From the NCBI GenBank assembly GCA_038327465.1, contig JBBQLB010000012.1, forward strand, positions 5,550 to 69,549: 64,000 nt of DNA, given 5' to 3'. The stretch comes from Sphingomonadales bacterium (lineage in GTDB: Bacteria > Pseudomonadota > Alphaproteobacteria > Sphingomonadales > Sphingomonadaceae). Shown here piece after piece: positions 1 through 64,000 of this stretch. The position numbers and the translations under genes were made by a program. The number at the start of each line of letters is the position of its first letter. The first letter of the stretch is position 1. The notes below the pieces were generated by a model. That model was not told the origin of the DNA, searched no databases, and saw only the letters and a list, made by a program, of their open reading frames with translations.

Positions 1-102
1 CGTCCTCCCGCAGCGGTTTCCATCGGTATGGAAGCTGGCGCGCATAGCCGAGCGCGCGCACGCTTGCAATGTAGGAAATCGCGGTAGAAATGGTCAGGCG
101 CC

Positions 103-285
103 ATGGCCCGACCACTCACCCGCGCACAAGCACTCGAGAATGCCGCGTTTCTGAAGGCGCCGCGTCGGACCGGCAACATCCGCCTCGCCGCGCGCGAGAT
201 CGGCGTCAAATACGGCACGATCGAGCACCGTCGCCGCCGAAGTCCAATCTGCGATGAAAAATCCCAAAGGTCACACTTGCGTTAG
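103..285 (+). pseudogene. Probable truncated remnant of a small HTH-like hypothetical protein
   Basis: 60-aa ORF. The N-terminal part (FLKAPRRTGNIRLAAREIG...HRRRR) looks like an HTH-type hypothetical, then runs abruptly into AT-richer sequence and stops just before hscC. Confidence 0.35.
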
Positions 286-325
286 CTTCCCATTTACTAA
301 TAGCGGAGCTGACAGGGGAGTTTAG

Positions 326-2032
326 ATGATCATCGGAATCGACTTGGGCACCACCAACAGCGCGGTGGCAGTATGGCGCGATGGGCGTGCCGAACTGATT
401 CCGAATGCTCTCGGCGATATGCTTACGCCGTCGGCCGTGAGTATTGCCGAATCCGGTGAGGTGCTGGTCGGATCGGCCGCGCGTGACCGCCAATCAACGC
501 ATCCGCACGAAAGTGTCACCGCGTTCAAGCGCCGGATGGGGACGCAGCAGACCGTGAAGATTCACGGTTGTACCTATGCCGCCGATGATCTGTCTTCCTT
601 CGTGCTGCGCCGCTTGAAGGAGGATGCCGAATCGTATCTGGGCGAACCCGTAACAGGGGCGGTCGTTACCGTTCCGGCGTATTTCAACGAGCGCCAGCGT
701 CGCGCCACGCGCCGCGCCGGAGAATTGGCCGGTTTGAAGATCGAGCGGCTGCTGAACGAACCGACCGCCGCTGCTCTTGCATTTGGGGTGGCCGATCGGT
801 CGGAGCGTGAACCCTTTCTGGTGTTCGATCTGGGCGGCGGTACCTTCGACGTATCGATCGTAGAGGTGTTTGACGGGATCGTCGAAGTGCGCGCCTCGGC
901 TGGCGACAATCGGCTCGGCGGCGAGGATTTCAATGCGGCTCTGATTGATGTCGCCCGCCCGCGGATCGATCCGGAAGGCGCGCTTGCCGCTGCCGATCCC
1001 ATAATCCTGCAGGAGCTGTTGCGCGCGGCGGCCGAACGCACAAAGCGCGCTTTGTCGGACGCGCCCACCGCGCCGTTTTCGGTCACCTGGAATAACCGGA
1101 ATTTCACAGCGGAGATTTCATCCGCCGATTTCGATCGGTCGACCGAACCGTTGATCGAACGGCTACGGGATCCGGTGCTGCGATCGCTGCGGGACTCAGG
1201 GATTCGGGTTGAGACGCTGAGCGAAGTCGTATTGGTTGGCGGCGCGACGCGGACGCCGGCGGTGCGGCGGGCGATCACGCGCATGTTCGGGCGCTTTCCG
1301 AACACCGGGATTCACCCCGATCATGCGGTGGCGCTCGGCGCAGCGGTGCAAGCGGGCCTGCTGTCGCGCGACGCGGCACTGGAGGAAATCCGGTTGACCG
1401 ACGTGTGCCCCTTCACGCTCGGCGTCGATCATGCGGAGCGCGACGCACGCGGCGCCATGCATGGCGGGCTCTTTTCCCCGATCATCGACCGCAACACGGT
1501 GATCCCGGTCAGCCGCATCAACCGCTATACGACCGTCGTCGATAATCAGCGCATGGTCCAGTTCGGGATCTATCAAGGCGAGGCGCGCGAGGTATCCGGC
1601 AACGTGAAGCTCGGCGAAGTACAGGTCCCGGTGCCGCCGCGGCCGGCGGGTCATGTCGTCGTCGAATGCCGTTTCAGCTATGACACGAGTGGACTGTTGG
1701 AGGTCGACGTGCTTGTGCCCGAAACGGGCATTTTCAAAAATCTCGTGATTGCCGACGATGTCGACGCGCTGTCACCGGAAGCGTTGGAGGAGCGGCGGGC
1801 GGCGCTGGCGGCCCTCAAGCTTCACCCTAGGGAATTGAGTGAGAATGCCGCCGTGCTGGCGCGGGCGCGGCGCTGTTACGAATCCTTTCTGGGCGATGAG
1901 CGCCAGCAAATCGGGCAGGCGACGCTCGATTTTGAAGGCGCGCTCGAGAGCCAGCAGCCGCGCGCCATTCAGGCGGCACGCACGGAATTGACCGCAATGT
2001 TGAACGCTCTCGAGGGGGAGCGCTACATATGA
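326..2032 (+). CDS. hscC: Hsp70-family chaperone, HscC (Hsc62) type
   Basis: Motifs IGIDLGTTNS, FDLGGGTFDVS and VLVGGATRTP. Short HscC-like C-terminus (LHPRE...ARRCYE..LGDER.QIG...DFE.AL). Coupled to a J-domain gene. SD-like GGGGAG upstream. Confidence 0.9.
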   Translation: MIIGIDLGTTNSAVAVWRDGRAELIPNALGDMLTPSAVSIAESGEVLVGSAARDRQSTHPHESVTAFKRRMGTQQTVKIHGCTYAADDLSSFVLRRLKEDAESYLGEPVTGAVVTVPAYFNERQRRATRRAGELAGLKIERLLNEPTAAALAFGVADRSEREPFLVFDLGGGTFDVSIVEVFDGIVEVRASAGDNRLGGEDFNAALIDVARPRIDPEGALAAADPIILQELLRAAAERTKRALSDAPTAPFSVTWNNRNFTAEISSADFDRSTEPLIERLRDPVLRSLRDSGIRVETLSEVVLVGGATRTPAVRRAITRMFGRFPNTGIHPDHAVALGAAVQAGLLSRDAALEEIRLTDVCPFTLGVDHAERDARGAMHGGLFSPIIDRNTVIPVSRINRYTTVVDNQRMVQFGIYQGEAREVSGNVKLGEVQVPVPPRPAGHVVVECRFSYDTSGLLEVDVLVPETGIFKNLVIADDVDALSPEALEERRAALAALKLHPRELSENAAVLARARRCYESFLGDERQQIGQATLDFEGALESQQPRAIQAARTELTAMLNALEGERYI

Positions 2033-3615
2033 GCGCATTCACCGACCCGTGGGAAGCGCTGGGCATTGCGCCGACTCATGATCCCCGCGAAGTTCGGCGT
2101 GCTTATTCGAAGCTGCTCAAGGCGATCGACGTTGAGGCCGAACCGGAACGCTTCGTCGCGCTACGCGAAGCGTTCGAGCATGCTACCGCGCTGGCGAACA
2201 TGGCGGAGATTCCGCCTGCGCTCGAACCTGTCGCGGCGCTGACGCCGAGCCTGGACGATCGCTGGTCGGGCGCGGAGGAAGCGGACCCAGGGTCGGCCCG
2301 CTCGACGGTGCCGCCGCACGATGTGCAAGCGCCCGATCCTGTGCCGCACGAGCCGGAAGACCCGATCAACCTCCACGCTGCGGCGCTGGAACGATTGCTA
2401 CTGTCCCACCCCGACGACTGGATGCCCGCATCGCCCGAGGAAACCGAGGCCATGCTCGATCATTGGGCAGTAATCAGCGCCGATCCGCGGCTGGAGGAAC
2501 TGGGCTTTTACGCGCAAGCGGAAGCATGGGCCGCCGAGGTCGTCGCGCAGGGCTGCCCCTTTTCCGACCCGCTGGTGCCGATCGTTATCGAAAAATTCGG
2601 TTGGATTGCGAGTGCCGGGCAACTCGGTCAGTCGCCTGCTGTGCGCTATATTCTGGCGCGCCACGCGACCCTCGGGTTCCTGCGCGAAATCGAGCAAAAG
2701 AGCCACCCGCTGCACCGCGCGTGGAAGGAACTGACCACCGTCGCGACCGAGAAATCGCGACGCGGTTGGGGCACGCGCCGCAAAAGCGTCCTCGCGCTTT
2801 TGAAGCTCATCCGGGAAGAGCACCCAGACGCGGAACGCTATCTCGATAGCTGGCGTGTCGGCCTATGGGAAAACGCGCAGCCGAGCGTCGTTCCCTGGCA
2901 AGCCATGGCTTTCGGCCTCTTCATCTTGATCCAAGCGGCACGCATGTTCAGCGCGGGGACCCACGACACGCGACCGACTGCACCTGTCAATCTGGTTGCG
3001 GACGCCTTGACGGATCAGGCGCGGGACATTGATCGCGTCGTGAAGTTGGTGTCGCGCGATCATCTCGATGGAAAGCAAGTACAGGAGGGAAACTCTGCTT
3101 GGTATGGCGACATTGCGATTTTATGGAACAATCAAAAGCTCAACGGTGGTAATATCTGGGACTTGCAGGCGGAGTTGAGCGAGATGGTTTCGGCACGCTT
3201 CACGCGCGTGGTTGGAAAGGCGCCGTACGATCAAATAAAATCGTATCAGAAACTCGTGCTGCAATCGGGGTTATACTATAAAAATATTGGTTCGATTGAA
3301 TGTAAAGACTTCTTTACGAATGCAGGCAAGCCGCCGCCCGAGGAGCTGCGGACCCCTTTGCGCAATGCGGTGTACGACATACTGCTGCATACCGGCGAAG
3401 ACGTGGCGAAAAAGACCGGCGCATCCACATTCTCGGTTCCGGGAGACGTGATGGAAATGGGTGCCAAAAAGGCGCGGTTGAGCCGTGATGATTTCGGAAT
3501 GGCGCTCAACAAGCGCGGCTCGGCGCAGCAGCAATGCGATGCCAGAATCGCCTTATTGCAAGTTGCGATCGCGCTGCCGCCCAAGCGCGGCCTCAAGCTT
3601 TTGCGCGCCATGTAG
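2029..3615 (+). CDS. DjlB/DjlC-like J-domain protein with central TM helix and C-terminal extracytoplasmic domain
   Basis: N-terminus PWEALGI...EVRRAYSKLLKAIDVEAEPERFVALREAFE is J-domain-like, with DVE where HPD is expected. Hydrophobic segment near aa 287-307. ATGA overlap with the hscC stop. Confidence 0.75.
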   Translation: MSAFTDPWEALGIAPTHDPREVRRAYSKLLKAIDVEAEPERFVALREAFEHATALANMAEIPPALEPVAALTPSLDDRWSGAEEADPGSARSTVPPHDVQAPDPVPHEPEDPINLHAAALERLLLSHPDDWMPASPEETEAMLDHWAVISADPRLEELGFYAQAEAWAAEVVAQGCPFSDPLVPIVIEKFGWIASAGQLGQSPAVRYILARHATLGFLREIEQKSHPLHRAWKELTTVATEKSRRGWGTRRKSVLALLKLIREEHPDAERYLDSWRVGLWENAQPSVVPWQAMAFGLFILIQAARMFSAGTHDTRPTAPVNLVADALTDQARDIDRVVKLVSRDHLDGKQVQEGNSAWYGDIAILWNNQKLNGGNIWDLQAELSEMVSARFTRVVGKAPYDQIKSYQKLVLQSGLYYKNIGSIECKDFFTNAGKPPPEELRTPLRNAVYDILLHTGEDVAKKTGASTFSVPGDVMEMGAKKARLSRDDFGMALNKRGSAQQQCDARIALLQVAIALPPKRGLKLLRAM

Positions 3616-3690
3616 GGCGGCGCCTCTGCGGGTGCGGGGACGGTATTGAATTGGCCGGAGAGTGGGCGGCCCGCCGCGGCAAAGCCGCGT

Positions 3691-3720
3691 CGTCGGACGG
3701 CCTTTGGCCGCCGGCCGGCC
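3691..3720. repeat. Dispersed GC-rich repeat, copy 1 (CGTCGGACGGCC-TTT-GGCCGCCGGCCGGCC)
   Basis: Near-identical direct copy at 4693-4723. Confidence 0.7.
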
Positions 3721-3731
3721 GAGCGCCGTCT

Positions 3732-3755
3732 CAGGATTAGCTGACGCTAATCCTG
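3732..3755. terminator. Hairpin between convergent genes (possible terminator)
   Basis: Perfect 10-bp stem CAGGATTAGC-tgac-GCTAATCCTG; no clear U-tract. Confidence 0.4.
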
Positions 3756-3767
3756 TGCGGCTTTGCC

Positions 3768-4307
3768 TTACTTGCTGCGCTCGACTTGCTCAAATTCCAG
3801 CTCAACCGGCGTAGCCCGCCCAAAGATCGACACCGAAACCTTCACGCGGCTGCGGTCGAAATCCAGTTCCTCGACAATCCCGTTGAAGCTCGCGAACGGG
3901 CCGTCGAGTACCTTGACCGAATCGCCGATTTCGAAATCGACCTTGATCTTCTGCTTGGGCGCGGCGGCGGCGGCTTCGTCTTTGGTATTGAGCATCCGCG
4001 CGGCTTCCGCCTCGGGGATCGCTTGCGGCTTGCCGTTCGGGCCGAGGAAGCCGGTGACCTTGGGCGTGTTCTTGACGAGGTGATAGACGTCGTCGTTCAT
4101 GTTCAATTTGGCGAGGACGTAGCCGGGCATGAATTTGCGCTCGACCGAAATCTTCTTGCCGCGGCGCGCCTCGGTCACGGTTTCGGTCGGGACTTCGATC
4201 TGCTCGACAAGCTGGTCGAGGCCCATGCGGGTCGCCTCCGACATGATCGAATCGCGGACCTTGCCCTCGAAACCCGAATAAGCGTGGATGATGTACCAGC
4301 GTGCCAT
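3768..4307 (-). CDS. nusG: Transcription termination/antitermination factor NusG
   Basis: WYIIHAYSGFE, FMPGYVL and KOW motif GDSVKVLDGPF. Confidence 0.98.
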   Translation of the reverse strand: MARWYIIHAYSGFEGKVRDSIMSEATRMGLDQLVEQIEVPTETVTEARRGKKISVERKFMPGYVLAKLNMNDDVYHLVKNTPKVTGFLGPNGKPQAIPEAEAARMLNTKDEAAAAAPKQKIKVDFEIGDSVKVLDGPFASFNGIVEELDFDRSRVKVSVSIFGRATPVELEFEQVERSK

Positions 4308-4317
4308 GGTGTGTCTC

Positions 4318-4515
4318 TTACTTTGCGAGGCTGAGCAGCAGGGCGATGACCGCCTCGAAGCTGGTGTCGATCACGAAGAAGAACAGGCCGAGGATCGTCG
4401 TCATGATCACGACCATGATGCCCGTCGTCAGCGTCTCGCGCCGGGTCGGCCACACGACCTTCTTGGTCTCGGCCAGGACCTGCCGGTAAAATTCGATCGG
4501 GGTCGTCTTTGCCAC
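4318..4515 (-). CDS. secE: Preprotein translocase subunit SecE
   Basis: ETKKVVWPTRRET motif plus one TM helix; GTG start at 4515 (MAKTTPIEF); lies upstream of nusG. Confidence 0.95.
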   Translation of the reverse strand: MAKTTPIEFYRQVLAETKKVVWPTRRETLTTGIMVVIMTTILGLFFFVIDTSFEAVIALLLSLAK

Positions 4516-4692
4516 GGTGCTTGCACTCTTGTTGTAACTCAGGTTCCGGACATGGGCCCGCCGCCCGGACCTGCCAAGGCCCGATGACGAGAATTCCCGA
4601 TGTCGGAATGAAGATGTCCTATCAGGGGGCCGACACGGGAGCAAGGGGGGATGATTTGTGGGGTGGGGCCGTGATGGGAGTAAATCCCATCA

Positions 4693-4723
4693 CGTCGGAC
4701 GGCCCAAGGGCCGCCGGCCGGCC
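4693..4723. repeat. Dispersed GC-rich repeat, copy 2 (CGTCGGACGGCC-CAAG-GGCCGCCGGCCGGCC)
   Basis: Direct repeat of 3691-3720, preceded by hairpin CGTGATGGGA-gtaaa-TCCCATCACG. Confidence 0.7.
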
Positions 4724-4769
4724 TTGCGCGGCTGGCGATCAGCTTCGCTGATCGGCTGCGCGCGGCGGC

Positions 4770-4846
4770 TGGCAGGGGAGCTCGGACTCGAACCGAGGGC
4801 CTTCGGTTTTGGAGACCGACGCTCTAACCAACTGAGCTACACCCCT
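4770..4846 (-). tRNA. trpT: tRNA-Trp (CCA)
   Basis: Reverse complement AGGGGTGTAGCTCAGTTGGTTAGAGCGTCGGTCTCCAAAACCGAAGGCCCTCGGTTCGAGTCCGAGCTCCCCTGCCA: cloverleaf, CCA anticodon, encoded 3' CCA, classic position before secE-nusG. Confidence 0.97.
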
Positions 4847-4892
4847 ATCAGCGCCGCCATCTATCGCGTGGGCGCGGCGCCCGCAAGCGGCT

Positions 4893-7250
4893 TTACGCAG
4901 CCGCGCGGTCGCCCCAGTTGCGGTGGGCGAGGGTGCGCGCTTCGGCAACGGGCAACGGGCGGCCGAAATAATAGCCCTGCACTTTGGTACAGCCGAGATC
5001 CTGCACCATGCGGTGTTCGTCCTCGGTCTCGACCCCTTCGGCGGTGGTCGCCATGCCGAGGCTCTGCGCCAGCGCGACGACCGCGCGGATGATCGCGATC
5101 GCCTCGGGCACCTTTTTCGAGGCGCCGATGACGAAGCTGCGGTCGATCTTGATCGTCGAGAATTTGGTGCGGCTGAGATAGCCGAGCGAGGAATAGCCCG
5201 TACCGAAATCGTCGAGGCTGAGGCGGACGCCGAGCCCGAGGATACGCTCCAGCACCTTCACCGCGCCGGTGTCGTCGCGCATGAACACGCTTTCGGTGAC
5301 TTCGAGCTCGAGCCGACTGGCGGGCAGACCGCTATTGGCCAGCGCCGAGGCGACGATCGCGACGAAGCCGGGATTGTGCAATTGTTCGGGCGAAACGTTG
5401 ACCGCGACGCGCGTTTGGCCGGGCCAGGTCGCGGCCTCGGCACAGGCCGAGCGCAGCACCCATTCGCCGATCGGCGCGATCAGCCGCGCATCCTCGGCGA
5501 GCGGGATGAATTTTGCGGGCGAGATCGAGCCAAGCTCGGGATGCGTCCAGCGCACCAGCGCTTCGAACCCTTTCAGGCGTCCGGTGCCGGCATCGACCAC
5601 GGGCTGATAATGCACGTCGAGCTCGTCATTGCTGAGCGCCTTGCGCAGCGCCTGTTCGAGCACGCGGCGTTCCTCGGCCGCGACGTGCAATTGCGGTTCG
5701 TAGCAATGGTACATGCCGCCGCTCTGATCCTTCGAGCGATAGAGCGCGAGGTCGGCCGACCGGATCAGCATCTCGGCGGTCGCGCCATCGCGCGGGCCGA
5801 ACGCGACGCCGACACTCGCGCCGGTGTAGAGCGTGTGCTGATCGAGGTCATAGGGTTTGGCGAGCGTATCGACGATCGTCTGCGCGAGCCGCTCGACGCG
5901 CGCGCTGTCGCTCGCATCGCGCACGACCACCGCGAATTCGTCACCGCCCAAACGCCCGATCAGCTCATTCTCGGTCATCAGCGCGGCGAGCCGTTCGGAG
6001 ACGCGGCCAAGCAGCCGATCGCCGATCGGATGGCCGAGCGAATCATTGACCGCCTTGAAGCGATCGAGATCGATCATCATGAAGGCGCAGCGGCTGTTCC
6101 ATTTGGTCGCATCGGCCATCGCGCGCGCCAGCGTTTCGTTGATGTGCAGCCGGTTGGGCAGGCCGGTCAGCGTATCGAAGCGCGCCATCCGGTTGATCTT
6201 GTCGGCCGATGCGCGTTGCTCGGTCACATCCGATCCGACCCCGCGAAAGCCGATAAATGCGCCGCGCTCGTCGACCCGCGGGTTCGCCGCGATTTCGAAC
6301 CAGCGCTCGGTCTCGTCGATCCGCACCGGCAGCAGCACGTCGCGAAACGCCACACGCCCCTTCAGATGCTCGCCCAGCGTGCGCAGGCCCGCCGCGAAAT
6401 TCCCGGCTTCCCACGTCGGCCCGGCGAGCACTTCGAGCAGCGACTTGCCATTGATGCTGACGGGATCAAGCCCGACCGAATGCGCGAAACGCGGCGAGGC
6501 GCGCACCACGCGGCGCGCGGCATCGGTTTCCCACAGCCAATCGGCACTATGATCCTGCGCCTCGCGCAGTAGCAAGCTGACGGTCTCGTCGCGTTCGGCC
6601 AGCGCGATTTCGCCCGCGCGGATCACAACGAGCGCGCGCGCGCGGGTAAAGCAGCCGATCATCAGCAGGGACGTAAACAGCAGCACCGCCGCACTCAACA
6701 CCGGCCCGCCGACGAAGAACAGCATCGTCGCGATCGCCGCGCCGAGAATCCCGAGGAAACTGAGCGTCGCCAGCGGCAGCGCCGCCATCGCGACGGCCGA
6801 TGCGGTCATCAACACCGACAGCACGATCCACAGCCCGAGCGCGGTATTGGTATCGGCGGTAACGCCAAAGGCGAGCGGCGGCACCGACCAGATCGCCGCG
6901 AGCGCGATCCCCTCCAGCACCGTATCGCGCACATCGCCCAAGGACGCGCTGCTCGCGGCGCGGTGGCGCGCGGCGAGGCGACGGAAGGTAATCGTCAGCG
7001 CAACCGCCGCGACGACCGCACCCCAGCTCGCCATCATCCACAGCGGCGCGGCACGTTCGAGAATCAGCGTAACCAGCGCCGCCGCGACGACATTGGCCGC
7101 GAGCAGGAACACAGCAAGCTGGCTCCCGGCATGCAATTGCGCCGCGCGGATCGGCGCCCAATCGGTCGTATCCGCCGGATCGTACAGCCCGAGCAAAGCC
7201 CTGGTGTCGATCCGCGGCATGGCGAATTGGGAGGTCGGTTCGGTGCTCAC
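4893..7250 (-). CDS. Membrane-bound PAS-GGDEF-EAL diguanylate cyclase/phosphodiesterase
   Basis: Multiple N-terminal TM helices, PAS-like region (WLWETD), intact GGDEF, EAL and DDFGTGYSS motifs. Confidence 0.93.
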   Translation of the reverse strand: MSTEPTSQFAMPRIDTRALLGLYDPADTTDWAPIRAAQLHAGSQLAVFLLAANVVAAALVTLILERAAPLWMMASWGAVVAAVALTITFRRLAARHRAASSASLGDVRDTVLEGIALAAIWSVPPLAFGVTADTNTALGLWIVLSVLMTASAVAMAALPLATLSFLGILGAAIATMLFFVGGPVLSAAVLLFTSLLMIGCFTRARALVVIRAGEIALAERDETVSLLLREAQDHSADWLWETDAARRVVRASPRFAHSVGLDPVSINGKSLLEVLAGPTWEAGNFAAGLRTLGEHLKGRVAFRDVLLPVRIDETERWFEIAANPRVDERGAFIGFRGVGSDVTEQRASADKINRMARFDTLTGLPNRLHINETLARAMADATKWNSRCAFMMIDLDRFKAVNDSLGHPIGDRLLGRVSERLAALMTENELIGRLGGDEFAVVVRDASDSARVERLAQTIVDTLAKPYDLDQHTLYTGASVGVAFGPRDGATAEMLIRSADLALYRSKDQSGGMYHCYEPQLHVAAEERRVLEQALRKALSNDELDVHYQPVVDAGTGRLKGFEALVRWTHPELGSISPAKFIPLAEDARLIAPIGEWVLRSACAEAATWPGQTRVAVNVSPEQLHNPGFVAIVASALANSGLPASRLELEVTESVFMRDDTGAVKVLERILGLGVRLSLDDFGTGYSSLGYLSRTKFSTIKIDRSFVIGASKKVPEAIAIIRAVVALAQSLGMATTAEGVETEDEHRMVQDLGCTKVQGYYFGRPLPVAEARTLAHRNWGDRAAA

Positions 7251-7407
7251 GACTCCCGGTTTAGGGGAGAAGGGTTAGCGAGTGGTTATAGGGGGTGGGT
7301 GTCAATCGTCGTGGTTTTGGTCGGCATAACTGGCTGATTGCAAGATTTCGCGCGCTCACTCTGGACGCATTTCTGCACTGGCAATAGAATGCGGTGACGG
7401 GGGATGT

Positions 7408-7950
7408 ATGTGGAAATCTGTGTTAGTCGCTCTTATGGTAGGGACGCTGCATTGCGCCGCGCAAGCGCAGACACTGCCCGTTCCCGACCCTGCGACGATC
7501 ATCACGCCGGACCTTTCGGGATCCGCAGACCCGGCGGTCGTCAGCGAGGGTTGGAAATATTTCTTCTTCCAGCGCGACGGCGTCAGCTTTGAAGAAGCGC
7601 ACGCGGATTTCGCGGATTGCCACCGCTTCTTGCAGCCCAATGACTGGACGACGGTGAAGCTGAACCGCTTCGTCCCCTGGAACGGCACGCCCGGAAAGAA
7701 GTCCGAAAATCTGCCTAACCCGTACGGGCTGGTCGGCGCGCTGATTGGTGGGATGATCGAAGGTACGCTGGTGCGCCGCGATTATCAGGCCAAGATGCGG
7801 CGCTGCATGGAGCCGCGCGGATATACGCGTTACGGCGTCGCCGAGGAAATTTGGGAGCGCGTTTCCAAACTTCCGCTGGACCAATGGGTCGCGGTTCAGG
7901 CGAAGATCGCTTCCAGCCCTGCTTTCGGCGGAAAGGTGCCGGTCAAATGA
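7408..7950 (+). CDS. Secreted hypothetical protein
   Basis: Sec signal peptide (…AAQA/QTL), Gly-rich GLVGALIGG stretch, paired cysteines (ADCHR…RRCMEPRGY). Confidence 0.7.
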   Translation: MWKSVLVALMVGTLHCAAQAQTLPVPDPATIITPDLSGSADPAVVSEGWKYFFFQRDGVSFEEAHADFADCHRFLQPNDWTTVKLNRFVPWNGTPGKKSENLPNPYGLVGALIGGMIEGTLVRRDYQAKMRRCMEPRGYTRYGVAEEIWERVSKLPLDQWVAVQAKIASSPAFGGKVPVK

Positions 7951-8822
7951 GGAAGCTCGTGCTGGTCCTTAGCCTTGCCCTAGCCGCCTCGCCCGCCGCC
8001 TTTGCGAAAACGGCTGACGAGATGACAGAGATCCGCGGCGACAAGCCGGTCACGCTGCGAGCGGACCGTGCCTATTTCCTGTTCCGCGCCAGTGCCGGCG
8101 TCAGCCCGGTCTTCCTGCGCATTCCCACCGATGCCGAGATGCAAGCCTATGACGCGGCCAGGCGCGAAGCCTTCGCCAAAGCGGAGCCCGAGCTGATTCG
8201 CAAGCGCCAGAGCGCGATCGCGCGCAAGGGAGCCGCCGAAGCGGGCGGCCAGAAGTCCGACATCGCGATTCCGCCCGTGCCAACGCTCGACGAGTATAAC
8301 TTCGTCTATGACAAGGTGCGAAATGCCCAAACCATCAGGATGAGCCAGACGTTCGAAACCTCGGGAAAAGAAAAGGTGATGCTGATCGAGGCGCTGCCTG
8401 GCGAGTACGTCGTTTACGGGATTGGCTTCGGCGAGATCTTTCATACCTGCCTTTGCCTCGGAACGGTGTCATTCACACCAAAGCTCGGCCAGATCGCGGA
8501 TCTTGGCACGCTGTTCGTGGCGCCGGCGTCCGAGGCGTCGGACATACCGGAACTGGCAAGCGAGACCGGCTTCGGCCCAAGCATGAACGGGCACATCGTG
8601 ACCTGGTCCGTGGCAATCCGGCCCGCCACGGCATCGACTCCGGTGCCGTCGCTCCTCGCTGGCAAGCCGCTTGCGCCTGCAAACTATCGCGCGACTGGCA
8701 AATTCGTTGCTGGCTTCGCGTTCAACGTGAACCGCCTGGCACCAATCTCGGGCATTCTTGATTATGACAGTGGCAAGGTGCTCGACTTAGCGAATCATAC
8801 CGTCGTACCGAACCAATATTAG
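7947..8822 (+). CDS. Secreted hypothetical protein
   Basis: ATG at 7947 overlaps the upstream stop (ATGA); signal peptide MRKLVLVLSLALAASPAAFA; CxC motif (TCLCLG). Confidence 0.7.
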   Translation: MRKLVLVLSLALAASPAAFAKTADEMTEIRGDKPVTLRADRAYFLFRASAGVSPVFLRIPTDAEMQAYDAARREAFAKAEPELIRKRQSAIARKGAAEAGGQKSDIAIPPVPTLDEYNFVYDKVRNAQTIRMSQTFETSGKEKVMLIEALPGEYVVYGIGFGEIFHTCLCLGTVSFTPKLGQIADLGTLFVAPASEASDIPELASETGFGPSMNGHIVTWSVAIRPATASTPVPSLLAGKPLAPANYRATGKFVAGFAFNVNRLAPISGILDYDSGKVLDLANHTVVPNQY

Positions 8823-8939
8823 TGCCGACCGACCGTTGCGCTCTCAACATATCGCGATCGAAAGGGCAGACCAGATTTTTGTATGCGCGGGGTAGCCGTC
8901 TGCGACACCGTGCCGGAGCAATCCGGCACCGCCCCCCCC

Positions 8940-10724
8940 CTAAGCCGCCAAATCGTACGGCTTGATATCCCCGTTCAAATACAAATTCCGCGCCTTCGCC
9001 CGGCTGAGCTTCCCCGAGCTGGTGCGCGGCAAGGTACGCGGCGGGATCAACTCAATCACGCAATTCATCCCCGTCACCGAGCGGACGCGTTCGCGAATTT
9101 CGTCGCGGAGGCGGACGCGTTCGGATTCGTCGGAGGTGCGGCACTGGACGAGCACGGCGGGGGTTTCCTCGCCGCCCGGCGTGGTGATCGCGAAGGCGGC
9201 GATGTCGCCCGCCTTGAAGCCGGGGAGCTGCTCGACCGCCCATTCGATGTCCTGCGGCCAATGGTTGCGACCGTTGACGATGATCATGTCCTTGGCGCGG
9301 CCGACGATGTAGATGTACCCGTCGCTGAGATAGCCCATGTCGCCGGTATCGAGCCAGCCATCGACGAGGCACGCTTCGGTCGAGTCCGTATCGCGGAAAT
9401 AGCCGACCATCACCGATGGCCCTGAGCACCACAATTTGCCGATCGCGCGTTCGGGGAGCGGGGTGCCGTCTTCCTCGCGGATCTGGACCTTCATGTCGCG
9501 CACCGGCTTGCCGCAATTGACGATCGCACGGAAGCGTTGCGGGCGGTCTTCCCCCGCCGCGACGCCCGACAATTGCGTTTCCTCGACCAATTCGACGCGA
9601 ATGCCCTCGGTCGGCGGCATGATCGACACGGCGAGCGTCGCCTCGGCCAGGCCATAGCTCGGCAGGAAGGCGCTGGCCTTGAAGCCCGCCCCCTCGAACG
9701 CGTCGACAAAGCTTTGCATCACGTCGGGGCGGATCATGTCGGCGCCATTGCCGGCCAGCCGCCAGCGCGACAAGTCGAAGCGCTCGGACGCCTTGGTCTG
9801 GCTCGACATGCGGCGCGCGCAAATGTCGTAGCCGAAGGTGGGCGAATAGCTGATCGAGGTGCCCGGGTTGCGGCTGATCATGTCGAGCCAGGCGAGCGGA
9901 CGACGCGCGAAATCCTCGGTCTTGAGGTAATCGGTCGAAACCTGATTGGCGACCGGCGAGAGGAAGCAGCCGACCAGCCCCATGTCGTGATACCATGGCA
10001 GCCACGAGACGCAGCGGTCGCTCTCGACCAGCTGCATGCCATGCGAATGCGCCGCGAGATTGTTGAGCAAAGCGTGGTGCGTGATGACGACGCCGTGCGG
10101 GAAGCGCGTCGATCCGCTCGAATATTGCAAATAGGCGATGTCATCGCCGCGCGCCTGCGGCAGATCGACCGTCGGCGCGGGGCGGGTGGCGAGTTCGGAC
10201 CAGTCGACGCCTGCAACGCCAGCGGCGCGCGCGGCATCGCCGCCCATTTGCGCGAGTTCGGGGGGGTAGATCAGCAGCGTCGGGTCACAACTGGCAAGCT
10301 GCACGCGGAGCTGTTCGATATACGAATCACGTCCGCCGAAGCTGGTCGGCAGTGGCAGCGGCACGGGCCACGCCCCGGCATAGACCGTGCCGAAGAACAA
10401 AGCGGCGAAATCCGGGCTGGTTTCCGCGACGATCGCGATGCGATCCTCGGGCTTGATCCCGGCGGCGATCAGGCGGCGCGCCATCGCCAGCGCATCGTCG
10501 CGCAGTTCGGCGAAGGGATAGGCGCGTGACAGCGTACCGCGCGCATCGTGGAAATTCAGCCCGCGTGAACCACTTGCCGCATAATCGAGCGCTGCCCCCA
10601 GCGTTTCGAAATCGGCGAAGCGTCGTGCCAGCGTGTCGGCAGTCGGAGTTCCGACCAAATTCGGCGCGGCTGGCCCCGGTGTTGCCACCGAGGATTTCCG
10701 CGTGTCCGCTACATCCATCGTCAT
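8940..10724 (-). CDS. Fatty acyl-AMP ligase / acyl-ACP synthetase family
   Basis: AMP-binding motifs YLQYSSGSTRFPHG, SYGLAEATL, DTGDMG, GRAKDMII, RTSSGKL; start uncertain (10718-10787). Confidence 0.9.
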   Translation of the reverse strand: MTMDVADTRKSSVATPGPAAPNLVGTPTADTLARRFADFETLGAALDYAASGSRGLNFHDARGTLSRAYPFAELRDDALAMARRLIAAGIKPEDRIAIVAETSPDFAALFFGTVYAGAWPVPLPLPTSFGGRDSYIEQLRVQLASCDPTLLIYPPELAQMGGDAARAAGVAGVDWSELATRPAPTVDLPQARGDDIAYLQYSSGSTRFPHGVVITHHALLNNLAAHSHGMQLVESDRCVSWLPWYHDMGLVGCFLSPVANQVSTDYLKTEDFARRPLAWLDMISRNPGTSISYSPTFGYDICARRMSSQTKASERFDLSRWRLAGNGADMIRPDVMQSFVDAFEGAGFKASAFLPSYGLAEATLAVSIMPPTEGIRVELVEETQLSGVAAGEDRPQRFRAIVNCGKPVRDMKVQIREEDGTPLPERAIGKLWCSGPSVMVGYFRDTDSTEACLVDGWLDTGDMGYLSDGYIYIVGRAKDMIIVNGRNHWPQDIEWAVEQLPGFKAGDIAAFAITTPGGEETPAVLVQCRTSDESERVRLRDEIRERVRSVTGMNCVIELIPPRTLPRTSSGKLSRAKARNLYLNGDIKPYDLAA

Positions 10725-10856
10725 CAGTGTTTGCGCCCTTGATCGCGACCGTAAACTGGCGGCCGCGCCTGAATTTTCGACATGCACCCCTGCTTATGCC
10801 CCAGACCTAATCTGAACGTTCAAAATCGAGTTCGACTGTGGCACAATGATGGCGTC

Positions 10857-11408
10857 ATGTTCCAGCCAGCAAAGAACCGTTCGAAATCAAGAGAGATACG
10901 GACGGTGCCGCCATTGGATGCAGCGTCGCTCGATCGGCTTGCGCTGCGCTATGTCGAGCGCTTCGCGACGACGCGGAATCGGCTTGCGCAGTATCTGGTG
11001 CGCAAAATCCGCGAACGCGGCTGGGACGGGCCTCCGGCGGACCCGGCAGCGCTCGCCGAAAAGCTCGCCGAGCTCGGCTATATCGACGACCGCGCCTTCG
11101 GCGAGGCGCGCGCGGCGGCGATGGGGCGGCGCGGCTTGGGCAAGCGCCGCGTCACCGGTGCCTTGCACCAGGCAGGACTGGTTGAGGAGGACCGCGCGGC
11201 GATCATCCCGGCGGTGGAGGATCGTGCGCTCGAAACCGCGCTGGCGTTTGCACGGCGGCGGCGGATCGGGCCGTTCGCGGCGGTGCGCGCCGAACGCCCC
11301 GAACGTGAAAAACACATTGCCGCGATGATTCGCGGCGGTCATGACTTCACCCTGGCCCGCCGGATCGCCTCGCTTCGGCCGGGCGAAGCGCTCGAACCGA
11401 GCGACTGA
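10857..11408 (+). CDS. recX: RecX family regulatory protein
   Basis: LALRYVERF…LGYIDDRAF…GxRRV…L; start assigned to ATG 10857. Confidence 0.85.
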   Translation: MFQPAKNRSKSREIRTVPPLDAASLDRLALRYVERFATTRNRLAQYLVRKIRERGWDGPPADPAALAEKLAELGYIDDRAFGEARAAAMGRRGLGKRRVTGALHQAGLVEEDRAAIIPAVEDRALETALAFARRRRIGPFAAVRAERPEREKHIAAMIRGGHDFTLARRIASLRPGEALEPSD

Positions 11409-11513
11409 TACGTATGGGATTCGCGCGAATTCCTTGCCTATCGGCGCGTTTCATATCGCTTTTTGCGTACGTACATCGTCCATGCTAGCGTCCCGGCCGG
11501 GGGATGGTTCGCG

Positions 11514-12104
11514 ATGCGTAACGAAGTGATTCCGGCGCTTGGCGGCACTGACCGGGACAGCACAGCGGATTGCGAAACGGGGGCGGCGGACTCGTCGGCG
11601 CGCGTTTACACCGGCATGCTCAAATGGTTCGATATGACTCGCGGTTTCGGGTTTGTCGTGGCCGATGATGAGACGGTGGGCGACATATTGATTCATTTCT
11701 CGGTCTTGCGCCCGCACGGGCGACGCAGCCTGCCCGAGGGCGCGCGGATCGAATGTCTGGCGTCGGTGCGCGACCGTGGGCTGCAAGCGAGTGAAATCCT
11801 GTCGATCGACCTGAGCGACGCGGTCGAACCGCCGATCCGCCTGCGCGGCGATGGCACACGCGGCGATTCTGCGGCGCTGATCGAGCAAGCGGGGCCGTTC
11901 GAGCCGGTCACGGTCAAATGGTTCAATCGCCTGAAGGGCTATGGTTTTTTGCTGCGTTCGAGTGATTCGAGCGATATCTTCGTGCATATCGAAACGCTGC
12001 GCCGCGCGGGGATTGAAGAGATCGAACCGGGGCAAGCGTTTCAGGCGCGCATCGTCGAGCGCGACAAGGGTCCGCTCGCGGTGATCGTCGAAGAAGAAGG
12101 CTGA
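11514..12104 (+). CDS. Cold-shock protein with two CSD domains
   Basis: Two CSD repeats: KWFDMTRGFGF…DILIHFS and KWFNRLKGYGF…DIFVHIE. Confidence 0.9.
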   Translation: MRNEVIPALGGTDRDSTADCETGAADSSARVYTGMLKWFDMTRGFGFVVADDETVGDILIHFSVLRPHGRRSLPEGARIECLASVRDRGLQASEILSIDLSDAVEPPIRLRGDGTRGDSAALIEQAGPFEPVTVKWFNRLKGYGFLLRSSDSSDIFVHIETLRRAGIEEIEPGQAFQARIVERDKGPLAVIVEEEG

Positions 12105-12138
12105 AGACCGGCGTTTTCCCGTCGAGGAATGATCAGGC

Positions 12139-12978
12139 ATGAAGCGAGTTTTATGGGTGTTGGTGCCGCTTGTGCTGATCGTGGCAGGTGCGTGGTGGCT
12201 GTGGCAACCGGTCGGCGACGGTCGCGTACCGGTTGGTGGCGTGCCGGCCTATGGCGTGGTGATCTCGACCAGCTACCCGCACGACCCGGGAGCATTTACC
12301 GAAGGTTTGTTTTTCCAGAACGGATCGCTGTACGAAAGCACCGGCGAAGTCGGTGAATCGGGCGTCCGGCAGACCGACTTGGCGAGCGGACGCGTCGTCA
12401 GGAGCGTCGATGTGCCGGCCCCCTATTTCGGCGAGGGCGTCGTGGCGTGGAAGGACCAGATCTACCAGCTTACCTGGAAGGACCAGAAGGGGTTCATCTA
12501 CAAGCTTGGTGATTTTTCGCCGGTCGGCGAATTCACGTATCAGGGCGAGGGATGGGGCGCGACGCACAACGACCGCGCGATCATCATGAGCGATGGCACC
12601 GCGGTGCTGCGCTTCCTCGATCCAGAGACGTTGCAGCCGGTTTCGACACTGACAGTCACTGCCAATGGCTGCCCGGTAAAAAATCTCAACGAGCTCGAGT
12701 GGGTCGACGGGCAAATCTACGCCAATATCTGGCAGACCAGCCTGATCGCCCGGATCGACCCCGCGACCGGCGCCGTGAAGAGTTTTCTCGATATCGGCAC
12801 GCTCGGCCCGAAGGATGGCGGGCGCGACGATGTCGCCAACGGCATTGCGTGGGACGCCGCGCAGAAGCGGTTGTTCGTGACCGGCAAGCGGTGGCCGAAG
12901 CTCTACCAAGTGAAGGTGAACGACGCGCCGATGGCGTCCGAGGCGGCGAACGCGCTGACCGAATGCGCCAAGCCATGA
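12139..12978 (+). CDS. Glutaminyl-peptide cyclotransferase (bacterial/plant type)
   Basis: AFTEGL, LYESTG, FGEG, QLTW, GEGWG, LNELE, ANIW, VANGIA motifs; N-terminal membrane anchor. Confidence 0.92.
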   Translation: MKRVLWVLVPLVLIVAGAWWLWQPVGDGRVPVGGVPAYGVVISTSYPHDPGAFTEGLFFQNGSLYESTGEVGESGVRQTDLASGRVVRSVDVPAPYFGEGVVAWKDQIYQLTWKDQKGFIYKLGDFSPVGEFTYQGEGWGATHNDRAIIMSDGTAVLRFLDPETLQPVSTLTVTANGCPVKNLNELEWVDGQIYANIWQTSLIARIDPATGAVKSFLDIGTLGPKDGGRDDVANGIAWDAAQKRLFVTGKRWPKLYQVKVNDAPMASEAANALTECAKP

Positions 12979-13020
12979 TCGCGGTTGAAGGCGGCACGGC
13001 ACCGCGCTAAGCGCTGTGGC

Positions 13021-13428
13021 ATGGGCATCAACCTCAATCCTTTCACCTGGTGGAATGGCGCGACCATTGGCACGGCGTTCGGCCTGCGCGGAATGGCGCA
13101 GGTCGGCGAAGACGCGCTTGGCAACGTCTATTATCAGGGCGGACGCGACACGGCGGGCAATCCGCGCCGCTGGGTGATCTATAACGGGCCCAACGATTCG
13201 AGCCGGGTCGCGCCCGAATGGTTCAGCTGGCTGCACCATCAGGTCGATGACGTGCCCGAACGCGCGTTGCCTGCGGCGCGCGCCTGGCAATTGCCGGCCG
13301 AGCCCAATCTGACGGGTACGGTCGCCGCCTATCGCCCGAGTGGTGCGCTCGAAAAGGGTGGCGTTCGCGCCGCTGCAACGGGCGATTACGAAGCATGGGT
13401 TCCGCCCCACGGACAGCCCGAGGCGTGA
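13021..13428 (+). CDS. NADH:ubiquinone oxidoreductase subunit NDUFA12-like protein
   Basis: VGED.LGN.YY, RRWVIY, SRVAPEWFSWLHH, NLTGT, DYEAW.P. Confidence 0.9.
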   Translation: MGINLNPFTWWNGATIGTAFGLRGMAQVGEDALGNVYYQGGRDTAGNPRRWVIYNGPNDSSRVAPEWFSWLHHQVDDVPERALPAARAWQLPAEPNLTGTVAAYRPSGALEKGGVRAAATGDYEAWVPPHGQPEA

Positions 13429-14084
13429 TCCGTATCGGCCGGTTGAGCGGGGTGCTGGCGGTAACGCTGCTCGCCGCCGGATGCGGGCCGACCAAACCCG
13501 TCGCGCCCGATGCGAAGCCGACGCCGGTCACCGCGCTCGATGCCGATACCAGCGCGAGCAATATCGTTACGGTCGAAGTCGGTGGCGATGTCGATCCCGG
13601 TTATGGTGCGACGCCAATGGCCGAGCGGGTCGCGACGCTCGGGCTACTCAACAAGCGCAATGGCGCGTCGCGCGATATCGTGTTGAAACCGGGCAAGGCG
13701 ATCCGGATCGGTGATGTCGTGGTGCGGCTGCGTGCGTGCGAGCGGACCGCGCCGTGGGAGCAGGAACAGTATACCGGCGCCTTTGTGCAGGTCGATGTGC
13801 AGGGCCGTGACGGCCAAGGCAAAGGGAACTGGCGCCGGACGTTTTCGGGCTGGTTGTTCAAGGAACGGCCCGCGCTCAATGTCGTCCAGCACCCGATCTA
13901 CGACGTCTGGGTCAAGAGCTGCGCAATGACCTTCCCGGTCGGCGGGCCCAATTCGGTCGCGGGCGGCGGTGCCCCTGACGTCAGCGAAACGCGGCGGTCT
14001 AGCGCAAAGAAATCGCCTGCTGCCGAGGCTGACGCGCCCGAACCGACCACGCCCGCAATCGCGGCGGACAATGCCACGAGATAA
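13425..14084 (+). CDS. DUF2155 domain-containing protein (lipoprotein-like signal)
   Basis: LNKRNG, RLRACE, AFVQV, FSGWLF…PALN…HPIYDVWV.SC; lipobox-like LAAGC; GTG start overlapping the upstream stop. Confidence 0.85.
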   Translation: MIRIGRLSGVLAVTLLAAGCGPTKPVAPDAKPTPVTALDADTSASNIVTVEVGGDVDPGYGATPMAERVATLGLLNKRNGASRDIVLKPGKAIRIGDVVVRLRACERTAPWEQEQYTGAFVQVDVQGRDGQGKGNWRRTFSGWLFKERPALNVVQHPIYDVWVKSCAMTFPVGGPNSVAGGGAPDVSETRRSSAKKSPAAEADAPEPTTPAIAADNATR

Positions 14085-14671
14085 TCGGCGCGGCTGATCT
14101 CGACCGCGCCCAAGGAGGCGAGGTGATCGGTCAGGAATTGGCAGTCGAGCAAGGTGAAGCCGCCAACGCGCAGCCGTGCGACGAGCCATGCCATTGCGAC
14201 CTTCGAGGCATCGCGCGCCCGGCTGACCATGCTTTCGCCAAAGAAGGCGCGGCCGAGCGCAATCCCGTACAGCCCGCCTGCCAGCCGGTCGCCGTCCCAC
14301 ACCTCGATCGAATGCGCGAAGCCCATCGCATGCAATTCGTTGGTGACGCGCTCGATCGGCGCGTTGATCCAGGTATCGGGCCGGTTGGCGACCGATTGCG
14401 CGCAAAGCTTGAGAATTTGCGGAAAGGCGTGGTTCGCGGTCACCTCAAAACGATCGCTCACGAGCGTTTTGCGGAGCGAGTGCGAGAGGTGGAACCCGTC
14501 GAGCGGCAGGATCGCACGCTCGGTCGGCTCGATCCAATAGACGTCCTCGGCCTCGCGTCCGTCCGCCATCGGAAAGACGCCAACGGCATAGGCCCCCAGC
14601 ACCAGTTGCGGGTCAAGCGGCGGGATCGGGTGGGGGTCGTCGTCGGGTGGCGGCGTCACCCCTAAGGTCAT
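13898..14671 (-). CDS. aat: Leucyl/phenylalanyl-tRNA--protein transferase
   Basis: AYAVGVFPM, AHSIEVW, GGLYG, FFGESM, DASKVA, LLDCQF.T.HL.SLGA; start at ATG 14671. Confidence 0.93.
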   Translation of the reverse strand: MTLGVTPPPDDDPHPIPPLDPQLVLGAYAVGVFPMADGREAEDVYWIEPTERAILPLDGFHLSHSLRKTLVSDRFEVTANHAFPQILKLCAQSVANRPDTWINAPIERVTNELHAMGFAHSIEVWDGDRLAGGLYGIALGRAFFGESMVSRARDASKVAMAWLVARLRVGGFTLLDCQFLTDHLASLGAVEISRADYLVALSAAIAGVVGSGASASAAGDFFALDRRVSLTSGAPPPATELGPPTGKVIAQLLTQTS

Positions 14672-15390
14672 GGGGCGATGCGCCGCTCGATCGCCTGCCA
14701 TAGTTGCGCAAAGGCCTGCGCGCCCGCCGATCGCGCGGCGAAGCTGCCGACTGGCGCACGGCGCGCGGTGACCTGCTCGATCAGGCTTGCCATCGGGATA
14801 ACCGGCCAATCGGGATGCCGCGCCAGCGCATCGGCATGCAGTTTGCGCCTGCGATCGACCATCGAATGGACCGGCATGACCTGCGCCTTGCTGCCGAGGT
14901 GTTTGAGCACCTCGGCGAGTGCGCGTTCGGACAGTGGCGACGGGATCACCGGCACCACGATCAAGTCAGCGGCGCGCATCACCTGGTCGCTCGTTTCGGT
15001 CAGGCCCGGCGGGCAATCGAGCAGGATGCGGTCATAGTCTTTGCGCAAGCCCGTCAGCAGCTTTTGCAGCCGCTTCTTCTTGTCGAGTTCGTGGAACAGC
15101 AGATCCAGCCCGCGCAGCGAAGCATCCGCGCGCAGCAAATCGAGCCGCGGCGTCGCGGTTTTCTCGATCAATTTGTTGGGTTCGACGTCCTTGGCGAAGA
15201 CCGACTGCGCCTGATCTTTCGCTTTAGCATCCGGCTTTGCCGCGAGCAGGAAGCTCGACGCGGCTTGCGGATCGAGATCCCACAATAGCGTGCGCCGCGA
15301 CGAGGCGGTGGCGGCGACCCAGGCGAGATTAACCGCCAGCGTCGTCTTTCCGACACCGCCCTTCAGACTGTAAATCGCGATCGTCGACAC
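14668..15390 (-). CDS. Orphan ParA/Soj family ATPase
   Basis: Deviant Walker A KGGVGKTT, DLDPQA, LLDCPP; no adjacent parB. Confidence 0.9.
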   Translation of the reverse strand: MSTIAIYSLKGGVGKTTLAVNLAWVAATASSRRTLLWDLDPQAASSFLLAAKPDAKAKDQAQSVFAKDVEPNKLIEKTATPRLDLLRADASLRGLDLLFHELDKKKRLQKLLTGLRKDYDRILLDCPPGLTETSDQVMRAADLIVVPVIPSPLSERALAEVLKHLGSKAQVMPVHSMVDRRRKLHADALARHPDWPVIPMASLIEQVTARRAPVGSFAARSAGAQAFAQLWQAIERRIAP

Positions 15391-15455
15391 AATCGAACCC
15401 CTCTTTTACGAGCGGCCAATGTGCCGGATGCCGATGCGCGGTGCAATCGGTCGAA

Positions 15456-15836
15456 TTATCCGACGCTGCAGACCTGCGCGGGCTTGCCCGGCTGCGTGAG
15501 CGTCACCGCCTTGGGATTGCCGGTCAGCACATAGCCATCGGCCTTGAGCGGATCGCCTGCATTTTCGGCGGTGAGCTTAACCGGGGTGCCGTCCTTGGTC
15601 GTCTTGACCAGGACTTGCTTGTCGCCCTCGAAGAAGGTGACGAAGGCCAGGCTGTTATCCTTGCAGCGCAAGCTCACGTCGGCCTTGATCGACGGCGGGA
15701 GTTCGATCGGCGCCTTATTGGCAAGGACCGATGCCATCGGATCGGGCGCGACGTTCGTCACCTCTTGCGGCTTGTTGTCACAGGCCGAGAGCGCAAGGAG
15801 CGCGACGGCGACGGCGGGGATGATGCGGATGGTCAT
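15456..15836 (-). CDS. Hypothetical lipoprotein
   Basis: Lipobox LSAC after a hydrophobic signal; start at ATG 15836. Confidence 0.75.
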   Translation of the reverse strand: MTIRIIPAVAVALLALSACDNKPQEVTNVAPDPMASVLANKAPIELPPSIKADVSLRCKDNSLAFVTFFEGDKQVLVKTTKDGTPVKLTAENAGDPLKADGYVLTGNPKAVTLTQPGKPAQVCSVG

Positions 15837-16006
15837 GAGATTTTCTTCGCTCACGCGGCATCGTGCGTCAAGACCGTAGCTTCCCCTAAGGGCGCAGATT
15901 TTTGCGTTGCAACAATTTTGTAACATAAAGGTCATCTTTGTTCGCGGACTTGCCACGTCTCGGTAGGCATGAAAGGCTGACTTCACGTGAATGGGGAAGC
16001 GGCAGA

Positions 16007-16330
16007 ATGGCAGCGAAAATCACCAGCTACGCGGCGTTCTGGCCCTATTATCTGCGCGAGCATGCCAGACCGGAAACGCGCGCGATCCATTATGCCGGAA
16101 CCGCACTCACCTTCGTGTTTCTGGCGGTGGCGATTGTGGCGGGTGGATATTGGTGGGCGGCGCTACCGATCGCCGGCTATGGTTTCGCCTGGGCCGCGCA
16201 TTTCGGGGTGGAGAAGAATCGCCCGGCGACCTTCACCTATCCCTTATGGTCGCTGGCGAGCGATTACCGGATGTTCTTTTTGTGGCTGAGCGGGCGGCTG
16301 GGGCCGCATTTGCGCGCGGCGGGGATTTAG
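16007..16330 (+). CDS. DUF962 (Mpo1-like) membrane protein
   Basis: FWPYYLREH…[26 protein letters not shown]. Confidence 0.88.
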
Positions 16331-16722
16331 GGGCGCGACGCGACCTGAACATCGGTCTGCGGGAAGTCGTCGCCCTTGAAGAGCAACGGCTGACCGGTTG
16401 CCTTGGCCAACGCGTAGGAGAAGCAGTCGCCCAAATTCAATTGCGCCGGATCGCCCGATCCGCGCCCATAGCGACGATAAGCAGCGTGGCCAATCCGCCC
16501 TTGCTCGATATCGACTGGTTCGATGCTGATCTCGAACGCGCGCACAAGACCATAAAGAGCCTCAGTTCGGTCGTCCTCGCGGCGCGTCAAAACTGCTGCG
16601 AGTTCGATCCATGAACCCGCAGAGATGCGGCAGTCAGCCGAGTCGAGCATAGCACCAACGAAGACCGCTCGCTCGGGCTCGTCGAGCAGGATCGCCATGA
16701 TTGCCGAAGGGTCGATAATCAA
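16327..16722 (-). CDS. vapC: VapC toxin (PIN domain)
   Basis: [32 protein letters not shown]. Confidence 0.93.
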
Positions 16723-16985
16723 GCGAACGAACCGTCCTCTTTGTAAATGCTATCCATGATTTCCTTGGACGTCTTGCCAACCCATTCCGGCGGCAAGTTG
16801 CGCCGAAATTCGGCGATGATGTCGTCGATCCGACCGATTTTCTCCGCGCGCGCTGTGAGATGTTGCTGAAAGTCTCGCTGGAGCGCTCCCTTCACGACCG
16901 CCGTCACAGATTGGCCGGTGGCATCCGCCAAATCCCGCGCTAGCTTGACCGTTGCCGCGTCCTTGATGTTGAGTTGTACACCCAT
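16719..16985 (-). CDS. vapB: VapB antitoxin (ribbon-helix-helix type)
   Basis: LNIKD…LARDLA..TG.S.T.VV..AL; GGAGG SD before ATG 16985; overlaps the vapC start. Confidence 0.88.
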   Translation of the reverse strand: MGVQLNIKDAATVKLARDLADATGQSVTAVVKGALQRDFQQHLTARAEKIGRIDDIIAEFRRNLPPEWVGKTSKEIMDSIYKEDGSFA

Positions 16986-17084
16986 TTCTACCTCCGGGAT
17001 CACCGACTATACCATTGCTCGGGCTTGCTCGCAACAAAGCGAGTATGGCTTGCGGCGGCTAGCGCACCACGCCATTTATCCGCG

Positions 17085-18077
17085 ATGCACACCCTACCCA
17101 ACACACTCGCCCTGATCGGCAACACGCCGCTGGTTTTCCTGAAAGGCCCGAGTGAAGCCGCCGGTGCCGAAATCTACGGCAAATGCGAATTCGCCAATCC
17201 CGGTGCGTCGATCAAGGATCGTGCCGCGCTCGGGATCGTCGAGGATGCCGAGGCGCGTGGGCAAATCGCGCCGGGCGGCACTTTTGTCGAGGGGACCGCG
17301 GGCAACACCGGGATCGGCCTTGCGCTCGTCGCCAATGCCAAGGGCTACAAAACGATCATCGTAATGCCCGAGACGCAGAGCCGCGAGAAGATGGATACGC
17401 TGCGCGCATTGGGGGCCGAACTCGTGCTGGTCCCCGCCGCGCCCTATTCGAACCCCGGCCATTTCGTCCACACCTCGCGCCGGATCGCCGCGGAAACCGC
17501 CAATGCGGTTTGGGCCAATCAGTTCGACAATATCGCCAATCGCAAGGCGCATATCACGGGAACGGCCGAGGAAATCTGGGCGCAGATGGACGGGCGGATT
17601 GATGGGTTTACTTGTGCGGCGGGCACTGGCGGGACGATCGCCGGGGTCGGCATGGGGTTGAAGGCGAAGGACGAGAAGGTCTGCATCGCGCTGAGCGATC
17701 CGTATGGGGCGGCCTTGTACAATTACTATGCGCATGGCGAGTTGAAGTCGGAAGGGTCATCGGTCGCCGAAGGGATCGGGCAGGGGCGGATCACCGCCAA
17801 TCTGGAGGGCGCGCCGATCGATACGCAGTTCCGCATTTCCGATGGCGCGGGGATGGAATGGGTCACGCGGCTGCTGGCGGAGGAAGGTTTGTGCCTCGGG
17901 CTTTCGTCGGGGATCAATGTTGCGGGTGCGGTGCTGCTGGCGCGGCAATTGGGGCCGGGCAGCCGGGTCGCGACGATCCTGTGCGACACCGGGTTTCGCT
18001 ACCTCTCGACGCTCTACAACCGGGCGTGGCTCGAGGCGAAAGGGCTCGCTGTGCCGCCGTGGCTCACCTCAAGCTAA
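17085..18077 (+). CDS. cysK: Cysteine synthase A (PLP-dependent)
   Basis: LIGNTPL, KCEFANPGASIKDR, EGTAGNTGIG, GTGGT, EGIG, SSGIN. Confidence 0.93.
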   Translation: MHTLPNTLALIGNTPLVFLKGPSEAAGAEIYGKCEFANPGASIKDRAALGIVEDAEARGQIAPGGTFVEGTAGNTGIGLALVANAKGYKTIIVMPETQSREKMDTLRALGAELVLVPAAPYSNPGHFVHTSRRIAAETANAVWANQFDNIANRKAHITGTAEEIWAQMDGRIDGFTCAAGTGGTIAGVGMGLKAKDEKVCIALSDPYGAALYNYYAHGELKSEGSSVAEGIGQGRITANLEGAPIDTQFRISDGAGMEWVTRLLAEEGLCLGLSSGINVAGAVLLARQLGPGSRVATILCDTGFRYLSTLYNRAWLEAKGLAVPPWLTSS

Positions 18078-18116
18078 AGGCTGGCATCGACAACCGAATC
18101 GTAATGCGTTACATTT

Positions 18117-18452
18117 ATGCCACATCCTATGAAAATGATCGCACAGCACCCGCAAAGGGAAGCAGGCCAGACAACGCAGCGTGTGAAGGTCGGCATGATC
18201 GGCCTCGCGGCGGTCGTGCTGCTCATCGGTCTGGCTGCGGCTATTTTCGCGACGATGAACCACGATCGCGGCGTCGCGGCGATCGGGAGTGCCCGGCCCG
18301 AGGTCGTCTCGGCAATCGTATCGGGCAATAACGCCGATCCAGCCGCCGCCGCGACGAAAGAGCCGCTCGCCGAGTTGGGCGTCGCACCAAGCGCGGAAAT
18401 CGCCAGCAATAGCGCGCAACCCGCCCCACGCTCCACAGCCGCGCGCCGGTGA
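18117..18452 (+). CDS. Small single-pass membrane hypothetical protein
   Basis: One TM helix (GMIGLAAVVLLIGLAAAIF) and an EPLAELGVAP segment; start may be 18117 or 18129. Confidence 0.7.
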   Translation: MPHPMKMIAQHPQREAGQTTQRVKVGMIGLAAVVLLIGLAAAIFATMNHDRGVAAIGSARPEVVSAIVSGNNADPAAAATKEPLAELGVAPSAEIASNSAQPAPRSTAARR

Positions 18453-18618
18453 TGTCGACTCGCGCCGTTACGGCGGGGATTTTGCGGGAAAATGCCCCGC
18501 GTCGCGGTCAAGCGCGCGGGATAAGGTCGACATACGAGATGCTTTCTTCGAACACACCGGGAACAATTTGATATGGCGCGACAAAAATCGCCGGAGAATC
18601 TAAGGAATTAAACCGACG

Positions 18619-18653
18619 TCCCCGTCATTCCCCGGCTTTCCCCTTGTATCCCT
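18619..18653. promoter_or_regulatory. Four phased MraZ-type boxes (TCCCC x3, TCCCT; 10-bp period)
   Basis: TCCCC at 18619, 18629, 18639 and TCCCT at 18649 upstream of mraZ; opposite-orientation pair GGGGA/CGGGA at 18475 and 18485. Confidence 0.7.
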
Positions 18654-18774
18654 GCTAAACGACGTGTTAACCCTGCTTTCAACAGGGCAGACTCATCTCG
18701 CCTGCGCGACAGTGCGCTGAGCATCGCAACGGACGCGATTCTCGGGAGGGGAGAGGCTTGCCTGCCAGTGCGGG

Positions 18775-19281
18775 GTGGGCGTGGACGAGCGCAGCGAATA
18801 TCAGGGGGACGGTCTTGGCCTTGTCGATGACAAGGGCCGGGTCGCGATTCCTGCCTCGCTGCGACAGGCGCTCGCCACGAACTCGCCGCGCCCCGATGGC
18901 AAGGATGGCGGCACGATCATCGTCGGTGTCCATCCCAAGCAGACCTGCCTGCGCGCGTACGATCCCGCGTTCGTCAAAATCCTGAAGGCCAGGGTCGAAG
19001 CGCGCGAGACGCAGCATACCGGCGAGGATGGCGAGCCCAATTACAATTTCAAACGGCGCGGCGCGAGCGGCGAGGCGGCTCCGTTCGACGGATCGGGGCG
19101 CTTCATCATGCCGCCCTTTCCGCGCGATTATGCCGGGATCGGCGAGCATGCCTTTTTCTGGGGCACGTTCGACTGGATCGAAATCTGGGACCCGGCGACG
19201 CTGATCGCGGCGACCGATGTCGATCCGGTGATGCAGGCGGCATGCCGCTTCCATTGCAAGCAGAAGGGGATCGCGCTGTGA
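18775..19281 (+). CDS. mraZ: Division/cell wall cluster transcriptional repressor MraZ
   Basis: [11 protein letters not shown] and [10 protein letters not shown] AbrB-like repeats; first gene of the dcw cluster; GTG start 18775 or 18781. Confidence 0.9.
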
Positions 19282-20255
19282 TTCTCTCAGAGCTTGCGAA
19301 CGACGCTCCACATGTCCCGGTTCTGCTGGCCGAAGTGCTCGACGCGCTCGCCATTACCCCGGGCGAGCGCCACGTCGACGCGACCTTCGGCGCGGGCGGC
19401 TACACGCAGGCGATGCTAGCGAAGGGCGCGCGCGTGTACGCGTTCGATCGTGACCCGGACGCGATTGCGGCGGGCGCGGCGCTGGTCGCGGCGTCGGACG
19501 GCGCGCTCGCTTTGGTGCCCGCCACCTTCTCGGCGATGGATGCCGAACTCGCCGCGCGCGATGCCGTGCCGGTGCAAGGCGTGACGATGGATATCGGCGT
19601 GTCGTCGATGCAGCTCGACCAGGCCGAGCGGGGTTTTTCGTTCCAGTCGGACGGTCCGCTCGACATGCGGATGAGCCAGGAAGGCATGAGCGCCGCGGAT
19701 TTCGTCAACGAGGCCGACGAAGCGCAGATCGCTTTTGTCATCAAGGAATATGGCGAGGAACCGCGCGCGCGCCGCGTTGCGCAGGCGATCGTCTACAACC
19801 GCCCGATCACGCGCACCGGCGAACTCGCGCGGATCGTGCGCAAAGCGCTCGGCTACAAGCCGCACGACAAGAAAGATCCGGCGACGCGGACCTTTCAGGC
19901 GATCCGCATCCATATCAACCGCGAGCTGGGCGAATTGGCCGATGGTCTGGCGGCAGCGGAGCGTGTGCTCGCCCCCGGCGGCCGGCTGGCGGTGGTAACG
20001 TTCCACAGTTTGGAGGACCGGATGGTCAAGCGGTTCCTGCGTGAACGCAGCGGATCGCTGCCATCGGGATCGCGGCATTTGCCCGAAGTGGCAGCGCAAC
20101 ACGCGCCGAGTTTCGAAGCGGTCGGGCGGGGTGTGCGCGCGGACGAGGACGAGATCGCGCGCAATCCGCGCGCGCGCTCCGCCACGCTGCGCACGGCAAT
20201 TCGGACCGGTGCCGCAGCGTGGCCGGAAAAATCTGTGACAGAGGGAGCGATGTGA
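19278..20255 (+). CDS. rsmH: 16S rRNA m4C1402 methyltransferase RsmH
   Basis: [52 protein letters not shown]. Confidence 0.97.
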
Positions 20256-20806
20256 TGCTGAGTCTGGCGTGGAAGAGTCTCGGATGGTTCCTGGCGGGCG
20301 TCGCGGTGGCGCTCGGCTTTCTGCTGGTCCCGCTCCAGGTGGCGGCGGAGCGCAAGAAGCTCGACCGCACGGCGAGCGAAATCCTGCGCGCCAAGCGCGA
20401 CATTCGCGCACTCGAGACCGAATTCGATACGCGCGCCAGCCTGGCGCAGCTCGACAAATGGAACGCCGAATCGCTCGGCATGGTCGCGCCCGCCGCCGAC
20501 CAATTCGTCGCGGATGAAACGGCCCTGGCCGCGATCGAGCCGACCGCTGCTGGTCCGCAAATGGCGTCGTTCGTGCCGGCCGCGCCGGTCAATGCCGGGG
20601 TCAGTCAGGCGCCGGCCGAACCGGCGCCGCGCGATGCCATGGCGGCGGTCGCCCAACCGCAATCGCAACCCGTATCGCAATCGCAGGCGCGCTCCGAAGC
20701 ACGCCCCCGCGCGGCGCTGGCCTTGCTCGACCGCGCGTTGCTCGATGACAGCGTGATCGGCGACTTGCGCAGCGGTGCCCGCGCCGAAATTGCGCCCCAA
20801 CGATGA
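20255..20806 (+). CDS. ftsL: Cell division protein FtsL-like
   Basis: TM helix plus coiled coil (LETEFDTRASLAQL); position between rsmH and ftsI. Confidence 0.75.
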   Translation: MLSLAWKSLGWFLAGVAVALGFLLVPLQVAAERKKLDRTASEILRAKRDIRALETEFDTRASLAQLDKWNAESLGMVAPAADQFVADETALAAIEPTAAGPQMASFVPAAPVNAGVSQAPAEPAPRDAMAAVAQPQSQPVSQSQARSEARPRAALALLDRALLDDSVIGDLRSGARAEIAPQR

Positions 20807-22545
20807 GTACGCTCGTCGCCCGCCCGATCGCCCGCCCGATTCCGGCGCGCCGCTCGACCGATCAGCGTCACGCGCTGGTCGCGGTCGCGCATGTGCGGCT
20901 GATGGTGCTGATGCTGCTGATCATGGCGGGTTTTCTGCTGGTGATCGGGCGGATCGCGTTGCTCGGTCTGCTCGGCACACCTGCCGGTGCCGCGACGCTG
21001 ACGATCAATCCGGTCGTGCGCGGTGACATTCTCGATCGCAACGGCCAGCCGCTCGCGCGCACGATCGAGGCGTGGACGATCGGCGTGCGCCCGCCCGAAT
21101 TGCTCGGCGATCGGCAGGCGTTGTCGGTGCAATTGGCGAACCTGATGCCGACGCACGATGCCGCCTGGTATCTCGACCGCCTCACCATGAAGGGCAAGTT
21201 CACTTACCTCGAAAAGCACGCCTCGCCCGCTTTGGTGAATCAAGTCCACGCGCTGGGCGAGCCGGGCCTCGTCTTCGCGCGCGAGCCCGAGCGGCTGTAT
21301 CCGCAATCGACGCTGGCGGCGCACGCGCTCGGCTATATCGGGCCGACCGCGACCGACCCCAAGATCCTCGGCCGTGCCGGGATCGAGCGCGCGTTCGAGG
21401 TGCGGCTGACCGATCCGCGCCTCCGCGGCCAGCCGATTTCGCTGTCGATCGATTCGCGCGTGCAGGCGGCGATGGAGAGCGAACTCGGCCGCGCGATGGT
21501 CTCGTTCAAAGCGAAGGATGCGACAGGCGTCGTGCTCGACGTGCGCACCGGCGAAGTGATCGCGATGGTGTCGCTGCCTGTGTACAACCCCAACAAATTG
21601 AGCGGCACGAGCATCGATGCGTTGCGCAACAACGTGACGCAATCGGTCTATGAACTGGGTTCGACCTTCAAGCCGATCACGGCGGCAGCGGCGATCGAGA
21701 GCGGCACGGTGACGTCGATGGCGCGGCGCTTCGACGCGACGGTGCCGCTGAAGACGGGGCGCTTCACGATCCATGACGATCGCGGTGACGAACAGAAGCG
21801 CTGGCTCAATATCCCCGAGACGCTGATCTATTCGTCGAACATCGCGACCGCGCGGATCGCCAAGGAGATGGGCAAGGATAAGCTGACCGCGATGTTCACC
21901 GCGATGGGGTTTGGCGAACGCCCCTCGATCGAATTGCGCGAGCGGGCCGGGCCAATCTGGCCGCAACATTGGGGCGACACGACGCTCATGACGACGGCCT
22001 ATGGGCACGGCATCGCGGTGACCCCGCTGCATCTCGCCAATGCCTATGCGACGTTGGTCAATGGCGGCATCTGGCGGCCGACGACGATGCTGAAGGTCGC
22101 GCCCGGCGCGGCACCGGCGGGGCGGCGCGTGCTGTCCGAAGCGACCAGCGCGCGGATGCGGCAATTGCTGCGGATGGTGGTCCTGCTCGGCACCGGCAAA
22201 AAAGGCGAAGCGCCGGGGTACCGCGTTGGGGGCAAGACCGGGACAGCCGAGGTTGCGGGTGCCGGCGGCTATTCGAAAAAAGCCAACGTCTCGACCTTCG
22301 CTGCCGCCTTTCCGATGGATTCGCCGCGTTATGTGGTGGTGGCGATGCTCAATTCGCCCGTTGGCAATGCCGAATCGTTCGGCCTCACCACAGCGGCATG
22401 GACCGCGGCACCGGTCGTCAGCCGCGTCATCGCACGGACCGGATCGCTGCTCGGCGTGATGCCCGATATGAAACGCGATATCGATGTGTCCGAACTGACG
22501 CCGCTGGTGTGGCACGGCGCGGGCGACCGCAAGAGTGCGGAATGA
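20803..22545 (+). CDS. ftsI: Penicillin-binding protein 3 (division transpeptidase)
   Basis: RGDILDRNG, GSTFK (SxxK), SSN (SxN), KTGT. Confidence 0.95.
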   Translation: MSTLVARPIARPIPARRSTDQRHALVAVAHVRLMVLMLLIMAGFLLVIGRIALLGLLGTPAGAATLTINPVVRGDILDRNGQPLARTIEAWTIGVRPPELLGDRQALSVQLANLMPTHDAAWYLDRLTMKGKFTYLEKHASPALVNQVHALGEPGLVFAREPERLYPQSTLAAHALGYIGPTATDPKILGRAGIERAFEVRLTDPRLRGQPISLSIDSRVQAAMESELGRAMVSFKAKDATGVVLDVRTGEVIAMVSLPVYNPNKLSGTSIDALRNNVTQSVYELGSTFKPITAAAAIESGTVTSMARRFDATVPLKTGRFTIHDDRGDEQKRWLNIPETLIYSSNIATARIAKEMGKDKLTAMFTAMGFGERPSIELRERAGPIWPQHWGDTTLMTTAYGHGIAVTPLHLANAYATLVNGGIWRPTTMLKVAPGAAPAGRRVLSEATSARMRQLLRMVVLLGTGKKGEAPGYRVGGKTGTAEVAGAGGYSKKANVSTFAAAFPMDSPRYVVVAMLNSPVGNAESFGLTTAAWTAAPVVSRVIARTGSLLGVMPDMKRDIDVSELTPLVWHGAGDRKSAE

Positions 22546-22552
22546 AACGCAC

Positions 22553-23968
22553 ATGAAACTTGGCGCGCTGACCGGCGGGACTGAAACCGCGACCGTCACC
22601 GGCTTCGCGATCGACCACCGCAAGGTCGCGCCGGGCGTAGTGTTCGGCGCGTTCCAGGGCGCAGTCGTCAATGGCGAGGATTTCGTTGATGCCGCGGTGG
22701 CCGGCGGTGCCATCGCTGTCGTCGCGCGGCCCGAGGTCACGGTCGCGGGTGCGGTGCACATCACCGATGCGGTGCCACGGCGGAAATTTGCCGAGCTTGC
22801 CGCGCGCTTCTTCGCGCCGTTCCCTGCCGTGGCGGTCGCGGTTACAGGAACCAACGGCAAGACCTCTACCGTCGAGATGGTGCGGCAATTGTGGCGGATG
22901 ACGGGGTTCCACGCGGCCTCGATCGGGACGCTTGGCGTCACGACCGGCGACGATCGCGTCTCGACCGGGCTGACCACGCCGGATGTGGTGACGTTCCTGT
23001 CGAACGTCGCTGGCTTGGCGCGCGAGGGTGTCAGCCATGTCGCGTTCGAGGCGTCGAGCCACGGCCTGTCGCAATATCGCACCGAAGGTCTGCGCGTTTC
23101 GGCGGCGGCGTTCACCAATCTCAGCCGCGATCACCTCGATTATCACGGCACGATGGAAGCCTATCTCGACGCGAAACTGCGCCTGTTCAGCGAAGTGCTG
23201 GCGGACGATGGTGTTGCGGTGGTGTGGGCTGACGATGTTGCGTCGGCGCGGGTTGCGCAGATTGCGCGAGGGCGGGGTCTTCGCATGATTTCGGTCGGGA
23301 CAACGGGCGAGACGCTCAAACTGGTGTCGCGCGATCCGACCTTGCTCGGGCAAGGCCTCGCGATCGAGGCGGACGGCAAGACGTACAAAGTGAACCTCCC
23401 GCTGATCGGCGCGTATCAGGCGGCGAATGCCCTGACCGCTGCTGGGCTGGTGATCGCAGGCGGTGGCGATGTCGCCGCGACGCTCGCCAATCTGGCGCGG
23501 TTGCAGCCGGTGCGCGGGCGGCTCGAACGCGCGGTGATCGCCCGCAGTGGCGCGCCGGTCTATGTCGATTATGCGCACACGCCCGATGCGCTGGAGGCGG
23601 CAATCTCCGCCTTGAAACCGCATGCGGCGGGTCGGCTGATCGTGGTGATCGGCGCGGGCGGCGACCGTGACACGGGCAAGCGGCGCGAAATGGGCGCAGT
23701 GGCGGCGGCGATGGCGGATCAGATTATCGTGACCGATGACAATCCCCGTTCCGAAGACCCGGCTACAATCCGCGCGATGGTGCTCGAGGGGGCTCCGCAC
23801 GCGACCGAGATCGGATCGCGCCGCGAAGCGATCGGCGCAGCGATTGCCGGGGCCGGGCCACAGGACATCGTGCTAATCGCGGGCAAGGGGCATGAGCAGG
23901 GGCAGATCGTCGGCGATCTCGTCTTGCCGTTCGACGATGTGAGCGTGGCGCGGGAGATGGCGGCGTGA
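22553..23968 (+). CDS. murE: UDP-MurNAc-dipeptide--DAP ligase
   Basis: GTNGKTS, FTNLSRDHLDYH, DYAHTPD, DNPR (DAP specificity), GKGHE. Confidence 0.97.
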   Translation: MKLGALTGGTETATVTGFAIDHRKVAPGVVFGAFQGAVVNGEDFVDAAVAGGAIAVVARPEVTVAGAVHITDAVPRRKFAELAARFFAPFPAVAVAVTGTNGKTSTVEMVRQLWRMTGFHAASIGTLGVTTGDDRVSTGLTTPDVVTFLSNVAGLAREGVSHVAFEASSHGLSQYRTEGLRVSAAAFTNLSRDHLDYHGTMEAYLDAKLRLFSEVLADDGVAVVWADDVASARVAQIARGRGLRMISVGTTGETLKLVSRDPTLLGQGLAIEADGKTYKVNLPLIGAYQAANALTAAGLVIAGGGDVAATLANLARLQPVRGRLERAVIARSGAPVYVDYAHTPDALEAAISALKPHAAGRLIVVIGAGGDRDTGKRREMGAVAAAMADQIIVTDDNPRSEDPATIRAMVLEGAPHATEIGSRREAIGAAIAGAGPQDIVLIAGKGHEQGQIVGDLVLPFDDVSVAREMAA

Positions 23969-23982
23969 GGGACTCCAATTTT

Positions 23983-24091
23983 CGTCACCCCGGACTTGAT
24001 CCGGGGCCCATGCCGCGGCTTGACGCCTCGCTTGAAATCTCTTGCGCTTCGCTCGCTGCACGATGGGCCCCGGATCAAGTCCGGGGTGACG
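23983..24091. repeat. CGTC-tagged palindromic (REP/RPE-like) element, intergenic
   Basis: Perfect 29-bp inverted repeat CGTCACCCCGGACTTGATCCGGGGCCCAT (23983-24011 / 24063-24091); each arm is itself a hairpin. Confidence 0.9.
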
Positions 24092-24113
24092 GTTGTGTTT
24101 TGGGAGATGGCGA

Positions 24114-25505
24114 ATGACGCCACTTTGGACCTCCGCCGACATCGCCGCCGCAACCGGCGGCACGGCCTCCACGCCGTTCATCGCCACCGGCGTCACCTTC
24201 GACTCCCGCGAAGTTGCACCCGGCGACCTGTTCATCGCGCTGACGGGCGAGGCAACTGACGGGCATCGTTTTCTGGATCAAGCGTTCGACCGTGGTGCCG
24301 CAGGGGCGCTGGTCTCGCAGACCTGCGCGCATCCGCACGTCTTGGTACCCGATACGATGGCCGCGCTCGAAAATCTCGCGCGCGCGGCACGATCGCGGAC
24401 GTCGGCCAAAATCATCGGCGTCACCGGATCGGTCGGCAAAACCGGGACCAAGGAAGCGCTGTTCGCAGCGCTCGACCGTGGCGCGCGGGGCCAAGCGCAT
24501 CGCTCGGTCAAGAGTTACAACAACCATACCGGTGTGCCACTGAGCCTCGCGCGGATGCCGGCCGACACGCTTTTCGGCGTGTTCGAAATGGGGATGAACC
24601 ATGCCGGAGAACTCGCGCATCTGACGACCTTGGTGCGCCCGCACGTCACGATCATCACCACGATCGCCTCAGCGCACCGTGAATTCTTCGATAGCGAGGA
24701 AGCGATTGCCGACGCCAAGAGCGAGATTTTCCAGGGGCTGCAGCCGTTTGAAGGCGGAGCGGGTGGCGTCGCGATCGTGCCGTACGACAACGTGCACCGC
24801 GACCGGCTGATCGCCGCCGCCGCGCCGCATGCCACCCGCATCGTCACCTTTGGGCTCGACCCGGGCGCGGATGTGCGCGCGATCGAAACGATGCGCGCTG
24901 CCACCGGCGGCACCTTCGTCACGGCGGTAGTCGGGCAGCGCGAGTTGAGCTTCACGATCAGCCAGCCGGGGCTGCACTGGGTGTCGAACAGCCTTGCGGT
25001 GCTGGCGGCGGTCGATGCGGTCGGCGGCGATTTGGCGCTCGCTGGCCTGGCGCTCGCCGAACTCGGCGGATTGGCGGGTCGCGGTGCGCGGTTCAGCGTG
25101 GCGGTCGGACCCGGTGAAGCGCTGGTCATCGACGAAAGCTACAACGCCAATCCTTCGTCGATGCGCGCGACGCTGGCGGTGCTCGGCGCGGAGTCGGCCA
25201 ACCGCAAACTCGTCGTGCTGGGCGAAATGCGCGAACTTGGTCAGGACAGCGACGCCTTTCATGCCGCCCTTGCCGAACCGATTCTGGCGGCAGGTGTTCG
25301 GGCCGGCATTTTGGTCGGTGACCATATCGCCGCGCTTGCGAACGCGCTTGAGGGGGAGGGCGATTTCGTCCATGTGCCCGATGCCGCTGCGGCGCGCGTC
25401 AGCCTTTCCGCGATGCTGGCACCGGGCGACGCGGTGCTCATCAAAGGATCGAACGGCGTTGGGTTGGCGGCGGTCGTCGCGGCTTTGCAAGGCGGAACAC
25501 TCTAA
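24114..25505 (+). CDS. murF: UDP-MurNAc-tripeptide--D-Ala-D-Ala ligase
   Basis: [38 protein letters not shown]. Confidence 0.96.
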
Positions 25506-26575
25506 TGCTTTACCTTCTGGCCGATTATCTGGGTTTTCCGGGCATTTTGAACCTGATCCGGTATCAGAGCTTCCGCACTGGCGCTGCGGTCGCGACGTCG
25601 CTGTTCCTCGGGCTGCTGATCGGCCCGCGCTTCATCGGGTGGCTGCGCGTGCGGCAGGGCAAGGGCCAGCCGATCCGCGCCGATGGCCCGCAATCGCACT
25701 TCGCCAAGCGCGGCACACCGACAATGGGCGGGCTGATGATCCTCACCGCGATGGTGTTTTCGATCCTGTTGTGGATGGATTTGTTGAGCCCCTATGTCTG
25801 GGCCTGCACCTTCGTGACCTTGGGCTTCGGCGCGATCGGCTTCCTCGATGATTTCGACAAGGTGCGCAAAGCGAGCACCGCGGGCGTGTCGAGCCGTTTG
25901 CGGCTGATCGGTGAATTCGCGATCGCCGGGATCGCGGCGACGCTGATCGTGCAGCAAAACGGCACGCATCTGTACCTGCCCTTTTATACCGGGTCGGTGA
26001 TCGATCTCGGCTATTTCTACATCGTTTTCGCCGCCTTCACGATCGTCGCGTTCGGCAATGCGGTGAATTTGACTGATGGGCTGGACGGGCTCGCGACGAT
26101 GCCGGTGATTATCGCCAGCGTCGCGTTCATGCTGATCGTCTATCTGGTCGGGCGCGCCGATTATGCGCATTATCTCGGCATTCCGCACGTGCCGCACGCG
26201 GGCGATCTGGCGATCTTCTGTGGCGCGATCGTGGGGGCGGGGCTCGCCTTCCTGTGGTTCAACGCGCCGCCGGCCGCCGTGTTCATGGGCGATACCGGGA
26301 GCCTCGCGCTTGGCGGTGCGCTCGGCACGATTGCGGTCGTCGCGCATCATGAAATCGTGCTCGGCATCATCGGCGGGCTGTTCGTGGTCGAGGCGGTGAG
26401 CGTCATCGTCCAGGTCTTCTGGTATAAGCGCACCGGGCGCCGCGTGTTCAAGATGGCGCCGATCCACCACCATTTCGAACAGCTCGGCTGGAGCGAACCG
26501 ACCGTGGTGATCCGCTTCTGGATCATCGCGATCGTGCTCGCACTGGCTGGTCTGTCGACGTTGAAACTCAGGTGA
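25505..26575 (+). CDS. mraY: Phospho-MurNAc-pentapeptide transferase
   Basis: [38 protein letters not shown]. Confidence 0.98.
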
Positions 26576-27936
26576 TCGTGTCGCCAACCTGGGCGGGCAA
26601 GCGCTATGCTGTGCTCGGGTTGGCGCGCTCGGGTGCGGCGAGCGTGCGCGCGCTGGTGGCGGGCGGGGCCGAAGTCACAGCCTGGGATGCTGACGAAAAC
26701 AAGCGAGACGCCATCGCCACCATGTTCTCCGGCGAAGGCCGGAGCCCAGGGTTGCCAAGCGCGTCATCCGAAGCCCTGGGCCCCGGCCTTCGCCGGGGAA
26801 CGGTTGCGCTTGAGGATATCCAAATTCTCGAGATCACCGGTTTCGACGCCCTCATCGTCTCCCCCGGCGTCCCGCTCAATCGTCACCCGGTTGCGGCGAA
26901 GGCGCGCGCGGCGGGGGTCCCGATCATCGGCGACATCGAACTGTTCGCCCAAGCCCGCGCATCCCTACCCCCGCACAAGGTCGTCGGCGTGACGGGCACG
27001 AACGGCAAATCCACCACCGTCTCGCTGATCCACCACATCCTGCAAACCGCCGGCATACCCTCCCGGCTCGGCGGCAATATCGGTCTGCCGATCCTTGAGC
27101 AGGAACCCCTCCCCGAAGGCGGCGTGTACGTGCTCGAACTGTCGAGCTATCAGATCGACCTGACCTTCACCCTCGATTGCGATGTCGCGGTGTTGCTCAA
27201 CATCACGCCCGATCATCTCGACCGCTATGACGGGTTCGAGGCGTACGCTGCGTCCAAAGCCCGGCTGTTTGCGATGCAGTCCAAGGACCACATTGCGATC
27301 ATCGGGATCGGCGACACGCCCTCGGCGCAAATCGCGCGCAGGCTTTCGGCGAAGGGCGAATATCTCACCAAGATCGCGCCCGGCGTGTGCATGGTGCAGC
27401 CGCTGTCGCCGAGCCTGAAAGGACCGCACAATTTGCAAAATGCGCTTGCGGCGATCAACGTCTGCGAGGCGCTGGGTGTGCCGCACGCGGCGATCGATGC
27501 CGGCCTGCTAAGCTTTTCCGGCCTGCCGCACCGGATGGAGCGCGTCGCGACCAAGCACGGCGTTGCGTTCGTCAACGACAGCAAGGCGACCAACCCCGAA
27601 TCGACCGCACCCGCGCTGGCGGCGTTCGAGCGGATCCACTGGATCCTCGGCGGGCAGGCGAAGAGCGACGATCTTGATGCCTGCGCGCCGAGCTTCGGCC
27701 GGGTCGTGCGCGCCTATACGATCGGCGCGTCCGGCGCGAGATTTGCCGAGATTCTGCACGGGAAAGTCCCGGTCGAGGAGAGCGGCGATCTCGCCACAGC
27801 CGTGGCCGCCGCCGCCGCGCATGCGCAGGCCGGGGACACCGTTTTGCTCTCGCCCGCCTGCGCTTCGTTCGACCAGTTCCGTGATTTCGAGGATCGCGGC
27901 GACCAGTTCCGCGCTCTGGTGGAGGCGCTCGCATGA
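26572..27936 (+). CDS. murD: UDP-MurNAc-L-Ala--D-Glu ligase (with in-frame palindromic insert)
   Basis: [46 protein letters not shown]. Confidence 0.96.
26724..26801. repeat. Palindromic element inserted in frame in murD
   Basis: Arms GTTCTCCGGCGAAGGCCGGAGCCCA / TGGGCCCCGGCCTTCGCCGGGGAAC; 78 nt = 26 codons. Confidence 0.88.
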
Positions 27937-29171
27937 ACGCCCCCACCCCGAAATTGTGGAAAAGCATGCAGGGGCGCGGCGGTCGCGGTGACCGGTCGGC
28001 GCTGGGCATGTGGTTCTGGGATATCGATCGGATGCTGCTGCTGCTGACGCTGCTGCTCATCGCGGTCGGGCTGATCGCGGTCGGGGCGGCCTCGCCCGCG
28101 GCGGCGACACGCTATTCCGATGGCAAGCATATCGTGCCGCCGCTTTTCTATTTGTGGTGGCAGTTGCTCTGGGTCGGCGTGTCGCTGCCGGTGCTGCTAA
28201 TCGTGTCGATGCTGCCGGTGCCGCTCGCGCGGCGCCTCGCGCTGTTCGGGACGGTTGCGTGCCTGATCCTGCTGATGCTGGTGCCGGTGATCGGGGTGGA
28301 GAAAAATGGCGCGACGCGCTGGCTCAATTTCGGCATTTCGCTGCTGCAACCGTCCGAATTCCTCAAACCCTTCTTCATCGTCACGGTGGCGTGGCTACTG
28401 TCGATGCGCGCGCAGGACGATGCGTTGCCGGTGGTGACGATTACCGGCGGGATGACGGCGCTGGTCGCGGTGCTGCTAATGTTGCAGCCCGATTTCGGGC
28501 AGACCGTGGTGTTCTGCGCGGTATGGATGGCGTTGCTGATGATATCGGGCACGTCGCCCCGGATCATGGTCGGGCTGATCGCCGCCGTTCCCGCCGGATT
28601 GCTCGCCGCCTATCTGTTCTACGGCACGGCGCGCGCGCGGATCAACGCCTTCCTGTTTCCCGAGGCCGAGGGGATTGGTGCAGCCGACCATTTCCAGACC
28701 AATGCCGCACACGACACGATCACGGCGGGTGGCTGGCGCGGGACCGGGCCGGGCGGCGGATCGATGAAGTTCCGCCTGCCCGAGGGGCATACCGATTATA
28801 TCTTTTCGGTGATCGGCGAGGAATTCGGGCTGATCGCCTGCGTCGTCATCGCGATGCTGTTCCTGGCAATCGTGGTGCGGGTGTTCGTCAAATTGCTCGA
28901 CGAACAGGATGAATTCCGCCTGTTCGCCGCCGCTGGCCTCGCCACGCAATTCGGCGTGCAGGCGCTGATTTCGATGGCGGTGAATACCGGCCTTGCCCCG
29001 TCCAAGGGCATGACATTGCCCTTCATCAGCTATGGCGGGTCGTCGCTGATCGCGCTGTCGATCGGCATGGGGTTGCTGTTGGCCTTCACGCGGCGCAATC
29101 CGTTCGTTACGCGCTCCAAATACATTGCGCGCTCGGGGGCGCAATCAGGGGCGCATCGGAGCGGGATATGA
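27933..29171 (+). CDS. ftsW: Peptidoglycan polymerase FtsW
   Basis: NGATRWL, LQPSEFLKP, LQPDFG, PEGHTDYIFSVIGEEFG, KGMTLPFISYGGSS. Confidence 0.97.
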   Translation: MNAPTPKLWKSMQGRGGRGDRSALGMWFWDIDRMLLLLTLLLIAVGLIAVGAASPAAATRYSDGKHIVPPLFYLWWQLLWVGVSLPVLLIVSMLPVPLARRLALFGTVACLILLMLVPVIGVEKNGATRWLNFGISLLQPSEFLKPFFIVTVAWLLSMRAQDDALPVVTITGGMTALVAVLLMLQPDFGQTVVFCAVWMALLMISGTSPRIMVGLIAAVPAGLLAAYLFYGTARARINAFLFPEAEGIGAADHFQTNAAHDTITAGGWRGTGPGGGSMKFRLPEGHTDYIFSVIGEEFGLIACVVIAMLFLAIVVRVFVKLLDEQDEFRLFAAAGLATQFGVQALISMAVNTGLAPSKGMTLPFISYGGSSLIALSIGMGLLLAFTRRNPFVTRSKYIARSGAQSGAHRSGI

Positions 29172-30328
29172 TGGCGAAACATTTCGTATTGGCGGCGGGT
29201 GGGACTGGCGGCCACATGGTTCCGGCAGCGGCATTGGCAACCGAGCTGATCAAGCGCGGGCACCATGTTGCCCTGGTCAGCGATGAGCGGGGAGTGCGCT
29301 TTCCCGGCCTGTTCGAGGGAATCGAGACACATATCCTGCCCGCCGGACGGTTGGGCGGCGGGCCGATCGGCTATGCCAAGGCGGCGGCGGCGATGCTGAA
29401 GGGCCGCGCCATGGCGATCCGGCTGTACAAGGGCTTCCGGCCCGATGCGGTGATCGGTTTCGGCGGCTATCCCGCCCTTCCGGCGTTGCTGGGCGCATTC
29501 AACCGGGGCATTCCGACGGCGGTGCACGAACAGAATGCCGTGCTTGGCCGCGTCAACCGGCTGGTCGCGGGCAAGGTCAGTGCGATCGCGACCTCCTATG
29601 CCGATGTCCAGCGGCTATCCCCCAAGCATCGCGGCAAGACGCATCTGATCGGCAATCCGGTGCGTGATGCGGTGCTGGCACTCCGCAGCAAACCCTATCC
29701 GCTGCTGGAGGAGGACGGCATTTTCCGCGTGCTGGTAACCGGCGGCAGTCAGGGCGCGAGCGTGCTCAGCCAGGTCGTGCCCGATGGCCTTTCGCTGTTG
29801 CCGGTCGCGTTCCGGCGGCGCTTGCAAGTGACGCACCAGGCGCGGATCGAGGATATCGACGCCTGCCGCGCGAAATATAAGGAACTCGATATCGCGGCAG
29901 ATCTCGCCACCTATCTGCCCGATATGCCCGAACAATTGGCCTGGGCGCATCTGGTGATCGCGCGTGCAGGCGCCTCGACGCTGGCGGAACTGACGTGCGC
30001 GGGGCGGCCAGCGATCCTGGTGCCGTTGCCCAGCGCGACCGACGACCACCAGACCGCGAATGCCAAGGAGATGACCTCGGCCGGGGGCGCGCGGACGATC
30101 GACCAGCGCAGCTTCACGCCGGTCGAACTCGCCAAGCAAATGCAGCGATTGGGGCTCGATCCCGCAGCGCTCCAAAATGCGGCGGCGCGCGCGCGGGCGT
30201 GCGGGCGGCCCGATGCCGCGCGTGATCTGGCCGATCTGGTCGAGAGTTTGGGCGATACGACCGGGGATATGCCGATCGGGGCGGCGCACCCCACGGGCTT
30301 TTCGATGGGCGCGGCGGTACCGGCATGA
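29168..30328 (+). CDS. murG: Undecaprenyldiphospho-MurNAc-pentapeptide GlcNAc transferase
   Basis: AGGTGGH, GFGGY, HEQN, GNPVR, TGGSQGA, RAGAST..E. Confidence 0.97.
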
Positions 30329-31728
30329 GAGGTGTCGCAACCGATATCGGCACGATCCATTTCGTCGGCATCGGCGGCATCGGCATGTCGGGCATTGCCG
30401 AGGTGATGAAGAATCTCGGCTATGCGGTGCAGGGCTCCGACGTGGCCGAGGGCTATGTCGTCGAGGGCTTGCGCGCCAAAGGGATCAAGGTCCTGATCGG
30501 GCATCATGCCGACAATCTCGGCGATGCGGCGGTGATCGTCACCTCGACCGCGATCAAGCGCGGTAACCCGGAAGTCGAGGCGGCGCTCGAACGCCGCATC
30601 CCGGTGGTGCGGCGCGCGGAAATGCTCGCCGAGCTGATGCGGCTGAAATCGACCGTCGCGATTGCGGGCACGCACGGCAAGACCACCACAACCAGCATGG
30701 TCGCGGCGCTGCTCGATGCCGGCGGCGTCGATCCGACCGTCATCAACGGCGGGATCATCAACAGTTACGGGTCGAACGCGCGATTGGGCGCGAGCGACTG
30801 GATGGTGGTCGAGGCCGACGAGAGCGACGGGAGTTTCCTGCGATTGGACGGCACGATCGCGGTCGTCACCAATATCGATCCCGAGCATCTCGACCATTAT
30901 GGGTCGTTCGATGCGGTGAAGGATGCGTTCGTCGAGTTCGTCGAGAATGTGCCCTTCTACGGCGCGGCGCTCCTGTGCCTCGATCACCCCGAAGTGCAGA
31001 ACATCCTCCCGCGCGTGCGCGACCGGCGCGTCGTGACCTACGGCTTTTCGGCGCAATCCGACGTGCGCGGCGTCAACGTAACCCCAATCCCCGGCGGCAA
31101 CCGCTTCGAAGTGATCGTCCGCGACCGCGACGGGACCAGCCGATCGATCGAAGGGATCGAAATGCCGATGCCGGGGCGGCACAATGTCCAGAACGCGCTG
31201 GCGGCGATCGGCGTGGCGCTGGAGCTGGGCATCGATGACGCGACGATCCAGCAGGGTTTCGCCAAGTTCGGCGGTGTGAAGCGGCGCTTCACCAAGGTGG
31301 GCGAGACCGGTGGCGTCACGATCATCGACGATTACGGCCATCACCCGGTCGAAATCCGCGCGGTGCTGTCCGCCGCGCGCGAGGGCGTCGAAAATCGCGT
31401 GATCGCGGTGGTACAACCGCATCGCTACTCGCGGCTCGGTGATTTGATGGAGGAGTTTCAGGGCGCGTTCAACGATGCCGACATGGTGTTCGTGGCACCG
31501 GTTTTTGCGGCGGGCGAGGCACCGGTCGAAGGCGTCGATGCCGAGGCATTGGTCGAGGGGATCAAGCGCCGCGGGCATCGCTCAGCGGCGACGATCGCCG
31601 ATGCGGGCGCGCTCGCGGCGGCGCTGGCGGGCGTGGTGCAGCCGGGGGATATGGTCGTCTGCTTGGGGGCAGGGGATATTACGAAATGGGCGGCCGGCTT
31701 GGCGGCTGGGATTGAGGCGGTGCGATGA
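30325..31728 (+). CDS. murC: UDP-MurNAc--L-alanine ligase
   Basis: [42 protein letters not shown]. Confidence 0.98.
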
Positions 31729-32864
31729 GCGTGCGCGCAACCTCAATCCTCCCCGGAACGGGGAGGGGGACCAGCGAAGCTGGTGGAGGGGGCGCGCCGC
31801 TGGGCGCATCACCTGTGGCAACCCCCCTCCACCATTTGCCGGAAGAGGCAAATGCGTTTGAGCGAGATGGTGTCCCCCGGACACCATCTTGGACTGCCGG
31901 GGGCAGTCCAAAGCTCAAACGCCCTCCCCGTGCCGGGGAGGATTTGCGCGCTCGCGGCCGTCTCACCCAAAACGCCCCCCTCGCCCCACTCGTCTGGTTC
32001 AAATCGGGTGGCACAGCGGAGTGGCTGTTCGAACCCAAGGACATCGCCGACCTAAGCGCCTTCCTCGCCGCACTCGACCCCGCGACCCCCATTCTCCCGC
32101 TCGGCCTCGGCTCGAACATGATCGTCCGCGACGGCGGCGTGCCCGGCGTCGTGATCCGCCTCGGCAAACCGTTCGCCAAGGTCGAAGCGATCGATGCAAC
32201 GACCTTGCGCTGCGGCGGCGGCGCGAGCGGGATCCTCGTCTCCTCGACTGCACGCGATGCCGGGATTGGCGGGGTGGAATTCCTGCGCTCCATCCCCGGC
32301 ACGGTTGGCGGCTTCGTGCGGATGAATGGTGGCGCTTATGGGCGCGAGACGCGCGACATTCTGGTGGAATGCGACATCGTCCTGCGCTCGGGCGAGCGCC
32401 AGACATTGCCGGTCGAGGCGCTTGGCTACACCTATCGCCATTCGATCCTGCCCGATGGCTGCGTCGTCGTCGGCGCGACCTTTCGGGGGCACGTCGAAGA
32501 GTCTGCAGTGATCCAGGCCGAGATGGACCGCATCGCCGCCGCGCGCGAGGAATCGCAGCCGCTGCGCAGCCGCACGGGCGGATCGACCTTCAAGAATCCT
32601 GATGGCCACAAGGCATGGGAACTGATCGATGCCGCCGGGTGCCGGGGCCTCAGGATCGGCGATGCGCAAGTGAGCGAGAAGCATTGCAACTTCCTGCTCA
32701 ACCTCGGGAACGCGACGAGCGCCGAGATCGAAGCGCTCGGCGAACAGGTGCGTGCGCGCGTGCTGGCGCATTCCGGCGTGACGTTGGAGTGGGAAATTCA
32801 GCGGGTGGGTGAAAATCTCCCTCTCCCCCTTGGGGGAGAGGGTCGGGGAGAGGGGCAGTCATGA
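31725..32864 (+). CDS. murB: UDP-N-acetylenolpyruvoylglucosamine reductase (repeat-derived N- and C-terminal additions)
   Basis: [48 protein letters not shown]. Confidence 0.95.
31746..31943. repeat. Composite palindromic element in frame within the murB 5' end
   Basis: Outer arms ATCCTCCCCGGAACGGGGAGG / CCCTCCCCGTGCCGGGGAGGAT plus several internal perfect hairpins; 198 nt = 66 codons. Confidence 0.85.
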
Positions 32865-32938
32865 GCGCCACGTCACGGACTGCCCCTCTCCCGACCTCGC
32901 TGCGCTCGGCCACCCTCTCCCCCAAGGGGGAGAGGGAA
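32816..32938. repeat. Palindromic element spanning the murB stop / ddl start
   Basis: CCCTCTCCCCC-TT-GGGGGAGAGGG and CCCTCTCCCCC-AA-GGGGGAGAGGG arms; inner 15-bp IR 32846-32860 / 32878-32892 encloses the ATGA overlap. Confidence 0.88.
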
Positions 32939-33853
32939 AAGCTCCACGTCGCAGTCTTGATGGGTGGCTGGTCAGCCGAACGCGAGGTTTCGCTATCCTC
33001 GGGCGCGGGCGTTGCCGATGCGTGCGCGAGCCTCGGTCACCGCGTGACGCGGATCGACATGGGGCGTGACGTCGCGGCAAAGCTCGCCGAAGCCGCGCCC
33101 GACATCGTGTTCAACGCGCTCCACGGCACGCCGGGGGAAGACGGGTCGGTGCAGGGCATGCTCGATCTGATGGGTCTGAAATACACGCATTCGGGCCTCG
33201 CCACCTCGGTCATCGCGATCGACAAAGTGCTCACCAAATTGCTGCTGGTCCCCGCTGGCATTCCCATGCCGAGCGGTCGCATCGTCAAGTCGGCGAACCT
33301 CTATGAGGGCGATCCGTTGCCGCGCCCTTATGTGTTGAAACCGGTCAATGAAGGCTCGTCGGTCGGCGTCGCGATTGTCACCGCCGAGGGCAATTACGGC
33401 AACCCGATCGCGCGCACCACGCCCGGCCCGTGGACCGAGTTCGAGGAGCTGCTCGCCGAGCCCTATATCCGCGGGCGCGAATTGACGACGGCGGTGCTGG
33501 GCGACACTGCGCTCGGCGTCACCGAGCTGCGGCCCAAATCGGGCTGGTACGATTACCAATCGAAATATACCGACGGGATGACCGAACATATCTTCCCCGC
33601 CGATATTCCCGATGAGATCACCGCGGCATGCAAGCGCATCGCGCTCGAGGCGCATCGCTTGCTCGGCTGCAAGGGCACGTCGCGATCGGATTTTCGCTGG
33701 GACGATGCGGCCGGGATCGACGGCCTGTTCCTGCTCGAGGTCAATACCCAGCCGGGCATGACGCCGCTCAGCCTGGTGCCCGAACAAGCGCGGCACCTCG
33801 GAATTTCCTATCCGCAGCTCGTCCAAACCATCCTTGATGAGGCCCTTTCATGA
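32861..33853 (+). CDS. ddl: D-alanine--D-alanine ligase
   Basis: MGGWSAEREVS, NALHG..GEDG, KPVNEGSS, EVNTQPGMT..SL.P. Confidence 0.96.
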   Translation: MSATSRTAPLPTSLRSATLSPKGEREKLHVAVLMGGWSAEREVSLSSGAGVADACASLGHRVTRIDMGRDVAAKLAEAAPDIVFNALHGTPGEDGSVQGMLDLMGLKYTHSGLATSVIAIDKVLTKLLLVPAGIPMPSGRIVKSANLYEGDPLPRPYVLKPVNEGSSVGVAIVTAEGNYGNPIARTTPGPWTEFEELLAEPYIRGRELTTAVLGDTALGVTELRPKSGWYDYQSKYTDGMTEHIFPADIPDEITAACKRIALEAHRLLGCKGTSRSDFRWDDAAGIDGLFLLEVNTQPGMTPLSLVPEQARHLGISYPQLVQTILDEALS

Positions 33854-34788
33854 GCGCCACGATCAAACGCGGCACCGCGCGGCGTCCGGTCCAGCCGAAA
33901 CGCCGTAAACCGCCCAAGGTCTCGATCATCGACCGGATGATCACGGCGTTGCCAGTGAGCGAAGCGACGCTGCGGCGGATCGCGACCTGGTCGATCATGG
34001 GGCTCGTCGGCACGGCTGCGCTCGCGACCGCGACGTTTTTCGGCGTGCCGGGCGTCGTGGGGTCGGCGATCGGCGAGGGTATTGGCCAGGCCGGGTTCCG
34101 CGTCACCAATATCCAGATCACCGGGCTCAACCGGATGGACCATAACGTCATTTACAAGATCGCGGCGAACCAGCCATCGATGGCGATGCCGCTCGTAAGC
34201 CTCGAGAAAATCCGCCAGGATCTGCTCGCGCATAGCGGCTGGATCGAGGATGCGCATGTCTCGCGGCGGCTGCCCGATACGCTGATCGTCCATATCGTCG
34301 AGCGCCAGCCATCTGCGATCTGGCAGAAGGATGGCAAATTGTCGCTGATCGCGGCGAACGGGACTTGGCTCGAGCCGGTCGATCCCGAGGCGATGCCCGA
34401 TCTACCGCTCGTCATCGGCGCGCATGCCAATGAACAGGAACCGGCCTATCGGCAATTGCTCGATGTCGCGCCCGCCTTGCGCGGCCAGGTCAAGGCGGCA
34501 ACGTGGGTCGGCAATCGGCGCTGGGATATCACCTTCGAGAGCGGCGAGACGCTCCTGCTGCCAGAGGGAGATATCGAGGCGGCGAAGGCACTGATGTGGT
34601 TCGCGCAGCAGGACGGGGTAAAGCCCCTGCTCGGGCGGGGCTGGGTCCGCTTCGACATGCGCATCCCCACGCAGTTCACGGCGCGCAAGCCGGGTTTGAC
34701 GACGAACAAGGCGATCACCGATCCTGCGGCCGATGCACGACCGGCGGTGATCGAAGCAAAGCAGACGGGCGCGCAGGCGCAAGGGTAA
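33850..34788 (+). CDS. ftsQ: Cell division protein FtsQ
   Basis: TM helix, POTRA (WIEDAHVSRRLPDTL.V.IVER), GNRRWD; position in the cluster. Confidence 0.92.
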   Translation: MSATIKRGTARRPVQPKRRKPPKVSIIDRMITALPVSEATLRRIATWSIMGLVGTAALATATFFGVPGVVGSAIGEGIGQAGFRVTNIQITGLNRMDHNVIYKIAANQPSMAMPLVSLEKIRQDLLAHSGWIEDAHVSRRLPDTLIVHIVERQPSAIWQKDGKLSLIAANGTWLEPVDPEAMPDLPLVIGAHANEQEPAYRQLLDVAPALRGQVKAATWVGNRRWDITFESGETLLLPEGDIEAAKALMWFAQQDGVKPLLGRGWVRFDMRIPTQFTARKPGLTTNKAITDPAADARPAVIEAKQTGAQAQG

Positions 34789-34813
34789 CAACCGGGTAAC
34801 GAGGGTAAAGCGT

Positions 34814-36076
34814 ATGGCGAACAGGGCACCCGAAGGATTGATCACCGCGCTCGACATCGGGTCGTCGAAGGTCTCCGCAATGATCGCGCAGAAGGGCGAT
34901 GGCGGCGAATTGATCGTGCTCGGCACCGGCCAGCGTGAGAGCCGAGGCGTCAAGCGCGGCTATATCGCCGATGCCGCAGCGACCGAAGTCGCCGTGCGCG
35001 AAGCGGTCGAGCAAGCCGAGCGGATCGCGGGCACCAATATCGAGAATGTCTGGGTCAGCTTTTCGGCCGGCGGATTGGTGTCGGACGTCGCGTCGATCGA
35101 GTTCGAACTCGGCGGCCACCGCGTCGAACAATCGGACATTGACGCGCTTTTGCAGGCGGGGCGGGATTCGATCGACCCGGCCGGGCGGATGGTGCTGCAC
35201 GCGCAGCCCGCGCTCTACACGCTCGACGGGCTGACCGGGGTCAAGCGGCCGCTGGGACTCCATGCCGATCGGCTTGGCGTGCATATCCACGTCGTGGCGG
35301 CGGACGGATCGCCGGTGCGCAATCTCGGGCTGTGTGTGGCGAATGCGCATCTCGAGGTGAAGGCGATCATCGCCTCACCGGTTGCGACCGGGATGGCGTG
35401 CCTCAGCGATGAAGAGCGCGAACTGGGCGTGGCTTTGGTCGAACTGGGGGCCGGTATCACCAACGTGTCGCTCTTTGCAGGCGGGATGCTGGTCGGTTTG
35501 CTGTCGATCCCGATTGGCGCGCAGGACATCACCGACGATATCGCATCCGCCTTCGGAACGCGCCGCGCGCAGGCCGAGCGGATGAAGTGCGTCCACGGCT
35601 CCGCCAACGCATCCCCGCGCGACAATCACGAGATGATCGACGTCGCGCCGATTTCGACCGAGGACGATGCAAGCGACGGCACGCGCATCACCAAGGCGCA
35701 GCTGATCACGGTGATCCGCCAGCGGCTCGACCATCTGATCGGCGAAGTCGGCAAGGCGCTCGCCGAGTTGAAGTTCGAAGGGCCGGTCGGGCGGCAAGTG
35801 GTACTGACCGGCGGCGGCGCGGAATTGAAGGGCATCGCCGATTATGTGCAAGCGGCGCTCGGTCGATCGGTGCGGATCGGACGCCCGCGCGGACTGACGG
35901 GCCTGCCCGAGGCGCATGCGACGCCCGCTTTCACGACGCTGGCTGGCCTCGCTTTCTATGCTGCAGCCGACCCGGTCGACCTGCGCGCTTTGTCGAGCAA
36001 GCAGCAATTGGTGCATCGCCCCAAGGGATTCGCGCTGTTTCGCCGTCTGATCGCGGCCGCCAGAGCGAATTATTAA
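34814..36076 (+). CDS. ftsA: Cell division protein FtsA
   Basis: LDIGSSKV, VELGAG.T, VLTGGG, C-terminal amphipathic helix. Confidence 0.96.
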   Translation: MANRAPEGLITALDIGSSKVSAMIAQKGDGGELIVLGTGQRESRGVKRGYIADAAATEVAVREAVEQAERIAGTNIENVWVSFSAGGLVSDVASIEFELGGHRVEQSDIDALLQAGRDSIDPAGRMVLHAQPALYTLDGLTGVKRPLGLHADRLGVHIHVVAADGSPVRNLGLCVANAHLEVKAIIASPVATGMACLSDEERELGVALVELGAGITNVSLFAGGMLVGLLSIPIGAQDITDDIASAFGTRRAQAERMKCVHGSANASPRDNHEMIDVAPISTEDDASDGTRITKAQLITVIRQRLDHLIGEVGKALAELKFEGPVGRQVVLTGGGAELKGIADYVQAALGRSVRIGRPRGLTGLPEAHATPAFTTLAGLAFYAAADPVDLRALSSKQQLVHRPKGFALFRRLIAAARANY

Positions 36077-36189
36077 GGAATTACGACAGAATTTGGCTGT
36101 TCGCGCTGGAACGACCGCTAACGATGGTGCAGAACAGCGTTACGTACATGTAAAGCGCCGGGGTCTGTGGGCGCAATTGGAGACCGAAT

Positions 36190-37662
36190 ATGAGCATCGA
36201 ATTTCTGCCGCCCGAAGTCGATGAGCTGACGCCGCGGATCGCCGTGATCGGTGTCGGCGGCGCGGGCGGCAACGCCATCGCCAACATGATGCGCGCCGAC
36301 GTGCAGGGCGTCGACTTCCTCGTCGCGAACACCGATTCGCAGGCGCTCAAGCAATCGAACGCGAGCCACCGGATTCAGCTCGGCGCGAAGATCACGCAAG
36401 GCCTTGGCGCTGGCAGCCGCCCCGAAATCGGGCGTGCGGCGGCCGAAGAGACGATCGAGCAAGTCACCAAAATGCTCGAGGGCGCGCATATGTGTTTCAT
36501 CGCGGCGGGCATGGGCGGCGGCACCGGAACGGGTGCGGCTCCGGTCATTGCCAAGGCGGCGCGCGACATGGGAATCCTGACCGTCGGTGTCGTGACCAAG
36601 CCGTTCGCGTTCGAGGGCAATCGCCGCGCCAAGGCGGCCGATGCGGGCATCGAGGAACTGCAAAAGTATGTCGATACGCTGATCGTCATCCCCAACCAGA
36701 ATCTCTTCCTCGTCGCCAATGCGAACACGACCTTCAAGGAAGCGTTCCAGATGGCCGATGAAGTCCTGCAACAGGGCGTGCGCGGCATCACCGATTTGAT
36801 GGTCATGCCCGGCCTGATCAACCTCGACTTTGCCGACGTCCGCTCGGTGATGCAGGAAATGGGCAAGGCGATGATGGGCACCGGCGAAGCGTCGGGCGAC
36901 AATCGCGCGATCGAGGCGGCGTCGAAGGCGATCGCCAACCCGCTGCTCGACGGCGTCAGCATGAAGGGTGCCAAGGGCGTGATCGTGTCGATCACCGGCG
37001 GCGACGATATGCGCTTGCTCGAAGTCGACGAAGCCGCGAACCATATTCGCGAACTGGTCGATGAAGACGCCAACATTATCTGGGGTTCGGCGTTCAATCC
37101 TGAGCTCGAAGGCAAGATCCGCGTCTCGGTCGTCGCGACCGGCATTGAGGCGGAGAGCCGTCCAATTGCCGCAGCGCCGCCCGCATCGCGTGCGTTCAGC
37201 TTCGCCGCGCCGAAAAAGACTGAAGAGCCTGCGCCTGCGCCGGTCGAAGCTGCGCCGGATCCGGTCGCCGAGATCGTTGAGCCAGCACCCGAGCCGGTGG
37301 CTGAGGACAGCGGCGAGTTGGTGTTGGGCAGCGAGACGGCGATGGCAGAACCCGTCGCGCCACAGGTCTTCGGCGACGAAGCCGAGGTCGCAGAGCCAGC
37401 CGCCGATGACACGCCGAGCGAGGCCCCGACGCGCCGTCGCTGGCTCTCGCCCGGTGCCGCCCCGGTCGCCGAACCCGTGGCCGAGCCCGTTGCCGAGGTG
37501 CCCGCCGAACCAGCGGCGCCTGCGCCGCGCGTGAAGCTGGGCGGCACCTTGTTCGAGCGGATGTCGAGCGTTTCGCGCGGTGCCGCACGCGACGAGGATC
37601 CGGCGCCCGACAAGGACCCGCTCGATATCCCGCGCTTCCTGCATCGCCAGAATAACCAGTAA
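36190..37662 (+). CDS. ftsZ: Cell division protein FtsZ
   Basis: [24 protein letters not shown], acidic Pro-rich linker, LDIPRFL C-terminal core. Confidence 0.99.
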
Positions 37663-37786
37663 GCGACTGCTCGGGCGGCGGGTCGGCATTTCCGGCGCGC
37701 CGCCCGCCGCCAATCCGTGTCGTTTTGGCGCAGCGCAGCCGCATGCGACATTGCCGGCTGCGCCGCGAACGAGTCTAGGAAACAGG

Positions 37787-39730
37787 ATGCGCACTGCACG
37801 TCTTGCTGGTTCGATCCTTGCGCTGTCGATCTGTGGCGCAGCGGCGCACGCGCAGACGACCTACCCGTCGCCCGCTCCATCCTCGCCCTCGCCCTACGGC
37901 GTACCCGTTATGGTTCAGCCGCTATCGGATGCCGATTTGCTGGCGAGCGAATTGCGCCTGCTCGCGGCCGACCCGCAGAATCTGCAGGCGCTGGTGCGCG
38001 CGGGCGAGCTCGCGCTGAAGCTCGACGACGATACGGCGGCAGCCGCGTTTTTCGCGCGCGCCGACCGGATCGATCCCCGCAACGCCAGGGTCAAGGCGGG
38101 CGAGGGCAGTCTGCTCGTCGCGGCGGAACGGCCCGGCGACGCGTTGCGGCACTTTGCCGAGGCGCAGACCTTGGGTGCCGATCCGCGGAGTTTCGCGGCT
38201 GACCGTGGCCTCGCCTACGATCTGGTTGGTGAGCAGGAGCGCGCGCAGCGCGATTACCGGCTGGCTTTGAAAGCCGGTCCGGATGACGAAACACAGCGGC
38301 GTTATGCGCTGTCGCTCGGTATATCGGGCAAACGCGAGTTGGCCTTGGCGCAGATCGACCCTTTGCTCCGGCGTAGCGACCGTGGGGCATGGCGTACGCG
38401 CGCTTTCATCCTGGCGATGGGCGGCGATAAAGCGGGTGCTGCGAAGATCGCAACGAGCATGATGCCGACCGGCATGGCGCAGGGCTTGCAGCCGTTTTTC
38501 GAGATTCTGCCGACGCTTGGCCCGGCCGATCGCGCCTTTGCGGTGCACTTCGGTGAAGTGCGAACGAATCCGGAGCGGATGGCGGATGCGCGGCTGGTCC
38601 CGCCACTCGCAGCGCTCGGGCCCGATCCGACCGCGCCGGTGCTGGCCGTGGCAGCGATCCGCCCGCTCGTGGTCGGCGATGCGCGCGAGGAGCGGCGGCG
38701 CGCGAAAGCCGCTCGCAAAGCCAGCAAGACCGCCGCGCGCGAGCAAGTCGCCGCGCTCACCACGTCGTCGCCGCCCTTGCCTGCGCCGCCGGTGTACAGC
38801 GGCGGACCGGTGGTCGCCGCGCCGGTCGTGTTGGCGTCGAACGCGGTCCGTGTGCCGCCGGTCTTTGTCCCTGCTCCAACGCCAAGCGTTCCGGTCGCAA
38901 CCTTTGTCCAGCGTTCCGCGCCGGTTTCGGGTCCGGTCGCTCCTGCTGCGCCCCCGGTCGTCACGTCTGTGCCGACCGTGAAGCGCGCGACACCAGCGAT
39001 TGCGGCGCCAGCGGTGGTTGCGCCCGCCCCGCCAGTGGCGGTGGTTGTGCCGGTGGTCGCCGCGGCGCCGCCAGCTCCGGTCGTCGAAATTGCGCCAGCG
39101 GCGCCCGCGCCAACGCCGGTACGCAGCGAAGAGTCGATCCTCGCGGCGATTATCGCCGATATCAAAGTGCCCGGCACCGAGCTTGCCGCCGAAACCGCAC
39201 CCGTCGAACAGCCCGCGCCGCCGCCGGTGAAGCGCGTCGCCGCAGCCAAGCCCGTGCCGACCGAACCGTCGCTGACCGATCAGGCCGCGCTCGACAAAAA
39301 GGTCGACGAGAAGAAGGCTGGCGACAAGAAGGTGGCGGACAAGAAAGCTGCGGCGGACAAGAAGGCGGCAACCGACAAAAAAGCTGCCGAGGCGAAGAAG
39401 CTCGCCGATGCCAAAAAGGCTGCGGACGAGAAAAAGAAGAAGGACCCGAAAATCCTCGAACCGTCCCGTATTTGGGTGCAAGTCGCGGGCGGCGCGAGCG
39501 AGAAGGATTTGCCCAAGCAATGGCTGAAGGTCCGCGCGAAGTCCAAGGCGTTCGGCAGCAAGGGCGGCTGGACCACGCCGCTGCGCGCGACCAACCGCAT
39601 CCTGACCGGGCCGTTCAAGAGCGACGACGACGCGCAAAGCTTCGTCAACACGATTGCCAAGGACGGGATTTCGGGCTTCGTTTTCGTCAGCGACGCGGGG
39701 CAGAAGATTACCAAATTGGCGGGCAAGTGA
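37787..39730 (+). CDS. Secreted TPR + Pro/Ala/Lys-rich linker + SPOR domain protein
   Basis: Signal peptide (AHA/QTT), TPR-like helices, PA-rich and DKKA repeats, C-terminal WVQVAGG…TGPF SPOR-like domain. Confidence 0.85.
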
Positions 39731-39746
39731 CGAGATTTTCGCGACA

Positions 39747-40913
39747 ATGACGGGGCTGGCGCGCTGGGCATCGCACCCGGAGCGCTCACGCGGTCGGCTT
39801 CATGAAGAACAAAAGGGGGGCGATGCCCCGCGCGGCCCGCGCGACGCCTTTCAGCGCGACCGCGATCGGATCATCCACTCGATCAGCTTTCGCCGCCTGC
39901 GCCACAAGACGCAGGTGTTCATGGCCCCCGATGGCGATCATTTCCGCGTCCGGCTGACGCACAGCCTCGAGGTGGCGCAGATCGCGCGCACCGTCGCGCG
40001 GGCGCTTGGCCTGAACGAGGATCTGACCGAGGCGCTCGCGCTCGCGCACGATATCGGCCATCCGCCGTTCGGCCATGCCGGCGAAGCCGCGCTCGAACAG
40101 GCGCTCGAACAAAATGGCGGATTCGACCATAATGGCAATACGCTGCGCGCGTTGATGACGATCGACAGCCCGTATCCGCGTTGGAACGGGCTCAATCTGA
40201 CGTGGGAAACGCTCGAGGGTCTCGCCAAACATAACGGCCCGATTTCCACGCCCGGCTGGGCATTGGCGGAGTGCGATGCGGCGTTCGCGCTCGACCTGAC
40301 ATGCTGGCCGAGCCTGGAGGCACAAGTCGCTGCAATTGCAGACGATATCGCCTATGACAATCACGATATCGACGATGGTCTACGCGCCGGATTGCTCACG
40401 CTTGATCAGCTGCTCGCAGTGCCCGTCGTCGCGCGCGGGTGGGATGCCGTGCGCGCGCGCTTTCCCGATGTCGCGCCGACGCGGCTGGTGAGCGAGCTCG
40501 TCCGCTCGCAAATCGGCGCGATGGTGCGCGATTTACTGACCGAAACGCGCGCGCGCCTCGCAAATATTGGCGATATCGCAGACGTGCGCGCGGCGGGCCG
40601 GTGCCTCGTCGGCTTCTCGCCTGAAATGCGCGAGGATGAGCGCGTGCTGAAGCGCTTCATGTACGCCAATCTCTACCACCACCCGCGCCAGTTGGAATCG
40701 GCGCGGGCGGCGGAAGGGATCGTGGCGGGGCTGTTCGCGGCGTACAGCGCCGACCCGGCTTTGATGCCGGGCGAATGGTCCGCGCGGCTGCCTGCCGGGG
40801 AGCCATGGCGCAGCCGCCACATTGCAGATTTCATCGCCGGAATGACCGATCGCTACGCCGTCGCGCGGTATCGCGAGGCGGTCGGACCGATCGATTTGCC
40901 TGAGGGATTTTAG
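39747..40913 (+). CDS. dgt: Deoxyguanosinetriphosphate triphosphohydrolase (HD family)
   Basis: [49 protein letters not shown]. Confidence 0.95.
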
Positions 40914-41000
40914 CGCGCCAGTTTGGCATAGTCTTGCGACATATGGCGCGTATGAAGCTAGCCAGCCCGTCGTATCGGGCGCTTGGTCAGGACGTTGTCG

Positions 41001-42506
41001 ATGAGCAAAGCCAGTATCGCCCTCAATCGCTTTGGGCTGGGCGCGCGCGCCGATCAGCCGGCGCCATCCGATCCGGTCGCGTGGCTGACCGGGCAATTCG
41101 CGAAGTATAACCCCAAGCCCGACGCGATCGCCACTGCAGCGACCAGCGCCGCCGTTTCAGCCGAACTCGCCGATTACATTCGGCAGCAGCGGTCGCTCCG
41201 TGCGCAAGCGGGTGGGCGGCCGGGACGCCCGTCGGCACCGATCGCGGCGGCGCCGATGCAGATGGCTGCGCCCGGGATGCAGCCAGCGCCCGCGATGGCG
41301 GGATCTGCCGCGCCTGAGCCGAACGACGCCATCAAAGTGGCGCGGCAATTTGTCCAGCGCAGCGGGCGGGGCGACTATGCCGGCGCGGTCGGCGCGCGGT
41401 CGACCAATGCGCTGATCACCGACACGCCGTTCGTCGAGCGGTTGGTGCATTTCTGGGCAAACCATTTCGCGGTTTCGGCGGATAAATTGCAGGTCATCGG
41501 CCTGTCCGGGACGCTCGAATTCGAGGCGATCCGGCCGCATGTGCTGGGCAGCTTCCGCGACATGCTGATCGCCGTCGAGCAGCATCCGGCGATGCTGCTC
41601 TACCTCGATCAGGCGGCATCGATCGGGCCGAACTCGCCGCTGGGATCGCGCATCGCGCTGCGCACCGATCGCAAAATCGGGCTGAACGAGAATCTCGCGC
41701 GCGAAATTCTCGAGTTGCACACGCTTGGCGTGCGCACCGGCTATTCGCAAGCCGATGTTACCGAATTCGCGCGGGCGATGACGGGCTGGACGGTGGCGGG
41801 GATCGGGCCGGGGCCAATCGCGCGCTTCGCCGGGATCGACGGGCGGCCCGGCGATTTCGTGTTCGCCGCACCGTTGCACGAACCGGGTGACCGGATGGTG
41901 ATGGGCAAACGGTATCCTGCAGGCGGGGTCGGACAGGCGCAGGCGGTGCTCAACGACGTGGCGATCGCGCCCGCCACCGCGACGCATATCGCGACCAAAT
42001 TGGCGCGGCATTTCGCGGGCGACACGCCGCCGCCCGCAATGGTGGCGCGGTTGCAAGCGGCGTTCCTAAGCTCGGGCGGCGATTTGCCGACGGTGTATCG
42101 CGCGCTGATCGCCTCGCCCGAGGCGTGGGTCGAGCAACCGCTCAAGTTCAAGACGCCGTGGGAATGGACGATCTCGGCGCTGCGCGGGCTGAACGTCAAG
42201 ACCGTCGATCCGCTGGTGATCGTCGGCTTGCTCACCCAACTCGGCCAGCCGGTCTGGCGACCCGGACAGCCGGCCGGCTATGACGATATCGCGGCGAGCT
42301 GGGCCGGGCCCGATGCCGTGCTGCGTCGGGTCGAGGCGGCGGAGCGTTTTGCATCGCGGGCAGCCAATGTCGATCCACGCACACTTGCGCCAAAGCTCCT
42401 GCCGGGCGCGGTTAGTGCCGCCACTACAACCGCGCTCGCCAATTGCGAAAGTCCGGCGCAGGGCCTTGCCTTGCTGCTGGTCGCGCCCGAATTCATGCGG
42501 AGATAG
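41001..42506 (+). CDS. DUF1800 domain-containing protein
   Basis: NRFGLG, ERLVHFW.NHF.VS, HPAML.YLD, NENLAREILELHTLG, DV.EFARA.TGW. Confidence 0.92.
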   Translation: MSKASIALNRFGLGARADQPAPSDPVAWLTGQFAKYNPKPDAIATAATSAAVSAELADYIRQQRSLRAQAGGRPGRPSAPIAAAPMQMAAPGMQPAPAMAGSAAPEPNDAIKVARQFVQRSGRGDYAGAVGARSTNALITDTPFVERLVHFWANHFAVSADKLQVIGLSGTLEFEAIRPHVLGSFRDMLIAVEQHPAMLLYLDQAASIGPNSPLGSRIALRTDRKIGLNENLAREILELHTLGVRTGYSQADVTEFARAMTGWTVAGIGPGPIARFAGIDGRPGDFVFAAPLHEPGDRMVMGKRYPAGGVGQAQAVLNDVAIAPATATHIATKLARHFAGDTPPPAMVARLQAAFLSSGGDLPTVYRALIASPEAWVEQPLKFKTPWEWTISALRGLNVKTVDPLVIVGLLTQLGQPVWRPGQPAGYDDIAASWAGPDAVLRRVEAAERFASRAANVDPRTLAPKLLPGAVSAATTTALANCESPAQGLALLLVAPEFMRR

Positions 42507-42509
42507 GCA

Positions 42510-43661
42510 ATGTACGATCGTCGTTCTTTTATTGGGGCCGGTGCCGCAGGCGCGCTGACCCTCGCGCTTGCCCCGCGCATGGCCTTTGCGAAAGCCGAGA
42601 CCGACAAGCGCTTCATCTTCATTATTCAGCGCGGTGCCGCTGATGGGATGGGGATATTGGCACCCGTCGGCGACCCGGCCTTTGCTGCGGCGCGCGGTGA
42701 TCTGGCGACAGATTTTGCAGGTGCCGCCCGGCTTGACGGCATGTTCGCGCTGCATCCGGCGATGACGACGCTGCACGGCTTGTACGGGCAGAAGCAGGCA
42801 TTGTTCGCGCACGCCGTCGCCTCGCCCTATCGCGACCGCTCGCATTTCGACGGGCAGAACGTGCTCGAAAGCGGCGGGAACAGCGCGTATCAGGAAAAAG
42901 ACGGCTGGCTCAATCGCTTGCTCGACGTGCTGCCGCCGACACAAGCAAAGGCGATCGCGATATCGGCGACAGTGCCGCTCGCGCTGCGCGGCAAGCATGA
43001 GGTGTCGTCCTACGCGCCATCGAACCTGCCGCAAGCGTCGGACGATCTGCTCCAGCGCGTGGCGATGCTGTATCAGGGCGACAGCCAGCTCCATGCGCTG
43101 TGGAGCGAGGCGATGGGAACCCGCGCACTGACCGGGGATATGGCGGCGGGCGGCGGCGCGAACGCGGCGGCGACCGGCGCGCTGGCGGCGAAGCTGTTAG
43201 CGCCCGCCAATGGCGCGCGGATCGCGATGATCGAAACGGGCGGGTGGGACACGCACGCCCAGCAGCGCCAGCGCCTGGGCCAACAGGTGCGGGGCCTCGA
43301 TGCGATGATCGGCGCGTTGCAGACGGGCTTGGGGCCGCTGTGGCGCGACACTCTGGTACTGGTCGCGACCGAATTCGGGCGGACGGTTGCGGTCAATGGC
43401 ACTGGCGGGACCGATCACGGCACCGGCAGCTCGGCGATGCTGCTCGGCGGCGCGGTGCGCGGTGGGCGGGTGTTGGCGGATTGGCCGGGGCTTAGTCAGG
43501 CGGCGCTGTTCGAAGGGCGCGATCTGCGCCCGACGCTACAACTCGACGCGTTCATCGGTGGCGCGGTGGCGGGGCATTTCGGCGTGGACCCTGCGCGCGC
43601 GATGGCGGCGCTGTTCCCGGCGAGCCGGGGAACGGCGGCGGTTTCGGGGCTGGTGGTTTAG
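42510..43661 (+). CDS. DUF1501 domain-containing protein (Tat signal)
   Basis: Twin-arginine DRRSFI, RGAADG, RSHFDGQ, GWDTH, TEFGRT, GTDHG. Confidence 0.92.
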   Translation: MYDRRSFIGAGAAGALTLALAPRMAFAKAETDKRFIFIIQRGAADGMGILAPVGDPAFAAARGDLATDFAGAARLDGMFALHPAMTTLHGLYGQKQALFAHAVASPYRDRSHFDGQNVLESGGNSAYQEKDGWLNRLLDVLPPTQAKAIAISATVPLALRGKHEVSSYAPSNLPQASDDLLQRVAMLYQGDSQLHALWSEAMGTRALTGDMAAGGGANAAATGALAAKLLAPANGARIAMIETGGWDTHAQQRQRLGQQVRGLDAMIGALQTGLGPLWRDTLVLVATEFGRTVAVNGTGGTDHGTGSSAMLLGGAVRGGRVLADWPGLSQAALFEGRDLRPTLQLDAFIGGAVAGHFGVDPARAMAALFPASRGTAAVSGLVV

Positions 43662-43664
43662 GTG

Positions 43665-44900
43665 TTATTTGAGTCGCGCGGGCGGGCGCTTGCCGAGTTC
43701 GATCAGCAAGCGCGTCAGTAGATACAGGCGCGGTGTCAGCGTCTGCAGGTCGAGATATTCGTCGTCGGTGTGCGCGCCGTTGCCGACCGGGCCAAGGCCA
43801 TCGAGCGCGGGGACACCGCGCGCGTGGGCGAGGGCGGATTCCGAGGCACCACCGTTCCCGCTGCGCACCAGCACGCCGCCAATTCTGGCGTAAAGCCGTT
43901 CGGCGAGCGTTGCCAGTGCATCGGTCTGGGGATTGTTGGGCAGCGGCGGGAAGCTGACGAAATGGCTGACCGTCACCGTGGTGTCGGGGATGATCGTTGT
44001 TTTGGCATTGCGTTGCAGCAGGGCATCGACCTCCTCCACTTGCCCCGCCTCGCGGACACGCACGCTGAAAGTGGCTGAGGCGTCTTCGGGAATAATGTTG
44101 TCGCGCGATCCGGCGTTCATCAGCGTCAGGTTCGCAGTGAGGCCTTCGCCCTTGTTCGGCAGTTTGCTGGCCAATTCGATCTGGTGGATCAGTTCGAGCG
44201 CGGCGTTGCGGCCCATTTGCGGGGCCACGCCGGCGTGCGAGGGGCGGCCTTTGACGGTGATCTTGAAGCGATTACTGCCCTTGCGCCACACCGTGAGCGC
44301 ATCGGGCACGTCGCCGGGTTCGAGGTTAAGCTCTACATCCGCGTCGGCCAGCAGTTGGTCGATCAGCGCGCGCGTTCCCGTCGATCCGCCCTCTTCGGAT
44401 GTTTCGATGAGGTAGGTGATCCGTGCGAAATCGGTGATCTTCAACTGCTTGAGCAAGCGCAGCGCGACGACGCCTTCGACCACGCCGCCTTTCTCGTCGA
44501 TCACGCCCGGACCGAGCGCCTTCTGGCCTTCGATGCGAAACGGGCGCTTTGCGACGGTACCGGGGCCGAAGACGGTGTCGGTATGCGCGATCATCAGGAT
44601 GCGCCCTTTCCCGGTGCCCTCCAGCGTGGCGACGACATTGTCGGGCAGGGTGGGCTGTTCGGCGGGTAGCAGCTTCACCGTCATGCCGAGCGCGCGCAGT
44701 TCGCTCGCGACCAGTTCCGACGCCTTCTGCCCACCGACCTTATCGCCGGTGCCCGAGTCAATATTGACCAGCGTTTCGAGCAGCTTGAGCTGATCGGCGC
44801 GCGCTGCGGTCGCGGCTTTCAGCACCGGGTCGGCGGGGGCGGCGAAGGCGGGGGTCGCGCACAACGCTGCGATTGAGAAAAAGAAGGGGGCGCGGCGCAT
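43665..44900 (-). CDS. Secreted M20 glutamate carboxypeptidase (carboxypeptidase G2-like)
   Basis: Signal peptide, AHTDTVF, GPGVIDEKGG, SEEGGS, HAG..P..GRNA, DGLGP.G..AH..DEY. Confidence 0.9.
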   Translation of the reverse strand: MRRAPFFFSIAALCATPAFAAPADPVLKAATAARADQLKLLETLVNIDSGTGDKVGGQKASELVASELRALGMTVKLLPAEQPTLPDNVVATLEGTGKGRILMIAHTDTVFGPGTVAKRPFRIEGQKALGPGVIDEKGGVVEGVVALRLLKQLKITDFARITYLIETSEEGGSTGTRALIDQLLADADVELNLEPGDVPDALTVWRKGSNRFKITVKGRPSHAGVAPQMGRNAALELIHQIELASKLPNKGEGLTANLTLMNAGSRDNIIPEDASATFSVRVREAGQVEEVDALLQRNAKTTIIPDTTVTVSHFVSFPPLPNNPQTDALATLAERLYARIGGVLVRSGNGGASESALAHARGVPALDGLGPVGNGAHTDDEYLDLQTLTPRLYLLTRLLIELGKRPPARLK

Positions 44901-44989
44901 GCTTGGTTTCCCTGGATCGTTCGATCCGAGGAGAGAATGCGTCGGACGTGCTGTCAAGGGGAATGGGTGTTTGCCGGGGGGCGTCGCGC

Positions 44990-45997
44990 TTACCGTCCCC
45001 GCGCCAGAAGTTCCGGCAGGGACAGGTTGAGGATCGCATATTTCTGCCAATCTTTATAATCGAAATGCCACCATTCCTGCGGATAGACGGTGAAGCCCTG
45101 CCGCTCCATCTCGCGCCGCAAAAGGTCGCGTTCCCACCGCTGGCGAGTCGTGCCGCCCGGATAGTCGGGATAGGCCCGAACGCTCATCTCGTCATAGCGG
45201 CTGGTCATTTCGACGGGTTTGCCATCGGCGAGTCGATACAGCGTGAGATCGACGGCGGAGCCGCGATTGTGGCGCGAACCCTTCGCCGGATCGGCAACGA
45301 AGACATGGCTGCTGTCCGGTGTCACGTCCCAGAAGATGCGGGTGACGTACCACGGGCGATAGCCATCGTGGATCAGCAGTCCGTAGCCCAGCGGGCGCAG
45401 CGCGACGGCCACGCGGGCGAGCGCCTCGGCTGCGGGCTGCTGCAGAAAGGCTCCGGATTTTTCATAAAACCGCACGCCCGCGAAATTGGTGGTCTTGGCA
45501 TACCGGATGTCGAGCCGAACATTGGGGACGATCTTTTTTAGATTGCGTAACGCCTCCGCCCGCTCGGGCTGTGCTTCGGCAGGCGGGGTCATGGCAATCG
45601 CCCGTGCGCGGATCGCGGCGAGGTCACTGCGTACCCCCGCCCGGATCTGCGCCTCAACCTCCGCGCCATAATCGCGACGCGGGAAGGTGGTCCCATCGAC
45701 GATCACCGCCGTGATCGCGCCACTGCGGCGCACGAAGGTCACGCGCCGATCCCTGCCATCCCGTGCGATGACAAAGACACCTCCGGCGCGCCGCAAGGGT
45801 TCCTCCTGAAACCCGCCACCGCTGAGATAGACCGTGCCGTCACGCTCATGCACGTCGACGGGCGACGATCCGCCGTCATAGGTTCCGACACGTGCGGCAA
45901 CAGCGCGCTTCGGCGGGGGCGGAGCCTTTGCCTCGGCGGTAAGCCCGGCCAGCGCAAGACAGCTAGCGGCGATCGCGCCCAGAGTACGGCCGAACAT
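44990..45997 (-). CDS. Secreted D-Ala-D-Ala dipeptidase (M15D, VanX/DdpX-like) with extra N-terminal domain
   Basis: DGYRP, SRHNRGSAVDLT, EWWHFD; AGGAGG SD 8 nt before ATG 45997; signal peptide. Confidence 0.88.
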   Translation of the reverse strand: MFGRTLGAIAASCLALAGLTAEAKAPPPPKRAVAARVGTYDGGSSPVDVHERDGTVYLSGGGFQEEPLRRAGGVFVIARDGRDRRVTFVRRSGAITAVIVDGTTFPRRDYGAEVEAQIRAGVRSDLAAIRARAIAMTPPAEAQPERAEALRNLKKIVPNVRLDIRYAKTTNFAGVRFYEKSGAFLQQPAAEALARVAVALRPLGYGLLIHDGYRPWYVTRIFWDVTPDSSHVFVADPAKGSRHNRGSAVDLTLYRLADGKPVEMTSRYDEMSVRAYPDYPGGTTRQRWERDLLRREMERQGFTVYPQEWWHFDYKDWQKYAILNLSLPELLARGR

Positions 45998-46172
45998 CTC
46001 CACGCCTCCTCGAGGTGCAACGTCAGGCTTCGGCTTCTCTCAGACTTTTCGCGCGAGCGGAAGCGCGATTGCGCCCGCGCCTTGCCCAGCCTGATGGGCG
46101 ATAGCGGCGACAGGCTTTGCTCCGTCCCGTATGATCGTTTAAGGGCCGCGGCTTGCCGATATTGGAACACGC

Positions 46173-47897
46173 ATGACTCTCTACACCCGTTTTGCCGCGC
46201 ATCTCGATGCGGCGCTCGATGCGCTGGTTGCAGCTGGCGATTTGCCCGCTGGCCTCAACCGTGCGAGCATCACGGTCGAACCGCCACGTGATGTGACGCA
46301 TGGCGATCTGGCGACCAACGCGGCGATGGTGCTGGCCAAGCCCGCAGGCGCCAATCCGCGCGCGCTGGCGGAGAAGATTGCGGCGGCCTTGCAGGGGCTC
46401 GACGAAGTAGCGAGCGTGTCGGTCGCGGGGCCGGGGTTCATCAATTTGTTCCTGACCGACGACACATGGCGCGCCGAACTCTCCGCGATCCGTGATGCTG
46501 GCGCCGATTACGGCCGCTCGACGCGCGGCGCTGGCACGACGGTGAATGTCGAATATGTTTCGGCCAATCCTACGGGGCCGATGCACATGGGGCATTGCCG
46601 TGGCGCGGTGGTCGGCGATGCGCTGGCGAGCTTGCTGGAATTTTCGGGCCACAAGGTGATCCGCGAATATTATGTCAACGATGCGGGCGGGCAAGTCGAT
46701 GTGCTCGCGCGCTCGGTGCATTTGCGGTATCGCGAGGCGCTGGGCGAGACGGTGGAAATCCCCGAGGGTCTGTATCCCGGCGATTACCTCGTGCCGGTCG
46801 GGCAGGCGCTCGCCGCCGAATTTGGCGATGCCTATGTCGACAAGCCCGAGAGCGAATGGCTGGTGCTGTTCCGCACCCGCGCGGTCGCGGCGATGCTCGT
46901 GCTGATCAAGGATGATCTCGCGCTGCTCGGTATTCACCACGATCTCTTCTCGTCCGAGGCGGAGTTGCAGGCGGCGGGCAAACCCGAGGCGGCTGAGCAT
47001 GATTTGCGCGCGCGGGGCCTCATCTATGACGGTCTGCTCGAAGCCCCCAAGGGGCAGGAGCTCGAGGATTGGGAACCGGTCGTGCTGCCGCTGTTCCGCT
47101 CGACGCAGTTTGGCGATGATCAGGACCGACCGATCAAGAAATCGAACGGGCAATGGACCTATTTCGGCGCCGATCTCGCCTATCACTATCAAAAGGCGCA
47201 GACCGCCGATGCGCTGATCGATATCTGGGGTGCGGATCATGCCGGGACGGTCAAGCGGATCGTCGCGGCGGTGGCGGCGCTGACCGGTGGCAAGACGCGG
47301 TTCGACGTCAAGCTCGTCCAGATGGTGCGGCTGATGCGCAATGGCGAGCCGATCAAAATGTCCAAGCGCGCGGGCAATTTTGTGACGCTTGCCGATGTCG
47401 TGCGCGAAGTCGGCAAGGATGTCGTGCGCTTCACGATGCTGACACGCAAATCCGATGCGCAGATGGATTTCGATTTCGCCAAGGTCGTCGAGGCGTCGAA
47501 GGACAATCCGGTTTTCTACGTCAATTATGCGCACGCGCGCGTCGCGTCGCTGCATCGGCGTGCGGCGGAGGCGGGAATCAGCTGCGAGTCGGTTGATCTG
47601 TCCCAGCTTGATACGGAGGATCTGGCGCTGGTGAAGCTTGCCGCGCAGTTTCCGCGGATCGTCGATACCGCCGCCGCCGCGCGGGAGCCGCACCGAATTG
47701 CCTTTTATCTCTACGATTTGGCAGCATCGCTCCACGCGCTGTGGAATGTCGGCAATGATCGACCCGAGCGGCGCTTTCTGCTATCCGACAATCCTGCCAT
47801 GACGTGTGCGCGGCTGTTCTTGGCAGATGCGCTCGCGCAGATTATCCGCAATGGTTTGAGCATTATGGGCGTCGAAGCGGTCCAGGAGATGAACTGA
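46173..47897 (+). CDS. argS: Arginine--tRNA ligase
   Basis: HGDLATN, GPGFIN, EYVSANPTGPMHMGH, WGADH, KMSKR.G, YAHAR. Confidence 0.98.
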   Translation: MTLYTRFAAHLDAALDALVAAGDLPAGLNRASITVEPPRDVTHGDLATNAAMVLAKPAGANPRALAEKIAAALQGLDEVASVSVAGPGFINLFLTDDTWRAELSAIRDAGADYGRSTRGAGTTVNVEYVSANPTGPMHMGHCRGAVVGDALASLLEFSGHKVIREYYVNDAGGQVDVLARSVHLRYREALGETVEIPEGLYPGDYLVPVGQALAAEFGDAYVDKPESEWLVLFRTRAVAAMLVLIKDDLALLGIHHDLFSSEAELQAAGKPEAAEHDLRARGLIYDGLLEAPKGQELEDWEPVVLPLFRSTQFGDDQDRPIKKSNGQWTYFGADLAYHYQKAQTADALIDIWGADHAGTVKRIVAAVAALTGGKTRFDVKLVQMVRLMRNGEPIKMSKRAGNFVTLADVVREVGKDVVRFTMLTRKSDAQMDFDFAKVVEASKDNPVFYVNYAHARVASLHRRAAEAGISCESVDLSQLDTEDLALVKLAAQFPRIVDTAAAAREPHRIAFYLYDLAASLHALWNVGNDRPERRFLLSDNPAMTCARLFLADALAQIIRNGLSIMGVEAVQEMN

Positions 47898-48574
47898 TGG
47901 CGACGAGCGAATATGAGATGCGCGATGAAGATCGCCTCCCCTGGCTGGAAACGGTCGAGGACGATTATGACGACGGCCCGTCGGTCATCCGCATCGTGCT
48001 GCTCGTCATGCTCGCCCTCGCGATCGTCGCGGCGGCGATCTTCGGCTATCAATATTATAAGAAGCACCAGGGCACGGACGGCAATGGCGCGCTGATCACG
48101 GCGCAAGAGGGCGATTACAAGGTCAAGCCCGATGATCCCGGCGGCCTGAAGGTCGAAGGCGAGGGCGATACCGCGATTGCGACCAGCGATGGCGCGGGCA
48201 CGCGCAACGCCTCGATCGACATGAAGGCAGCGCCGGAAGCACCGATCGCGGGCAAGAAGGCCGAGCCGGCCAAGGTCGATGCGGGCGCCAGCAAGGTCGT
48301 TGCGGCGATCCCGGCTGTGGCTCCGGCTGCATCGGGCGGTGCACTGATCCAGTTGGGCTCCTTCGCCAGCGAAGCCGAGGCCAATGCCACTTGGGCGACG
48401 CTTTCGAAAAAGTACGGCTATCTCGCGCCGATGGGCAAATCGGTGCAGGCAGCGCAGGTCGGCGGCAAGACGGTGTACCGCCTCCGCGTCAACGCGGGCG
48501 GTGCGGGCGCGGCGACGAGCCTCTGCGCGAAGCTGTCGGCTGCCGGACAGGCGTGCTTCGTTCCGAAATCGTAA
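47897..48574 (+). CDS. Single-pass membrane SPOR-domain protein (FtsN-like)
   Basis: Short cytoplasmic N-terminus, TM helix, C-terminal IQLGSF…VYRLRV SPOR; argS-SPOR-nagZ synteny as for alphaproteobacterial ftsN. Confidence 0.85.
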   Translation: MATSEYEMRDEDRLPWLETVEDDYDDGPSVIRIVLLVMLALAIVAAAIFGYQYYKKHQGTDGNGALITAQEGDYKVKPDDPGGLKVEGEGDTAIATSDGAGTRNASIDMKAAPEAPIAGKKAEPAKVDAGASKVVAAIPAVAPAASGGALIQLGSFASEAEANATWATLSKKYGYLAPMGKSVQAAQVGGKTVYRLRVNAGGAGAATSLCAKLSAAGQACFVPKS

Positions 48575-48596
48575 GCGTTCTTTCCTCTCTTACTGG

Positions 48597-48667
48597 TGTC
48601 ATCCCCGCGAAAGCGGGGACCCATCTGCGGCGGCAGGTGATGGGTCCCCGCTTTCGCGGGGATGACA
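48597..48667. repeat. TGTC-tagged palindromic (RPE/REP-like) element, intergenic
   Basis: Perfect 29-bp IR TGTCATCCCCGCGAAAGCGGGGACCCATC (48597-48625 / 48639-48667). Confidence 0.9.
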
Positions 48668-48738
48668 AAAAGGGCGGTGATAATGACAAGATTATGGTGG
48701 GGATGACAGCGACGCGCGTCGCATTGTAAGCCGTTCGC

Positions 48739-49746
48739 ATGAAGCCCGTCATTTTTGGCCTTTCCGGCCCCGTTCTTACTCCCGCAGAGACCACGTTTTT
48801 CGCAAACGTCGAACCGGCGGGCTATATCCTGTTCAAACGCAACATCGAGACGCGCGCGCAAGTGCGGGCGCTGACCGATAATTTGCGCGCGCTATCTGGG
48901 CGGGACGATGTGCCGATCCTGATCGATCAGGAGGGCGGGCGCGTCGCGCGGATGGGGCCGCCGGAATGGCCCGCTTTTCCGGCGGGTCCGGCCTTCGATG
49001 CGCTGTACGACATCGCGCCGATTTCCGCGATCGAGGCGGCGCGTGCCAATGCCGAGGCGATCGCGCTGATGCTAACCGAGGTCGGGATCAACGTCGATTG
49101 CTTGCCCTTGCTCGATGTGGCGCAGCCCGACACGACCGAGGCGATTTCAACGCGCGCGCTCGGCTCCGAACCGCTGCGTGTGGCGGCGATGGGGCGGGCC
49201 ATTCTCGACGGGCTGCGGCGCGGCGGCGTGGTTGGCGTGGTAAAGCACATGCCAGGGCACGGTCGGGCGATCGTCGACACGCATTATCATTTGCCGACGG
49301 TAACGGCGTCCGATGCCGAACTCGAAATCGATCTGCGACCGTTCGCGAGCCTGAAAGACGCGCCGATGGGCATGACCTCGCACATCGTGTTCGAAGCGTG
49401 GGATCGCGAGCGGCCCGCGACGCTGTCGCCAGTGGTGATCGAGGAGATCATCCGCCAGCGGATCGGTTTCGACGGGCTGCTGATGACCGATGACATCGAC
49501 ATGAAGGCGCTGTCGGGCAGCGCCGGCGACAAGGCCGCAGGCGCGATTGCGGCGGGGTGCGATTTGGTGCTCGATTGCTGGGGCCGGATGGACGAGATGG
49601 AGGACATTGCCCAACGGCTCGGCGAGATGTCAGCGGTCTCGCGCACGCGACTGGAGCGGGCGATGGCGACGGTTGCGGGGTTGCATGCAGGGGGCGACAT
49701 GGCGGCATTGATCGCGAAGCGGGATCAGTTGCTGGCTTTGGTATGA
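48739..49746 (+). CDS. nagZ: Beta-N-acetylhexosaminidase (GH3)
   Basis: ILFKRN, IDQEGGRV.R, KHMPGHG, DTH, LMTDD. Confidence 0.95.
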   Translation: MKPVIFGLSGPVLTPAETTFFANVEPAGYILFKRNIETRAQVRALTDNLRALSGRDDVPILIDQEGGRVARMGPPEWPAFPAGPAFDALYDIAPISAIEAARANAEAIALMLTEVGINVDCLPLLDVAQPDTTEAISTRALGSEPLRVAAMGRAILDGLRRGGVVGVVKHMPGHGRAIVDTHYHLPTVTASDAELEIDLRPFASLKDAPMGMTSHIVFEAWDRERPATLSPVVIEEIIRQRIGFDGLLMTDDIDMKALSGSAGDKAAGAIAAGCDLVLDCWGRMDEMEDIAQRLGEMSAVSRTRLERAMATVAGLHAGGDMAALIAKRDQLLALV

Positions 49747-50471
49747 GCGAAAGCGAAACCCTCACGATCGATCTCGATGGCTGGGAAGGCCCGCTCGACG
49801 TGCTGCTAGCGCTCGCGCGGAGCCAGAAGGTCGATCTCAAGGCGATTTCGATCCTGGCGCTGGTCGATCAATATCTGCACTTCATCGAACAGGCGCGCGC
49901 GATCAAGCTGGAGCTGGCGGCGGATTATCTCGTGATGGCGGCGTGGCTGGCCTATCTCAAATCGGGTCTGTTGCTGCCGCGTGACCCCGAGATCGAGCCG
50001 AGCCCCGAGGAATTGGCGCTGCGGCTACAGCTCCGGCTCGAACGGCTGAATGCGATGCGCGAGGCGGGCGCACGGCTGATCGCGCGCGACCGGGTGGGGC
50101 GCGACGTGTTCCAGCGTGGGAGCCCTGAGGGTCTGCGGACGCATCGCAAGGCGCTGTGGCAGGCCGAAATCTATGATCTGATTGCGGCGTATGGCGTCAT
50201 CACTGCGCGCACGCGACCGGTGATGCACGTCGTTGCGCAGCGTGCGGTGATGACGCTGGAGGCGGCGCTGGAGCGTGTTTCGCGCTTGCTCGGCACGGCG
50301 GTCGAGTGGGATTTGATTGAGAATTTCCTGCCCGCCTCGGCGACCGGTACCTTCCGCAAATCGGCGCTCGCCTCCAGCTTCGTTGCGGCGCTGGAGCTTG
50401 CGCGGCAAGGCAAGGTCGAATTGCGACAGAAATCGCCGTTCGCGCCGCTCTATCTTCGAGCGCCGGTTTGA
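49743..50471 (+). CDS. scpA: Segregation and condensation protein A
   Basis: WEGPLD.LL.L, AADYLVMAA.L..LKS..LLP, F.A.LELAR.G. Confidence 0.95.
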   Translation: MSESETLTIDLDGWEGPLDVLLALARSQKVDLKAISILALVDQYLHFIEQARAIKLELAADYLVMAAWLAYLKSGLLLPRDPEIEPSPEELALRLQLRLERLNAMREAGARLIARDRVGRDVFQRGSPEGLRTHRKALWQAEIYDLIAAYGVITARTRPVMHVVAQRAVMTLEAALERVSRLLGTAVEWDLIENFLPASATGTFRKSALASSFVAALELARQGKVELRQKSPFAPLYLRAPV

Positions 50472-51079
50472 GCGCGCCCGACGACGTCACCCGCGCGGTC
50501 GAAGCGGTGCTGTTCGCGGCGACCGAGCCGATGACTGCCGACGCTATTCGCACGCAGCTGAACGGCGCGGACGTGCGCGCGGCGCTGGTGGCGTTGCAGG
50601 CCGATTATGCCGGGCGCGGAATCGAACTGGTGAAACGCGGTGATCGCTGGCATTTTCAGACCGCCGCCGACATGGCGCATCTGCTGCGGCGCGAGCATGA
50701 AGAGGCACGCAAGCTAAGCCGCGCAGGGATCGAGACGCTGGCGATCATCGCTTATCACGAACCCGCAACGCGCGCCGAAATCGAAGCGATTCGCGGTGTC
50801 GGCATCTCCAAGGGCACTTTGGACGTCTTGATGGAAGCCGGATGGATTCGTCCGGCCGGACGGCGCGAGGTGCCGGGGCGGCCGCTCCTCTATGCGACGA
50901 CGCCCGAGTTCCTCGCGCATTTCGGGCTGGCCAGTCGGCGCGATCTGCCCGGAATCGACGATTTGCGGGCGGCCGGGCTGCTCGATCCGGTCGATCTCGC
51001 CTTCGAGCGGAGCGATTGGGACGGTGAGGGGGTCAATGGGGACGATGCGGAGGTGGAAACCTTCGACGAGACGCACTAG
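50468..51079 (+). CDS. scpB: SMC-Scp complex subunit ScpB
   Basis: VEAVLFA, LSRA..ETLAIIAY..P.TR.EIE.IRGV, GRP.LY.TT..FL.HFGL. Confidence 0.95.
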   Translation: MSAPDDVTRAVEAVLFAATEPMTADAIRTQLNGADVRAALVALQADYAGRGIELVKRGDRWHFQTAADMAHLLRREHEEARKLSRAGIETLAIIAYHEPATRAEIEAIRGVGISKGTLDVLMEAGWIRPAGRREVPGRPLLYATTPEFLAHFGLASRRDLPGIDDLRAAGLLDPVDLAFERSDWDGEGVNGDDAEVETFDETH

Positions 51080-51107
51080 ATAAGCGGAATCATCAGGAGA
51101 TTTCGTA

Positions 51108-51356
51108 ATGGGTACTTTCGGCCTGACGCATTGGCTCATTCTGGGCGTGGTGCTCGTTCTCGCGTTTGGCGGCGGACGTTTTTCAAGCATGATGGGCGAT
51201 GTCGCCAAGGGCATCAAATCCTTCAAAAAGGGGATGGCCGAGGACGACGAGCCCCGGAAGGACGTTGCGCGGGAACCCGGCAGGATCGACGCCAAGGCGG
51301 CGGCCGAGCCCGTGTTCGACCGCGACGGTAACCGTATCCGCGACCACGAACTCTGA
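51108..51356 (+). CDS. tatA: Twin-arginine translocase subunit TatA
   Basis: FGGGR…DVAKGIKSFKKGM; AGGAG SD. Confidence 0.95.
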   Translation: MGTFGLTHWLILGVVLVLAFGGGRFSSMMGDVAKGIKSFKKGMAEDDEPRKDVAREPGRIDAKAAAEPVFDRDGNRIRDHEL

Positions 51357-51375
51357 GTCCGGCCAAGGGACCGCC

Positions 51376-51765
51376 ATGTTCGACGTCGCATCCTCCGAGG
51401 TGATCCTGCTCGGGGTCGTGGCCTTGCTCGTGATCCCGCCCAAGGATTTGCCCAAGGCGATGCGCGTCGCCGGGCATTGGATCGGCAAGGTGCGCGGCGT
51501 CGCCAATCAGTTCCGGTCGGGCTTCGACACGATGCTGCGCGAATCCGAGCTGCAGGAAATGGAAAAGAAATGGGCGGCGGAAAACGCGCGGATCATGCGC
51601 GAGCATCCGCCCGAGCCCGTCCAGATGCTGCCGATGGCAGGCCCGCCTGCGGAAGCGCACGGGGCAGAGGATGCTCCGCCGGTGCTGGTCGAGCAGCCCG
51701 TGATCGCCGCCCCCGAAGTGGTCGACGCCGAACCGCCTAAATCCGCCACCGGTACGCACCCGTGA
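51376..51765 (+). CDS. tatB: Twin-arginine translocase subunit TatB
   Basis: MFDV.SSE…ALLVI.PKDLP; lies between tatA and tatC. Confidence 0.93.
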   Translation: MFDVASSEVILLGVVALLVIPPKDLPKAMRVAGHWIGKVRGVANQFRSGFDTMLRESELQEMEKKWAAENARIMREHPPEPVQMLPMAGPPAEAHGAEDAPPVLVEQPVIAAPEVVDAEPPKSATGTHP

Positions 51766-52541
51766 ACGCACCCGTCGATGACCTCGAGGCAAGCCGTGCG
51801 CCGCTGCTCGATCATTTGATCGAGCTACGCAAACGCCTGTTTTTCTGCATCGTATCGGTGTTCGTCACGCTGATCGGTACGTATTTCTATTCGCGCGAGA
51901 TTTTTACGGTGCTGGTCCATCCGCTGCTCGAGGCGGGGCAGAAGCGGATCGTGACGATCGGCGTGTTCGACGGGTTCTTCGTGCAATTGAAGGTCGCCTT
52001 GTTCGCTGCGTTGATGATTTCGTTCCCGGTCATCGCGAACCAGCTCTGGGGTTTCGTATCGCCCGGCCTGTACCGCAAGGAAAAGCGCGCTTTGCTGCCG
52101 TTTTTGTTCGCGACGCCGGTGCTATTCACCGTCGGCGCGCTGATGGCCTATTTCATCGCGATCCCCTCGGCGCTCAGGTTTTTCCTGAGCTTTCAGGGCA
52201 GCCTCGGCGGGGTCGAGCAGGAAGCGCTTACGTCGGTCGCGAGCTATCTCGATTTCGTGATGCAATTCCTGTTCGCATTCGGCATCGCCTTTCTGTTGCC
52301 GATTTTGCTGATGCTGGTCGAGCGCGCCGGGCTGGTGTCGCGCAAGCAGCTTGTCGCGGGACGGCGCTATGCGATCGTCGGGTGCTTTGCGGTTGCGCTC
52401 GTGCTGGCGCCGCCCGATGCGGGGTCGATGATCATCCTCGCGATCCCGCTGGTCGGGCTCTACGAGCTCGCGCTGATCGCGATCTGGTTCACCGAGCGTA
52501 AGCGGGTGAAGGACGAAGCGACCGATCTGGTCGAAAGCTAA
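51762..52541 (+). CDS. tatC: Twin-arginine translocase subunit TatC
   Basis: LLDHLIELRKRL, FVSPGLY..E, PPD..SM…PL..LYE. Confidence 0.96.
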   Translation: MNAPVDDLEASRAPLLDHLIELRKRLFFCIVSVFVTLIGTYFYSREIFTVLVHPLLEAGQKRIVTIGVFDGFFVQLKVALFAALMISFPVIANQLWGFVSPGLYRKEKRALLPFLFATPVLFTVGALMAYFIAIPSALRFFLSFQGSLGGVEQEALTSVASYLDFVMQFLFAFGIAFLLPILLMLVERAGLVSRKQLVAGRRYAIVGCFAVALVLAPPDAGSMIILAIPLVGLYELALIAIWFTERKRVKDEATDLVES

Positions 52542-52554
52542 CCTTCGCCCTGAT

Positions 52555-52653
52555 AAAAATTTGGACCCGGACGCGCCACCGGGGGGAGGGGTGGCGCGAC
52601 CGGGTCCATGTCTTGGATAGCGAGAGCGGGGGGGCATAAATTCGCTATCCGAA
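52555..52653 (-). ncRNA. Candidate sigma-EcfG-dependent small RNA with two C-rich loops (GsrN-like architecture)
   Basis: Promoter GGAAC-N16-CGTT at 52684-52660; hairpin 1 (9-bp stem, C7 loop); hairpin 2 (9+8-bp stem, CCCUCCCCCC loop) followed by AAUUUUU; no ORF. Confidence 0.65.
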
Positions 52654-52659
52654 GAGTAA

Positions 52660-52684
52660 AACGGTCTTTGTGATATCGGGTTCC
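52660..52684 (-). promoter_or_regulatory. Sigma-EcfG promoter (GGAAC-N16-CGTT)
   Basis: Minus strand reads GGAAC ccgatatcacaaagac CGTT, an exact consensus match. Confidence 0.8.
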
Positions 52685-52728
52685 AAAAAAAATGCGCGTT
52701 CGCACGATTTTTTTTAAAGCGTTTTAAA

Positions 52729-54315
52729 TCAATCGCGTCCGGTCACCGCGACGGAGATTTCGTAAGCGCCGATCAGCGGATCATAGTGTAGCTTCGAGCG
52801 GAGCTGACGCGACAGACCTTCGATCACGCGGCCATAACGTTCGGCCACAAGCGTGCGCATCCGGTCGTCGCCGATCAGCGTCAGCGACGTGACGCGCAGC
52901 ACCGCGCGCGCATCGCTCTCGTCCGGACCGACCGAAATGCGGATATTAGCGGTCGGGCTGACGGTCATCGCCAATTCGACGATTTCGGTGAGGAGAAAGG
53001 CGATGGCAATCGCGACGTCCTGATTGACCAGATATGGCTGGACGTCGAGCGCGATGCTGATCGGTGCATCATCGGCTGCGGTCGCGCGGAGATTCGAGGC
53101 GAGTTCGCCCAGCACCGAGCGCAGCGAGAGCCCGCGATGTTCCTCGAGTTCGGCAAAATGATTGCGATGCACCACTGCGAGCGCATCGACGCGTCGCTGG
53201 ATCGACGCATAAGCGTGGGTCGCCTCGACGCTGCGCGCGGCGCGCGCATGGAAATTGATCAGGCTGGAGATGACCTGAAGGTTGTTCTTCACGCGGTGAT
53301 GGACTTCGCGGGTCAATTTGGTCTGGCGTACCAGCCCTGCGGCCAACCCCGCCTCATGCGCGGCGACGGTACGGCTGATCGCGCGGAAGGTCTCGCCGAG
53401 ATCGCGGATTTCCATCGCGGGGAGCGAACGCATCGCGCCGGGATCGACCTCCTCACCCGGCACGAAATGCGCGACGCTGGTGCGCAATTCCCGCAGCGGG
53501 CGGATCAACAGGCGATCGACGACGAACCAGCCAATCCCGGCAGCGGCGGCCCACATGATGATCGGCAGGATCAGCGCGACCAGCACCGGCGAGGTGATCG
53601 GCACACTGCGCACCCGCGTCATCAATGTGATATCGCCTACGCCAATTGCGGTGCTGAGCGTCGCATGGCGCTCAAGCGGGCCGCTCGCCGGAAGCGCATT
53701 GAGCGACAGAAGGTCGTCGTCGAGCGCGAGCTTTGCCTCATAGGGTTGCGCGTAGGCGTTCGGCGTTGCGGTTGCGGCGAGCATGGCAGCGGGAAAAAAT
53801 GCCGCCGCGCGCGTCCGGCCGGTTGTGCTCGTCGTCGCGAGCGTCAGCCCGCGTCCGGGATACAGGCGCGCCGTGATCGGCCCGTCGGCGGTCGATGTGG
53901 CGGGCCAGGCCTCAACCGGCAACTCTTGCCCGCAGATGATTCTGGCCCGGACATCGGTAATGGAAAAGCGCGTGCCAGCTGCGGCTTGGGGTGCGAAGAC
54001 ACCTTGCGCGCGGGCGCAACTGGGCGCGTCGGCAGGGTCTTGTTCGAGCGCGTCAAGCGCAACGCGGAGCGCCGTCATGTCGCCGCCGAGCTCGATTGCA
54101 AGCTTGCGCGCGCTTTCGGTGGCAGTGACGCGCATCTGCGCGCGCATTGCATCATCCGCCATCGCGACCGTCCGCAATGTCGCGAAAAAGGCGATAATCG
54201 CGAGCGGCAACAGCGCCGCGCTCAGGATCAGAAAGACTTTGGCACCGGTTGGAATGCCGCCGAGCCGGGCGGATAGCCCACGTGCGGCGGGCGCATCGCC
54301 GATCATCTCGGCCAT
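52729..54315 (-). CDS. phyP: GSR-locus membrane HisKA_2-type protein with degenerate ATPase domain (PhyP-like phosphatase)
   Basis: Two TM helices, periplasmic domain, HAMP-like linker, H-box EVHHRVKNNLQ; N-box Asn and DxGxG absent; directly downstream of nepR. Confidence 0.75.
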   Translation of the reverse strand: MAEMIGDAPAARGLSARLGGIPTGAKVFLILSAALLPLAIIAFFATLRTVAMADDAMRAQMRVTATESARKLAIELGGDMTALRVALDALEQDPADAPSCARAQGVFAPQAAAGTRFSITDVRARIICGQELPVEAWPATSTADGPITARLYPGRGLTLATTSTTGRTRAAAFFPAAMLAATATPNAYAQPYEAKLALDDDLLSLNALPASGPLERHATLSTAIGVGDITLMTRVRSVPITSPVLVALILPIIMWAAAAGIGWFVVDRLLIRPLRELRTSVAHFVPGEEVDPGAMRSLPAMEIRDLGETFRAISRTVAAHEAGLAAGLVRQTKLTREVHHRVKNNLQVISSLINFHARAARSVEATHAYASIQRRVDALAVVHRNHFAELEEHRGLSLRSVLGELASNLRATAADDAPISIALDVQPYLVNQDVAIAIAFLLTEIVELAMTVSPTANIRISVGPDESDARAVLRVTSLTLIGDDRMRTLVAERYGRVIEGLSRQLRSKLHYDPLIGAYEISVAVTGRD

Positions 54316-54322
54316 CCGAGGA

Positions 54323-54499
54323 TTATTCGAGCTTGCCAAGAAGATCCAGCATTTCTGGCGGAATCGCTTCTTCGACGGTGCGTTGGTACACCGTGCGCAA
54401 CGCGGCGCCCATGTCGCGGTCCTTACCTTGAACCTTCGCGCCGGTGCCCTTGGTATTTGCCGTGCCTGGCTTTTTCGAAGAATCGTCGCCCGAACGCAA
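54323..54499 (-). CDS. nepR: Anti-sigma factor NepR
   Basis: MGAALRTVYQRTVEEAIPPEMLDLLGKL; probable TTG start at 54499 with AGGGGG SD (ORF is open to 54556). Confidence 0.9.
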   Translation of the reverse strand: MRSGDDSSKKPGTANTKGTGAKVQGKDRDMGAALRTVYQRTVEEAIPPEMLDLLGKLE

Positions 54500-54610
54500 T
54501 GCCGTCCCCCTGGATATCCGGTCATGCCGGATAGAGTTAATGTGCGACCGTAACAACCGTCATATCGGCAGCGATGCGCAGCGATTGCATCGGTCGCGAT
54601 TGGAGGATGA

Positions 54611-54659
54611 AACCAAATAGCGCTTCGATTGTTCCACGTCCGACGCGAAATAAAGTTCC
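54611..54659 (-). promoter_or_regulatory. Tandem EcfG-type promoter motifs upstream of nepR
   Basis: GGAAC-N16-GGTT (54635-54611) and GGAAC-N16-CGTG (54659-54635). Confidence 0.6.
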
Positions 54660-54749
54660 GGTGGTTTCGGGGCCATATACGCGTTGCATAAGCGGGGGGC
54701 CGCTTCCACAAGGTCCCCTAATTCATATCCAAGGGAGACCCCGACAGTC

Positions 54750-55556
54750 ATGTCGCTAGGACAGCAGCTTGCCCCCCATCTTCCCTTCCTCCGTCGCTAT
54801 GGCCGCGCCTTGACGGGCAGCCAAACGCATGGCGATCGCTATGTGCGCGCCACATTGGAAGCAATCGTCGCGGCACCGGACGAATTCCCCCGCGACGTCG
54901 ATCCGCGCCTGGGTCTGTACCGTACGTTTCATGCGATCTGGAGCTCGACCAACTATGACGAGACGCCCGAGAATATGAGCGTTGGTGAAGGCGATGGGCA
55001 GGAAGCAATTGCCCGCGCCCGGCTTGCGCGGATGACTCCGCTGTCGCGTCAGGCCTTGTTGCTCACCGCGATGGAAGGCTTCACACCTGAGGATGCCGGC
55101 TATCTGATCGATGTCGATGTCGCCGACGTCGAAGCGCTCGTCGCCGAGGCTTTGGCCGAAATCGAACAGCAGACGCGGGCGCGCGTGTTGATCATCGAGG
55201 ACGAGCCGATCATCGCGATGGACATCGAAACGATCGTCCGTGACCTCGGCCATGAAGTGACAGGCGTTGCCGTGACACGCGACGAAGCGGTCGCGCTGGC
55301 GATGGAGGATCGTCCAGGCTTGGTGCTCGCCGATATTCAGCTTGCCGATGACAGTTCGGGGATCGATGCGGTCAAGGATATCCTTGCCGAATTTGAAGTG
55401 CCCGTGATCTTCATCACCGCTTTCCCCGAGCGTCTGCTGACGGGCGAGCGGCCCGAGCCGACCTTCCTGATCACCAAGCCGTTCCAGCGTTCCACGGTTA
55501 AGGCCGCGATCGCGCAGGCTTTGTTCTTCGACCAGGCGACCGTTCCCGCCGCCTGA
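54750..55556 (+). CDS. phyR: Anti-anti-sigma response regulator PhyR
   Basis: N-terminal sigma-like domain (LPFLRRYGRALTGS), C-terminal receiver (IIEDE, LADIQL, FITA, TKPF). Confidence 0.97.
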   Translation: MSLGQQLAPHLPFLRRYGRALTGSQTHGDRYVRATLEAIVAAPDEFPRDVDPRLGLYRTFHAIWSSTNYDETPENMSVGEGDGQEAIARARLARMTPLSRQALLLTAMEGFTPEDAGYLIDVDVADVEALVAEALAEIEQQTRARVLIIEDEPIIAMDIETIVRDLGHEVTGVAVTRDEAVALAMEDRPGLVLADIQLADDSSGIDAVKDILAEFEVPVIFITAFPERLLTGERPEPTFLITKPFQRSTVKAAIAQALFFDQATVPAA

Positions 55557-55557
55557 G

Positions 55558-55582
55558 GGAACCCATTCGCGCCTCCGGGGTT
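55558..55582 (+). promoter_or_regulatory. EcfG-type promoter (GGAAC-N16-GGTT)
   Basis: GGAAC ccattcgcgcctccgg GGTT, 44 nt before the ATG of the 47-aa ORF. Confidence 0.6.
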
Positions 55583-55625
55583 TGGGTTCCATACGATACG
55601 GAACCACAACGAACCGGGGGCGCAC

Positions 55626-55769
55626 ATGGCCGACGAAGAGCGAATCGAAGTCACTGCCGAAGAAGCGCGCGGTGGCGAAACGCCGCATGTGACGCGCTAT
55701 GTTCTCGGCATTTCGCTGGCGCTGGTCGTGGTGATCTTCGCCGCCTTGCTGATATTTTTCCAACGCTGA
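55626..55769 (+). CDS. 47-aa single-pass membrane small protein (not in ORF track)
   Basis: MADEERIEVTAEEARGGETPHVTRYVLGISLALVVVIFAALLIFFQR; GGGGG SD; C-terminal TM helix. Confidence 0.75.
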   Translation: MADEERIEVTAEEARGGETPHVTRYVLGISLALVVVIFAALLIFFQR

Positions 55770-55848
55770 ACGCCGACATCGTCGGAACGGTGGATTTGAC
55801 CGTCCGCCAACCCCATTTCCCTTATGCACTTGTGCGAGACCCGATTTG

Positions 55849-56493
55849 ATGAGCGACGCAATCGATCACGATGAAGACGATGTTGCGCCCGAGGTCGTCG
55901 AGCATGTTTCGCTCTCCGACCCCGAGTTCAAAACGCAATTGGCGCAGGTGATTCCGCATCTCCGCGCGTTCGGTCGGTCGCTCTCGGGCAATCGTGATCT
56001 GGCCGACGATCTCGTGCAGGAAACGCTGATGAAGGCGTGGGCTGCGCGGCTGCGGTTTCAGGCTGGCACCAACATGCGCGCCTGGACCTTCATCATTCTG
56101 CGCAATCTGTATCTCAGCCAGATGCGCCGCGCGCGCTTCAAGGGTGAGTGGGACGATCTGGTCGCCGACCGGATCCTCGCCGCGCCAGCCAGTCAGGACA
56201 AGCATGTCGAATTGGGCGACATGCAGCGCGCGCTGCTGCATTTGCCGCAGCCGCAGCGCGAGGCGCTGATTCTGGTCGGCGCCGGTGGCTTTGCGTATGA
56301 AGAGGCAGCGGAAATCTGCGGCGTCGCGGTCGGCACGATCAAGAGCCGTGTGGCGCGCGGCAGAGTCGCGCTGGAAGCGGTGATGAGCGACAATACGCTC
56401 GCCTCGCGCCGGACGCACAGCAATGCGCCGGGAATGTCTGCGCTCGATACGATCATGGGCGAAGTCGACGAGCTGAGCCGCAATCGCGGGTGA
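55849..56493 (+). CDS. ecfG: General stress response ECF sigma factor EcfG
   Basis: PHLRAFGRSLSG..D.ADDLVQETL.KAW, GTNM.AW.F.ILRN, GT.KSRV.R; adjacent to phyR/nepR. Confidence 0.95.
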   Translation: MSDAIDHDEDDVAPEVVEHVSLSDPEFKTQLAQVIPHLRAFGRSLSGNRDLADDLVQETLMKAWAARLRFQAGTNMRAWTFIILRNLYLSQMRRARFKGEWDDLVADRILAAPASQDKHVELGDMQRALLHLPQPQREALILVGAGGFAYEEAAEICGVAVGTIKSRVARGRVALEAVMSDNTLASRRTHSNAPGMSALDTIMGEVDELSRNRG

Positions 56494-56685
56494 TCAGCTT
56501 TCGGTTGGGTTGGCTGCGATCCGGTCGAGTTGATAGATTAGGTCCGCAAACTGGTCATAGGCGGTTGATTCCGACGGGTACGCAGCGCGGAGCGTGCCCG
56601 ACAAGATATCGGCGACCTGCGGTGCGACCACAATATAGTCACCAGTGCTGGCTGTTTGGGAAAACGGGGCGATACGAATTGACAT
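56494..56685 (-). CDS. Small NepR-like protein (candidate second anti-sigma/feedback regulator)
   Basis: DILSGTLRAAYP…DQFADLIYQLD resembles the NepR core; GCAAC-N16-CGTT motif ends 8 nt before the ATG. Confidence 0.55.
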   Translation of the reverse strand: MSIRIAPFSQTASTGDYIVVAPQVADILSGTLRAAYPSESTAYDQFADLIYQLDRIAANPTES

Positions 56686-56758
56686 GAACCAACAACGGTC
56701 GAACGGTCTCTTTGTTGCCTATGGAGTGACCCGCATTGGCCAAAAATCGTAGTATCCG

Positions 56759-59437
56759 GTGAACAACACGGTTTACGATCAGCACGTCGCCGAAGCGGCG
56801 CTGCGCGCGCGGCGCTATTCTCCCTTCCTCGCGATGCTGATCGATCGCGAACCGGCGCTGGCGGCGGATTTTGCGGCGGGCGTGCTCCCCGCGCTTTCCG
56901 GGCTGGATTTGTTCGAGCTCGAGACGCCCGCGCCGCGACGCTTGCGGCTCGCCAGGCGTCGGCTCGCGCTACGGGTGGCGATCGGCGATCTGGCGGGGCG
57001 TGATGATCTGACGGCGGTGACGCATGCGCTCTCCGATTTTGCAGACGTTGCGCTCGACACCGCGATCCGCACCGCGATTGAAGAGCGGACGCCGGGCGCC
57101 GAACCGCGCGGGTTCACCGCGATCGCGCTTGGCAAGCAGGGTAGCCGCGAACTCAATTATTCGTCCGATATCGACCCGATCCTGCTGTTCGACCCCAAGA
57201 CACTCCCGTGCCGCCCGCGCGAGGCACCCGAGGAAGCGGCGGTGCGGATCGCACGGCGCGTCGTCGAAATCCTCCAGACGAGCGATGGCGATGGCTATGT
57301 GCTGCGCGTCGATCTGCGCTTGCGCCCCTCGCCCGAAGTCACGCCGATCGCTCTGTCGGTCGATGCGGCGATCTCTTATTATGAGTCGCTCGCGTTGCCG
57401 TGGGAACGCGCCGCCTTCATTCGCGCTCGGGCGGCCGCGGGGGACGCCGTGCTGGGCGAGAGCTTTCTGGCGGCCGTGGCCCCGTTCGTGTGGCGCCGCG
57501 CGCTCGATTTCGGCGCGATCGGCGAGATTCGCGGGATTTCCCGGCGGATTCGCGATCATTATGCGCAAGGGCAGGCGTTCGGCCCGGGGTTCGACCTCAA
57601 GCGTGGACGCGGCGGGATACGGGAAGTCGAATTTTTCACGCAAATCCACCAATTGATCCATGGCGGGCGCGACCCGGCCCTGCGCGTGCCCGACACGCGC
57701 GCTGCTTTGGCCGCGCTGGCGGCGGCGGGCTGGGTTGATCCGGATGAGGCGACGGCGCTGAGCACAGCTTACACGCTTTTCCGCACGATCGAGCACCGCG
57801 TCCAGATGATCGACGATCGCCAGACGCATGTGCTTCCCAGCGGCGCTGCGCTCGATGCGGTCGCGTGGCTTCACGGCGTGGCGGATGGTAGCGCTTTGCT
57901 CGATCTGCTGCGCCCGCATGTCGTGGGGACCGCGCGCAGCTATGACGCGCTTGACCCCGATGAGGGCGACGCGCTGTCGTTCGATGCGGACCATCTTGCC
58001 GGGCAACTCGCCGCGTCCGGGTTCGAGGCAACCGACGTCGCGGCGCAGCGAATCGTGCAGTGGCGGGGCGGGGCCTATCCTGCGTTGCGCAGCGCCGCCG
58101 CACGTGCGGCGCTGGAGGCGGTGCTGCCCGGCCTGATCGTGGCACTGGGGAGTTCGCCCGATCCGCAAGCGGCGATCATCCGGCTCGACCGGATGCTCGC
58201 GCGGCTGTCGAGCGCGGTCAATTTCTTCCGCTTGATCGAGGCACGACCGGCGCTCGGGCGCTTGCTCGGGCTGATCCTGAGCCATGCGGAGACGCTCGCC
58301 GAGGATCTCGCACGGCGACCCGAACTGTTCGACGGGCTGATCGATGCGACCGCGCTCGATCCGGTCGGGGACGTCAGCATGCTTGCAGCCGAAATGACGG
58401 GCGGCGCGGATTATCAGGCGCAACTCGACTATGTTCGTCGCATTGTCGGCGAGAAGCGCTTTGCGCTCGGCACGCAAATCATCGCCGGTGCGGCCGACCC
58501 GCTCGATGTGTCGGCAGGCTATGCGCGGGTCGCTGAGGCGGCGATCTGCGTTCTGGCCGGGGCAACGATCGCCGAATTCGCCGCCGCGCATGGGCGGGTA
58601 CCCGACAGCGAACTCGTCATCCTGGCGCTCGGGCGGATGGGCGGTGGCGCACTGACGCATGCCTCCGACCTCGATCTGATTTATTTGTTCACTGGCGATT
58701 ATCTGGCGGAGTCTGACGGTCGCAAACCGCTTGGCGCGGTGCTGTATTATAACCGCCTGGCGCAACGGATCAGCGCGGCGCTGTCGGTGCCGACCGCATC
58801 GGGACCGCTGTATGAGATCGACACGCGGCTGCGCCCGTCGGGCACGCACGGGCCGCTCTGCGTTTCGCTCGACGGGTTCGCACGGTATCAGCGCGAGAGT
58901 GCGTGGACGTGGGAGCATATGGCGCTCGCACGCGCGCGTCCGGTGTATGGATCGGCGCACGCGCGGGCGGCGGTCGCGGCGGTGATTGGTGATGTTCTGC
59001 GGGGCGATCGGCCGAAGCGCGACGTGATCGCCGATGCAACCGCGATGCGCGCCGAGATGGCGACGCACAAACCGCCGCTTGGTCCGCTCGATGCGAAATT
59101 GCTGCCGGGCGGTTTGGTCGATCTCGAATTCGCGGTGCATATGGTTCAGCTTGAAAGCGGGGAGGGACTCGATCCCAATTTGCGCGTCGCGATCGCTGCG
59201 TTGATTGCCGCCGGAAGGGCGCCTCCAAAGCTGACGGCGGCCTATGATCTGCTCGCGCGGCTGCTCGTGACGCTTCGGCTGGTCGCGCCCGATGCGCAGG
59301 TGCCCGGCGTCGCGAGTCAGGATCTGATCGCGCGGGCGGTTGGGGTGGCGGATTGGCCGACGGTGGTTGCGTCGCTCGAGACGATTCGGCAGGACGTTGC
59401 GGGCTGGCTCGCACAAGTGGAGGGGATCGCGACATGA
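56759..59437 (+). CDS. glnE: Bifunctional glutamine synthetase adenylyltransferase/adenylyl-removing enzyme
   Basis: Two nucleotidyltransferase domains (LGKQG..ELNYSSDID; LGRMGG..L..ASDLD), RVDLRLRP, GGIREVEF. Confidence 0.95.
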   Translation: MNNTVYDQHVAEAALRARRYSPFLAMLIDREPALAADFAAGVLPALSGLDLFELETPAPRRLRLARRRLALRVAIGDLAGRDDLTAVTHALSDFADVALDTAIRTAIEERTPGAEPRGFTAIALGKQGSRELNYSSDIDPILLFDPKTLPCRPREAPEEAAVRIARRVVEILQTSDGDGYVLRVDLRLRPSPEVTPIALSVDAAISYYESLALPWERAAFIRARAAAGDAVLGESFLAAVAPFVWRRALDFGAIGEIRGISRRIRDHYAQGQAFGPGFDLKRGRGGIREVEFFTQIHQLIHGGRDPALRVPDTRAALAALAAAGWVDPDEATALSTAYTLFRTIEHRVQMIDDRQTHVLPSGAALDAVAWLHGVADGSALLDLLRPHVVGTARSYDALDPDEGDALSFDADHLAGQLAASGFEATDVAAQRIVQWRGGAYPALRSAAARAALEAVLPGLIVALGSSPDPQAAIIRLDRMLARLSSAVNFFRLIEARPALGRLLGLILSHAETLAEDLARRPELFDGLIDATALDPVGDVSMLAAEMTGGADYQAQLDYVRRIVGEKRFALGTQIIAGAADPLDVSAGYARVAEAAICVLAGATIAEFAAAHGRVPDSELVILALGRMGGGALTHASDLDLIYLFTGDYLAESDGRKPLGAVLYYNRLAQRISAALSVPTASGPLYEIDTRLRPSGTHGPLCVSLDGFARYQRESAWTWEHMALARARPVYGSAHARAAVAAVIGDVLRGDRPKRDVIADATAMRAEMATHKPPLGPLDAKLLPGGLVDLEFAVHMVQLESGEGLDPNLRVAIAALIAAGRAPPKLTAAYDLLARLLVTLRLVAPDAQVPGVASQDLIARAVGVADWPTVVASLETIRQDVAGWLAQVEGIAT

Positions 59438-59904
59438 AGATCATCGATGAAGGCGGAAAGCTGCCCGCGATCGAACTCGCCACGCCGACGGGTGGGCGAA
59501 TCAACCTTGGCGACTATCTCGGCAAGCCGTTCGTGCTGTATTTCTATCCGAAGGATGACACGTCGGGCTGCACGCGCGAAGCGCAGGATTTTAGCCGCTT
59601 GCTGCCCGAATTCCGCGCGCTGGGGGCCGATGTGCTCGGCGTGTCGCGCGATACGCCGATCAAGCACCAGAAATTCATCGATAAATATGATCTGACCGTG
59701 CCGCTCGCCACCGACGACACCGATGCCGCGATGCAGGCATTCGGCGTGTGGGTCGAGAAGAAGCTCTACGGGAAGACCTATATGGGAATCGACCGCGCGA
59801 CCTTCCTGTTCGACTCGAACGGTGTTCTCGTGCGCAGCTGGCGCAAGGCGCGCGTTCCCGGCCATGTCGTCGATGTGCTCGAGGCGTTGCGCCAGCTCGC
59901 TTGA
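59434..59904 (+). CDS. bcp: Peroxiredoxin Bcp/PrxQ
   Basis: LYFYPKDDTSGCTRE. Confidence 0.95.
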   Translation: MKIIDEGGKLPAIELATPTGGRINLGDYLGKPFVLYFYPKDDTSGCTREAQDFSRLLPEFRALGADVLGVSRDTPIKHQKFIDKYDLTVPLATDDTDAAMQAFGVWVEKKLYGKTYMGIDRATFLFDSNGVLVRSWRKARVPGHVVDVLEALRQLA

Positions 59905-60138
59905 GCGCCAAGGACCCGATTCAGGGGAATTTCCCGAATCGGTACAGTTGTTAACGTTCCGTTCAACGGCTCGCCGCGCCGATCAGCCGCTTCAACGCGC
60001 TGCACCGCACAAGGCCTTGCTTGCGTCCGCCAAAGTCCGTCACACACTAACCGTCCGGATGCAGGGGGGCTGCATGCGGGCGATAGAGGGGCGGGCGCTG
60101 GCATCATCCGGCAATCGCGTAACGGTCGCCGGGGTCAC

Positions 60139-61329
60139 ATGAAATCACTTTCGATTGCGTCGGGTGTGCGATTGGTGTCGCGGATCAAGACCTATTTCAA
60201 AACCCGCGACTTCATTTTTCACGACGGGCGCGATCTCCAGCGCTTTAGCCTAGCTGCACGATCGCAAGCCGTGATCGCGGGCGTTGCTGCCACGACCCTG
60301 TGCTTCTCGGCTTACGGCGTCGCGCAGGCGGCGGTCGGTGCGGTCGCGCTCAGTGGGATCGTCGACGCGCCGCTCTCGCCCGAAGCCAAGGTCGCGCAGA
60401 TGCAGGTGCGCGTCAGCAAGATGCAGGCCGATGTCGCAACGATCCGGCACGCCGCGCAGGTTCGTGCGACGCGCGTCGAGCAGCGTCAGGCGCTGCTGTT
60501 GGCGGTCGTATCGGGCAAGGCCGATGTCGCGATACTGTCGCGGCCGACGCCGAGCATCGATCCGGAATCCGACGCGCTCGCCGCCGATGTGGTTGCGCCG
60601 CTCAAGAAGGTCGAGCAGCAGCAAGCCGCCGTTGCCGTGCAGGCGCGCCGCGTTGCCGATCAACGTTTCGCCCGTGCGCTTGCGCATGTTCGTGGCCTCG
60701 GCATCGCACCCGAACGCCTCCTGCCGAATCAGTCGGCGATGGGCGGTCCGTTCGAAGCTGCCGACAGCGCCGCCGCTGAGGCTGATCTGCGCGCCGACAC
60801 GCAATTCCGCTCGCTGTTCATGACGTGGAAGAAACTCGACACGCTCGAACATGGCGTGATCGCGATTCCCTCGGCGCAGCCGGTCGATCATCTCGCGTAC
60901 ACCAGCAATTACGGCATTCGCTCGGACCCGTTCCGCGGGATCGCCGCGATGCATGGCGGGGTCGATATTCCGGGGCCGGTCGGAACGCCGGTCTATGCCA
61001 CCGCCGATGGTATGGTCGATCGGGCGGAGCGAGCGGGCGGCTATGGCAATATGGTCGAACTCGATCACGGCAAGGGCATCCAGACCCGCTATGGCCACCT
61101 TTCCAAGATTCTGGTCGAGGCGGGCACGCGCGTACACCGCGGCCAGTTGATCGCGCTGATGGGGTCGACCGGACGCTCGACCGGTCCGCATCTGCATTAT
61201 GAAGTGCGGCTCGATGGCCATGCAGTGAACCCCGTGCCCTTCCTGCAAACCGCCGATTATCTGCTGGCGTCGCAGGACCGGGCAGTGCGGGTCATTCCGG
61301 TGGGCGTGGCGGGGCCAGCGGCGGATTGA
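60139..61329 (+). CDS. M23 family metallopeptidase with N-terminal TM and coiled coil (DUF5930-like)
   Basis: H.GVD, GYGN, TRYGHL, GSTGRSTGPHLHYEV. Confidence 0.93.
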   Translation: MKSLSIASGVRLVSRIKTYFKTRDFIFHDGRDLQRFSLAARSQAVIAGVAATTLCFSAYGVAQAAVGAVALSGIVDAPLSPEAKVAQMQVRVSKMQADVATIRHAAQVRATRVEQRQALLLAVVSGKADVAILSRPTPSIDPESDALAADVVAPLKKVEQQQAAVAVQARRVADQRFARALAHVRGLGIAPERLLPNQSAMGGPFEAADSAAAEADLRADTQFRSLFMTWKKLDTLEHGVIAIPSAQPVDHLAYTSNYGIRSDPFRGIAAMHGGVDIPGPVGTPVYATADGMVDRAERAGGYGNMVELDHGKGIQTRYGHLSKILVEAGTRVHRGQLIALMGSTGRSTGPHLHYEVRLDGHAVNPVPFLQTADYLLASQDRAVRVIPVGVAGPAAD

Positions 61330-61376
61330 TCGCTGCGCGCATTGCCGGGACGGCCGCAACCTCCTATCTATCGCGC

Positions 61377-61715
61377 ATGGCCTCGCTTGCACCCCAAATC
61401 GCGCTGACCCCTTCCGCTGCCGCGCGTGTCGCAGCGATTGCAATCAAGCAGGGAAAGCCTGCGATCCTGCGGTTGTCGGTCGATGGTGGTGGCTGCTCGG
61501 GTTTTCAGTACAAGTTCGGTTTCGCCGACGCGGTCGATCAGGACGATGCCGTCGCCGAGCAGGATGGCGTGCGGCTAGTGGTCGATTCGATCAGCCTTGA
61601 TCTCGTGCGCGGGTCGGCGGTCGATTATGTCGAGGAGTTGGGCGGCGCGGCGTTCAAGGTGACCAACCCCAATGCCGCCTCGGGTTGCGGTTGCGGTTCC
61701 AGCTTCGCGGTGTAA
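61377..61715 (+). CDS. erpA: Fe-S cluster insertion protein (ErpA/HesB family)
   Basis: GGGCSGFQY, NPNA.SGCGCG.SF. Confidence 0.92.
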   Translation: MASLAPQIALTPSAAARVAAIAIKQGKPAILRLSVDGGGCSGFQYKFGFADAVDQDDAVAEQDGVRLVVDSISLDLVRGSAVDYVEELGGAAFKVTNPNAASGCGCGSSFAV

Positions 61716-61742
61716 ACCGACCCTGAAACAGGGGTCGCCCAC

Positions 61743-62513
61743 GTGAAGATCGTCACCTTCAACATCAATGGCATCAAGGCGCGCTTGCCGCGCTTGATCG
61801 AATATCTGGCCGAGCAGCAGCCCGATGTGGTGTGCCTGCAGGAGCTCAAGACCAGCGACGAGACTTTCCCCGAGGCCGATATCCGCGCGGCGGGCTATGG
61901 CGCGATCTGGCATGGCCAGAAGAGCTGGAACGGCGTCGCTGTGCTGGCAAAGGGGCAGGATCCGGTAGAGCGCCAGCGGGGGTTGGCTGGCGAACCCGAG
62001 GACGAGCATAGTCGCTATCTCGAGGCGACGGTGAACGGCTTGACGATTGCCTCGCTGTATTTGCCCAATGGCAATCCGCAGCCGGGGACGAAATTCGATT
62101 ACAAACTGCGCTGGATCGACCGGCTGCGCGCGCGCGCGCTCGAGCTGCTCGCCGAAGAGACGCCGGTGGTGTTGGCGGGCGATTACAATGTCATCCCCAA
62201 TGACGACGACACCTATTCGGTGCGCGCGATGCAGGACGATGCACTGATGCAACCCGAAAGCCGTGCGGGGTTCCGCGCGCTGGTCGCGCAAGGCTGGACC
62301 GATGCGCTGCGCACGCGCTACCCGAGCGGCGGGGTGTGGACCTTCTGGGATTATCAGGCGGGCGCGTGGCAGCGCGACGCGGGGTTCCGGATCGACCATT
62401 TGCTGCTCTCACCGATCGCGGCGGACCGGCTGGTCGATGCCGGCGTCGACAAGGACTATCGCGCGCGCGAGAAAGCGAGCGACCATGCGCCGACCTGGGT
62501 CCGCTTGCGATGA
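61743..62513 (+). CDS. xth: Exodeoxyribonuclease III
   Basis: TFNINGI.AR, LQELK, YLPNG, GDYNV, WDY, RIDHLL, SDHAP. Confidence 0.96.
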   Translation: MKIVTFNINGIKARLPRLIEYLAEQQPDVVCLQELKTSDETFPEADIRAAGYGAIWHGQKSWNGVAVLAKGQDPVERQRGLAGEPEDEHSRYLEATVNGLTIASLYLPNGNPQPGTKFDYKLRWIDRLRARALELLAEETPVVLAGDYNVIPNDDDTYSVRAMQDDALMQPESRAGFRALVAQGWTDALRTRYPSGGVWTFWDYQAGAWQRDAGFRIDHLLLSPIAADRLVDAGVDKDYRAREKASDHAPTWVRLR

Positions 62514-63304
62514 TGCGCTGGATTGCGGGAAGCGTGCTGTTGCTCGCGGCGAACCCGGCCTTGGCGGAAGAGCGCGACTATTGCCCGACGCGGCCGGGGC
62601 TTGGCACGACGCCGTGTACGATCGCGCCAAAGCATGTGTCGGTCGAGACCGCGCTGGCCGACTGGACGCTCGACGATCAGAGCGATCAGCGGAGCGATAC
62701 GGTGCTGATCGGTGACACGTTCGTGCGCGTTGGCTTGACCGATAGCATCGAGGCGCAATTCGGCTGGACGCCCTACGGCCATGTCCGCACGCGCGACAAG
62801 ACGACCGGAGCAGTCGATAACGCCGGACGTGTTGGCGACGTGACGCTGGGGATGAAGGCCAATCTGCTGCATCCCGATGGCAGCGGCCTTTCGATCGCGG
62901 TGCAGCCCTTTGCGAGTTTACCTGTGGGCCGCGCACCGGTCGGCGCGGGGAATTGGGGCGCGGGCGTGGTGGTGCCGGTGACCTATGATCTCAGCGACAC
63001 GCTCAATCTGCAGACCACCAGCGAGATCGACGCAGCGGTGGATAGCGACGGCAGCGGGCGGCACCTCGCGTATTCCGAAGTGATCGGGCTCGGCGTCAAA
63101 CTGTCGAAGACGCTCACCGCGACGATCGAAGGCGAGGTGCTGCGCGACGAGGATCCGAGAGGCAAGACTGCGCAGGATCTTGCGTCGGCGTCACTCGCAT
63201 GGGCAGCGAAGCACGATCTGCAAGTCGATCTCGGTGCAGTGGCAGGGCTCAATCGCACTGCCCCGAACCTCGAACTCTATGTCGGCGTTTCGCGCCGGTT
63301 TTGA
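62510..63304 (+). CDS. Putative outer-membrane beta-barrel 'transporter' (MetA-pathway-like)
   Basis: Signal peptide, C..RPG…PC, alternating beta strands, terminal …GVSRRF. Confidence 0.8.
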   Translation: MMRWIAGSVLLLAANPALAEERDYCPTRPGLGTTPCTIAPKHVSVETALADWTLDDQSDQRSDTVLIGDTFVRVGLTDSIEAQFGWTPYGHVRTRDKTTGAVDNAGRVGDVTLGMKANLLHPDGSGLSIAVQPFASLPVGRAPVGAGNWGAGVVVPVTYDLSDTLNLQTTSEIDAAVDSDGSGRHLAYSEVIGLGVKLSKTLTATIEGEVLRDEDPRGKTAQDLASASLAWAAKHDLQVDLGAVAGLNRTAPNLELYVGVSRRF

Positions 63305-63481
63305 GGCACGACCCCCTACCGTAAATTGGCGCCCCGTACCGAAGGTTGGTGTGCGTTACCATTCATCGCTCGTTCAAAAATTTCCGTAACCCTCTGATAA
63401 TCAAACCTTTCAGTGTTTGGCATGACTAATGCACTAACACGGTTGCGGGACGATACCCGCAGGTTTCTAGCGGAGGATATC

Positions 63482-63736
63482 ATGACCAAGCTGTTTCTAA
63501 TCACCACGGTCGCAGTGCTGAGCATCGCAGCCTCGCCCGTCATCGCGAAAGACACGCGCCCGACGGCAGCACCGACCACCGAAGCATCGCAAGGCACCGA
63601 CGGAACGCGCGTCGCAACCCCGGCGAAAAAATATTGCGTCGTCGACTATAACACGGGCTCGCGCCTTCCGCGCAAGACCTGCAAAACGCGCGACGCATGG
63701 CTCGAGGAAGGCTTCGATCCGCTCGCCGAGCAATAA
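63482..63736 (+). CDS. Small secreted hypothetical protein with C…TGSR…C motif
   Basis: Signal peptide; YCVVDYNTGSRLPRKTCKTR..W; GGAGG SD before ATG 63482. Confidence 0.75.
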   Translation: MTKLFLITTVAVLSIAASPVIAKDTRPTAAPTTEASQGTDGTRVATPAKKYCVVDYNTGSRLPRKTCKTRDAWLEEGFDPLAEQ

Positions 63737-63797
63737 GAGCGCGATACTACAGGGGCGGTGCCGCGCTCACCTCGCAGCACCGCCACCCTCTCACGCG

Positions 63798-64000
63798 TCA
63801 AAGCGTCTTTTCAAAAATCCAGTAGCGCTTGTTGATGGTGCAGTTGATCGCCTCGGCAATCGAATTCATCCCCTGATTATCGTCCAGAATCCAGCCGATT
63901 TCACCGCGCGTCGCGCCGTAATCGGCGACCGAGGCGTCCTTGATTTGCTGGATCAGCATGAAGGCGAGCTGGCTCGCCAAGCGCGACGATTGCAATTCCT
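63798..64000 (-). CDS. 3' end of a GNAT-fold N-acyltransferase (partial, runs off window)
   Basis: …QSSRLASQLAF.LI…GEIGWILDDNQGM…INKRYWIFEKTL*. Confidence 0.7.
   Translation of the reverse strand, partial: ELQSSRLASQLAFMLIQQIKDASVADYGATRGEIGWILDDNQGMNSIAEAINCTINKRYWIFEKTL

Follow-up and report, generated by a model that had tools for sequence, protein, structure and literature searches.

In the window (i.e. the whole 64,000-nt stretch of Sphingomonadales DNA that was analysed), murC is followed by murB, whose ATG at 31725 overlaps the murC stop codon (TGA, 31726-31728) in an ATGA motif. The FAD_binding_4 and MurB_C domains of the murB ORF extend from approximately residue 79 onward. Residues 8-73 are derived from a nested-palindromic element placed in frame directly after codon 7, and the final ~17 residues stem from a second nested palindrome, which belongs to another family and spans the junction of murB and ddl. 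At the centre of this second palindrome the stop codon of murB overlaps the ddl ATG (ATGA, 32861-32864), so that its halves would be translated as the C-terminal tail of MurB and the N-terminal tail of Ddl. Elsewhere in the window, MurD contains an internal insert of 26 element-derived codons, and CGTC-headed repeats at 23983-24091 and 48597-48667 constitute a separate family. Coordinates of the features are listed in Table 1.

Table 1. Features at the murC-murB-ddl locus, in positions of the window.
Feature	Position	Strand	Evidence or remarks
murC (UDP-N-acetylmuramate-L-alanine ligase)	30325..31728	+	Homologs aligned in 77 loci
murB ORF, 379 codons	31725..32864	+	Pfam PF01565 and PF02873
Seven-codon leader MSVRATS, ancestral MurB N-terminus	31725..31745	+	Comparison with empty-site relatives
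Nested-palindromic element, 198 nt (66 codons), stop-free	31746..31943	none	Repeat search, RNA fold, family comparison
Left terminal hairpin, CCTCCCCG-GAA-CGGGGAGG	31748..31766		Encodes LPGTGRG, a match to the DUF559 N-tail
Inner hairpin, ACCAGC-GAA-GCTGGT, with GNA triloop	31770..31784		Sequence variable across the family
Central stem, GGTGGAGGGGG ... CCCCCTCCACC, around a 30-nt centre (31793-31822)	31782..31833		Putative site of the lost nuclease core
Right inner hairpin, CATTTGCC-GGAAGA-GGCAAATG	31833..31854		Subfamily marker; encodes HLPEEAN, as DUF559 C-tails do
67-nt block in place of GTCC	31855..31921		Three-way junction; closing stem CGTTTGAGC/GCTCAAACG
Right terminal hairpin, CCTCCCCG-TGC-CGGGGAGG	31923..31941		Encodes PPRAGE; contains Shine-Dalgarno-like GGAGGA
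In-frame TTG, sole possible start codon after the element	31944..31946	+	1 nt past GGAGGA
Second nested palindrome, CCCTCTCCCCC type, murB/ddl junction	32818..32937	none	Different family

The original prediction described a 198-nt multi-hairpin insert after MSVRATS, followed by resumption of MurB-like sequence, and specified its outer arms, inner hairpins, block closing stem and two perfect hairpins. All of these features were located as predicted. The outer arms (31745-31767 and 31922-31944) span 23 nt with 96% complementarity, and two occurrences of the terminal-hairpin pattern in the window compare with an expectation of 0.04. The block is closed by a stem (GCGTTTGAGC/GCTCAAACGC, 31854-31863/31913-31922) enclosing perfect hairpins of 11 bp (31865-31889) and 10 bp (31889-31911) with loops of CCC and GGG. 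RNA folding of positions 31740-31950 yielded -146.3 kcal/mol as compared to -91.7 +/- 4.9 kcal/mol for 200 dinucleotide shuffles (z = -11.2), none of which was as stable, confirming the exceptional stability of the nested palindrome. Comparison with murC-murB relatives also bore out an empty site: in silico excision of 31746-31943 joined MSVRATS to LRARGRLT, giving a length equal to that of empty-site N-termini such as MSLAETLPVVRGKLT. In an AlphaFold2 model of MurB, residues 1-63 and 360-379 exhibited pLDDT values <50 and the core was folded.

A multi-copy repeat family in Sphingomonadaceae

By sequence, the window element belongs to a multi-copy Sphingomonadaceae family, here called the 'ATCCTCCCCG' nested-palindrome family, which was defined from 91 collected copies. 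Like these copies, the element has terminal hairpins (CCTCCCCG-nnn-CGGGGAGG) at both ends inside ATCC...GGAT, variable inner hairpins flanked by GGGACC/GGT and a core stem (GGTGGAGGGG...CCCCTCCACC). The copies are numerous and lie in differing genomic contexts. A further 83 loci were present in IMG/VR, and copies of the same architecture were observed at murC-murB, murB-ddl and murG-murC junctions of other Sphingomonadaceae. Read depth in the source metagenome was ~1650x for the left arm as compared to 5-10x for the flanks. The inner-hairpin stems are diverse, with 75 distinct sequences in 168 half-arms. A protein query comprising the translated insert and its flanks produced 14 candidates, none of them significant, and the tails alone were too short. 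Look-ups of the exact MurB and MurC sequences of the window gave no entry in a protein collection that does not include the source genome.

Two candidate features were rejected. The ~205-217-nt murC-murB spacers of ~30 relatives do not contain this element but hold a conserved small gene of 64-66 codons instead. A fixed 18-nt leader after RTGA, considered as a part of the mobile unit, is found for most dcw-junction copies but not in an unbiased sample, and the leaders between RTGA and the element exhibit no sequence conservation. Our guess is that the 18-nt pattern arises from a ribosome-footprint limit combined with deletion bias.

The 67-nt block had been predicted to be a nested addition at a position where GTCC would restore arm symmetry, for a net gain of 63 nt. 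Block-less right arms reading GGCAAATG-GTCC-CCCTCCCCG were detected in five metagenome loci and in one contig of the source metagenome, in agreement with both parts of this proposal. Separate searches with the arms and with the block had been suggested: the arms proved to be multicopy, but the sequence of the block and its hairpins had no second copy in 179 loci. Four loci (L130, L119, L124 and L183) contained only comparable twin-hairpin modules built from different stems; a match to the block closing stem at L164, from a scan of viral contigs, was due to chance and is unrelated. L183 holds an orthologous murB insert, also of 198 nt, whose flanks are 89% and 85% identical to those in the window and whose block is mirror-imaged in the opposite arm. 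Serial insertion within murB, as originally proposed, is unlikely given this mirror image and the occurrence of block-bearing right arms at 85-99% identity in other genomic contexts. The same two observations indicate that the block is part of the element's own dynamics, and it would be a secondary module of the element itself that is carried by a subfamily of copies. The differences in length between the L183 and window inserts (+63, +60 and +3 nt) are each divisible by three, in support of the predicted maintenance of the reading frame by selection.

A DUF559 nuclease cassette with the same arms

A full-length relative, overlooked in the original prediction, was found as a cassette of ~460 nt comprising a left nested-palindromic arm, a gene for a DUF559 (Vsr-like PD-(D/E)XK) nuclease and a right arm. 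In L168 and L169 the same arms surround an ORF matching PF04480 (E = 9e-29), and a DUF559 domain was found between the arms in L168-L182. The arms belong to this ORF, the left arm encoding the N-tail of the nuclease and the right arm its C-tail (ARPLHH..GPPPRAGED). A search for DUF559 homologs detected 1508 proteins, and the 32 that were aligned have N- and C-tails in common; the arms are conserved as translated tails among proteins that are 58-84% identical. DNA-identical arms were present at three differing junctions (i.e. pntAA/pntAB, glyQ/glyS and a carboxylase beta/alpha pair). The cassettes lie at translationally coupled operon junctions, where their start and stop codons overlap or abut the stop and start codons of the neighbours. 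The DUF559 copies at the pnt locus are vertically inherited orthologs and not fresh insertions.

The arms of the window element are identical to those flanking DUF559 and are read in the same frame. The centres of miniature copies retain the ends of the DUF559 ORF: the 30-nt centre in the window starts with CGCGCCGC, like the DUF559 coding region of full-length copies, and that of L183 holds the AARPLHH end. No DUF559 gene was present within the 64-kb window. As its centre is only 30 nt and lacks a DUF559 domain, the window copy is a derivative and not a full member of the cassette group. It probably represents a miniature cassette copy from which the nuclease core was deleted at the central stem, the direction of descent (i.e. 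from cassette to miniature) being drawn from only three cassette loci.

Open reading frames through inserts at dcw junctions

Palindromic inserts occupied dcw junctions in more than half of 80 related dcw loci, and nearly all were threaded by an ORF, either as an in-frame fusion to the next gene or as a bridge mini-ORF whose stop codon overlaps the next start. Fifteen murC-murB inserts were in-frame fusions; the seven family copies fused to murB measured 123-198 nt, all multiples of three. Cultured strains that carry the fusion include Sphingomonas citricola RHCKR47 (L008), S. floccifaciens (L038) and S. radiodurans (P0132). In three loci (L006, L007 and L008) no start codon follows the one overlapping murC, indicating that read-through is obligatory there. 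Approximately 29 of 34 bridge mini-ORFs ended exactly on the RTGA or TGATG of the next gene (binomial P = 7e-13 against 0.26 by chance, for cases that are not phylogenetically independent). Stop-free frames occurred in 77% of unbiased copies of these G+C-rich elements, so that an open frame alone is weak evidence of translation. Annotated MurB proteins with such extensions have lengths of 319-365 aa (e.g. S. radiodurans). For some relatives, gene callers let MurB begin only with the V of VRGRLT, indicating that the extension is dispensable for function. Taken from these comparisons of reading frames, the window element is very probably translated. In general, an insert at a coupled operon junction persists only when an ORF runs through it, whether fused to the next gene or forming a bridge that terminates on the start codon of that gene.

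Origin of the murB insert and comparison with known repeats

The insert is probably a non-autonomous, MITE-like, internally deleted copy of a Sphingomonadaceae DUF559 cassette that is read through as an extension of MurB. After loss of the nuclease core, the remaining arms and 30-nt centre would sit after murB codon 7. Ribosomes initiating at the murC-coupled ATG (31725) would traverse the 66 stop-free codons and produce a MurB with a disordered, Gly/Pro-rich N-terminal extension. Tolerance of the insert may have three sources: the element starts 21 nt past the start codon and hence beyond the footprint of the initiating ribosome, the frame is preserved, and the MurB N-terminus upstream of RGRLT would be dispensable. 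The element would persist in an essential gene because the reading frame stays open. Mobilisation presumably occurs through a DUF559 nuclease acting in trans, through recombination or through gene conversion.

Initiation of MurB at TTG 31944 would instead make the element an upstream leader, with the ORF from ATG 31725 delivering ribosomes or staying untranslated and mature MurB lacking the extension. This TTG lies directly after GGGGAGGA, a position at which it is conserved between the window, L183 and L065; MurB proteins annotated from (V/M)RGRLT exist, the right-arm GGAGGA of bridge-type relatives is a Shine-Dalgarno sequence for a start 2-5 nt past GGAT, and L032 appears to use GGAGGA, 7 nt and GTG. 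In the window, however, the 1-nt spacing between GGAGGA and TTG is far below a working Shine-Dalgarno distance and the motif is paired within the terminal hairpin (a 12+10-bp stem), which, together with family members that occupy the same place with no start codon afterwards (L008, L019, L061, L063 and L038), renders this start unlikely. Window and L183 also differ by multiples of three throughout, although a bridge ORF would allow other lengths, and the TTG is in frame with ATG 31725, so that read-through would yield the long form of MurB anyway. An exapted role as a cis-acting RNA, which would tune murB (e.g. through slower ribosomes, through the stability or processing of dcw mRNA or through masking of GGAGGA), is quite improbable. 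The extreme stability of the fold, the palindromic inserts at junctions of more than half of the 80 dcw loci and the Shine-Dalgarno-like motif at the 3' end of the element favour such a role, and Liang, Rudd and Deutscher reportedly found in 2015 that REP elements near stop codons affect translation. Nevertheless, the family is spread over many unrelated contexts, and in the nearest relatives by MurB sequence (86-91% identity) the murC-murB site is occupied by another family or is empty. Sense and antisense strands fold equally (mean difference of +0.6 kcal/mol, p = 0.54; 60 versus 64 G-U pairs), on which basis selection at the RNA level was rejected, and the inner loops are GNA triloops, which are typical of DNA hairpins. 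Searches of Rfam 15 at gathering and permissive E-value thresholds gave sub-threshold hairpin noise only for the element, the sole match of the window being a tRNA elsewhere. The original suggestion of a structured RNA controlling dcw translation was therefore unsupported.

The order of descent could also be reversed, with the miniature palindrome as the primary mobile unit and DUF559 as cargo that landed in the centre of a copy, in which case the window element would not be a deletion derivative. Miniatures far outnumber full-length copies in the sampled loci, the variable centres of the elements tolerate further insertions (e.g. twin-hairpin blocks), and the DUF559 gene of the pnt locus is an old, vertically inherited resident. 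This scheme is nonetheless doubtful: three unrelated operon junctions hold arm-DUF559-arm units whose internal boundaries are the same (GGGG-AP-R... and ...AARPLHH), indicating that the unit moved as a whole. In addition, the outermost codons of the DUF559 ORF, first and last, persist in the centres of miniatures, and conservation of the arms as translated tails extends over proteins of 58-84% identity. The possibility that the contig was mis-joined or mis-sized over a highly repeated arm was raised by the low depth of this sediment metagenome genome (~3.5x) and by independent contigs of the same run that break at 31775-31802, where depth is ~1650x; the 198-nt length includes this 28-nt join, which is known from the one contig. 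An artefact is nevertheless highly improbable, as independent contigs link murC with the left arm (31453-31774, with 0 differences) and murB with the centre, block and right arm (31803-32131), and an orthologous contig from another study has an equally long element after the same murB codon.

As a probable read-through miniature of a nuclease cassette, the element is a fresh variant among known kinds of repeat, namely RPE, MIRU and MITE-like elements. Rickettsia palindromic elements (RPE) are multicopy palindromes of ~100-200 nt that lie in frame in unrelated and even essential genes (Ogata et al. 2000, as summarised in PMC10969869). The predicted resemblance to RPE was upheld at the level of architecture, in that palindromic DNA is inserted in frame and carried as extra peptide in the MurB N- and C-termini, the Ddl N-terminus and MurD. 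In contrast to RPE, whose hosts are obligate intracellular Rickettsia, the present family resides in free-living, high-G+C Sphingomonas, has a full-length DUF559 nuclease partner whose translated tails are the arms, and is mostly located at gene junctions and not inside genes. MIRUs are repeats at start codons within operons and contain a short ORF that overlaps the neighbouring stop and start codons by 4 nt, thus preserving coupling (Supply et al. 1997, as summarised in PMC12548453). Bridge-type relatives of the window element exhibit the same overlapping internal ORF. The window copy is not a bridge: the ATGA overlap persists at its upstream end, but its downstream end is fused to murB. MIRUs consist of tandemly arranged direct repeats (46-101 bp) that lack nested palindromes and a known nuclease partner; tandem (VNTR) organisation is absent from the Sphingomonas family, which consists of single palindromic units only.

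The family resembles MITEs in being small and multicopy, in its terminal inverted repeats (ATCCTCCCCG...CGGGGAGGAT) and in the internal deletion of a longer coding element. It differs in having no clear target-site duplication, the AT...AT or A...T flanks also extending the palindrome, and in having as coding partner a PD-(D/E)XK (Vsr/DUF559) nuclease and not a known transposase; its mobility is presumed. No transposase activity is known for the DUF559 family, and no transposition event was seen among the copies compared. Homing endonuclease genes of the Vsr/DUF559 clade, free-standing or intron-borne (e.g. I-Bth0305I; PMC3424549), are likewise small nuclease genes between or within host genes with minimal disturbance of host expression, but the cassette has no intron or intein context and its DUF559 protein is a predicted nuclease. 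A Caulobacter DUF559 protein, VsrA, has been proposed to be a mismatch-repair enzyme (PMC12907096). REP/BIME elements with RAYT transposases are also G+C-rich extragenic palindromes that lie in operons at the ends of genes and may influence mRNA and translation. They are recognised by a GTAG or CGTC head on a 20-40-bp palindrome (PMC3733652). Membership of REP/RAYT was ruled out, as the Sphingomonas element has no such head, ends in ATCCTCCCCG and forms a unit of 120-200 nt; it is much longer, nested and apparently translated.

A broader and more speculative possibility is that the DUF559 cassette is an undescribed selfish 'operon-junction parasite'. Such a cassette might insert at overlapping stop and start codons, express its nuclease by translational coupling and pass the ribosome on, with the nested-palindromic arms acting both as DNA substrates in mobilisation and as translated linkers. 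Its miniatures could colonise the first codons of essential genes, and intrastrand templating could transfer hairpin modules such as the twin-hairpin block between arms, each time by a length divisible by three.

Essential genes that carry selfish palindromic DNA in frame, a situation best known from Rickettsia, are common in free-living Sphingomonas, and the cell-wall enzymes MurB, Ddl and MurD of a single window all have element-derived segments. Start calls for MurB, Ddl and DUF559 are inconsistent in these genomes, and databases contain proteins with unrecognised repeat-derived tails. The ORF-threading rule widens the MIRU observation to another phylum and another kind of repeat. With the DUF559 nuclease cassette, a candidate parent has been found for the element family, providing a testable selfish role for the large, uncharacterised DUF559 family.

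A palindrome in frame within the N-terminus of MurB

The dcw cluster of the window is high in G+C and has the order murD, (ftsW), murG, murC, murB, ddl, ftsQ. The murB ORF encodes MSVRATS, reads through 198 nt and then resumes MurB sequence. All of the inverted repeats listed in the original prediction were found where it had placed them, and its central claim of an in-frame palindromic repeat in the essential gene murB was both real and well described. An RNA fold of 31740-31950 reached -146.3 kcal/mol as compared to -91.7 +/- 4.9 kcal/mol in shuffles (z = -11.2). A long outer stem encloses three arms (i.e. ACCAGC-GAA-GCTGGT, a GGTGGAGGGGG/CCCCCTCCACC stem and CATTTGCC/GGCAAATG) and a three-way junction, which has CGTTTGAGC/GCTCAAACG as its closing stem and contains two perfect hairpins.

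Window coordinates of the features discussed
Feature	Position	Strand	Remarks
tRNA gene	4773-4846	-	the one Rfam match of the window to reach gathering score
Spacer palindrome	23983-24091		within the 145-nt murE-murF spacer
murD ORF	26572-27936		
murD palindrome	26724-26801		78 nt
murG	29168-30328		dcw cluster
murC	30325-31728		stop overlapped by murB ATG (ATGA)
murB ORF	31725-32864		dcw cluster
murB element	31746-31943		198 nt
67-nt block	31855-31921		in right arm of murB element
murB/ddl palindrome	32818-32937		ATGA stop/start overlap at centre
ddl	32861-33853		dcw cluster
Distal palindrome	48597-48667		

Comparative evidence suggested that the element is translated. At murC-murB, an insert separates the murC-overlapping start from the conserved core in 15 loci, and was open and in frame in 15/15; three of the loci compared (L006, L007 and L008) have no alternative in-frame start anywhere. 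Of seven family copies fused to murB, four measured 132 nt and the others 123, 138 and 198 nt. An orthologous contig, L183 (murC flank 89% and murB 85% identical), also carries a 198-nt element, which follows MSRGATS and so interrupts murB at the same codon; it differs from the window by indels of +63 nt (right arm), +60 nt (left arm) and +3 nt (centre). All are multiples of three, which argues that frame has been selected across the whole element; the chance of three such indels is 1/27 for this pair alone. A MurB start at TTG 31944 is possible, but the GGAGGA lies only 1 nt from this codon and is paired within the fold; at this position, no start codon exists in relatives that carry the family. 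N-terminal extensions of this kind are already part of annotated MurB proteins of 319-365 aa in public databases. AlphaFold2, run with a 40-sequence alignment, left residues 1-63 and 360-379 unstructured (pLDDT <50) and folded the core (mean pLDDT 68.6).

Out-of-frame inserts were bridged by a mini-ORF running from an RTG that overlaps the upstream stop, across the element, to the start of the next gene. These mini-ORFs ended in RTGA or TGATG in ~29/34 cases and in ATGNNTGA in four further cases. Relative to a chance expectation of ~0.26 per case (1/3 for frame x 0.77 for a stop-free frame), the binomial P was 7e-13 for cases that are phylogenetically dependent; ten independent events would give 1e-6. 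The fused window element works like RPE and the bridged state of its relatives like MIRU, for which such a mini-ORF arrangement is described (PMC12548453), but the element is a member of neither family.

Empty sites and the repeat family

The murC-murB junction was compared across 77 Sphingomonadaceae loci. An empty state, with the murC stop overlapped by the murB start and an N-terminus of M-x5-6-LPxVRGKLT, was present in ~25 loci; a conserved small gene of 64-66 codons occupied ~30, and the remainder had palindromic inserts from four or more families. Alignment of relatives defined the empty site as had been proposed: excision of 31746-31943 joins MSVRATS to LRARGRLT at empty-site length. 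In ~30 Sphingomonadaceae (L001, L004, L009, L011, L012 and ~25 more), the small gene (MSDWFSTAIEMQREILRAQKAQ...WQQWTKLWGWK) shows translational coupling to both of its neighbours; the window lacks it. The window family also occurs at murC-murB of L008, L019, L014, L037, L038, L061, L063 and L065, as a solo hairpin in L032, and, in other species, between murB and ddl and between murG and murC. In L048, the MurB N-terminus contains an in-frame tandem repeat (SAQASPH units) and no palindrome.

Sphingomonas has the nearest MurB genes, at 84% among species genomes and as much as 91% in the protein collection, and the window sequence is nearly confined to one sediment metagenome, at ~3.5x depth. Four of the nearest MurB relatives (P0124, P0125, P0127 and P0136; 86-90% identity) carry another palindromic family at the same N-terminal site (SPLPLAGGAGGGP...PPLTPPASGRG), indicating that several families have independently hit this hot spot.

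A pattern scan added 83 family loci. The plan was constant in 91 copies: ATCCTCCCCG-nnn-CGGGGAGG, GGGACC or TGGC, a variable perfect hairpin, GGTGGAGGGG or GACGGAGGGG and a variable centre, with the right side mirroring the left. Inner hairpins had 75 distinct stems in 168 half-arms, mostly of 5-7 perfect base pairs, with GAA (49), GCA (44), GGA (9) and GTA (6) as the main loops. The C-G-closed GNA triloop is a very stable DNA mini-hairpin motif. Left-arm depth in the source metagenome was ~1650x as compared to 5-10x in the flanks. At dcw junctions, most copies start exactly 18 nt past the RTG that precedes them (in the window the distance is 21 nt), after leaders of non-conserved sequence; this rule failed in an unbiased sample of copies. 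Target duplication, transposition and homing were not seen for the family.

A dedicated regulatory RNA, as the original prediction had entertained, was unsupported. Across 26 copies of known transcriptional orientation, sense and antisense strands folded equally (mean difference +0.6 kcal/mol, p = 0.54) and had equal numbers of G-U pairs (60 versus 64), indicating that the symmetry is that of a DNA palindrome; nothing in this comparison pointed to selection at the RNA level, and an Rfam search of the element matched no family.

Other palindromes of the cluster

The murD palindrome, which is nested and belongs to another family (GTTCTCCGGCGAAGGCCGGAGCCCAGGG...), interrupts an essential enzyme internally and in frame. 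Its 26 codons lie between ...KRDAIATM and VALEDIQ; alignment to solved MurD structures picks up directly past these codons, where query residue 73 corresponds to E. coli residue 51. A second nested palindrome, of the CCCTCTCCCCC type, encodes both the MurB C-terminal end and the Ddl N-terminus; its family is read through at murB/ddl in L015, L025 and L073. A gene of ~165-190 codons, with overlapping start and stop codons, separates murB and ddl in L049, L056 and L074. The spacer and distal palindromes are both perfect and nested, and their arms are headed by CGTC or TGTC (CGTCACCCCGGACTTGATCCGGGGCCCAT; TGTCATCCCCGCGAAAGCGGGGACCCATC). They resemble REP-type repeats with a CGTC tag; the former has no obvious threading ORF.

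A DUF559 cassette and the 67-nt block

A scan of metagenome contigs with the subfamily marker CATTTGCCGGAAGAGGCAAATG produced five loci. In two (L168 and L169), a DUF559 gene (PF04480, E = 9e-29) lies between arms separated by ~360 nt; its TTG or ATG start overlaps the upstream stop and its stop lies on the ATG of the next gene. The left arm is translated ahead of the nuclease domain, as a peptide identical to window residues 8-25, and the right arm as the C-tail. A protein search returned 1508 DUF559 relatives, chiefly from Sphingomonas; the N-tail and the C-tail ARPLHH..GPPPRAGED were conserved in 32 aligned relatives. The cassette, with arms that are the same in DNA sequence, occupies three distinct operon junctions (i.e. 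pntAA/pntAB, glyQ/glyS and between the two subunit genes of a biotin carboxylase), and in each case it overlaps or abuts the stop and start. The window centre starts with CGCGCCGC, like the DUF559 coding region, and the L183 centre has AAR at its end, ahead of PLHH, like DUF559. From these sequence likenesses, we conclude that the window element is probably a DUF559 cassette minus its nuclease core; the opposite descent, with DUF559 as cargo of a palindromic element, is less likely. The Vsr/DUF559 clade contains a homing endonuclease (PMC3424549) and a Caulobacter DUF559 protein is a proposed mismatch-repair nuclease (PMC12907096); a cassette with such arms was not described in the DUF559 literature searched.

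The predicted block-less state, GTCC, proved exact: GGCAAATG-GTCC-CCCTCCCCG was present in 5/5 metagenome loci and in a 94-nt contig of the source run. Serial insertion fared less well, as the composite right arm occurs in other contexts and probably did not come from a second insertion within murB. One 1292-nt contig of the source metagenome has a block-bearing right arm with 14 differences, among them three compensatory pairs (31892/31908, 31893/31907 and 31894/31906); such arms were also found in a lichen metagenome (3 differences) and in one further organism (1 difference), indicating that the composite spread as a unit or via gene conversion. L183 lacks the block in its right arm and has a homologous, reverse-complement block in its left arm, with a compensated 2-nt indel in one hairpin. 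Analogous modules (closing stem, CCC-loop hairpin and GGG-loop hairpin; stems unrelated in sequence) occur in the left arm of L130, outside the element in L119 and partially in L124. The L119 module (5386-5430 of that locus), a twin perfect hairpin of GGATCGTCC-CCC-GGACGATCC then TGAGCATGCC-GGG-GGCATGCTCA, lies outside any family element and shares the loop pattern of the window block; the twin-hairpin module may therefore be a class of its own. The favoured, putative origin of the block itself is a symmetric ancestor in which it was either copied from arm to arm or lost.

New here are a probable DUF559 parent whose arms are translated, the near-universal threading of ORFs at dcw junctions and the mirror-image block. 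In the window element, a selfish palindromic repeat has inserted into an essential gene and preserved its reading frame.

Follow-up and report, generated by a model that had tools for sequence, protein, structure and literature searches.

The 64,000-nt stretch of DNA analysed here (the window) contains a dcw cluster in which a palindrome is wrapped around the point where murB ends and ddl begins. What is this palindrome, what does it do to the two essential enzymes on either side of it, and is it a device for coupling their synthesis, as an earlier note made from the sequence alone had proposed? The cluster comprises murC (30325–31728), murB (31725–32864), ddl (32861–33853), ftsQ (33850–34788), and ftsA (34814–36076). 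The murB gene encodes UDP-N-acetylenolpyruvoylglucosamine reductase, with the Pfam domains FAD_binding_4 and MurB_C, and ddl encodes a D-alanine-D-alanine ligase, with Dala_Dala_lig_N and _C domains, which has a single match in the genome and is thus its sole copy. Both genes, and all parts of the junction described below, are read on the forward strand.

Anatomy of the junction element

The murB stop and the ddl start share the nucleotides ATGA at 32861–32864. As the earlier note had described, this overlap falls in a 17-nt apical loop (32861–32877; ddl ATG at 32861–32863 and murB TGA at 32862–32864) between two inverted arms of 15 nt (32846–32860 and 32878–32892), which are 100% complementary. 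The arm pattern has two matches in the 64-kb window, compared with 0.06 expected, and both are these two arms. The left arm, GGGAGAGGGGCAGTC, contains the Shine-Dalgarno-like GGAGAGGGG (32847–32855) and lies within the MurB tail, and the right arm, GACTGCCCCTCTCCC, is read as TAPLP within the Ddl leader that precedes KLHVAVLMGG; on these points, too, the translations agree with the earlier description.

The 15-bp hairpin is merely the centre of a larger three-hairpin element of 122 nt (32816–32937), which consists of a left hairpin, the central hairpin, a linker, and a right hairpin, and which belongs to a repeat family that we call family A. Its outer inverted arms (32818–32850 and 32905–32937) are 33 nt each and 91% complementary. 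The left hairpin contains a perfect palindrome of 24 nt, CCCTCTCCCCC TT GGGGGAGAGGG (32819–32842), a module found again across the genome, and inverted and direct repeat detection identified a second perfect palindrome of the same length on the right, CCCTCTCCCCC AA GGGGGAGAGGG (32913–32936). The linker, GACCTCGCTGCGCTCGGCCA (32893–32912), is an optional module of 20 nt that encodes TSLRSAT here and is present on one side of some other copies (C31, C73, C39, C9, C27, and C74). The murB/ddl copy can be aligned end to end with 10 other copies in the genome. It has GAAAA on both flanks (32811–15 and 32936–40); other copies have A/T-rich flanks with no consistent duplication. The palindrome at murB/ddl is a real feature, a copy of an RPE-like/REP-like family in an unusual position.

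A repeat family in Sphingomonas

The genome (3.33 Mb, in an 88-contig draft) belongs to the genus Sphingomonas, in which S. glacialis and S. echinoides are its closest named relatives. It contains at least 14 loci with the three-hairpin architecture, so that the description of the palindrome as part of a repeat family holds. The layout of family A is a hairpin, GGGGAGAGGGGCAGT, a variable loop, ACTGCCCCTCTCCCC, and a second hairpin; variants in this genome include CCCCTCCC and CCCTCACCC types, composites built from this hairpin module, and solo hairpins. From copy to copy the hairpin modules are conserved and the loops vary freely. A signature of the half-element was found in 29 of 61 sampled Sphingomonas genomes, at 0–26 exact copies each (the reversed control gave 0), and in many genomes pairs of signatures on opposite strands occur 60–65 nt apart.

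Copies of family A are concentrated at gene ends. Those in intergenic regions occupy the gap between stop and start almost exactly, and several of them (C9, C15, C27, and C49) end 5–14 nt upstream of the start codon of the next gene. Over all six frames the copies contain 23 stop codons, compared with 46 ± 6 expected from composition. Because the element is stop-poor in all frames, an open frame through a copy is in itself no evidence of translation or of selection.

A search of Rfam 15 gave no family at gathering score, returning only generic miRNA-precursor hairpins (best 32.8 bits against a cut-off of 60), and membership of a known RNA family was rejected on this basis. Likewise, the RAYT transposase domain (Y1_Tnp, PF01797) had no match in this 96.5%-complete genome, although the same search was positive in 6 of 14 control genomes, and we rejected membership of a REP-RAYT system. 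We found no description in the literature of a Sphingomonas repeat family or of repeats at coupled junctions, and family A is apparently undescribed.

Copies read in frame within other genes

Four copies in this genome lie in frame inside other genes of essential or central function, namely uvrA, pheS, pdhB, and pdhC; in pyruvate dehydrogenase, E1-beta and E2 each have the copy in a lipoyl-domain linker. The translated register has the form ...GEGRGEG...loop...PLP..SP.GERE(K), and one frame is used by five of the six translated right halves. Where the PheS of this genome contains the 122-nt element, relatives have about 10 residues (LAGEHERPMV). The corresponding site in UvrA is empty in three genomes (G001, G003, and G005) and contains diverged versions of the insert in three others (G010, G006, and G009), which indicates that such inserts are heritable and old. 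Translation through family-A elements thus appears, from these comparisons, to be tolerated in essential proteins.

The murB/ddl junction in relatives

Orthologous murB/ddl junctions without the element are short and lack the residues that it adds. Of 24 genus relatives, 11 have a compact junction, with 38–56 nt between the murB EWEI codons and the Ddl core, and 31 of the 72 scorable junctions from named genomes are likewise compact. In these, MurB ends with RVG plus about 3 residues, the genes overlap by ATGA or GTGA, and Ddl begins 2–6 residues before LH(I/V)AVLMGG; most relatives have the RTGA overlap. The compact junction with an RTGA overlap is ancestral in this genus. In S. glacialis, Ant H11, and L084, which are most closely related to the present genome, the junctions are compact or quite different. 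The junction of the present genome is therefore not one shared unchanged with distant sphingomonads, and the repeat family to which it belongs is found elsewhere in the same genome. Given the compact junctions of relatives, the extra residues (about 15 in MurB and about 22–24 in Ddl) derive from the insert.

Across the genus, three or more repeat families occur at this junction, as do an extra ORF and a murB-ddl fusion. Family B, with TCCTCCCC...GGGGAGGA ends, and family C, a CGTCGCCCCGGCG...-type palindrome whose hosts include the closest relative S. glacialis, are unrelated to family A and are the occupants in about 20 other genomes. Elsewhere the extra ORF measures about 490 nt, and in one case murB and ddl are fused in frame. 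These contents identify the junction as a landing site that tolerates repeats. Family A itself occurs at murB/ddl in three layouts. The whole element lies in the murB tail, followed by the ATGA, in G004 and L109; a solo hairpin is present in S. liriopis; and the stop and start lie in the central loop in the present genome (G000), the MAG L085, G016/L093, L099, and S. echinoides ATCC 14820.

Residues added to MurB and Ddl

The element encodes a C-terminal tail of 15 residues (32817–32861) in MurB, a protein of 379 residues whose Pfam MurB_C match extends to residue 360, and an N-terminal leader of 26 residues in Ddl (32861–32938), which makes this protein about 22–24 residues longer than those of relatives. 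From the stop that precedes it up to the Ddl core, the ddl frame contains a single ATG, GTG, or TTG, namely ATG 32861. The next candidates in frame, TTG 32957 and ATG 32960, fall within the strand L28–G36, which is the first beta-strand of the structural model and is invariant or nearly so across 43 Sphingomonas Ddl sequences. The earlier claim that Ddl has no other usable start is upheld by this arrangement, and Ddl most likely starts at 32861 and bears the leader.

The added peptides are of low complexity, rich in P, G, E, and R, and are probably disordered appendages. In an AF2 model of Ddl of mediocre quality (mean pLDDT 63.6), leader residues 1–23 have pLDDT <50, which hints at disorder. 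The earlier note went further and saw here an example of de novo peptide recruitment. Repeat DNA does occupy both reading frames, but nothing shows that the resulting peptides do anything.

Predicted occlusion of the ddl start

In the predicted RNA fold, the 122 nt form a single long hairpin with interruptions, at −112.6 kcal/mol (z = −8.6; none of 200 shuffles did as well), and the ATG falls in its apical loop. For the central hairpin folded alone the value is −37.5 kcal/mol. The opening cost calculated in silico for the ddl ATG region from −15 to +5 is 34.3 kcal/mol, compared with a median of 11.3 kcal/mol (IQR 7.6–16.3) for 68 other Sphingomonas junctions and 6.4–10 kcal/mol for the other dcw starts in the window. 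The left arm places GAGG at −11 to −8 from the ddl ATG, a spacing also found for the starts of murB and ftsQ. We take this GAGG to be the Shine-Dalgarno sequence, assuming the usual anti-SD sequence, as the 3' end of the 16S rRNA is absent from the assembly. The start codon thus does lie, in prediction, in a stable stem-loop, as proposed, with both ATG and GAGG locked. At such an opening cost, free 30S binding should be negligible, and the occlusion of GAGG and ATG implies that ddl translation probably depends on ribosomes that finish murB, which we regard as a sound physical inference from the modelled fold. A consensus search between murB and ddl found no promoter-like or terminator-like signals and no terminator-like T-run, and a terminator or promoter role for the element was rejected for lack of matches.

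It does not follow that the repeat is the coupling device that the earlier note took it for. The RTGA overlap is ancestral in the genus and occurs without any repeat, and lineages that do have repeats at this junction differ in outcome, with the element wholly in the murB tail in some and the stop and start separate in others. The coupling overlap is accordingly older than the element, which would have inherited coupling and at most made it obligatory. Such differing outcomes are more in keeping with selfish DNA that is tolerated than with a regulator under selection. We see no evidence for adaptation at the murB/ddl hairpin, which reads best, from the comparison of junctions, as tolerated selfish DNA and not as an evolved device.

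History of the loop-type layout

In a tree of MurB+Ddl, the five loop-type junctions occur in five separate places, so that five changes are needed, and each has near relatives without the element. An AU test rejects a clade of G000, L085, and ATCC 14820 (p = 1.8e-44). A single origin of the loop-type junctions, in the form of a simple clade, was rejected on the basis of the tree and this test. G000 and L085 have an identical 20-nt linker at this junction, and G000 and ATCC 14820 have in common the RVGEN left flank and the loop GTCATGAGCG; these shared details suggest that some lineages share alleles. Either the loop layout would arise repeatedly or the junction allele would move by recombination.

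For repeated origin, we propose a hypothetical route in which the element would insert in frame into the murB tail, giving the state found in G004 and L109. If a mutation then produced ATGA within the loop so that its TGA was in frame with murB, the ATG would automatically be in frame with ddl. The old start would then decay; it is kept in ATCC 14820 and L085 and lost in G000 and G016. We also considered whether the loop is native junction DNA with the two halves inserted around it. The loops in PheS and UvrA are unlike the native residues of relatives, however, and in a shuffle test of the five junction loops only G000 (p = 0.015) and L099 (p = 0.044) reached significance; the remaining three did no better than chance, and control loops at times scored equally high. 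As the support was weak and inconsistent, this idea was not adopted.

Recurrence in five lineages is not predicted by simple neutrality; it may be a sign of selection, or of a poorly understood mode of insertion. We regard it as unlikely, if worth stating, that the loop layout is a repeatable outcome and not the chance result of a single insertion, produced either by an insertion or conversion mechanism of the family that wraps its halves around an existing G-run/RTGA/C-run junction or by repeated selection locking Ddl synthesis to MurB translation through a hairpin that cannot be melted. If this hypothesis were correct, the mobile element would be a portable, obligatory translational-coupling module between consecutive peptidoglycan precursor steps.

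Interpretation and alternatives

The reading that we prefer, with a probability of roughly 0.7, is that a non-coding modular repeat occupies the murB/ddl junction, extends both proteins, and makes a pre-existing coupling effectively obligatory, and that its insertion is tolerated and was not selected for coupling. The anatomy, the family membership, the status as an insert, the absence of another start, and the predicted occlusion are established by the analysis; we infer that tail and leader are translated, that the coupling works, and that the insertion is neutral. In mechanistic terms, a modular REP/MITE-like palindromic repeat, RPE-like in behaviour, would have come to occupy the junction. 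Nearly free of stops, it would be read in frame in both halves and would give MurB a longer C-terminus and Ddl a longer N-terminus. In naked mRNA, the GAGG and ATG of ddl would be buried in a stem too stable for free 30S binding. A ribosome translating murB would melt the left arm, terminate at the UGA (32862–64), and re-initiate one base upstream, the ATG being freed because the terminating ribosome would hold the left arm inside it. Termination-reinitiation, which the genus would already have used before the insertion, would now be effectively obligatory. The insertion would persist because it is compatible with this pre-existing coupling, and not because it was selected to create coupling.

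That the hairpin was instead selected to tie Ddl to MurB synthesis, or to set their ratio, seems rather improbable to us, although several observations fit it. These include the extreme occlusion of the start site (34.3 kcal/mol), the recurrence of the stop/start-in-loop layout in five host lineages that are separate in the tree of MurB+Ddl, and the greater number of loop-type junctions (five) than of junctions with the whole element in murB (two). Against this, RTGA coupling is ancestral and needs no element, and S. glacialis, Ant H11, and L084, the closest relatives, do with compact or different junctions. Family A is also found where coupling is irrelevant, inside pheS and uvrA, and the presence of the unrelated families B and C in about 20 genomes indicates a tolerant landing site. 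The linker shared by G000 and L085, and the flank and loop shared by G000 and ATCC 14820, could reflect recombinational spread of an allele. It is also improbable, to a greater degree, that the leader is untranslated and that Ddl starts downstream, at CTG 32900, TTG 32957, or ATG 32960, with GGGAGAGGGA at the 3' end of the element as its Shine-Dalgarno sequence. Many other copies appear to serve the genes downstream of them in this way, several of them ending 5–14 nt before the next gene's start, and ATCC 14820 and L085 do have a GTG or TTG in frame at SD distance after the element. In G000 and G016, however, there is no ATG, GTG, or TTG between the element and the Ddl core, and SD distance is occupied by the codons CTC and CAC. 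TTG 32957 and ATG 32960 are 20–23 nt from GGAG, and their use would delete the invariant strand L28–G36; CTG 32900, situated between two hairpins, lacks an SD.

We give a slightly smaller chance to a role at the RNA or DNA level, as an RNase III/E site or 3'-exonuclease barrier that would uncouple the mRNA levels of murB and ddl, or as a protein-binding or replication-pausing site, to which the coding effects would be incidental. The element would form a near-perfect duplex of 26 bp plus 15 bp, which in principle would suffice for a double-strand-specific RNase, and REP sequences in E. coli uncouple the mRNA levels of neighbouring genes. Conserved hairpin modules with variable loops, concentrated at gene ends, would also suit such a role. 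Cleavage in or near the loop would nonetheless destroy the sole ddl start, the element lies within coding sequence that translating ribosomes would keep melted, and the T-run of a terminator is lacking. A role of this kind is compatible with the main explanation and does not exclude it. Finally, a mis-assembled or chimeric palindrome has a negligible probability. The assembly is a draft of 88 contigs, some of which break inside family-A copies (C15, C32, C59, and the start of C17), and the scaffold of ATCC 14820 has a 531-N gap inside the same element at murB/ddl. The element of the present genome, however, is internal to a 75-kb contig and keeps both reading frames exactly, and an artefact is ruled out by the same architecture in four other independent assemblies (L085, L093/G016, L099, and ATCC 14820).

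Comparison with known systems

The best-documented case of palindromic repeats colonising essential genes in frame is that of Rickettsia. The same in-frame behaviour is now found in free-living, GC-rich Sphingomonas, through a family that is apparently undescribed. RPEs, according to the summary of Ogata et al. (2000) in PMC10969869, are palindromic repeats located in frame within Rickettsia housekeeping genes. Like them, family A consists of dispersed non-coding palindromes of 100–150 bp that lie in frame in unrelated housekeeping genes and add a family-typical peptide. The sites are likewise fold-tolerant, here comprising a variable loop of PheS, a loop of UvrA, the E1-beta and E2 lipoyl linkers, the MurB C-terminus, and the Ddl N-terminus. 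In contrast to RPEs, whose hosts have reduced intracellular genomes, family A is found in a free-living, GC-rich Sphingomonas. It has few copies, tens at most, and its murB/ddl copy spans a stop/start overlap, extends two proteins, and has a start codon in its loop. The likeness that we draw between family A and RPEs is one of behaviour and not of membership in the RPE sequence families. Our literature search found no report of a single repeat spanning a stop/start overlap with the start codon in its loop.

Family A also resembles REP, REPIN, and BIME sequences and the RIME of Rhizobium in its GC-rich hairpin modules, its inverted pairs and mosaics, and its tight fit between a stop and the next gene. 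As in REPs and REPINs, the stems are conserved and the spacers vary, and the two halves are inverted copies around a variable loop. It differs from REP/REPIN-RAYT systems in that the genome contains no PF01797 and in that many copies are intragenic and translated, which is atypical of classical REPs. MITEs such as Correia, ERIC, and Nezha are occasionally fused in frame with host ORFs (PMC10969869). Family A has the terminal inverted repeats of a MITE (33 nt, 91%), a similar length of about 120 bp (122 nt here), no ORF of its own, and a dispersed distribution, but no consistent target-site duplication can be defined in its A/T-rich flanks.

As in coupling by ATGA or GTGA overlap and of the MS2 type, the ddl start is sequestered, and the 4-nt overlap is predicted to permit termination-reinitiation. 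In structure-gated coupling of the MS2 coat/replicase type, the upstream ribosome opens a sequestered downstream start. At murB/ddl the occluding structure comes from a mobile repeat and not from evolved local sequence, and the effect is one calculated in silico.

In the murB/ddl copy, one element would extend two essential enzymes, with the sole ddl start at the apex of a hairpin of roughly −110 kcal/mol. The junction thus offers a test case for the extent to which ribosome helicase activity and termination-reinitiation override mRNA structure, as well as for the tolerance of MurB and Ddl to terminal 'junk' and for the turnover of gene junctions. For annotation, repeat-derived extensions and mis-called starts are to be expected in the dcw genes of Sphingomonas.

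Repeat copies within housekeeping genes

Four housekeeping genes of this genome carry in-frame copies of family A, the 122-nt three-hairpin palindromic repeat, which is read through as part of the host protein. These are uvrA (contig C17, 42701-42812), pheS (C30, 30825-30946), and the genes for E1-beta (C2, 158590-158692) and E2 (C67, 8248-8355). In both pheS and uvrA, the site was confirmed to be empty in relatives, and diverged copies occupy the identical uvrA position in genomes G010, G006, and G009.

A partial family A element also lies at the prfA/prmC junction (C74, 477-577), which we compared with the same junction at loci L164 (genome G009), L165 (G007), and L161 (G002). The conserved core of PrmC in this genome has no nearby start codon, and only two in-frame starts are available, both ATG codons: one (-36 aa) lies within the partial element's central loop, and the other (-84 aa) overlaps the stop of prfA. 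Family-A-type elements, with a loop holding ATGA or GTGA, are present at this junction in G009 and G007, and in compact relatives the two genes overlap by GTGA.

Several contigs of the assembly start inside family A copies (C15, 1-47; C32, 1-89; C59, 1-25; C17, 7-31). The assembly therefore breaks at these repeats, and the true copy number in this genome is probably higher than the number counted. The 3' end of the 16S rRNA was not found in this assembly.

Other repeats in the mur cluster

Between the murC stop, which lies within the ATGA at 31725-31728 of the window, and the MurB core is a multi-hairpin repeat of family B (31746-31943), with ends TCCTCCCC...GGGGAGGA. There are two candidate MurB starts, the ATG at 31725, from which about 73 residues would be encoded by the repeat, and an in-frame TTG at 31944-31946, which has GGAGGA only 2 nt upstream. 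Family B also fills the murB/ddl junction in approximately a dozen other Sphingomonas genomes. A 78-nt palindromic insert inside murD (26724-26801) is, judging from its sequence, a member of a third repeat family of the GGCGAAGGCCGG...CCGGCCTTCGCC type and not of family A.

The murB/ddl junction

The loop of the murB/ddl element, AGCGCCACGTCAC (32864-32876), is identical at 11 of 13 positions to AGCTCCACGTCGC (32940-32952), with which the Ddl core begins, the two being read in different frames. A similar likeness is found at locus L099 and is absent in three other lineages.

The murB/ddl junction takes other forms in several relatives. At L024 (G015), a single 726-aa open frame joins murB and ddl with no stop codon between them, running across a remnant family B hairpin and apparently encoding a MurB-Ddl fusion protein. 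In L022 (G019, Sphingosinithalassobacter portus), L097, L132, L136, and L158 the junction spans about 535 nt, and in L022 and L132 it contains an additional small ORF (about 160 aa) inserted between the genes. In L131 (S. liriopis RP10), a solo family A hairpin lies immediately 5' of the ATGA; there the murB frame has no stop at the ATGA and extends into ddl for about 170 codons in a different reading frame, which is a long overlapping tail or else the result of a frameshift or assembly error.

Follow-up and report, generated by a model that had tools for sequence, protein, structure and literature searches.

The general stress response (GSR) locus in the 64,000-nt stretch of DNA analyzed here (the window) is probably bordered, on the minus strand, by an independent gene encoding a small RNA (sRNA) of ~95 nt that acts in trans and belongs to the alphaproteobacterial GSR. 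A 188-nt intergenic gap houses an EcfG-type GGAAC-N16-CGTT motif, ~9 nt upstream of the first of two hairpins with cytosine-rich loops, and the family is kept in about 70 related species. The RNA looks like the sphingomonad counterpart of Caulobacter GsrN. An earlier first-pass annotation, made from the sequence of the window, had proposed an independent, EcfG-driven sRNA at this position. Comparative evidence now supports the part of that proposal that concerns a non-coding unit with an EcfG-type promoter, and transcription and EcfG dependence are predicted.

The proteins of the GSR are well charted (PhyR-NepR-EcfG, PhyT, and Paks), and, to our knowledge, Caulobacter GsrN is the only part of its post-transcriptional layer established by experiment. 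The main sphingomonad models of the response are Sphingomonas melonis Fr1 and Sphingopyxis granuli TFA. The studies of sphingomonad GSR regulons consulted here scanned only regions upstream of annotated coding sequences or do not mention sRNAs (for S. melonis, PMC6599016), and the RNA described here is absent from both that literature and Rfam. If transcribed, it would fill this sphingomonad gap with a single-copy, cross-genus sRNA gene that has an unusually well-defined promoter, structure, and two candidate seeds, and the wild-type and ecfG-mutant strains needed to test it already exist. An Rfam family could also be founded on the alignment and covariance model, which could serve to annotate the region in hundreds of Sphingomonas genomes.

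Promoter and predicted RNA

The first-pass annotation had described an exact GGAAC-N16-CGTT motif on the minus strand at 52684-52660, followed by two hairpins with C-rich loops and a U5 run, and had seen no ORF in the unit. Motif, hairpins, and U5 run are all present at these positions (Table 1), and the non-coding character of the unit was borne out by its homologues, among which no conserved ORF was found. The frame that opens at an ATG/TTG in loop 1 was rejected as a coding sequence: its start is lost in five homologues, it spans anywhere from 8 to more than 133 codons, and it diverges past the variable-length C-run of loop 2.

Table 1. Positions of the predicted sRNA gene, its elements, and the neighboring GSR genes in the window
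Feature	Position	Strand	Details
-35 element GGAAC	52684-52680	-	EcfG-type; invariant in 67-sequence alignment
-10 element CGTT	52663-52660	-	16-nt spacer after -35
Predicted sRNA, ~95-97 nt	52555..52651	-	putative start C52651 or G52650; putative 3' end in U5 run
Hairpin 1	52650-52615	-	9-bp stem GGAUAGCGA (52650-52642) / UCGCUAUCC (52623-52615), 18-nt loop
Loop 1, candidate seed AUUUAUGCCCCCCCGCUC	52624..52641	-	C7 run at 52634-52628
Hairpin 2	52608-52562	-	UGGACCCGG-U-CGCGCCAC (52608-52591) / GUGGCGCG-U-CCGGGUCCA (52579-52562)
Loop 2, second candidate seed CCCUCCCCCCG	52590-52580	-	holds CCCUCCCCCC; anti-Shine-Dalgarno-like
Tail AAUUUUUAU (U-tract)	52553..52561	-	AA-UUUUU-AU, U5 run 52559-52555
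Small hairpin (GUGCG-AACG-CGCAU), then T8; A8 run ahead	52685..52705	-	between kinase stop and -35; terminator-like
PhyT (formerly PhyP)-type HisKA_2/HWE histidine kinase	52729..54315	-	last gene of nepR-phyT operon, directly upstream of sRNA gene
nepR	54323..54499	-	58 codons, TTG start, Shine-Dalgarno AGGGGGA 54511-54505
phyR	54750-55556	+	Pfam PhyR_sigma2, PhyR_sigma-like, Response_reg
47-aa ORF	55626-55769	+	GGAAC-N16-GGTT at 55558-55582
ecfG	55849-56493	+	Pfam Sigma70_r2 and r4_2

The promoter motif matches GGAAC-N17-20-GTT, the EcfG motif of S. melonis (PMC6599016). An exact GGAAC-N16-CGTT occurs once in the 64 kb, both strands counted, against 0.76 occurrences expected, and is by itself not significant at the scale of the window; its significance comes from its intergenic position and its conservation. 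Across 67 homologues, pairwise identity is 100% in the -35 element, 96% in the -10 element, 37% in the spacer, and 27% in the downstream flank, and the promoter is in register in 65 of the 67 BLAST-detected homologues despite free variation of the spacer. This profile, with -35 and -10 fixed and the spacer free, is that expected of a functional promoter. A search of the window for other GGAAC-N15-18-CGTT motifs returned only GGAAC-N18-CGTT at 13403-13377, which lies antisense within an NDUFA12-like coding sequence and was set aside as a chance match.

The putative transcription start was placed by its distance of 8-9 nt from the -10 element, the spacing seen in Caulobacter gsrN, whose +1 was in turn located through probe coordinates in the supplement (antisense to GsrN 18-36). 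Folding of a 116-nt stretch returns exactly hairpins 1 and 2, with a minimum free energy of -57 kcal/mol compared with -32.5 +/- 3.2 kcal/mol for dinucleotide shuffles (z = -7.8; none of 200 shuffles was as stable). Each loop holds at least six cytosines, C7 in loop 1 and C6 in loop 2 (up to C14 in relatives), and the C7 tract of loop 1 is predicted to be accessible. Hairpin 2, with a stem of ~17 bp and one bulge or mismatch position, is probably an intrinsic terminator. The U-tract across homologues is modest, with a mean of 4.4 T per 10 nt and a longest run of ~3.4, and is short in many of them (e.g., AAUUCCCCC), which makes the efficiency of termination uncertain.

For the organism of the window, whose source is a sediment metagenome, the sequencing runs searched are DNA metagenomes only. 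Many 'RNA?' runs made from unrelated organisms contain homologous variants, only as assembled Logan contigs. These contigs span the -35 and -10 elements and continue into ecn or phyT at flat depth, compatible with contaminating DNA or read-through; since they cross both the promoter and the flanking genes, they are uninformative on transcript ends and abundance. One Logan contig abuts an adapter within hairpin 2.

Conservation in relatives and independence from neighboring genes

Covariance model R1 detects exactly one copy of the RNA in 71 of 80 TatC-anchored loci and scores the window copy at 151.5 bits (E = 2.5e-38), among its best scores. Carriers include Sphingomonas, Stakelama, Allosphingosinicella, Glacieibacterium, and others, all with Sphingomonadales-type loci. 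A repeated or mobile element was considered and rejected, as each locus carries a single copy and the rest of the window carries none. PLSDB yielded a single match, on an 853-kb replicon of Sphingomonas parapaucimobilis with the same synteny; nothing is annotated at the position of the RNA on this replicon, which is uninformative because PLSDB tables omit RNA genes.

Compensatory changes affect 16-17 of the 24 base pairs over both stems, values reached by none of 500 shuffles, and 95% of cells in the alignment are paired overall compared with 30-49% when the partners are slid. In hairpin 2, 92% of cells are paired and 13 of 15 pairs are compensatory; in hairpin 1, 98.8-99.7% of cells are paired and 3-4 of the nine pairs are compensatory, these in distant homologues. 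One pair of hairpin 1 is UG in 29 sequences and CG in 42. The loops are kept in sequence as well as in structure: GCCCCCCCG of loop 1 is invariant across homologues, as are the columns of the C-run and its 3' G, the G and C on either side are conserved to at least 90%, and 59 of the 67 sequences have a C-run of exactly 7 nt. Loop 2 contains CCUCC in 60 of the 67, and the longest C-run there measures 5 to 14 nt, depending on the species.

Near invariance of both arms of the inverted repeat GGATAGCGA-N18-TCGCTATCC, right at the predicted transcription start, would also be seen if the repeat acted at the level of DNA, as an operator bound by a dimeric regulator or as a DNA site of some other kind. 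The changes that do occur in the arms (loci L018, L019, L023, L024, L076, and L079) nevertheless preserve base pairing and include G-U intermediates, a signature of RNA, and the asymmetric loop is more conserved than the arms, which leaves a DNA site extremely improbable.

The neighborhood of the RNA is that of the GSR. In the window, the kinase gene immediately upstream, formerly phyP and now named phyT (PMC5898713), matches Pfam HisKA_2 (9.7e-17) and HWE_HK (7.2e-07), its stop codon occupies 52731-52729, and the sRNA gene lies 45 nt downstream of it. The NepR match (1.3e-05, 25.2 bits) is slightly below the gathering cut-off of 25.7 bits. An EcfG-type motif of the same type precedes nepR (GGAAC-N16-GGTT at 54635-54611) and the 47-aa ORF. 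In ~60 loci, the gene order is ecn - sRNA - phyT - nepR / phyR - ecfG, and the sRNA gene is almost always directly downstream of the nepR-phyT operon, with L017 and L043 as the exceptions. These Pfam matches and the synteny in relatives support the placement at the edge of the GSR locus given by the first-pass annotation. That annotation had also considered that the promoter and C-rich loops might not be conserved in relatives, or that the hairpins might serve only as a terminator between tatC and phyP; the first is answered by the promoter identities and invariant loop 1 described above, and the second is contradicted by the gene arrangements that follow.

The terminator explanation holds that the hairpins are mere 3'-UTR structures of the convergent nepR-phyT and tatC transcripts and that the promoter match is fortuitous. 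The convergent tatC gene does have its stop codon at 52541, 13 nt past the tail of hairpin 2, and no other terminator was found for tatC in the window; the chance expectation for the promoter motif also leaves room for a coincidence. In 57 of 66 aligned relatives, however, the entericidin gene ecn separates the RNA from tatC, and one of these loci (L001) has a separate hairpin and T-run between ecn and tatC. Locus L017 lacks the GSR genes and has a divergent gene upstream, none being co-oriented with the RNA, yet its promoter and RNA are intact. On the other side, the kinase gene in the window has a small hairpin and T8 of its own ahead of the -35 element, probably a weak nepR-phyT terminator and/or an A/T-rich upstream promoter element; the T-run ahead of the -35 is present in closer relatives only. 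Terminators also have no need for invariant loops or for conserved -35 and -10 elements around a free spacer, and a purely terminating role is hardly credible.

The frequent presence of ecn raises another explanation, in which the RNA is a cis-acting 5' leader or attenuator co-transcribed with this lipoprotein gene, and the window copy is a relic left after deletion of ecn. The gene is on the same strand as the RNA, 93-174 nt away in nearly all ecn loci (31 nt in L023), the pair persists even where it is apart from the GSR genes (L017 and L043) or from tatC (Allosphingosinicella loci), and the U-tract is weak in many species. The strength of that U-tract is nonetheless the same with or without a downstream ecn, and in 54 of 57 loci a separate, conserved GGAAC-N16/17-CATT motif precedes ecn, 31-70 nt ahead of the start of the gene. 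Likewise, S. melonis #1442, a 'predicted small secreted protein', has the motif 30 nt from its coding sequence and is strongly EcfG-dependent (PMC6599016). The window and nine other loci, representing at least 10 lineages, lack ecn and still keep the RNA at full covariance model score. A leader of ecn is thus very unlikely. Taken together, the separate motif of ecn in relatives and the divergent upstream gene of L017 indicate that the RNA is neither a mere terminator of tatC or the kinase gene nor a leader.

Proposed action and candidate targets

In the preferred reading, a trans-acting sRNA, phosphorylated PhyR would free sigma-EcfG from NepR, and RNA polymerase carrying EcfG would initiate ~9 nt past CGTT, so that the transcript would begin right where the stem of hairpin 1 does. 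Transcription would end at hairpin 2 and its U-tract. The invariant C7 tract would be displayed in the large, open loop 1 and a second tract, CCUCC(C)n, in the terminator hairpin, and both loops are likely seeds for G-rich stretches of mRNAs in Shine-Dalgarno regions or 5' leaders. The outcome could be repression, or activation of translation or stability as in the GsrN-katG pair, and the RNA would then act as a post-transcriptional arm of the EcfG regulon.

Both arms of hairpin 1 keep 91-96% identity between genera in which TatC itself is only 56-60% identical, which is more than pairing demands, and a protein partner is therefore possible, instead of or besides mRNA pairing. Together with the invariance of loop 1, this could mean that the main partner of an EcfG-driven RNA is a protein that it binds or titrates (Hfq, a different RNA chaperone, or a factor associated with the ribosome) and not an mRNA paired through the seeds. 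Single-stranded C-rich loops, however, recur in sRNAs that pair with mRNAs, including GsrN (PMC5869019), 6C (PMC6486639), and cuckoo/CcsR RNAs (PMC4615179), a recognizable protein-binding motif was not found in the RNA, and many targets sharing one seed could likewise freeze a sequence. Protein binding as the main mode of action is accordingly judged unlikely, and pairing through the loops remains the preferred mode.

Three targets had been suggested by the first-pass annotation: the Shine-Dalgarno sequences of nepR and the 47-aa ORF, and GGGAGGGG upstream of mraZ. Their predicted duplex energies, -17 to -20 kcal/mol, fall within the best 2.5-6.7% of all 40-nt segments, which is background level, and the window contains 72 G5 runs; no single target stands out. 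The Shine-Dalgarno sequence and start codon of nepR are kept in relatives, with a G-run in the former in 38 of 53 loci, and this conservation does not by itself show targeting. A strong loop-1 site is predicted over the probable mraZ start codon, at 18766-18786. These candidates belong to an unlikely alternative in which the C-loops pair with the unusual nepR Shine-Dalgarno region (AGGGGGA and TTG), and possibly that of the 47-aa ORF, to close a feedback loop in the GSR, or couple stress to division via mraZ, in a family that arose independently of GsrN by convergence. EcfG activity would then cut production of the anti-sigma factor that restrains it and hold the response in the on state. Feedback through nepR or coupling through mraZ, if true, would give ECF15 systems a new kind of circuit motif.

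Comparison with known regulatory RNAs

At gathering thresholds, an Rfam search of the whole window returned nothing but one tRNA. In a permissive search, all matches were look-alikes that scored below threshold (Scr3202, SR6 antitoxin, ar14, and CcsR1), and they are taken to reflect shared architecture rather than membership.

The actinobacterial 6C RNA (RF01066) and Streptomyces Scr3202 (RF02833) have the same design of two GC-rich hairpins with loops of at least six cytosines. The Scr3202 model can be aligned over its full length (positions 1-95) to 52654-52559, with 32.5 bits against a gathering threshold of 52 bits; 6C gave no match in the permissive search even at E <= 10. Multiple mRNAs are paired by 6C RNA through its C-rich loops (PMC6486639). 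These RNAs come from an unrelated phylum and depend on a different sigma factor, and high-GC genomes are best seen as having converged on a design of C-loops and G-rich targets.

Cuckoo RNAs (alpha-r14 RF02344, CcsR1-4 RF02791, and RSs0680) are alphaproteobacterial and stress-induced and have adjacent hairpins with anti-Shine-Dalgarno-like C-rich loops (PMC4615179, PMC8034643); the family is reported from Rhizobiales and Rhodobacterales, with no mention of sphingomonads (PMC4615179). Both hairpins are matched weakly by the Rfam models of this family, at 18.6 bits for ar14 (gathering threshold 58.8) and 14.8 bits for CcsR1 (65.3), scores that are far too low for membership. The motif CCUCCUCCC, which defines the cuckoo RNAs and recurs in each of their hairpin loops, is absent from loop 1 (UGCCCCCCCGCUC, without CCUCC) and partial in loop 2, where CCUCC is present. 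The CcsR RNAs depend on RpoHI/HII and are released by processing of a DUF1127 mRNA, whereas the sphingomonad RNA is free-standing and has an EcfG-type promoter.

At the level of concept, MicA, RybB, and MicL give the E. coli sigma-E response, whose sigma factor only activates, a repressing post-transcriptional arm, made up of sRNAs whose sigma-dependent promoters are strong (PMC8103513). Nothing but the concept is shared: there is no relation in sequence or structure, the sigma factors differ (ECF02 versus ECF15/EcfG), and the targets of MicA, RybB, and MicL are known.

GsrN of Caulobacter is the closest parallel. It is sigma-T dependent and ~100 nt long, it acts on G-rich mRNA sites through a C-rich 5' loop, and its homologues are usually found beside the GSR locus (PMC5869019). 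Its further traits are stability that depends on Hfq, processing to a stable 5' isoform, and pairing with G-rich leaders such as that of katG. BLAST matches to gsrN are confined to Caulobacteraceae, and no gsrN-like gene was apparent in Erythrobacter litoralis, the sole representative of the Sphingomonadales examined (Tien et al. 2018, PMC5869019). Of the three features by which GsrN-like genes were sought in that work, two, an EcfG site close to the consensus and a location near the GSR genes, are found here; the third is intergenic transcription. The promoter of C. crescentus gsrN (CCNA_R0081) is nearly identical, with GGAAC-N16-CGTT followed by TTxxx and a start (predicted for the sphingomonad RNA) 8-9 nt on, and GsrN and the predicted RNA are ~100 nt long and have a 3' terminator hairpin with a short U-tract. 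Both also start, the sphingomonad RNA by prediction, at the base of a 5' stem that carries an open loop with C6-C7 (ACGCCCCCCGA in GsrN and UGCCCCCCCGC here), and the genes of both lie beside ecfG, nepR, and phyR in most carriers. The 5' domain of GsrN, by contrast, is a long stem enclosing the C-loop and a small internal hairpin, and the loop of its terminator is not rich in C, whereas the sphingomonad RNA has two simple hairpins and a second, C-rich candidate seed in the terminator loop. Homology to gsrN in sequence was rejected, as an nhmmer profile of 67 sphingomonad sequences aligns the promoter only, at 0.1 bits. Genes for C-loop sRNAs with EcfG-type promoters appear at the GSR loci of distant orders without detectable sequence homology, which points either to very fast divergence of everything save promoter and seed or to repeated invention of the same design.

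A predicted RNA gene at the edge of the general stress response locus

The first-pass annotation placed a candidate EcfG-driven sRNA between a phyT-type kinase gene and tatC, and its promoter motif, both hairpins, the C-rich loops and the terminal U5 run are present on the minus strand as described (see table), next to general stress response (GSR) genes whose proposed assignments are borne out by Pfam. The predicted RNA is about 95 nt long, with 13 nt separating the end of its U5 run from the tatC stop codon; tatC (51762-52541) is convergent. The kinase is the counterpart of the locus-encoded PhyP of S. melonis, now named PhyT (PMC5898713), and the gap of only 7 nt between it and the upstream nepR indicates one operon. 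Downstream of the kinase stop codon and before the sRNA -35 element, an A8 run, a 5-bp hairpin and a T8 run (52705-52685) plausibly form a weak terminator of that operon. GGAAC-N16-GGTT motifs occur upstream of nepR (54635-54611) and of a 47-aa ORF (55558-55582).

Features of the sRNA gene, the neighbouring GSR genes and the proposed target sites
Feature	Position	Strand	Detail
-35 GGAAC	52684-52680	-	sequence
Promoter spacer		-	16 nt, between GGAAC and CGTT
-10 CGTT	52663-52660	-	followed by UUACUCUUC
Hairpin 1	52650-52615	-	arms GGAUAGCGA/UCGCUAUCC; sequence and fold
Loop 1	within hairpin 1	-	18 nt, AUUUAUGCCCCCCCGCUC, contains C7 run
Linker, hairpin 1 to 2		-	6 nt
Hairpin 2	52608-52562	-	arms UGGACCCGGUCGCGCCAC/GUGGCGCGUCCGGGUCCA, loop CCCUCCCCCCG
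3' tail	U5 run ending at 52555	-	AAUUUUUAU
HisKA_2/HWE kinase	52729-54315	-	Pfam 9.7e-17 and 7.2e-07
nepR	54323-54499	-
phyR	54750-55556	+	Pfam PhyR_sigma2, PhyR_sigma-like, Response_reg
47-aa ORF	55626-55769	+	no Pfam match
ecfG	55849-56493	+	Pfam Sigma70_r2 and r4_2
nepR SD	54505-54511		loop 1/loop 2, -17.6/-17.8 kcal/mol
47-aa ORF SD	about 55616		loop 1/loop 2, -17.4/-19.2 kcal/mol
GGGAGGGG upstream of mraZ	18744-18751		loop 1/loop 2, -17.8/-19.9 kcal/mol

Two small features of the locus were also observed. The nepR start is a TTG located 5 nt 3' of an unusual G-run SD, AGGGGGA, directly upstream of which lies a small conserved inverted repeat, aTCCGG-N-CCGGAt (54497-54540, minus strand). 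The ORF between phyR and ecfG encodes a predicted membrane peptide (MADEERIEV...LLIFFQR) behind a GGGGG SD, and a similar small 'hypothetical protein' of 45 aa is annotated in S. parapaucimobilis.

ViennaRNA returned the same two hairpins, with a minimum free energy of -57 kcal/mol and a z-score of -7.8 relative to dinucleotide shuffles. The exact promoter string was found once against 0.76 expected at the scale of the window and is not significant alone, so the case for the sRNA rests on context and conservation. The sole other GGAAC-N15-18-CGTT match (13403-13377, minus strand) lies antisense inside an NDUFA12-like CDS (12985-13428, plus strand) and is most likely due to chance. A covariance model built on the homologue alignment found no second sRNA copy in the 64 kb, and ORFs beginning at the loop-1 ATG/TTG are not conserved among homologues.

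Conservation of promoter and fold among relatives

Scanning one genome per species with TatC as the anchor yielded 80 loci with TatC identities from 95% to 56%, from Sphingomonas sensu lato, Stakelama, Allosphingosinicella, Sphingosinithalassobacter, Glacieibacterium and Sphingomonadales MAGs. BLASTN with a 190-nt intergenic query matched the sRNA region in 67 of them, and the covariance model added four loci and S. parapaucimobilis from a plasmid collection, giving 72 matches, exactly one per locus, with full-length copies scoring 85-157 bits and the window copy 151.5 bits.

The GGAAC-N16-(C/G)GTT motif occupies the same alignment columns in 65 of the 67 BLAST-detected homologues, so the proposed promoter is kept in relatives. 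Pairwise identity is 100% in the -35, 37% in the spacer, 96% in the -10, 52% in the discriminator, 91-96% in the hairpin-1 arms, 88% in loop 1, 72-75% in the hairpin-2 arms, 75% in loop 2, 54% in the 3' tail and 27% in the downstream flank, a profile typical of a functional promoter with a functional RNA downstream. The promoter agrees with the S. melonis EcfG motif, GGAAC-N17-20-GTT (PMC6599016), and is nearly identical to that of Caulobacter gsrN, GGAACCAAGGGACGGGGCGGTCGTTTTG (eLife supplement). The gsrN +1, placed from supplement probe coordinates (antisense to GsrN 18-36), falls 8 nt after CGTT, where the 5' stem begins; applying this spacing, the sRNA would start at C52651 or G52650, at the base of hairpin 1.

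RNAalifold recovered both hairpins from the 67-sequence MAFFT alignment (A1), with compensatory changes in 14 of 24 predicted pairs. The specified structure leaves 95% of cells paired versus 30-49% with partners slid, 16 pairs changed on both sides versus 7.2 +/- 1.4 in shuffles, and none of 500 shuffles attained any observed pairing measure; a model-fitted alignment of 72 sequences gave the same covariation picture. Covariation is rich in hairpin 2 (13/15 pairs). Hairpin 1 is nearly invariant, with pair-preserving changes in distant members (L018, L019, L023, L024, L076 and L079) and a CG/UG polymorphism (42:29) at one position, which on the alignment are RNA-type signatures.

The C-rich loops have likewise been retained. 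The loop-1 element GCCCCCCCG has no variation at its six C columns or its 3' G, and conservation of the flanking G and C is 90% or higher, while loop 2 carries CCUCC in 60/67 sequences. The loop-1 C-run is 7 nt long in 59/67 sequences, whereas that of loop 2 (A1 columns 107-126, window 52580-52592) is always present and varies from 5 to 14 nt among species, which suggests that loop 2 is slippage-prone but length-tolerant and that loop 1 is under length constraint.

Four loci (L050, L052, L061 and L073) have the entericidin-family lipoprotein gene ecn beside tatC and no sRNA. The S. parapaucimobilis locus (L081; NZ_CP155750.1, 140209-150325) lies on an 853-kb replicon deposited as a 'plasmid' that bears tatABC, scpAB, nagZ and the entire GSR locus with the sRNA, itself without annotation; given this gene content, the replicon is either a chromid or part of a chromosome assigned in error. 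MAGs labelled 'Bordetella parapertussis' (L008) and 'Janthinobacterium lividum' (L018) contain typical Sphingomonas tatC-sRNA-GSR loci, with TatC 87% and 69% identical to that of the window, and are probably mislabelled or contaminated bins.

Independence from neighbouring genes

The genes are usually arranged as tatC <- ecn <- sRNA <- phyT <- nepR | phyR -> small ORF -> ecfG. Of 66 aligned relatives, 57 carry the ecn gene (Pfam PF08085) between the sRNA and tatC, the closest ones (TatC 93-95% identical) among them; the window and nine other loci have no ecn. The sRNA could be regarded as an ecn leader, a reading countered by a GGAAC-N16/17-CATT motif of ecn's own: 54 of 57 loci have it, 31-70 nt before the ecn start codon (for example L001 6040-6070, L063 6010-6040 and L081 5165-5195), with CATT rather than CGTT as -10. 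As read from these motifs, the ecn-carrying region is two tandem EcfG-type units in which the sRNA is dispensable as a leader. The S. melonis 'predicted small secreted protein' #1442, strongly EcfG-dependent with a published motif of the same type (PMC6599016), is, we infer, the ecn orthologue.

The hairpins might alternatively be a mere tatC terminator. At L001 (5780-6100), a separate hairpin and T-run lie between ecn and tatC, so the sRNA hairpins are not required for tatC termination there. At the corresponding site (52541-52562) the window lacks both this element and ecn, and its tatC transcripts would run antisense directly into the sRNA gene. U-tract strength is alike with and without ecn (4.4 vs 4.3 T in 10 nt). 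At L017 and L043, the sRNA and ecn stand beside tatC in loci without phyT, nepR, phyR and ecfG; the gene upstream of the sRNA at L017 (5750-7210) is a divergent panB-like gene, and the RNA there, intact with its promoter (141 bits), could be produced only from that promoter.

In public runs, the window sequence was confined to DNA metagenomes from sediment and freshwater. The L063 and L047 variants occur in dozens of RNA-flagged runs of many unrelated organisms, where the material, assembled contigs only, extends through the promoter, runs into ecn or phyT, or is long with flat depth, and is equally compatible with contaminating Sphingomonas DNA, read-through or the sRNA. Overall, a genuine EcfG-dependent sRNA gene is probable.

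Candidate targets and comparison with known sRNAs

RNAduplex energies of the three target sites proposed in the first pass were compared with those of every 40-nt window of the 64 kb, both strands. The sites fall at the 2.5-6.7 percentile of this background, in a sequence with 72 G5 runs, and do not stand out as targets; 'speculative' was the right label for them. Of 53 relatives, 38 keep the nepR SD AGGGGGA and its TTG start. A far better loop-1 site is predicted at 18766-18786 (plus strand; -28.8 kcal/mol, best 0.1%), overlapping the probable mraZ GTG start 20 nt downstream of GGGAGGGG, and ranks third in the window once the antisense of the sRNA itself is excluded. Given an sRNA, the specific seed-pairing mechanism is modestly favoured, with candidate targets only.

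No Rfam family covers the sRNA. Membership in the Cuckoo/alpha-r14/CcsR family, reported from Rhizobiales and Rhodobacterales with CCUCCUCCC required in every loop (PMC4615179), was rejected, as neither that motif in every loop nor Rfam-threshold scores were found. The two-C-loop design is common to actinobacterial 6C, whose loops pair with mRNAs (PMC6486639), and Scr3202. As Scr3202 reaches only 32.5 bits against a threshold of 52 and these taxa are unrelated, the likeness is attributed to convergence. Papers on the GSR regulons of S. melonis and S. granuli mention no sRNAs, and the scan in the S. melonis study was restricted to the 500 bp preceding annotated CDSs (PMC6599016). A 2025 preprint names the LysR-regulated SuhB as the sole sRNA characterised in strain TFA, and full-text searches returned no literature linking GsrN and sphingomonads. 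Within the literature searched, the sphingomonad sRNA is an undescribed family.

GsrN, a sigma-T-dependent RNA of about 100 nt, is its closest functional relative; a C-rich 5' loop of GsrN acts on G-rich stretches of mRNAs, the katG leader among them, and the gene is usually found beside GSR genes (PMC5869019). BLAST homologues of GsrN were reported in Caulobacteraceae only, and the sphingomonad Erythrobacter litoralis has no apparent gsrN-like gene (Tien et al., PMC5869019). The sphingomonad sRNA shares the promoter, position and C-loop of GsrN, but the RNA bodies lack sequence homology and nhmmer aligns the promoter only; it consists of two simple hairpins with a second C-rich candidate seed in the terminator loop, which in GsrN is GGUGA. 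The family fits a kind of RNA already predicted to exist: GSR-locus-linked, EcfG-driven C-loop sRNAs.
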